From: Nostocaceae cyanobacterium
GTDB lineage: Bacteria > Cyanobacteriota > Cyanobacteriia > Cyanobacteriales > Nostocaceae
DNA: 8,342 nt
Assembly (NCBI GenBank): GCA_035298905.1
Contig: DATGXQ010000622.1
Span: 1-8,342, forward strand
Direction: 5' to 3'
Shown: positions 1-8,342 of the stretch, in pieces
How the letters are laid out: every line of letters starts with the position of its first letter
Position numbering within the stretch: position 1 is the stretch's first letter
Translations under genes and position numbers: made by a program
The notes under the pieces: model-generated
Told to the model about the DNA's origin: nothing
The model's database searches: none
What the model saw: the letters and a program-made list of their open reading frames with translations, nothing else

Positions 1-761
1 TCATCCTACCGTCAATTACTAAAGACACTCTCCAGCAAATTTGTCACCATGTCAAATATCGCAAGTTAGTTTATGACGACTGGCAAATGGTTAACAAACA
101 GGGTCGCGGTTTAGGTATCAATGCTTTATTTTACGGTAGTAGTGGCTTAGGTAAAACCACCGCCGCCGAAATTATCGCCAAAGAATTAGACCTAGACCTC
201 TATCGAGTTGACCTGAGTGCTGTAGTCAGTAAATATGTAGGTGAAACTGAAAAAAACCTCTCCCAAATTTTTGATGCCGCAGAATCCGGGAGTGTAGTTT
301 TGCTGTTTGATGAAGCCGATGCCTTGTTTGGCAAACGTTCTGAAGTCAAAGACTCCAAAGACCGCTACGCAAACATGGAGGTTAGTTACCTATTGCAAAG
401 AATGGAAGCCTACCGGGGCTTATCAATTCTCACCACCAATAAAGAAGATGATATGGATGGGGCTTTCCGCCGCAGATTACGCTTTATTGTGGAATTTCCC
501 TTTCCCAAAATACCAGAACGCATGGAACTATGGCGGCGGGCTTTTCCACCCCAAATGCCTACTGAGGGTTTAGATTTTGAGAAATTAGCCCAACTCAATG
601 CCACCGGTGCAAACATTCGCAGTATTGCCCTCCATGCCGCATTTATTGCCGCAGCCGCAGGAGAACCATTAAAAATGACTCACATGTTACAGGCTACCCG
701 TCAGGAAATGACAAAGTTGGGTAAGTCTTTAACAGCCGCAGATATTGAAGATTGGGTGTAG
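1..761 (+). CDS. AAA+ ATPase, C-terminal part (5'-partial, continues off the left edge); contractile-injection-system-associated (Afp15/Cis15-like) family
   Basis: The frame is open from nt 3 with no stop before the ATG at 87, so the gene starts upstream of the window. Motifs: Walker A GSSGLGKT (135-158), Walker B VVLLFDEAD (294-320), sensor-1 ILTTN, Arg-rich FRRRLRF, and the KYVGETEKNL and RYANMEVSYLLQRME blocks typical of this ATPase family. Stop is TAG at 759-761. A DUF4255 gene follows directly, as in eCIS loci. Confidence 0.9.
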   Translation, partial: ILPSITKDTLQQICHHVKYRKLVYDDWQMVNKQGRGLGINALFYGSSGLGKTTAAEIIAKELDLDLYRVDLSAVVSKYVGETEKNLSQIFDAAESGSVVLLFDEADALFGKRSEVKDSKDRYANMEVSYLLQRMEAYRGLSILTTNKEDDMDGAFRRRLRFIVEFPFPKIPERMELWRRAFPPQMPTEGLDFEKLAQLNATGANIRSIALHAAFIAAAAGEPLKMTHMLQATRQEMTKLGKSLTAADIEDWV

Positions 762-815
762 GGGAGAGGGGGGACACGGAGAGGGGAGAGGTGGATGAGG
801 GAGATGAGGAGAAAT
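761..815. repeat. Polypurine (G/A) tract of about 55 nt directly after the ATPase stop codon
   Basis: The sequence is ggggagaggggggacacggagaggggagaggtggatgagggagatgaggagaa. All but 5 positions are purines on the + strand. Confidence 0.85.
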
Positions 816-840
816 TGTCCACAGTAATTTCCACATCAGA

Positions 841-882
841 ACTCGGCACTTCGAGAAAATTACTCGGCACTTCGAGAAAATT
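841..882. repeat. Perfect tandem direct repeat, 2 x 21 bp (actcggcacttcgagaaaatt), 21 nt upstream of the DUF4255 start
   Basis: Positions 841-861 and 862-882 are identical by direct reading. The 21-bp period is about two helical turns. Confidence 0.95.
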
Positions 883-903
883 AATCAAAAAAAGGCGCTT
901 GTT

Positions 904-2166
904 ATGAGTAATGATGTTGCAATTGCCACTGTTACGGCTACTTTAAAGTACATTTTAGAAGAGGGAGTGACTAGAAATGGTGGTGCAGTGGAAGTGACCA
1001 CTCTTCCTCCTAATACTGAAGGGGAAGGAATTCCCAAATTAGGTGTAAATCTTTATCTCTACCGGATTACCCCTAATATGGCTATGGCTAACTCAGATTT
1101 GCGTCCCTTGCGTCCTAAAGGGGAGTTAATCAAAAAATTTCATAGTGCGCTAGATTTGCATTACCTGATTACTTTTTATGGTAATGATGCTAAATTAGAG
1201 GCGCAAAAACTCTCTGGTTTAGTGATTCGGACTTTAGCAGATAATCCCATTCTCACCCCAGAGTTGATTACTAGAGCTTTAGCCCTATCCACAGATCCAG
1301 ATTTGGGGCGATCGGATCTCATGGAACAAACTGATAGAGTCAGAGTAACACCAAATTTCTTAACTAACGATGAGCTATCAAAAATTTGGTCAACTTTGGT
1401 ACAAACACCATACCGTTTATGTCTAGCTTATCAAGCCAGCATGGTATTACTTGAAGGGACAAGACATGGTGAAGTACCTCTACCCTTGCGGGAACGTCGT
1501 TCTTATCTCATTCCTAATCAGCCTGTGATTGAACGTGTTTTATCTGATGCTGGACAATGGAAACCTATTTTGGCAAATAGCACTTTACTCATTCAAGGTA
1601 AGCAGTTAGCAGGAGTACAAACATGGGTGCAACTCGGTTCTCAAAAATTCTCACCCCAAAACGTCACAGATACGGAAGTAACACTATCTTTAGCAGAAAT
1701 AAATCCCGAAGATTTACGAGCAGGGATTCAGAGTGTGCAGATTGTGCATTTTCAAGCAGACACTCCCGAACCTCTACCAGCTGTAGAGTCAAATGTAGTT
1801 GCTTTTGTCTTATGTCCTGCTATTGAATCTGTGGGAGTTGAGAATCTGCAAATGCAACGCAGAGGTACTAGAGATGGCCAGATTACCCTAGAGTTAAATA
1901 TGCAGGTGGGGACAACTCAGCGAGTGCTATTGCTACTCAATGAAGTGCCAGGTGATTCTGGTGATGGGTCAGGTGCTTATATTTTTAAGGCAGAAAAGCG
2001 AACAACAGAGACGCGATCGCCTGTATTTTTATGCCAAAATGTGAAAGTAGGAACTTATTTAGTCAGAGTACAAGTTGATGGGGCAGCCAGTCAATTAAAA
2101 GTCGATAATAATCCTGAAAGTCCCACCTTTGATCAATACAACGAACCTCTATTAGTAATTGAGTAA
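904..2166 (+). CDS. DUF4255 (Pvc16/Afp16 N-terminal-like, tail-terminator family) protein with a C-terminal beta-rich extension of about 215 aa
   Basis: The N-terminal 200 aa or so match the DUF4255 pattern as I recall it (MSNDVAIATVTATLKYILEEG..., LGVNLYLYRITPN, LDLHYLITFYG, EAQKLSGLVIRTLADNPILT). Residues 205-420 (nt 1516-2163) read as two beta-sandwich-like segments: LLIQGKQLAG..VQLG..VTDTEVTLSL..AGIQSVQIV and ITLELNMQVG..VKVGTYLVRVQVDGAAS. Start is ATG and stop is TAA. Confidence 0.85.
   Translation: MSNDVAIATVTATLKYILEEGVTRNGGAVEVTTLPPNTEGEGIPKLGVNLYLYRITPNMAMANSDLRPLRPKGELIKKFHSALDLHYLITFYGNDAKLEAQKLSGLVIRTLADNPILTPELITRALALSTDPDLGRSDLMEQTDRVRVTPNFLTNDELSKIWSTLVQTPYRLCLAYQASMVLLEGTRHGEVPLPLRERRSYLIPNQPVIERVLSDAGQWKPILANSTLLIQGKQLAGVQTWVQLGSQKFSPQNVTDTEVTLSLAEINPEDLRAGIQSVQIVHFQADTPEPLPAVESNVVAFVLCPAIESVGVENLQMQRRGTRDGQITLELNMQVGTTQRVLLLLNEVPGDSGDGSGAYIFKAEKRTTETRSPVFLCQNVKVGTYLVRVQVDGAASQLKVDNNPESPTFDQYNEPLLVIE
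2013..2020. repeat. HIP1 octamer GCGATCGC (a second perfect copy is at 3938-3945; 7/8 copies are near 1309 and 5287)
   Basis: Direct reading. HIP1 is over-represented in many cyanobacterial genomes, which supports the taxonomic inference. Confidence 0.8.
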
Positions 2167-2172
2167 AACTAA

Positions 2173-2292
2173 ATGCTCAAAAATATCCAAGATGCTGTTT
2201 GGGGAATGGCGGCACGATTAGCTAGGGCAGCGTTCAAAGCTGAATTCGGAAATCATACCAAAGTCCCACAAACAGCAATAATACCAATTTAA
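2173..2292 (+). CDS. Hypothetical 39-aa ORF (MLKNIQDAVWGMAARLARAAFKAEFGNHTKVPQTAIIPI) 6 nt after the DUF4255 stop; may be a gene remnant
   Basis: The ATG at 2173 follows the TAA at 2164-2166 closely. The ORF ends in a TAA at 2290-2292 that overlaps the first two bases of the AAAATTC heptamer array. There is no clear Shine-Dalgarno sequence and no recognisable domain. Confidence 0.2.
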   Translation: MLKNIQDAVWGMAARLARAAFKAEFGNHTKVPQTAIIPI

Positions 2293-2317
2293 AATTCAAA
2301 ATTCAAAATTCAAAATT
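2291..2317. repeat. STRR-type tandem heptamer array (AAAATTC) x about 3.9
   Basis: Direct reading gives aaaattc aaaattc aaaattc aaaatt. Tandem heptamers are characteristic of heterocystous cyanobacterial intergenic DNA. Confidence 0.9.
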
Positions 2318-2358
2318 AAGAAATCCAGATGTAACAATGGTTTCTGATTTTGGATATG

Positions 2359-2386
2359 TTGCAGAATTTTAGAGAATTGGTATAAT
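2359..2386 (+). promoter_or_regulatory. Sigma70-like promoter candidate: TTGCAG - 16 nt - (TGg)TATAAT, with no downstream + strand ORF
   Basis: The -35-like TTGCAG is at 2359-2364. An extended -10 TGgTATAAT is at 2378-2386. The predicted TSS is near 2393. It points into a 120-nt non-coding stretch ending in a T-run (2464-2475), then runs antisense into the NlpC/P60 gene. In AT-rich spacer DNA this could be a chance match. Confidence 0.3.
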
Positions 2387-2510
2387 TCCTAATGCAAAAT
2401 CATTTACACATCAAAGTCAATGATTTACAAGGATGAAAACTACTCATCAGCCTCCGTCAGCACCTTATTTTTTTAGGTAATTATTTTTGCTCACGTACCG
2501 ATTTACTATT

Positions 2511-3233
2511 TTAATTAAATTGTTGCCACTTGACAAGATAAACAGGAACTTTCACCCAATAATTATTTTGATCAGGTACTTGAACTGTAATTACTTTTCT
2601 CACCCCTGGATCTGCTTCAATCCAAACATTATCACCTATATATCCTAAAGTATGTACACCATCCTGAGTTACTGCAATATCTCCTTTTTGGATTTTTGTA
2701 TGATCCAATTCATTAATGCTATTAGCACTCATAAATACTTTGGTTTTATCTCGATAACCTTGGGCTAAAGCTTGAGCAGAAGTATCAAACCACCAAAGAG
2801 AAAATCCTTCTCTAATTAGTTTTGGGTTTAGGGAAATGAAACCATATTTTAAATTAGCATTGACTAAACCTTGTCTGACTAAACCTGAACAGTCAATCCC
2901 GACTCTATTTTCTCCTCCCCAAACATATTTAGTTCCATTAAAAGCTTGCATTTCTTGGACGTAATACTCTCTGAGGGTGTTTGTATCGGCTGCATTTCCA
3001 GGTAAAATCATAATTAGGCTAATTATGAATGTGAGCAATAAATAAGTGAAGCGAATAATTTTATATTGCCAGAATAACCATAATCCACCAAATAACAGCC
3101 AGAGAAATAATAAAACTGTGGCTAAACGTAAAATTCCATAGCTGATAGGATAAAACAGTAAAATAATCAAGAAAAACCAAGACCAACTCCATAAATGTAA
3201 TAAATAGCGACGCTTGATAATTTTTAATGTCAT
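2511..3233 (-). CDS. Membrane-anchored NlpC/P60 (C40) family peptidoglycan endopeptidase
   Basis: The N-terminal 80 aa or so are strongly hydrophobic, suggesting about three TM helices (WSWSWFFLIILLFYPISYGIL..., VLLFLWLLFGGLWLFW, YLLLTFIISLIMILPG). The catalytic domain has YVWGGENRVGIDCSGLVRQ (Cys motif) and GDIAVTQDGVHTLGYIGDNVWIEA (His motif). I place the start at the ATG (3231-3233, complement), which is preceded by GGGAGA. The ORF-track start at 3248 is a TTG. Confidence 0.85.
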   Translation of the reverse strand: MTLKIIKRRYLLHLWSWSWFFLIILLFYPISYGILRLATVLLFLWLLFGGLWLFWQYKIIRFTYLLLTFIISLIMILPGNAADTNTLREYYVQEMQAFNGTKYVWGGENRVGIDCSGLVRQGLVNANLKYGFISLNPKLIREGFSLWWFDTSAQALAQGYRDKTKVFMSANSINELDHTKIQKGDIAVTQDGVHTLGYIGDNVWIEADPGVRKVITVQVPDQNNYWVKVPVYLVKWQQFN

Positions 3234-3442
3234 TTTGTTATCTCCCAAAACTGTTGGATTTTATTCAACAAAGTAGATTTTCTGGTTTTTGATGCGTCAG
3301 GTGAGGCATCCTATGCACTGAAACTTATACAAAAATCAAAAGTTAAATTTCGGCTAATTGATGAATTATTTCTCATCCCTATTCACCAGTCACTAATCAC
3401 CAATCTGTTGTATCCTCAAAAAAGTTGTTTAGTTTTTAGTTT

Positions 3443-4312
3443 ATGTCTGCATCTCAAAGATTACGGGAATTATTAGCGCGTCCAGAAATTATCATTATTC
3501 CTGGTGTTTATGACTGTCTGAGTGCTAAACTGGCTCAAAAGGTGGGTTTTGAAGTAGCAGCAACTAGCGGTTTTGGTATCGCTGCTTCGACTTTGGGTTT
3601 ACCAGATTATGGCTTTTTGACTGCGACGGAAGTGCTTTATAGTGTAGGAAGGATTGCACAATCTATTAATATTCCTTTGATTGCAGATTTAGATACAGGT
3701 TATGGAAATGCTTTAAATGTGATGCGGACTGTTAAAGATGCGGTGAGATTGGGGTTAGCTGGGGTAATTTTGGAAGACCAGGAATGGCCGAAAAAGTGCG
3801 GACATTTTGAGGGGAAACGGGTAATTTCTGCTTTGGAACATGCGGGAAAGATTCGTGCTGCGGTGGATGCTAGGGGGGATAGTGGGTTGGTGATTATTGC
3901 GCGGACAGATGCACGGGGGGTTTTGGGTTTGGAAGAAGCGATCGCTCGTGGACAATTGTACATTAATGCGGGTGCAGATGTCTTGTTTGTGGAAGCACCG
4001 CAATCGGTGGAAGAGTTACAAATTATCGCTGCGGCTTTCCCCAATACTCCCTTAGTCGCTAACATTGTCGAAGGTGGGAAAACTCCCGAAATCTCCACCG
4101 CAGATTTACAAAAATTGGGTTTTAAGATTGTCTTCTTCCCCCTCACCACATTAATGGCTGCAACGGAAGTGATTAGTGCTAGTTTACAGCATCTTAAAAC
4201 ACAGGGAACAACCGCTAACTTTCCCGGTTTGATGAATTTTCGAGATTTTCAAGAATTAATCGGTGTTCCCCAATATCTGCAAATTGAAAAAAAGTATACT
4301 GGTGATTGGTGA
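3443..4312 (+). CDS. Isocitrate lyase/PEP mutase superfamily enzyme (2-methylisocitrate lyase / oxaloacetate decarboxylase-like; often annotated as carboxyvinyl-carboxyphosphonate phosphorylmutase)
   Basis: Supporting blocks: PGVYDCLSAKLAQKVGFEVAATSG, IPLIADLDTGYGNALNV, and GVILEDQEWPKKCGH carrying the ICL-type K-[KR]-C-G-H signature (3791-3805), plus IIARTDA and GADVLFVEAP. The stop TGA is formed inside the GGTGATT heptamer array. Confidence 0.9.
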   Translation: MSASQRLRELLARPEIIIIPGVYDCLSAKLAQKVGFEVAATSGFGIAASTLGLPDYGFLTATEVLYSVGRIAQSINIPLIADLDTGYGNALNVMRTVKDAVRLGLAGVILEDQEWPKKCGHFEGKRVISALEHAGKIRAAVDARGDSGLVIIARTDARGVLGLEEAIARGQLYINAGADVLFVEAPQSVEELQIIAAAFPNTPLVANIVEGGKTPEISTADLQKLGFKIVFFPLTTLMAATEVISASLQHLKTQGTTANFPGLMNFRDFQELIGVPQYLQIEKKYTGDW

Positions 4313-4342
4313 TTGGTGATTGGTGATTGGGTACTGGGTATT
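4301..4342. repeat. STRR heptamer array (GGTGATT) x 4, then GGGTACT and GGGTATT; overlaps the last 4 codons of the upstream CDS
   Basis: Direct reading gives ggtgatt four times (4301-4328), then gggtact gggtatt (4329-4342). Confidence 0.95.
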
Positions 4343-4430
4343 AATTCTTATTGACCCGATATCCCAATCTGTGTATTTTCCTGCTGACTTAATTACAAAA
4401 TATAGCAATCCTAAATGAGATGTGAACAGT

Positions 4431-4458
4431 CCCAATACCCAATACCCAATACCCAATA
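4431..4458. repeat. STRR heptamer array (CCCAATA) x 4, the reverse complement of the GGGTATT register, inverted relative to the 4301-4342 array
   Basis: Direct reading gives cccaata four times, followed by cccc. Confidence 0.95.
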
Positions 4459-4502
4459 CCCCGCCTCCACGAGTCAATTCATAACTCAAATCGGATTCTT
4501 AT

Positions 4503-5156
4503 ATGGTTAATTCACCACCAATTTTAGAAACTATTCTCACCGATTCTTGGGTTGCCGTAACTTGGGAAGATTTTCTCACATTTGCAGATGACCCAATGTT
4601 AGTAAATGGTAGATTTTATTATGATGAAGGTTCTATGATGATTGAAATATCTCCGCTAGGTTCTGCCCACGGTCAAATTCATAGTATTACTGCCAATTTA
4701 ATTATCTTATATGCCACAATCAAAAATATTACCATCAAAGGATTAATCAATACCAGTTTTAGGAAAATAGGAATTAGAGGCTGTCAGCCAGATATGGCTT
4801 TTTATATTGGCAATAATCTGAATTTACCTCCTCGCAATAATGCACCAGTTAATTTAGATAAAGTAGATCCACCCACTTTAGTCATAGAAATCGCCGCTTA
4901 TTCCTTAGAAGATGACACAACCCGCAAACAGAAACTTTATCAAAGATTAGGAGTAGCAGAGTATTGGGTAATTGATGTGAATAAAAATCGAGTAATTGCC
5001 ACTTGTTTAGATGCTCATACAACTATACCAATTCAAGAATCACAGGTTTTACCAGGCTTAAAGATTGAGTTAATTGAATTAGCTTTGCAAAAGTCGCAAA
5101 CTGAAGATGATGGTGCAATTAATAGATGGTTATTGTCAAATTTTGGTCAGAATTAA
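4503..5156 (+). CDS. Uma2 family (DUF820) PD-(D/E)XK putative endonuclease
   Basis: Family hallmarks are present: QPDMAFY (catalytic Asp region), PTLVIEIAAYSLEDDTTRKQKLY (E-x-K region) and RLGVAEYWVIDV. Length is 217 aa, with an ATG start and TAA stop. Confidence 0.9.
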   Translation: MVNSPPILETILTDSWVAVTWEDFLTFADDPMLVNGRFYYDEGSMMIEISPLGSAHGQIHSITANLIILYATIKNITIKGLINTSFRKIGIRGCQPDMAFYIGNNLNLPPRNNAPVNLDKVDPPTLVIEIAAYSLEDDTTRKQKLYQRLGVAEYWVIDVNKNRVIATCLDAHTTIPIQESQVLPGLKIELIELALQKSQTEDDGAINRWLLSNFGQN

Positions 5157-5170
5157 TTATAGTAGAATTC

Positions 5171-5205
5171 AGGAGTCAGGAGTCAGTAGCCAGAAGTTAG
5201 GAGAC
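5171..5205. repeat. Degenerating STRR heptamer array (AGGAGTC AGGAGTC AGTAGCC AGAAGTT AGGAGAC)
   Basis: Direct reading. There are two perfect copies followed by three diverged copies. Confidence 0.8.
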
Positions 5206-5220
5206 ATTTTCGGGAATGAA

Positions 5221-5250
5221 TGTAGAGACGTTCCATGGAACGTCTCTACA
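5221..5250. repeat. Perfect 30-bp palindrome tgtagagacgttcc|atgg|aacgtctctaca (13-bp stem, 4-nt loop); possible terminator or dispersed palindromic element
   Basis: The first 15 nt are the exact reverse complement of the last 15 nt. It lies 65 nt after the Uma2 stop and is followed by aaaggtttt, so there is no immediate U-tract. That makes the intrinsic-terminator assignment only tentative. Confidence 0.85.
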
Positions 5251-5282
5251 AAGGTTTTGATATTATGTAATATTATTTCCCT

Positions 5283-5311
5283 TTGACGATCGCCAATACA
5301 TGTTGTATAAA
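5283..5311 (+). promoter_or_regulatory. Sigma70-like promoter candidate for the NLR-like locus: TTGACG - 17 nt - TATAAA
   Basis: TTGACG is at 5283-5288 and TATAAA at 5306-5311, with a 17-nt spacer. The predicted TSS is near 5318. This gives about 30 nt of leader to the ATG at 5349, which has a GAGG Shine-Dalgarno at 5340-5343. Confidence 0.35.
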
Positions 5312-5348
5312 GTGATCATCTAGCAGAATGCCATCGGGTGAGGTGGGG

Positions 5349-5813
5349 ATGGAACCTTTAAGCGCTGGTGCAGTAGCCTTAGTTGGCTGGTTATTTGGTA
5401 AAATCATTGACTGGACAGCCGAAAAAGCCTTGGATGCTGGTGCATCAGGGGTATTACGGTTAATCAAAAGCAAGTTACCGACGGCTAAAGTAGCAAAGGT
5501 GGCTGCATTACCTCAAAGTGAGCGAGACGACATTTTAGAAGCTGAGTTAGTGCAAGAAGTGGAACAAGTAGCAGCAGAAAATCATGAACTGCGGACAGCT
5601 ATAGAAGCATTTGGCAATTATTTTCAGCAAGTGGCAGAAAAGAATCCTGAAATTAAAGAAAAGTTTGCGGCTTATGTGCAAAATTGCCAAGGTTTAATTA
5701 TTACAGGTGATAATAATACAATAGATAGTCCTACTATTATCCACGAAAATAAAGGAATCAATATTTCTGGTCGTGCCAAGATTGATAAACTAATTATTCA
5801 AAAAGATACTTGA
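5349..5813 (+). CDS. Hypothetical protein, likely the N-terminal (effector-like) module of the downstream NB-ARC/TPR protein: hydrophobic glycine-zipper helix, acidic helical region, two beta-strand pseudo-repeats
   Basis: The longest ORF starts at the ATG at 5328. The ATG at 5349 is preferred because of the GAGGTGGGG Shine-Dalgarno 5 nt upstream. The protein starts MEPLSAGAVALVGWLFGKIIDW. It ends at TGA 5811-5813, which is in the same frame as the following NB-ARC ORF. Confidence 0.6.
   Translation: MEPLSAGAVALVGWLFGKIIDWTAEKALDAGASGVLRLIKSKLPTAKVAKVAALPQSERDDILEAELVQEVEQVAAENHELRTAIEAFGNYFQQVAEKNPEIKEKFAAYVQNCQGLIITGDNNTIDSPTIIHENKGINISGRAKIDKLIIQKDT
5811..5813 (+). other. Single in-frame TGA (context TGA-C) separating two co-phased ORFs (5328-5810 and 5814-8339)
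   Basis: 5328, 5811 and 5916 all fall in the same codon phase. Codon-by-codon reading of 5814-5915 shows 34 sense codons and no ATG or GTG. Confidence 0.95.
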
Positions 5814-5915
5814 CTGGAGTCGTCTGGACGGGGTACGGACAAAGTTAAAACCCCAAATAATTTTAGTTTTCCTGGTACTCCTCACTTTGTCGGTCGAGAG
5901 AGAGAGTTAAACTTA

Positions 5916-8342
5916 TTGCATGAGAAATTACAGACACCTGGTGCTGTGGCTATTTCCGCAGTTGCGGGGATGGGTGGAGTCGGGAAAACTGAATTAGCAA
6001 TCAAATATATTAAACTGCATCAAGATAAATATCCCGGTGGTGTTTGTTGGTTTAATGCGCGAGAACAAAATTTAGCTGTGGAAGTCGTGCGCTTTGCTCA
6101 GTTATACATGAATTTGCAAGTCCCGCAGCAGAACTTCCGAGGAGAACAGTTAAGCTTAACGGAACAGGTGGCTTGGTGTTGGCAACATTGGCAACCAGCG
6201 CAAGGACTGGTATTAGTAATTTTAGATGATGTCACCGATTTAGAATTTTGTCGAGATTTGCTACCCCAAACAAACCGCTTTCGGGTGGTGATGACTACCA
6301 GATTACATCTTCATCCCGATGTTGAGGAAATACCTCTGGATGTGCTACCAGAGGACAAAGCATTAGAGTTATTGACACTTTTAGTCGGTGAGAAAGTGCA
6401 ACGGGAAGCGGAAACAGCGAAAGAGTTGTGTGCTTGGTTGGGATATTTACCCTTGGGTTTAGAGTTGGTGGGGCGGTATTTAGCCAAGAAACCCCGATGG
6501 ACTTTAGCGAAAATGTTAGAACGGCTCAAAGTTCAAAGTGTGGAAGATGAAGCGCTGAAACCGGAACTGTTCAAGACTTTGAGTACAGCCCAAAGGGGAG
6601 TTAAAGCGGCTTTTGAGTTAAGTTGGCTAGAACTTGCACCGATGACTCAGCGAGTAGGGGAATTGTTGAGTTTATTTGCTTTAAGTGTGTTTGCTTGGGA
6701 GTGGGTAGAAGCAGCGAGTAATTTACTGAGTTGGGCTGCTATTGATGTGGAAACAGCCAATGAGCAACTTTATGAGCGCCATTTAATTAATATTGGGGAT
6801 GAGATAGGAGAGTATTGGCAAATACATCCTTTGATTCGGGAGTTTTTGGGGTTGAAGTTGCGGGAAAGGGAACAAGCGCAGGAGGTGAAAACGGCTTTTG
6901 CTGCTGTGTTTGTGGAGATTGCTAAAACGATTCCTAAGTCAATCACTCAAGAGGTTGTTAAGTCGGTAGAAAAGGCGATTCCGCATTTAGCGAGAGTTGC
7001 AGACAATATAATTGATGCCGTTAGTGATGAGAATTTAGTTTGGCTTTTTTGGGGTTTAGGAATATTTTATGAAGGAAAAGGATTTTATACACTAGCAGAA
7101 CCTTGGCGTAAACAATGTGTATCAGTAGTAAAAAATCGCTTGGGAAAAGAGCATCCCGATGTTGCTACCAGTTATAACAATTTGGCAATGCTCTACTATT
7201 CTCAAGGTAAGTATACGGAAGCTGAACCACTTTATTTACAAGCCTTAAAACTGTTACAATCCCTACTTGGACAAAAACATCGTCATGTCGCCACCAGTTA
7301 CAACAATCTAGCATTACTTTACCAATCTCAAGGCAAATACAAAGAAGCAGAACCTCTTTTAATTAAAGCATTAGAAATAAGAAAACACCTGCTAGGACTA
7401 GAACATCCAGATGTTGCTACCAGTTATAACAATTTGGCAGCATTATACATATCTCAAGGCAAATACAAGGAAGCAGAACCTCTTTTAGTTAAAGCATTCA
7501 ATCTGTGGAAAAATCTACTAGGACAAGAACATCCTAATGTGGCCACCAGTTACAACAATCTAGCATTACTTTATAAATTTCAAGGCAAATACAAAGAAGC
7601 AGAACCTCTTTTAGTTAAAGCATTAAATCTGTGGGAAAATCTACTAGGACAAGAACATCCTAATGTAGCTACTGGTTATAACAATTTGGCATTACTCTAC
7701 AATTATCAAGGTAAATATGAGCAAGCAGAGCCACTTTTAATTCAAGCATTAAATCTGTGGGAAAATCTGCTAGGACAAGAACATCCCGATGTTGCCACTA
7801 GTTACAACAGTTTGGCATTACTCTATTTTTCTCAAGGCAAGTATACAGAAGCTGAAGAACTTTATATCAAAGCGTTGCAAATGAGAGAACGCTTGCTAGG
7901 ACAAGAACATCCCGATGTTGCTACCAATTATTACAACTTAGCAAGACTGTACAAATCTCAAGGTAAGTACACAGAAGCTGAAAAACTTTATATCAAAGCA
8001 TTGCAAATGAGAGAACGCTTGCTAGGACAAGAACATCCCGATGTTGCTACCAGTTACAACGATTTGGCAAAACTCTACTATTCTCAAGGTAAGTATACGA
8101 AAACTGAAGAACTTTATATCAAAGCATTGCAAATGAGAGAATGTCTGCTAGGGCAAGAACATTCCGATGTCGCTTCCAGTTACAATAATTTAGCATCACT
8201 CTACTACTCTCAAGGCAGGTACACGGAAGCTGAACCACTTTTTGTTAAAGCTTTAGAAATTGCTGAACGCAGTTTAGGGGTAAATCATCCCAATACAATT
8301 ATTATCCGTGACAATCTCCAACTGTTGCGCGAGATGTTGTAG
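5916..8342 (+). CDS. NB-ARC (STAND/NLR-like) NTPase fused to a TPR (TPR_10/12, kinesin-light-chain-like) array. The ORF-track start is a TTG, and homology continues upstream to 5814
   Basis: Motifs: Walker A GMGGVGKT (5967-5990), Walker B LVLVILDD (6207-6230), RVVMTTR, GLPL-type GYLPLGLE (6441-6464), MHD-like HPLIRE (6825-6842), then 42-aa TPR units from 7149. The conserved pre-P-loop motif FVGRERELNLL lies at 5886-5918, mostly upstream of the only candidate start. Stop TAG is at 8340-8342, the window end. Confidence 0.9.
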   Translation: MHEKLQTPGAVAISAVAGMGGVGKTELAIKYIKLHQDKYPGGVCWFNAREQNLAVEVVRFAQLYMNLQVPQQNFRGEQLSLTEQVAWCWQHWQPAQGLVLVILDDVTDLEFCRDLLPQTNRFRVVMTTRLHLHPDVEEIPLDVLPEDKALELLTLLVGEKVQREAETAKELCAWLGYLPLGLELVGRYLAKKPRWTLAKMLERLKVQSVEDEALKPELFKTLSTAQRGVKAAFELSWLELAPMTQRVGELLSLFALSVFAWEWVEAASNLLSWAAIDVETANEQLYERHLINIGDEIGEYWQIHPLIREFLGLKLREREQAQEVKTAFAAVFVEIAKTIPKSITQEVVKSVEKAIPHLARVADNIIDAVSDENLVWLFWGLGIFYEGKGFYTLAEPWRKQCVSVVKNRLGKEHPDVATSYNNLAMLYYSQGKYTEAEPLYLQALKLLQSLLGQKHRHVATSYNNLALLYQSQGKYKEAEPLLIKALEIRKHLLGLEHPDVATSYNNLAALYISQGKYKEAEPLLVKAFNLWKNLLGQEHPNVATSYNNLALLYKFQGKYKEAEPLLVKALNLWENLLGQEHPNVATGYNNLALLYNYQGKYEQAEPLLIQALNLWENLLGQEHPDVATSYNSLALLYFSQGKYTEAEELYIKALQMRERLLGQEHPDVATNYYNLARLYKSQGKYTEAEKLYIKALQMRERLLGQEHPDVATSYNDLAKLYYSQGKYTKTEELYIKALQMRECLLGQEHSDVASSYNNLASLYYSQGRYTEAEPLFVKALEIAERSLGVNHPNTIIIRDNLQLLREML
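7149..8339 (+). repeat. Coding tandem repeat: 9 complete 126-bp (42-aa) TPR units plus a terminal partial unit
   Basis: Units start at 7149, 7275, 7401, 7527, 7653, 7779, 7905, 8031, 8157 and 8283 (partial), each opening with (E/K/N)H(P/R/S)xV/T. A 52-nt stretch is identical between 7875-7926 and 8001-8052. Confidence 0.95.

Follow-up and report, generated by a model that had tools for sequence, protein, structure and literature searches.

How is a sensor protein made when its gene has no canonical start codon of its own and lies in frame behind a stop codon? This question is raised by a stretch of 8,342 nucleotides from a Nostocaceae cyanobacterium (contig DATGXQ010000622.1), hereafter the window, in which a 161-codon open reading frame (ORF; 5328-5813) ends at TGA 5811-5813, followed by a C, while an NB-ARC/TPR ORF continues in the same frame to a TAG at 8340-8342. 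A first-pass annotation had described this layout and proposed either a recent pseudogene, a leaky read-through or a newly split effector/sensor pair. The frame, the stop and its following C were all reconfirmed from the sequence. The features on which the argument rests are the following, all on the plus strand.

5340-5348, plus: Shine-Dalgarno-like GAGGTGGGG directly 5' of the effector ATG, read from the sequence.
5349-5810, plus: effector ORF, 154 aa, with a helical domain of the Bell type and then a BASS-like amyloid-signalling tail, predicted from N-terminal motif, profile and model.
5679-5810, plus: tail with two tandem N/Q/G/I-rich motif copies, QNCQGLIITGDNNTIDSPTII (5679-5741) and HENKGINISGRAKIDKLIIQKDT (5742-5810), assigned by motif likeness.
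5811-5813, plus: in-frame UGA with C as the next base, where the short product normally ends, and proposed read-through codon, from conservation.
5814-5821, plus: 8-nt spacer CUGGAGUC between stop and hairpin, of constant length in 33/33 aligned junctions.
5822-5840, plus: predicted RNA hairpin, stem GUCUG / CGGAC, loop GACGGGGUA, from RNAalifold and covariation.
5841-5854, plus: A-rich AAAGUUAAAA and then a C-run (5851-5854), which may base-pair with the G-run of the loop (5830-5833) in a tentative H-type pseudoknot.
5814-5915, plus: linker of 34 codons lacking ATG and GTG, its last part being the FVGRERELNL helix at the opening of the NB-ARC domain, read from the sequence.
5916-5918, plus: TTG taken as start by the ORF finder, not conserved and probably a plain Leu codon.
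5898-6545, plus: NB-ARC NTPase domain (Pfam PF00931, E 2e-11), residues 29-244 after the TGA.
5967-5990, plus: P-loop GMGGVGKT, followed by Walker B LVILDDV (6213), MTTR (6291) and GYLPLG (6441).
7011-8339, plus: TPR sensor region (Pfam TPR_10/TPR_12) with a tandem array at 7143-8260, up to the terminal TAG 8340-8342.

For the upstream ORF, the frame and stop given by the first-pass annotation hold, but not its start at 5328. The start is likely ATG 5349 (MEPLSAG...), giving 154 aa, because the Shine-Dalgarno-like sequence precedes it, the NCBI protein P0001 (154 aa) matches and a MEP start is common to all relatives. The orthologue L001 carries the same GGTGAGGTGGG ahead of its ATG. The protein begins with MEPLSAGAVA (MEPLSAGAVALVGWLF), which corresponds to the 'MEPIS' N-terminal motif of Bell/Hell/Bab domains as defined previously (Dyrka et al., 2020, bioRxiv 10.1101/2020.01.06.895854; Bab/Agp paper, bioRxiv 10.1101/2024.11.07.622273). 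Bell domains are further characterised by a length of ~100-140 aa, a helical fold, a hydrophobic first helix and an acidic residue at position 2-3, a description that the ORF fits. A profile built from 25 effector ORFs retrieved 539 homologues, the best 120 of which are all 123-148 aa long and nearly all begin with MEP[LVAI][TS]. In an AlphaFold2 model of low confidence (pLDDT 58.8), residues 6-116 fold into six helices and residues 117-154 form a disordered tail. No Pfam, NCBIfam or PADLOC model matches the effector ORF, and no curated HMM is available for scoring Bell domains. The tail holds the expected C-terminal motif of ~25 aa, in which N/Q/G and hydrophobic residues abound, and resembles that of the classical pair L004, in which the Bell tail reads ...SQGIITTGGTVTINQPNLYFGQK and the NLR N-terminus MNIENSQGIITTGGKVDIHNPTLNF; likeness extends to the motifs of the classical pairs L005 and L006 and to ENWQGINIKGG... 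motifs. Pseudo-repeats on the Bell side have been described (Dyrka et al., bioRxiv 10.1101/2020.01.06.895854). By these sequence features the upstream ORF encodes a membrane-targeting effector of the Bell type, with a predicted amyloid-signalling (BASS-like) C-terminal tail. The first-pass annotation had not recognised the N-terminal module as such.

Downstream of the stop, a recheck agreed that the 34 codons (LESSGRGTDKVKTPNNFSFPGTPHFVGRERELNL) hold neither ATG nor GTG and that the first TTG stands at 5916. The FVGRE motif lies 27 residues ahead of the P-loop (5886 vs 5967), in the same order as in homologues; that a start at the TTG would cut this motif off had been pointed out. The NB-ARC domain as matched by Pfam extends from residue 29 after the TGA and so also begins ahead of this TTG. 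GMGGVGKT, LVILDDV, MTTR, GYLPLG and IHPL follow each other at residues 52, 134, 160, 210 and 337 after the TGA, the P-loop, Walker B, sensor/RNBS-B, GxP and winged-helix elements of a STAND NB-ARC NTPase thus being present in order in a region matched by PF00931. The TPR region scores strongly (TPR_10, E 5e-138; TPR_12, E 9e-134), and its repeat array, with a period of 126 nt and 8.9 copies (TRF), is intact and in frame, as first described. The orthologue is 41 aa shorter than the window's protein, about one TPR repeat. Its linker protein sequence is 88% identical to that of the window (dN/dS 0.37), and TTG 5916 is shifted in it (TTG CTG there vs TTA TTG in the window). The linker is homologous to the stretch that follows the N-terminal motif of classical NLRs.

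The same NB-ARC clade contains, as close relatives, classical Bell/BASS-NLR pairs of filamentous cyanobacteria (Dyrka et al., 2020, bioRxiv 10.1101/2020.01.06.895854; Bab/Agp, bioRxiv 10.1101/2024.11.07.622273), which likewise encode a small MEP-start Bell protein with an N/Q/G-rich C-terminal motif, collinear upstream of an NB-ARC-TPR protein. The window has such a linked gene directly downstream (NB-ARC E 2e-11, with TPR_10 and TPR_12), which suggests that it encodes a Bell/BASS-NLR amyloid-signalling cell-death system with effector and sensor in one reading frame. Classical relatives have a separate ATG and then their own copy of the motif at the NLR N-terminus, whereas the 34 codons after the window's TGA contain neither such a motif nor a start codon, and the effector ORF is in frame, parted from the sensor by a conserved UGA and a hairpin. 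Since in TGA-type sensors the amyloid motif occurs only upstream of the TGA, the sensor would be without it unless the TGA is read through. The Dyrka et al. and Bab/Agp papers make no mention of read-through, stop codons or frameshifts.

At first sight, one in-frame stop within 3 kb of otherwise intact frame could pass for a recent nonsense mutation or for a sequencing or assembly error. The comparative data refute this reading, to which we attach a negligible probability. In the syntenic orthologue, which comes from a different sample, the in-frame TGA and the sequence after it are the same, and the stop recurs in a Logan assembly, in 30+ loci and in 5 finished genomes. Junctions were collected from fetched loci (34) and from the 5 finished genomes (Nostocales and Microseira), 33 of them being aligned; about 40 related cyanobacterial loci, from several genera and from independent assemblies, carry the same in-frame TGA. 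In the window, both ORFs are intact. The layout is found, among others, in Brasilonema, Microseira, Rivularia, Nostocales HT-58-2, Tolypothrix PCC 7101, Nostoc NIES-2107, Scytonema HK-05 and Calothrix NIES-2098. TGA is the stop in 34/34 junctions as well as in the 5 finished genomes, and 29/33 aligned junctions have C as the +4 base; as the junctions share ancestry, these counts do not represent independent events. Relative to the orthologue, dN/dS is 0.36 for the Bell domain, 0.14 for NB-ARC and 0.29 for TPR, well below 1 on either side of the stop, and by this measure purifying selection acts on the two halves alike. A truly decayed copy, L061, differs, with a broken hairpin and a downstream ORF of only 49 aa. 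The proposal of a newly split pair thus erred on timing, the arrangement being old and widespread. As to an ancestral protein of ~1004 codons, the stop-free fused relatives L051 and L053 give it limited backing, yet fusion is not the norm: the best Bell homologues are short proteins, as noted above.

The junction differs sharply from that of classical pairs. Whereas the effector ORF is in frame with the NB-ARC ORF at all junctions of this layout, 10 classical Bell genes used as controls end with TAA (6), TGA (2) or TAG (2) and are spread at random over the three possible frames with respect to the NLR (3/3/4); Fisher tests of TGA-type loci against these controls gave p = 2.5e-7 and 3e-6. No conserved start codon or Shine-Dalgarno sequence occurs anywhere in the linker of the 33 aligned junctions. 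In 21 of them, no in-frame ATG, GTG or TTG precedes FVGR, and in L011 and L016 there is no in-frame start before the P-loop Met. The other 12, including the window, have some in-frame GTG/TTG near the NB-ARC N-terminus, the window's internal candidates being TTG 5916 and a GTG that lies eight codons ahead of the P-loop Met.

These data bear on termination-reinitiation, in which ribosomes would stop at the UGA, be held or paused by the hairpin and restart at a non-canonical linker codon, producing a motif-less NB-ARC-TPR protein that would communicate with Bell-BASS in some other way. Tight coupling is typical of Bell-NLR pairs, 57% of which are <=10 bp apart and 42% overlap (Dyrka et al., bioRxiv 10.1101/2020.01.06.895854), and in the NCBI annotation some genes begin with the first codon beyond the stop (the L001 gene at 10400; P0006, P0008, P0080). 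However, this codon is CTG in 17 junctions, CTA in 10, CTC in 2, GTG in 2, GAA in 1 and AAG in 1, so that 14/33 have CTA, CTC, GAA or AAG; judged from this pattern, it is a Leu codon with synonymous variation and not a start codon. Amino-acid conservation begins at the first codon after the TGA, the linker lacks a conserved initiation signal and the sensor would be devoid of the motif by which signalling is defined in all classical relatives. Reinitiation therefore appears unlikely.

Downstream of the constant spacer, RNAalifold predicts a hairpin as sole structure, a feature missed by the first-pass annotation. Its 5-bp stem is paired in 98.8% of cells, a value reached by 0/500 shuffles; slid registers give 40% at most. 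Compensatory changes occur at two pairs (22-38: UA 19, CG 11, UG 2; 24-36: CG 21, GC 6, UG 4, UA 1), and the structure always stands equally close to the stop on its 3' side. A covariance model, R1, matches only such junctions, on the plus strand, in 617 kb. Single-sequence folding energies are ordinary (in three of the four sequences folded, z = -0.26 to -0.63), and support for the stem is consequently comparative only. In L077, the hairpin is lost and the ORF is still intact. Two loop insertions of +1 nt, one in the window and L003 and one in L036, are each offset by a -1 nt deletion in the C-run; such independent compensation indicates that the frame across the hairpin is under selection. 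Extension of the hairpin into an H-type pseudoknot is tentative: 87.9% of cells are paired and 4/500 shuffles attain the covariation score, but slid registers still reach 65-69%. Pair 29-52 is GC in 26, AU in 2, GU in 2 and CG in 1, and in the MFE fold of the window itself GGGGU is paired with ACCCC.

Could this hairpin serve something other than translation? It might be an RNA-processing or stability element, or a DNA recombination site for swapping effector cassettes, with NB-ARC translated from an internal TTG/GTG. Cassette exchange at the junction is indeed indicated by the interspersion of TGA-type and classical NLRs in the NB-ARC tree and by the presence, upstream of the same junction, of at least 12 unrelated tail motifs and of two effector classes (Bell and, in L036 and L042, alpha/beta-hydrolase-like); nucleotide conservation also holds even where the frame differs. 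Such a role leaves unexplained the constant TGA with its +4 C, the in-frame effector ORF and the frame-compensated loop indels, and the internal TTG/GTG codons are not conserved. Furthermore, G:U pairs are confined to the sense strand (16 G:U cells vs one C:A cell, in L077), which points to RNA. As a sole explanation we deem it improbable; it is compatible with read-through, and the cassette may be both.

Among translational roles, insertion of selenocysteine or another specially delivered residue, with the hairpin acting as a SECIS-like element, would account for a geometry like that of bacterial SECIS elements, with invariant G residues in the loop ~20 nt after the UGA. We give it very little credence: no Rfam family matches in the region, no homologue has Cys at the UGA position, where classical Bell proteins end, and the UGA falls in a disordered linker without redox context. 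The Sec-decoding trait, which together with Cys-containing homologues characterises bacterial selenoproteins, is reported as not detected in Cyanobacteria (PMC1794560).

The reading that we favour, and hold to be probable though well short of assured, is programmed UGA read-through yielding abundant Bell-BASS and rare Bell-BASS-NB-ARC-TPR. Leaky read-through was one option of the first-pass annotation; it is now argued for more strongly by UGA-C combined with a conserved hairpin, by the lack of a conserved start codon and by the motif-less sensor that would otherwise result. The locus joins a conserved stop in a weak termination context to an in-frame downstream ORF under purifying selection (dN/dS 0.14-0.37) without a conserved initiation site. 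As had been proposed, UGA followed by C is an inefficient termination context, which is well documented in bacteria (PMC5289835), and misreading of UGA as Trp is known in E. coli and Salmonella (PMC7918605).

In the proposed mechanism, ribosomes would initiate at ATG 5349 and the majority would stop at UGA 5811, releasing the 154-aa protein made of a Bell membrane-targeting domain and an amyloid-forming tail. Because the termination signal is weak and a conserved hairpin, perhaps extended into a pseudoknot, starts 8 nt further on, where the mRNA enters while the UGA occupies the A site, a minority would decode the UGA, probably as Trp, and pass through the linker into NB-ARC and TPR to produce a sensor of ~997 aa. 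What the comparison shows is the anatomy of the locus, the conservation of its junction, selection on both halves and homology to two-gene systems; read-through, its rate and the inserted residue are inferred. Both products would carry the identical amyloid motif. Ligand binding would cause the sensor to oligomerise and nucleate the amyloid fold, templating the abundant short effector, which would then damage the membrane, with cell death or defence as presumed output.

Several systems offer precedents for parts of this scheme. 'All-in-one' Bell-NLRs, noted by Dyrka et al. (bioRxiv 10.1101/2020.01.06.895854), and fungal HeLo/HELL-NLRs unite effector, NOD and repeats in one polypeptide, as would the read-through product, whose architecture exists as a single ORF in L051 and L053 (hhalign probability 92.5% against the Bell profile). 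Here, in contrast, the stop would make the free effector the major and the fused form the minor product, with the amyloid motif kept between effector and NOD. In fungal HET-S/NWD2 and other NLR/amyloid-motif pairs, the NLR templates a membrane-targeting executioner that carries the same short amyloid motif; these are two genes with two co-evolving motif copies, whereas a single DNA copy would serve both proteins here.

The MuLV gag-pol read-through signal consists of a stop codon, an 8-nt spacer and a pseudoknot, and UGA-C(U) contexts are used by alphaviruses and plant viruses. The junction shares with these a leaky stop, here in a UGA CUN context, an 8-nt spacer and a GC-rich downstream structure with a possible pseudoknot, and, as for gag-pol, two products would share their N-terminus at a fixed ratio. 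It differs in belonging to a bacterial chromosomal gene translated by 70S ribosomes with RF2, in its much smaller stem and weakly supported pseudoknot, and in the putative nature of its stimulator. In E. coli, read-through at the UGA of the phage Q-beta coat gene produces A1, a minor, C-terminally extended and essential product of bacterial translation; that phage gene has no known dedicated downstream hairpin, while here a conserved RNA element accompanies a cellular immune-type locus.

To our knowledge, no structure-stimulated stop-codon read-through has been established in bacterial chromosomal genes, a literature search having returned none. That search also found no prior report of such a read-through junction, and it is this arrangement, not the Bell/BASS-NLR system itself, that appears new. 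Whether UGA-C, the 8-nt spacer and the hairpin or possible pseudoknot form a portable recoding cassette, by which one cistron would give an abundant amyloid-tailed executioner and a rare read-through NLR sensor with the same motif, is in our estimation an even bet. If so, bacterial chromosomal genes would here provide their first case of programmed stop-codon read-through assisted by an RNA structure, and an NLR system would have a new way of fixing its sensor-to-effector stoichiometry together with the identity of the motif. Weakened UGA termination, through RF2 depletion, stress or phage-encoded suppressor tRNAs, would then raise sensor dosage, and the rate of read-through could itself arm or trigger the system.

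The effector and sensor halves of the locus lie in one reading frame. The single in-frame TGA that the first-pass annotation placed between the upstream ORF and the NB-ARC/TPR ORF was confirmed on the window sequence, as was the lack of ATG and GTG among the 34 codons that follow it, where no TTG precedes the one at 5916; the NB-ARC domain, as matched by Pfam, already opens 5' of this TTG, at residue 29 after the TGA. The 1.2 kb of repeats also proved to be a real feature, a genuine tandem array of TPR units. The upstream ORF itself stands, with its end at TGA 5811-5813, while its assumed start at 5328 is displaced: the effector most likely begins at ATG 5349 (MEPLSAG...), since GAGGTGGGG lies immediately 5' and this codon agrees both with the NCBI protein of the effector ORF (P0001, 154 aa) and with the start conserved in all relatives. 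In 5100-6100, predicted promoters and terminators were about as numerous as expected by chance, one promoter-like match being at 5782-5810. The features of the window are as follows.

87-761, plus strand: AAA ATPase (PF00004)
904-2166, plus strand: Pvc16_N/DUF4255 protein (PF14065, E 3e-41)
2511-3248, minus strand: NlpC/P60 protein with hydrophobic N-terminal segments
3443-4312, plus strand: PEP-mutase/isocitrate-lyase family protein
4503-5156, plus strand: Uma2 endonuclease
5328-5813: effector ORF, ending in TGA 5811-5813, next base C
5822-5826 paired with 5836-5840: stem of the putative RNA hairpin
To TAG 8340-8342: NB-ARC/TPR ORF, same frame as the effector ORF
7143-8260: TPR tandem array, period 126 nt, 8.9 copies

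The AAA ATPase and the Pvc16_N/DUF4255 protein are of gene types characteristic of clusters for phage-tail-like contractile injection systems; such a cluster presumably extends past the window start. In the syntenic orthologous locus (L001), other genes replace these two upstream of NlpC/P60, while the NlpC/P60, PEP-mutase/isocitrate-lyase and Uma2 genes are syntenic with L001 6550-9804 and an additional SMI1_KNR4 gene separates Uma2 from the Bell gene there. Past the orthologous NLR, L001 12915-15333 encodes XisH/XisI, two ParE-type toxin modules and then HetP, a neighborhood rich in defense and mobile elements.

The upstream half matched no family in Pfam, NCBIfam or PADLOC. Its N-terminus, MEPLSAGAVALVGWLF, corresponds to the 'MEPIS' motif, which has been described for the Bell, Hell and Bab membrane-targeting cell-death domains (bioRxiv 10.1101/2024.11.07.622273). 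A profile derived from 25 such effector ORFs retrieved 539 proteins, the best 120 of which are all 123-148 aa long and nearly all start with MEP[LVAI][TS]. The AlphaFold2 model, built on a 122-sequence alignment, is all-helical to residue 116 and then ends in a disordered tail, at low confidence (pLDDT 58.8); a Foldseek search of the PDB with this model returned zero matches with E < 1, and nothing meaningful emerged when the PDB was searched with a profile. Within the tail (5679-5810), an N/Q/G/I-rich motif occurs twice; it resembles the one common to the effector C-terminus and the NLR N-terminus of classical relatives, in which the NLR has its own start. The upstream half is assigned to the Bell type by its motif, length, profile family and context, not by a curated model or a confident structure.

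In the downstream half, a STAND NTPase that carries TPR repeats, the P-loop, Walker B, MTTR, GYLPLG and IHPL motifs are all present in order; PADLOC returned generic TPR matches only. From these sensor motifs, the MEP start, the profile family and the tail motif, the locus belongs to the known Bell/BASS-NLR kind of amyloid-signaling system (Dyrka et al., 2020), BASS being the amyloid-signaling motif. The TPR array differs in length among close relatives, with 842 codons in the window vs 801 in the orthologue, a difference of about one 42-aa repeat, and with 646 vs 966 open codons 3' of the same junction in two near-identical Tolypothrix-type genomes (L104 and L105), a pattern suggestive of expansion, contraction or truncation mediated by the repeats.

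The effector has a single close homologue (63% identity), which occurs in the syntenic locus of a second Nostocaceae MAG and again in a Logan assembly made independently. Its locus likewise has an effector ORF closed by TGA and sharing the frame of the NB-ARC ORF, and the sequence 3' of the stop is almost identical, TGACTGGA(C)TCGTCTGGACGGGGTACGGACAAAGTTAA, while the TTG occupies a different codon position. Among loci chosen by NB-ARC similarity (21 from species-representative genomes and 80 from metagenomes), 34 junctions share this layout, as do all four of the further Bell homologues taken from finished genomes of cultured strains (five loci in the five genome records AP018248, AP018180, AP018194, AP018172 and CP019636); carriers include Tolypothrix tenuis PCC 7101, Nostoc carneum NIES-2107, Scytonema sp. 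HK-05 and Calothrix sp. NIES-2098. TGA is the stop at every one of these junctions, always with the effector ORF in frame, and of the 33 that were aligned 29 have C at +4. By comparison, in ten classical Bell-NLR pairs of the same set the Bell gene stops at TAA (6), TGA (2) or TAG (2), in random frame relative to the NLR (3/3/4). Fisher tests of TGA-type vs classical loci gave p = 2.5e-7 and 3e-6, for counts that share ancestry and are not independent. On this comparative evidence, the TGA is conserved and non-accidental. The recent pseudogene suggested by the first-pass annotation is refuted by this retention, and an assembly error is likewise ruled out by the same TGA in the orthologue's MAG, the independent Logan assembly and the finished genomes; true decay is exemplified by another locus, L061.

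The linker 3' of the stop has no conserved start codon. From the TGA to FVGR, 21 of 33 junctions lack any in-frame ATG, GTG or TTG, and in two loci (L011 and L016) such codons are absent as far as the P-loop methionine. Immediately 3' of the TGA stands CTG (17), CTA (10), CTC (2), GTG (2), GAA (1) or AAG (1); leucine here is encoded with synonymous variation, which is how an elongation codon behaves, not a start. Between window and orthologue, dN/dS amounts to 0.36 for Bell, 0.37 for the linker, 0.14 for NB-ARC (dS 0.33) and 0.29 for TPR. Reinitiation at a non-canonical codon is a less probable source of the sensor, having neither a conserved start nor a Shine-Dalgarno sequence to act from and leaving the product devoid of the amyloid motif. 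Database entries reflect this situation: 63 of the 120 closest NB-ARC entries (P0003-P0122) have N-termini annotated as truncated or at odd codons, 49 beginning within the NB-ARC domain (19 of those at the P-loop Met), 11 in the linker and a further 3 at the codon directly after the stop. These truncated annotations are probably systematic mis-annotation caused by the TGA junction, though some may be contig-edge partials.

The second conserved element of the junction is an RNA hairpin, set off from the TGA by a spacer of constant length (8 nt) and made of a 5-bp GC-rich stem and an 8-9-nt loop with invariant G residues. It is the sole structure predicted by RNAalifold on the junction alignment. 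Its stem is paired in 98.8% of cells, a value that, like the covariation score, was attained by 0/500 shuffles, while slid registers pair in at most 40% of cells. Two stem pairs are compensatory (UA 19, CG 11, UG 2; and CG 21, GC 6, UG 4, UA 1). On the sense strand, G:U occurs in 16 cells, with one C:A and one C:U cell, both in the variant locus L077; frequent G:U and a single C:A point to an element acting as RNA. The case for this short stem is one of covariation, single-sequence folding energies being unremarkable. The covariance model built from the alignment (R1) matched nothing but these junctions when run on 617 kb, each match lying on the sense strand; it gave one new junction (L050:7025-7080) and the decayed copy in L061, and scored finished-genome junctions at 53-75 bits. 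Besides, in the window and orthologue (WIN/L003) and, independently, in L036, one additional loop nucleotide is offset by the loss of one in a C-run about 15 nt downstream; the local peptide of the window is thus DKVKT, not AKLNP, with the string of nucleotides and the overall frame preserved. Such compensated indels show that the RNA sequence itself is constrained and that the frame from stop through hairpin to NB-ARC is under selection. The loop G-run and downstream C-run could pair into an H-type pseudoknot whose third loop is A-rich, for which the few compensatory cases (L008, CGG with CCG; L045 and L100, AGG with CCU) are statistically weak. That the hairpin acts solely at the DNA level or in RNA processing is improbable, as this leaves the invariant TGA, the shared frame and the compensated indels unexplained.

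UGA read-through is the best explanation of the junction as judged from these comparisons. In classical relatives the NLR begins with ATG and its own motif copy; at TGA-type loci the motif lies only 5' of the stop, so that without read-through the sensor would have neither start nor signaling motif. When UGA is in the A site, a hairpin 8 nt 3' of the stop sits at the mRNA entrance, and MuLV-type read-through signals have the same stop-to-structure geometry as the window junction. Programmed read-through is considered rare in bacterial cellular genes. The fused protein proposed by the first-pass annotation exists as a single ORF without stop in two loci, L051 and L053, with an N-terminus that hhalign aligns to the Bell profile at a probability of 92.5%. 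The same annotation's view of UGA-C as inefficient is borne out, UGA being the leakiest stop and +4 C a documented weak termination context in bacteria (PMC5289835); E. coli and Salmonella misread UGA as Trp (PMC7918605). From motif position, fused relatives, leaky UGA-C and hairpin placement, we infer read-through, its rate and the downstream biology as follows: most ribosomes would stop at UGA and release the 154-aa effector, while a minority would read it to yield a sensor of ~997 aa (Bell-BASS-linker-NB-ARC-TPR). Since both products would bear the identical amyloid motif, the oligomerized sensor could template the free effector.

Decoding of the UGA as selenocysteine is unlikely: the Sec-decoding trait has not been detected in Cyanobacteria (PMC1794560), no homologue has Cys at this site, and an Rfam scan of window 5300-6200 (E <= 10) returned nothing relevant. 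Several other mechanisms were rejected. Frameshifting is ruled out by the common frame of the ORFs, hopping of the T4 gene 60 type by a variable codon before the stop and no matching landing codon, and reassignment of the genetic code by other genes of the same loci that end normally in TGA; an overlapping TTG at 5810-5812 is out of frame as a start.

In addition to its proposed role in read-through, the junction cassette may also serve as a recombination joint, to judge from its distribution. TGA-type and classical NLRs are interspersed in a quick NJ tree of NB-ARC domains, computed without support values, and the same junction is preceded by at least a dozen unrelated tails and by two alpha/beta-hydrolase-like effectors.

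The latter belong to L036 (1-869) and L042, where the upstream ORF (GDIIFVHGLAGHSW..., GIVFL(S/A)TPH(T/N)G(A/S)HLA) takes the place of Bell and ends in a tail, '...NQNTTIENQNITQN(L/F)', ahead of the same TGA-hairpin; this tail motif also occurs in the Bell-type loci L039 and L079. L008:1077-1460 has an extra insert of ~77 residues 3' of the TGA-hairpin, repeating part of the Bell C-terminus with its own motif NLPQGPNPSVNIQTQINSIY and followed by the normal linker, which looks like a recombinant of a TGA-type and a classical N-terminus. At L077:2956-3012 the TGA persists ahead of an intact NB-ARC ORF, but the hairpin is without its 3' arm, which has been lost, and codon 7 is a TTG; it may have shifted to independent initiation. 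In L061:379-434, the decayed copy, the hairpin is broken and the downstream ORF is 49 aa, with no NB-ARC. Two TGA-hairpin junctions of L050 (2947-3003 and 7025-7080), about 4 kb apart on one contig, represent tandem TGA-type systems.

While the type of system is known, the junction appears to be new. A literature search for an earlier description of such a junction found none, and the Bell/BASS accounts of bioRxiv 10.1101/2020.01.06.895854 and 10.1101/2024.11.07.622273 mention no read-through, stop codons or frameshifts. Dyrka et al. (2020) selected pairs via matching motifs in annotated proteins (bioRxiv 10.1101/2020.01.06.895854), and sensors whose motif lies before a stop would consequently be missed. 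Gene callers split or truncate TGA-type genes, and R1, which picks out the junction specifically, offers a remedy for their annotation.

TGA-type junctions are widespread and have a sharp definition, and cultured strains allow them to be tested directly. If read-through is true, a widespread, conserved and tractable recoding signal, possibly of a new class, would be gained for bacterial cellular genes. Sensor and effector would draw on a single DNA copy of the motif, which would make the co-evolution of two copies unnecessary and would permit effector swapping; many unrelated effector/motif modules do precede the same junction. Read-through would also account for the fact that a large group of cyanobacterial NLR sensors can be made at all.

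Follow-up and report, generated by a model that had tools for sequence, protein, structure and literature searches.

The stretch of DNA analysed here (the window, 8,342 nt from a contig of a Nostocaceae cyanobacterium) carries two open reading frames that follow one another on the forward strand in the same frame. The first, at positions 5349-5813, encodes 154 amino acids and closes at a TGA (5811-5813); its translation over 5349-5810 is exactly that given in a preliminary description of this DNA. By translation and family homology it was assigned as a Bell-family effector gene, which would represent the short isoform of the product proposed below. An upstream ATG at 5328 was considered as its start and dropped in favour of ATG 5349; the orthologous locus L001 and 22 of 22 relatives begin with ME/DP[LI][TS]. 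A promoter-like site was read by eye at 5283-5311 (forward strand), with a -35 hexamer TTGACG (5283-5288), a 17-nt spacer and a -10 hexamer TATAAA (5306-5311). Both hexamers are kept in the L001 locus within divergent flanks, as is a GAGG 5' of ATG 5349. The site was not listed by a consensus promoter scan of the window because the scan accepts only -10 hexamers whose sixth base is T.

The second frame (5814-8342, forward strand) begins directly 3' of the TGA and is still open at the window end. Pfam places an NB-ARC domain in it at about 5898-6545 (2e-11) and a TPR array at about 7011-8342 (TPR_10/TPR_12 at 1e-134 or better), and the translation contains a Walker A motif, GMGGVGKT, at about 5968-5991. 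An NB-ARC domain with Walker A followed by TPR repeats is the layout of an NLR-like STAND sensor. This frame lacks a usable start, the earliest canonical in-frame one being a TTG at 5916 and the earliest ATG lying within Walker A. It starts with LESSGRGTDKVKTPNN and carries no copy of the motif that ends the effector, as had been observed earlier, so the repetition of the motif on an adjacent NLR that marks Bell/BASS pairs is missing from the window; here only read-through could supply the sensor with a motif.

The best-conserved part of the effector family is the hydrophobic N-terminal helix, MEPLSAGAVALVGWLFGKIIDW in the window (5349-5414, forward strand), which is present as the preliminary description had read it. 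The window protein opens with MEPLSAGAVALVGW and the family consensus is MEPLTAGAIA; judged by eye, this resembles the 'MEPIS' signature that has been described at the N-termini of Bell, Hell, Bab and Avast2. The helical body of the Bell-like domain follows at residues 23-114 (5415-5690, forward strand). In an AF2 model based on a 23-sequence alignment (madf43b1886cb), six helices span residues 6-116 (6-22, 26-42, 45-52, 56-77, 79-98 and 100-116) ahead of a disordered tail, with pLDDT 70-86 over residues 31-110 and a moderate overall value of 66; a model from a 2-sequence alignment was poor (pLDDT 50). The model agrees with the charged, helix-prone stretch previously noted after the N-terminus, and it provides the predicted alpha-helical N-terminal domain of ~100 aa expected of a Bell protein. 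Foldseek found no PDB match to it at E < 1 and a profile search of PDB sequences matched only designed coiled coils, and the fold is therefore not tied to Bab or HeLo.

A HMMER search of 1.8 billion representatives returned only 22 relatives of the effector, all of them stand-alone proteins of 72-165 aa (most 130-165), which define a small cyanobacterial family confined nearly throughout to Nostocales. The window module matched these relatives (~140 aa) at E 1e-33 to 1e-4. They have the MEPLTAGAIA helix in common, and many of them, the typical members, end in ENWQGINIKGG.NTI.N.TFNF. Table S2 of Dyrka et al. 2020 (bioRxiv 10.1101/2020.01.06.895854) lists the ENWQGINIKGG...NF tail as BASS7, a motif of paired Bell and NLR genes, and the Bell-side instances PAX60321.1 and AFZ01858.1 given there follow the same pattern; a full-text literature search for the motif string returned no paper. 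The Bell/BASS reading is supported because typical relatives end in BASS7 and the adjacent NB-ARC/TPR gene, in the downstream homologues, opens with the same motif. This indirect homology via BASS7-tailed relatives supports the placement of 5349-5813 in the Bell family. Scans of the module against Pfam, NCBIfam and PADLOC gave nothing significant, and no Pfam match to HeLo (PF14479) or HeLo-like N (PF17111) was found at E <= 0.1. The preliminary comparison with HeLo and Bell domains thus holds on the Bell side, through the BASS7-tailed homologues and the MEPIS-type start, whereas the resemblance to HeLo is one of analogy, with no detectable homology.

The protein tail contains two imperfect repeats of the pattern G-x-x-I-[ST]-G...I-D...I-I. 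Copy 1, GLIITGDNNTIDSPTIIH (5691-5744, forward strand), is BASS7-like and diverged; copy 2, ENKGINISGRAKIDKLIIQ (5745-5801, forward strand), includes the repeat GINISGRAKIDKLIIQ at 5754-5801. Against a BASS7 HMM built from 20 instances, copy 1 scored 11.4 bits, a value equalled by none of 300 shuffles and hence beyond chance. Copy 2 scored a weak 4.8 bits, equalled by 9 of the 300, and is missing from orthologue L001, which has a single copy, although it is similar to the ENWQGINIKGG opening of the NLR-side BASS7 motif. Bona fide BASS7 members score 39 bits. Both of the pseudo-repeats described earlier are present, the second being the weaker match. From these comparisons the window motif is best described as a diverged, duplicated derivative of BASS7 and, by analogy with that motif, it may template an amyloid fold.

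To place the junction between the two frames in context, 30 related loci were tabulated, and they fall into two classes of 15. In class A, the sensor has its own ATG and its own BASS7 motif; nine of these junctions are ATGA overlaps with the effector stop, five follow a TAA and one follows a TGA with a spacer. In class B, which includes the window and plasmid gamma of Nostoc sp. PCC 7120 (pCC7120gamma 65522-70384; effector WP_044520337.1, NB-ARC protein WP_044520336.1), the sensor has neither a motif nor a usable start and continues in frame after the effector at zero spacing. In automatic annotation these sensors are given unusual start codons, CTG or ATT. The stop (5811-5813 in the window, forward strand) is TGA, in frame 0 and with spacing 0, in 15/15 class-B loci, and in-frame continuation is associated with the missing motif across the 30 loci (Fisher p = 1.8e-6). 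The TGA does lie immediately 3' of the motif, as had been remarked earlier, and the in-frame TGA is a feature of 15 loci; the accompanying remark that the downstream frame of the window has no matching motif also holds, and 15 related loci do pair motifs.

In 14 of the 15 class-B loci a C follows the stop (+4), and the next codon is CUA in seven, CUG in six (the window among them) and CUC in one, all coding for leucine, with AUA in the remaining locus. In the six class-B loci examined for starts, the earliest canonical in-frame one lies 25-35 codons past the stop, and in 9/15 the earliest in-frame ATG encodes the methionine within GMGGVGKT, the Walker A sequence. A conserved in-frame stop followed by a frame without an initiation site is what a read-through gene would display. 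We relate the absence of a sensor motif to this junction, at which 15 loci share the in-frame TGA and, 3' of it, a covarying hairpin. A search with a synthetic effector-W-sensor fusion as query brought up no relative in which a sense codon takes the place of the stop; this points to a conserved stop but is no direct proof of a functional fusion. A start in the -1 frame at the TTG of tTGA was also considered and rejected, since a hand translation of locus L010 closes that frame after about 16 codons. The junction did not turn up when viral contigs were scanned for it.

Could the class-B loci be ordinary two-gene operons? The sensor would then be translated by termination-reinitiation at the CUG, CUA or AUU beside the stop, or from an internal TTG or GTG, with the hairpin pausing or retaining ribosomes and the sensor signalling by means other than a shared amyloid motif. 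Tight coupling by ATGA overlap in the classical family members agrees with this, as do the CUG directly past the stop in 6/15 class-B loci, the CTG or ATT starts called by pipelines, and an Anabaena fidelity study in which lacZ reporters with CUG, AUA and AUC starts showed higher activity in a trcR mutant. However, the other 9/15 loci carry CUA, CUC or AUA, which are not known initiators, and yet leucine is conserved. Reinitiation needs neither frame 0 nor zero spacing, yet 15/15 loci keep both, and the window does so through a compensated frameshift. Internal starts would lose the conserved FVGR region or sit inside Walker A, and a sensor without a motif has no evident route to activate a motif-bearing effector. 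On balance we regard reinitiation as unlikely.

Downstream of the stop, an 8-nt spacer, CUGGAGUC (5814-5821, forward strand; from the junction alignment), is followed by an RNA hairpin at 5822-5840 (forward strand), predicted independently by RNAalifold, in which GUCUG (5822-5826) pairs with CGGAC (5836-5840) around the 9-nt loop GACGGGGUA. The stem is short, at 5 bp, and begins at +12, counted from the U of UGA. All 15 class-B loci can form it, and it changes on both sides at three of its five pairs, the variants read from the alignment being GCCCG/CGGGC, GUCCG/CGGAC, GUCCU/AGGAC and GUCUG/CAGAC; shuffle statistics overstate the significance of this covariation because few independent compensatory events occurred among related sequences. 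Such a hairpin was found in 0/15 class-A loci. Synonymous divergence is reduced over the same region, with pS 0.32 across codons +1 to +16 vs 0.67 across codons +17 to +33. The window and L001 have one extra nucleotide in the loop and one fewer before the C-run, a compensated frameshift that changes the peptide ERERVKLNPP to GRGTDKVKTP and retains both the RNA and the downstream frame. These loci therefore combine a 3' RNA structure at the spacing of read-through signals with covariation and synonymous constraint. Single-sequence folding energies are unremarkable (z-scores +0.07 to -1.1).

The loop GGGG (5830-5833) may also pair with CCCC (5851-5854), forming a possible pseudoknot at 5830-5854 (forward strand). 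This pairing is found in 89% of cells of the alignment, has one compensatory change (in L033) and is used when the window, L010 and L033 are each folded singly by MFE; together these observations are suggestive only. A possible outer helix that would enclose the stop (UGACU/AGUUA) showed no covariation. Rfam recognised no family at the junction or elsewhere in the window, and a weak second covariance-model match in L020 (5787-5853) proved on checking to be due to chance.

Homologous Bell subfamilies (hhalign 99.4%) are joined by this same junction to different partners, namely NB-ARC-TPR, NB-ARC-DUF7779, NB-ARC with an APAF1-like helical domain, CHASE2 and CarboxypepD_reg+GUN4. This modularity counts in favour of the read-through explanation given below. 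Alternatively, the junction might be a DNA-level or RNA-processing feature, either a cassette or recombination boundary at which Bell modules are swapped or an RNase site, with the downstream ORFs poorly or not expressed. It would fit the ~45-nt junction being near-identical although the effectors are ~30-40% identical and the downstream domains differ, the location of many copies on plasmids, and the presence of TTGACTGGA within the effector gene as well as at the junction. A boundary in DNA does not account for compensatory changes that uphold an RNA-type stem, G-U pairs included, nor for the preservation of the reading frame across the junction ahead of long, intact downstream ORFs under purifying selection. 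We consider this explanation distinctly improbable.

Bacterial SECIS elements consist of a stem-loop a few nucleotides downstream of a UGA, with G residues in the apical loop. The junction fits this geometry loosely, and the UGA might accordingly encode selenocysteine with the hairpin acting as a bacterial SECIS element. The linker around the codon is nevertheless variable and offers no redox context, Cys or any other sense codon is absent from this position in the homologues, no Rfam family was matched (SECIS models included, if Rfam holds any), and the cyanobacteria discussed in the literature on Sec decoding are described as lacking that trait. Selenocysteine insertion therefore seems extremely unlikely to us.

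Purifying selection acts on both ORFs: in the comparison of the window with L001, dN/dS is 0.35 in the effector, 0.25 in the sensor as a whole and 0.14 in its NB-ARC part. These values of 0.14-0.35 on both sides of the stop speak against the view that class-B loci are decaying pseudogenes, in which an ancestral effector-NLR fusion was interrupted by an inherited nonsense mutation. Some degradation does exist: the P-loop region is lost in L031, L005 is disrupted past the motif, and the sensors of L010, L022 and L035 are short (about 370 aa). In 13 loci, however, ORFs of 360 to >840 aa remain open, the hairpin covaries, and the stop is TGA throughout, with no replacement by TAA or TAG even though synonymous divergence nearby is saturating. 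Decay is thus a very unlikely origin of the class.

The explanation that we favour, with a probability of roughly 55%, is programmed read-through of the UGA, which would yield a short effector and a long effector-sensor isoform having one motif in common. Most ribosomes would stop at the UGA and release a free effector-plus-motif protein, while a minority, aided by UGA-C being a weak stop context and by the structure that begins at +12, would pass it, with Trp, Cys or Arg as the expected residue at the UGA, and produce effector-motif-NB-ARC-TPR. In the effector, the N-terminal MEPLS helix would be kept within a bundle of about 110 helical residues. On sensing a trigger, the long form may oligomerise so that its motifs nucleate an amyloid fold, which would template the identical motif on the abundant short form. 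Templating would free the N-terminal helix for membrane attack, leading to abortive infection or programmed cell death. In this scheme read-through and its level, amyloid templating, membrane attack and the role in defence are all inferred. The broader proposition, that this is a bacterial cellular gene family with structure-assisted UGA read-through (UGA-CUN, 8-nt spacer, hairpin/pseudoknot) that derives an amyloid-controlled pore-forming effector and a low-stoichiometry effector-sensor fusion from one frame, we judge to be about evenly balanced. We know of no established case of structure-stimulated read-through of an ordinary stop codon in bacterial cellular genes.

Viral read-through signals offer a close parallel to the class-B junction. 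They include the alphavirus type II UGA-CUA and the MuLV UAG with an 8-nt spacer and a pseudoknot at +12, so that an in-frame leaky stop, a C (often CUA) after UGA, the 8-nt spacer and a structure from +12 are all represented. They produce two isoforms at a fixed ratio, which for class B is a proposal. In contrast to the viral cases, which involve eukaryotic ribosomes and structures of 50-177 nt, the junction described here is bacterial and has a 5-bp stem and a possible pseudoknot.

HET-S/HET-s and NWD2 of Podospora anserina combine a pore-forming helical domain with a C-terminal prion-forming region of two pseudo-repeats, which is templated by an NLR bearing one repeat. The window protein has no sequence or Pfam relation to HET-S/HET-s, and its second repeat is weak and unconserved in the orthologue. 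It has the build of the effectors in the Bell/BASS7 pairs of filamentous cyanobacteria (Dyrka et al. 2020), which have a ~100-aa helical domain with a hydrophobic N-terminal helix, a C-terminal motif of 20-25 aa and an NB-ARC/TPR partner encoded immediately downstream. Both genes of a published pair possess a start of their own, and the NLR also a copy of the motif; the window sensor has neither and is instead joined to the effector in frame through a conserved UGA plus hairpin, and the window motif, unlike published BASS7, is diverged and duplicated. PCC 7120, NIES-22 and N. flagelliforme, which carry class-B junctions, are absent from the supplementary tables of Dyrka et al. 2020.

A Bell-like effector is known to kill via amyloid signalling in phage defence in the Bab/Agp system of E. 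coli (BASS11; Ibarlosa et al. 2024, bioRxiv 10.1101/2024.11.07.622273). Like the window protein, Bab is a small helical effector with a 'MEPIS'-type helix, cupped in Bab by other helices, and a C-terminal amyloid motif. In Bab/Agp the motif is common to effector and sensor and activation causes cell death, as is proposed for the window. The Bab/Agp system also differs in its ~80-aa domain and in its TPR-GreA/B-PIN sensor, which has its own motif and start. Finally, all-in-one NLRs that start with a Bell/'MEPIS' region (Avast2, bNACHT02/11/23) and fungal HeLo-NLR fusions unite an execution domain, a NOD and repeats in one chain, as predicted for the read-through product, but they are plain fusions without a stop or an amyloid motif, while the fusion proposed here would be a minor isoform.

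Amyloid signalling from NLR-like sensors to pore-forming effectors connects bacterial, fungal and animal cell-death pathways and has so far been described as a matter of two genes, each with its own motif. The junction is the new element, and it suggests a second solution, in which a leaky stop lets a single frame with a single motif suffice. If correct, read-through at this site would be a rare instance of programmed read-through with a 3' RNA stimulator on a bacterial chromosome or plasmid outside selenocysteine, and it would account for the matched sensor and effector motifs as well as for the odd CTG/ATT start annotations. The motif would always be identical in both isoforms and hence free to diversify, as class-B tails do, and the nucleator-to-executioner ratio would be fixed, as in retroviral Gag vs Gag-Pol. 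Sensor levels could also respond to infection or to stress on translation, since the fidelity of translation governs how often a stop is read through. The idea is directly testable because one copy of the junction sits on plasmid gamma of a genetic model, Nostoc/Anabaena sp. PCC 7120.

The effector gene occupies positions 5349-5813 of the forward strand and encodes 154 aa, with its TGA at 5811-5813. The translation opens with MEPLSAGAVALVGWLFGKIIDW, continues through a long charged, helix-prone stretch and closes with GLIITGDNNTIDSPTIIH, (EN K)GINISGRAKIDKLIIQ, KDT and the stop codon. Judged by conservation, the ATG at 5349 is the start, since ME/DP[LI][TS] opens every relative and the upstream signals, a GAGG box and a promoter-like TTGACG-17-TATAAA, are both conserved in the orthologous locus (L001). 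Scans of Pfam, NCBIfam and PADLOC gave no match to the module, and a word search of 5.8 billion clustered proteins returned only the effector itself and one orthologue, 63% identical and from a syntenic Nostocaceae MAG. An exhaustive HMMER search of 1.8 billion representatives found 22 relatives, all stand-alone proteins of 72-165 aa (most 130-165 aa). Their alignment has a conserved, hydrophobic helix at the N-terminus (MEPLTAGAIAxxTLL), then a helical middle part and, in many members, a C-terminal ENWQGINIKGGxNTIxNxTFNF. Homologues of the NB-ARC protein of the window very often start with the same motif, MTNENWQGINIKGG...NF; this arrangement is the one that Dyrka, Saupe and colleagues described for effector/NLR amyloid signalling. 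The very same motif is listed as BASS7 for Calothrix Bell/NLR pairs (Table S2 in Dyrka, Saupe et al. 2020, bioRxiv 10.1101/2020.01.06.895854), and the MEPLS start of the window protein corresponds to the 'MEPIS' signature reported by this group for Bell, Hell, Bab and Avast2. Homology to BASS7-tailed proteins, the shared motif on NB-ARC homologues and the MEPLS start thus bear out the preliminary description of a HeLo/Bell-like module with amyloid-motif-like repeats attached to an NLR. Bell/BASS7 identity is already known biology, and the evidence supports the module as a newly found, diverged member of this kind. An AF2 model based on a 23-sequence alignment folds residues 6-116 into six helices and leaves the tail disordered (pLDDT 66); Foldseek and sequence searches found no solved structure matching it. 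By its motif scores, the tail is a diverged BASS7 derivative: copy 1 reaches 11.4 bits (0 of 300 shuffles), and copy 2, which resembles the first part of the NLR-side motif, EN(W)QGINIKGG, and is missing from the orthologue, reaches 4.8 bits (9 of 300).

The sensor ORF, coding for NB-ARC and a long TPR array (at least 842 aa, forward strand, 5814 to the window end at 8342), runs directly after the TGA in the effector frame. Its first canonical in-frame start, TTG 5916, lies 35 codons in and past FVGRERELxxL, a conserved segment upstream of the Walker A motif, and its first in-frame ATG encodes the M of Walker A GMGGVGKT. The orthologue has an in-frame TGA at the corresponding position, and the nucleotides after it are almost the same. 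Related loci were gathered from representative genomes, metagenomes, contexts of sensor and module homologues, and complete plasmids, and they split into classes A and B with 15 loci each. Class A effectors end in BASS7, and their sensors have their own ATG and their own BASS7 motif; this ATG forms an ATGA overlap with the effector stop in nine loci and follows a spacer in six, where the effector stop is TAA (five loci) or TGA (one). Class B includes the window, L001, plasmid gamma of Nostoc sp. PCC 7120, Calothrix brevissima NIES-22, N. flagelliforme, Scytonema and Coleofasciculus. Here the sensors are motif-less and follow in frame 0 of the effector with zero spacing, and the six loci examined have no canonical start within the first 25-35 codons. 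Annotators were forced to odd starts: RefSeq/PGAP begins class B sensors at CTG or ATT, or later. In-frame continuation and the absence of an own motif always go together (Fisher p = 1.8e-6); because the loci are related, this value is not a true probability. All 15 class B stops are TGA, with C as the next base in 14; the following codon is Leu (CUG in six loci, CUA in seven, CUC in one) or, once, AUA. Decoding of this UGA as selenocysteine is scarcely credible.

Over the 45 nt that follow the TGA, loci whose effectors share only ~30-40% identity have almost the same nucleotide sequence. RNAalifold places a 5-bp hairpin there, starting 8 nt past the stop (+12, counted from the U of UGA). Across 15 sequences all 75 stem cells are paired, with changes on both sides at three of the five pairs; the variants are GCCCG/CGGGC, GCCCG/CGGGU, GUCCG/CGGAC, GUCCU/AGGAC, GUCUG/CAGAC and, in the window, GUCUG/CGGAC. 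When the 3' arm was shifted by one to three columns, pairing fell from 97% to 8-47%. The compensating substitutions are a mix of synonymous and non-synonymous changes (e.g. Pro to Ser paired with Ala/Val to Thr), which fits selection at the RNA level better than at the peptide level. Synonymous divergence over codons +1 to +16 (pS 0.32) is half that over codons +17 to +33 (pS 0.67, pN/pS 0.52). The hairpin is present in all 15 class B and none of the 15 class A loci, and its covariance model gave strong matches at class B junctions only; no Rfam family matched the element. That the junction is instead a DNA-level or processing feature seems improbable. A possible pseudoknot between loop G's and a C-run ~10 nt 3' of the stem (89% paired, one compensatory change) is used by several single-sequence folds and is only suggestive. 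No covariation was found for an outer helix enclosing the stop, and single-sequence folding energies of the junction are not exceptional.

In the window and L001, a +1 nt change in the hairpin loop is balanced by a -1 nt change before the C-run, turning the peptide over the element from ERERVKLNPP into GRGTDKVKTP; the stem, the segment AAAGUUAAA and the frame further downstream are kept. Synthesis of the sensor by non-canonical reinitiation is unlikely, being weakened by CUA, CUC and AUA at +1 as well as by the strict frame conservation and this compensated frameshift. Comparison of the window with L001 gives dN/dS values of 0.35 (effector), 0.25 (sensor) and 0.14 (NB-ARC part of the sensor); the in-frame ORFs after the TGA remain open over 360 to >840 aa in 13 class B loci; and a synthetic effector-W-sensor fusion, used as query, retrieved no relative that has a sense codon in place of the stop. 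These data mark the stop as an old, retained feature rather than a recent lesion. On such coding signatures neither effector nor sensor is a pseudogene, and decay as the general explanation of class B loci is very improbable.

Programmed UGA read-through is the most coherent reading of the junction, to which we assign a probability of roughly 55%. The junction has the build of a recoding site, in which an 8-nt spacer separates a leaky stop (UGA, +4 C) from structure beginning at +12; the MuLV pseudoknot and the type II signals of alphaviruses (UGA CUA) share this layout. Every step past the sequence anatomy is what we infer. Termination would release a free effector with its motif, and read-through would yield effector-motif-sensor, supplying the motif-less sensor with a motif by construction identical to that of the effector. 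Such constant identity would explain why class B tails have drifted much further from BASS7 than class A tails. Once activated and oligomerised, the long form would nucleate the amyloid fold, by analogy with Bab/Agp and HET-S/NWD2, and this fold would convert the short form, freeing helix 1 for membrane attack. In a trcR mutant of PCC 7120, reporters of stop-codon read-through, frameshifting and non-AUG initiation are more active (PMC10272220; TrcR/trn operon). As an idea only, the dosage of the sensor could respond to translational stress, provided that read-through takes place at the junction.

This UGA-plus-hairpin type joins three diverged, homologous Bell subfamilies (hhalign 99.4%), with effector tails of BASS7 (L010, L036), BASS9-like (PCC 7120) and other kinds. 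Its 3' partners are NB-ARC-TPR, NB-ARC-DUF7779 and NB-ARC with an APAF1-like helical domain, as well as two non-NLR proteins: a CHASE2 membrane sensor of 433 aa (L020 4001-5791, C. brevissima NIES-22 plasmid4) and a CarboxypepD_reg+GUN4 protein of 361 aa (L008 4001-5524, Nostoc sp. XA013). The class B locus of the model strain PCC 7120 (L034, pCC7120gamma record 65522-70384) encodes a 138-aa Bell-like effector with the BASS9-like tail MTQNNYDNSTGYQTKVE..., followed by TGA CTA, a GCCCG/CGGGU hairpin and an annotated NB-ARC gene of 4.4 kb (~1460 aa), whose RefSeq start is non-canonical and lies 21 codons past the stop. The in-frame UGA-plus-hairpin architecture appears to be unreported: PCC 7120, NIES-22 and N. 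flagelliforme are absent from the supplementary tables of the Bell/BASS paper, and nothing relevant came up in full-text literature searches, either for the motif or for read-through in bacteria or cyanobacteria. Conserved, covarying and carried by a genetic model strain, the element is directly testable.

Close homologues of the window NB-ARC (P0044, P0045, P0144, P0145 and others) carry non-BASS7 N-terminal adaptors, one being PF19954 (JGI name Effector-associated domain 10) and another the BASS9-like MNQSNQDNAKGWQTQVEGG; comparison of these N-termini shows extensive module swapping in this NLR clade. Two related loci are decayed: in L005 (4001-4576) the effector ORF continues beyond BASS7 into unrelated sequence with no NLR after it, and L031 (863-1070) keeps an intact TGA ATA junction with the NB-ARC P-loop region deleted.

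Upstream in the window, a forward-strand AAA+ ATPase (87-761; Pfam AAA 7e-28) similar to IetA/IteA anti-phage ATPases and a forward-strand Pvc16_N-domain protein (904-2166; 3e-41) look like the last part of a gene cluster of the extracellular contractile injection system or PVC-like type, adjoining the NLR locus. A Uma2 gene (4503-5156) precedes the effector, and the region between them holds a CAGGAGT-type short tandem (5170-5186) followed by the perfect 28-nt palindrome GTAGAGACGTTCCATGGAACGTCTCTAC (5222-5249, forward strand). The orthologous locus lacks an equivalent of this stretch and has an extra SMI1_KNR4 gene between Uma2 and effector. The 9-nt string TTGACTGGA occurs twice in the window, at effector codons IIDW (5407-5415) and at the stop-codon junction (5810-5818), and its 11-nt equivalent in L001, ATTGACTGGAC, is likewise present in two copies; the doubling may be chance or may bear on alternative pairing or recombination. 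Genes for XisH/XisI, ParE-type toxin-antitoxin pairs, PIN and Uma2 cluster around these loci, at L001 8915-9654 and 9787-11333 and in the flanks of L029/L030, which suggests defence or mobile islands.
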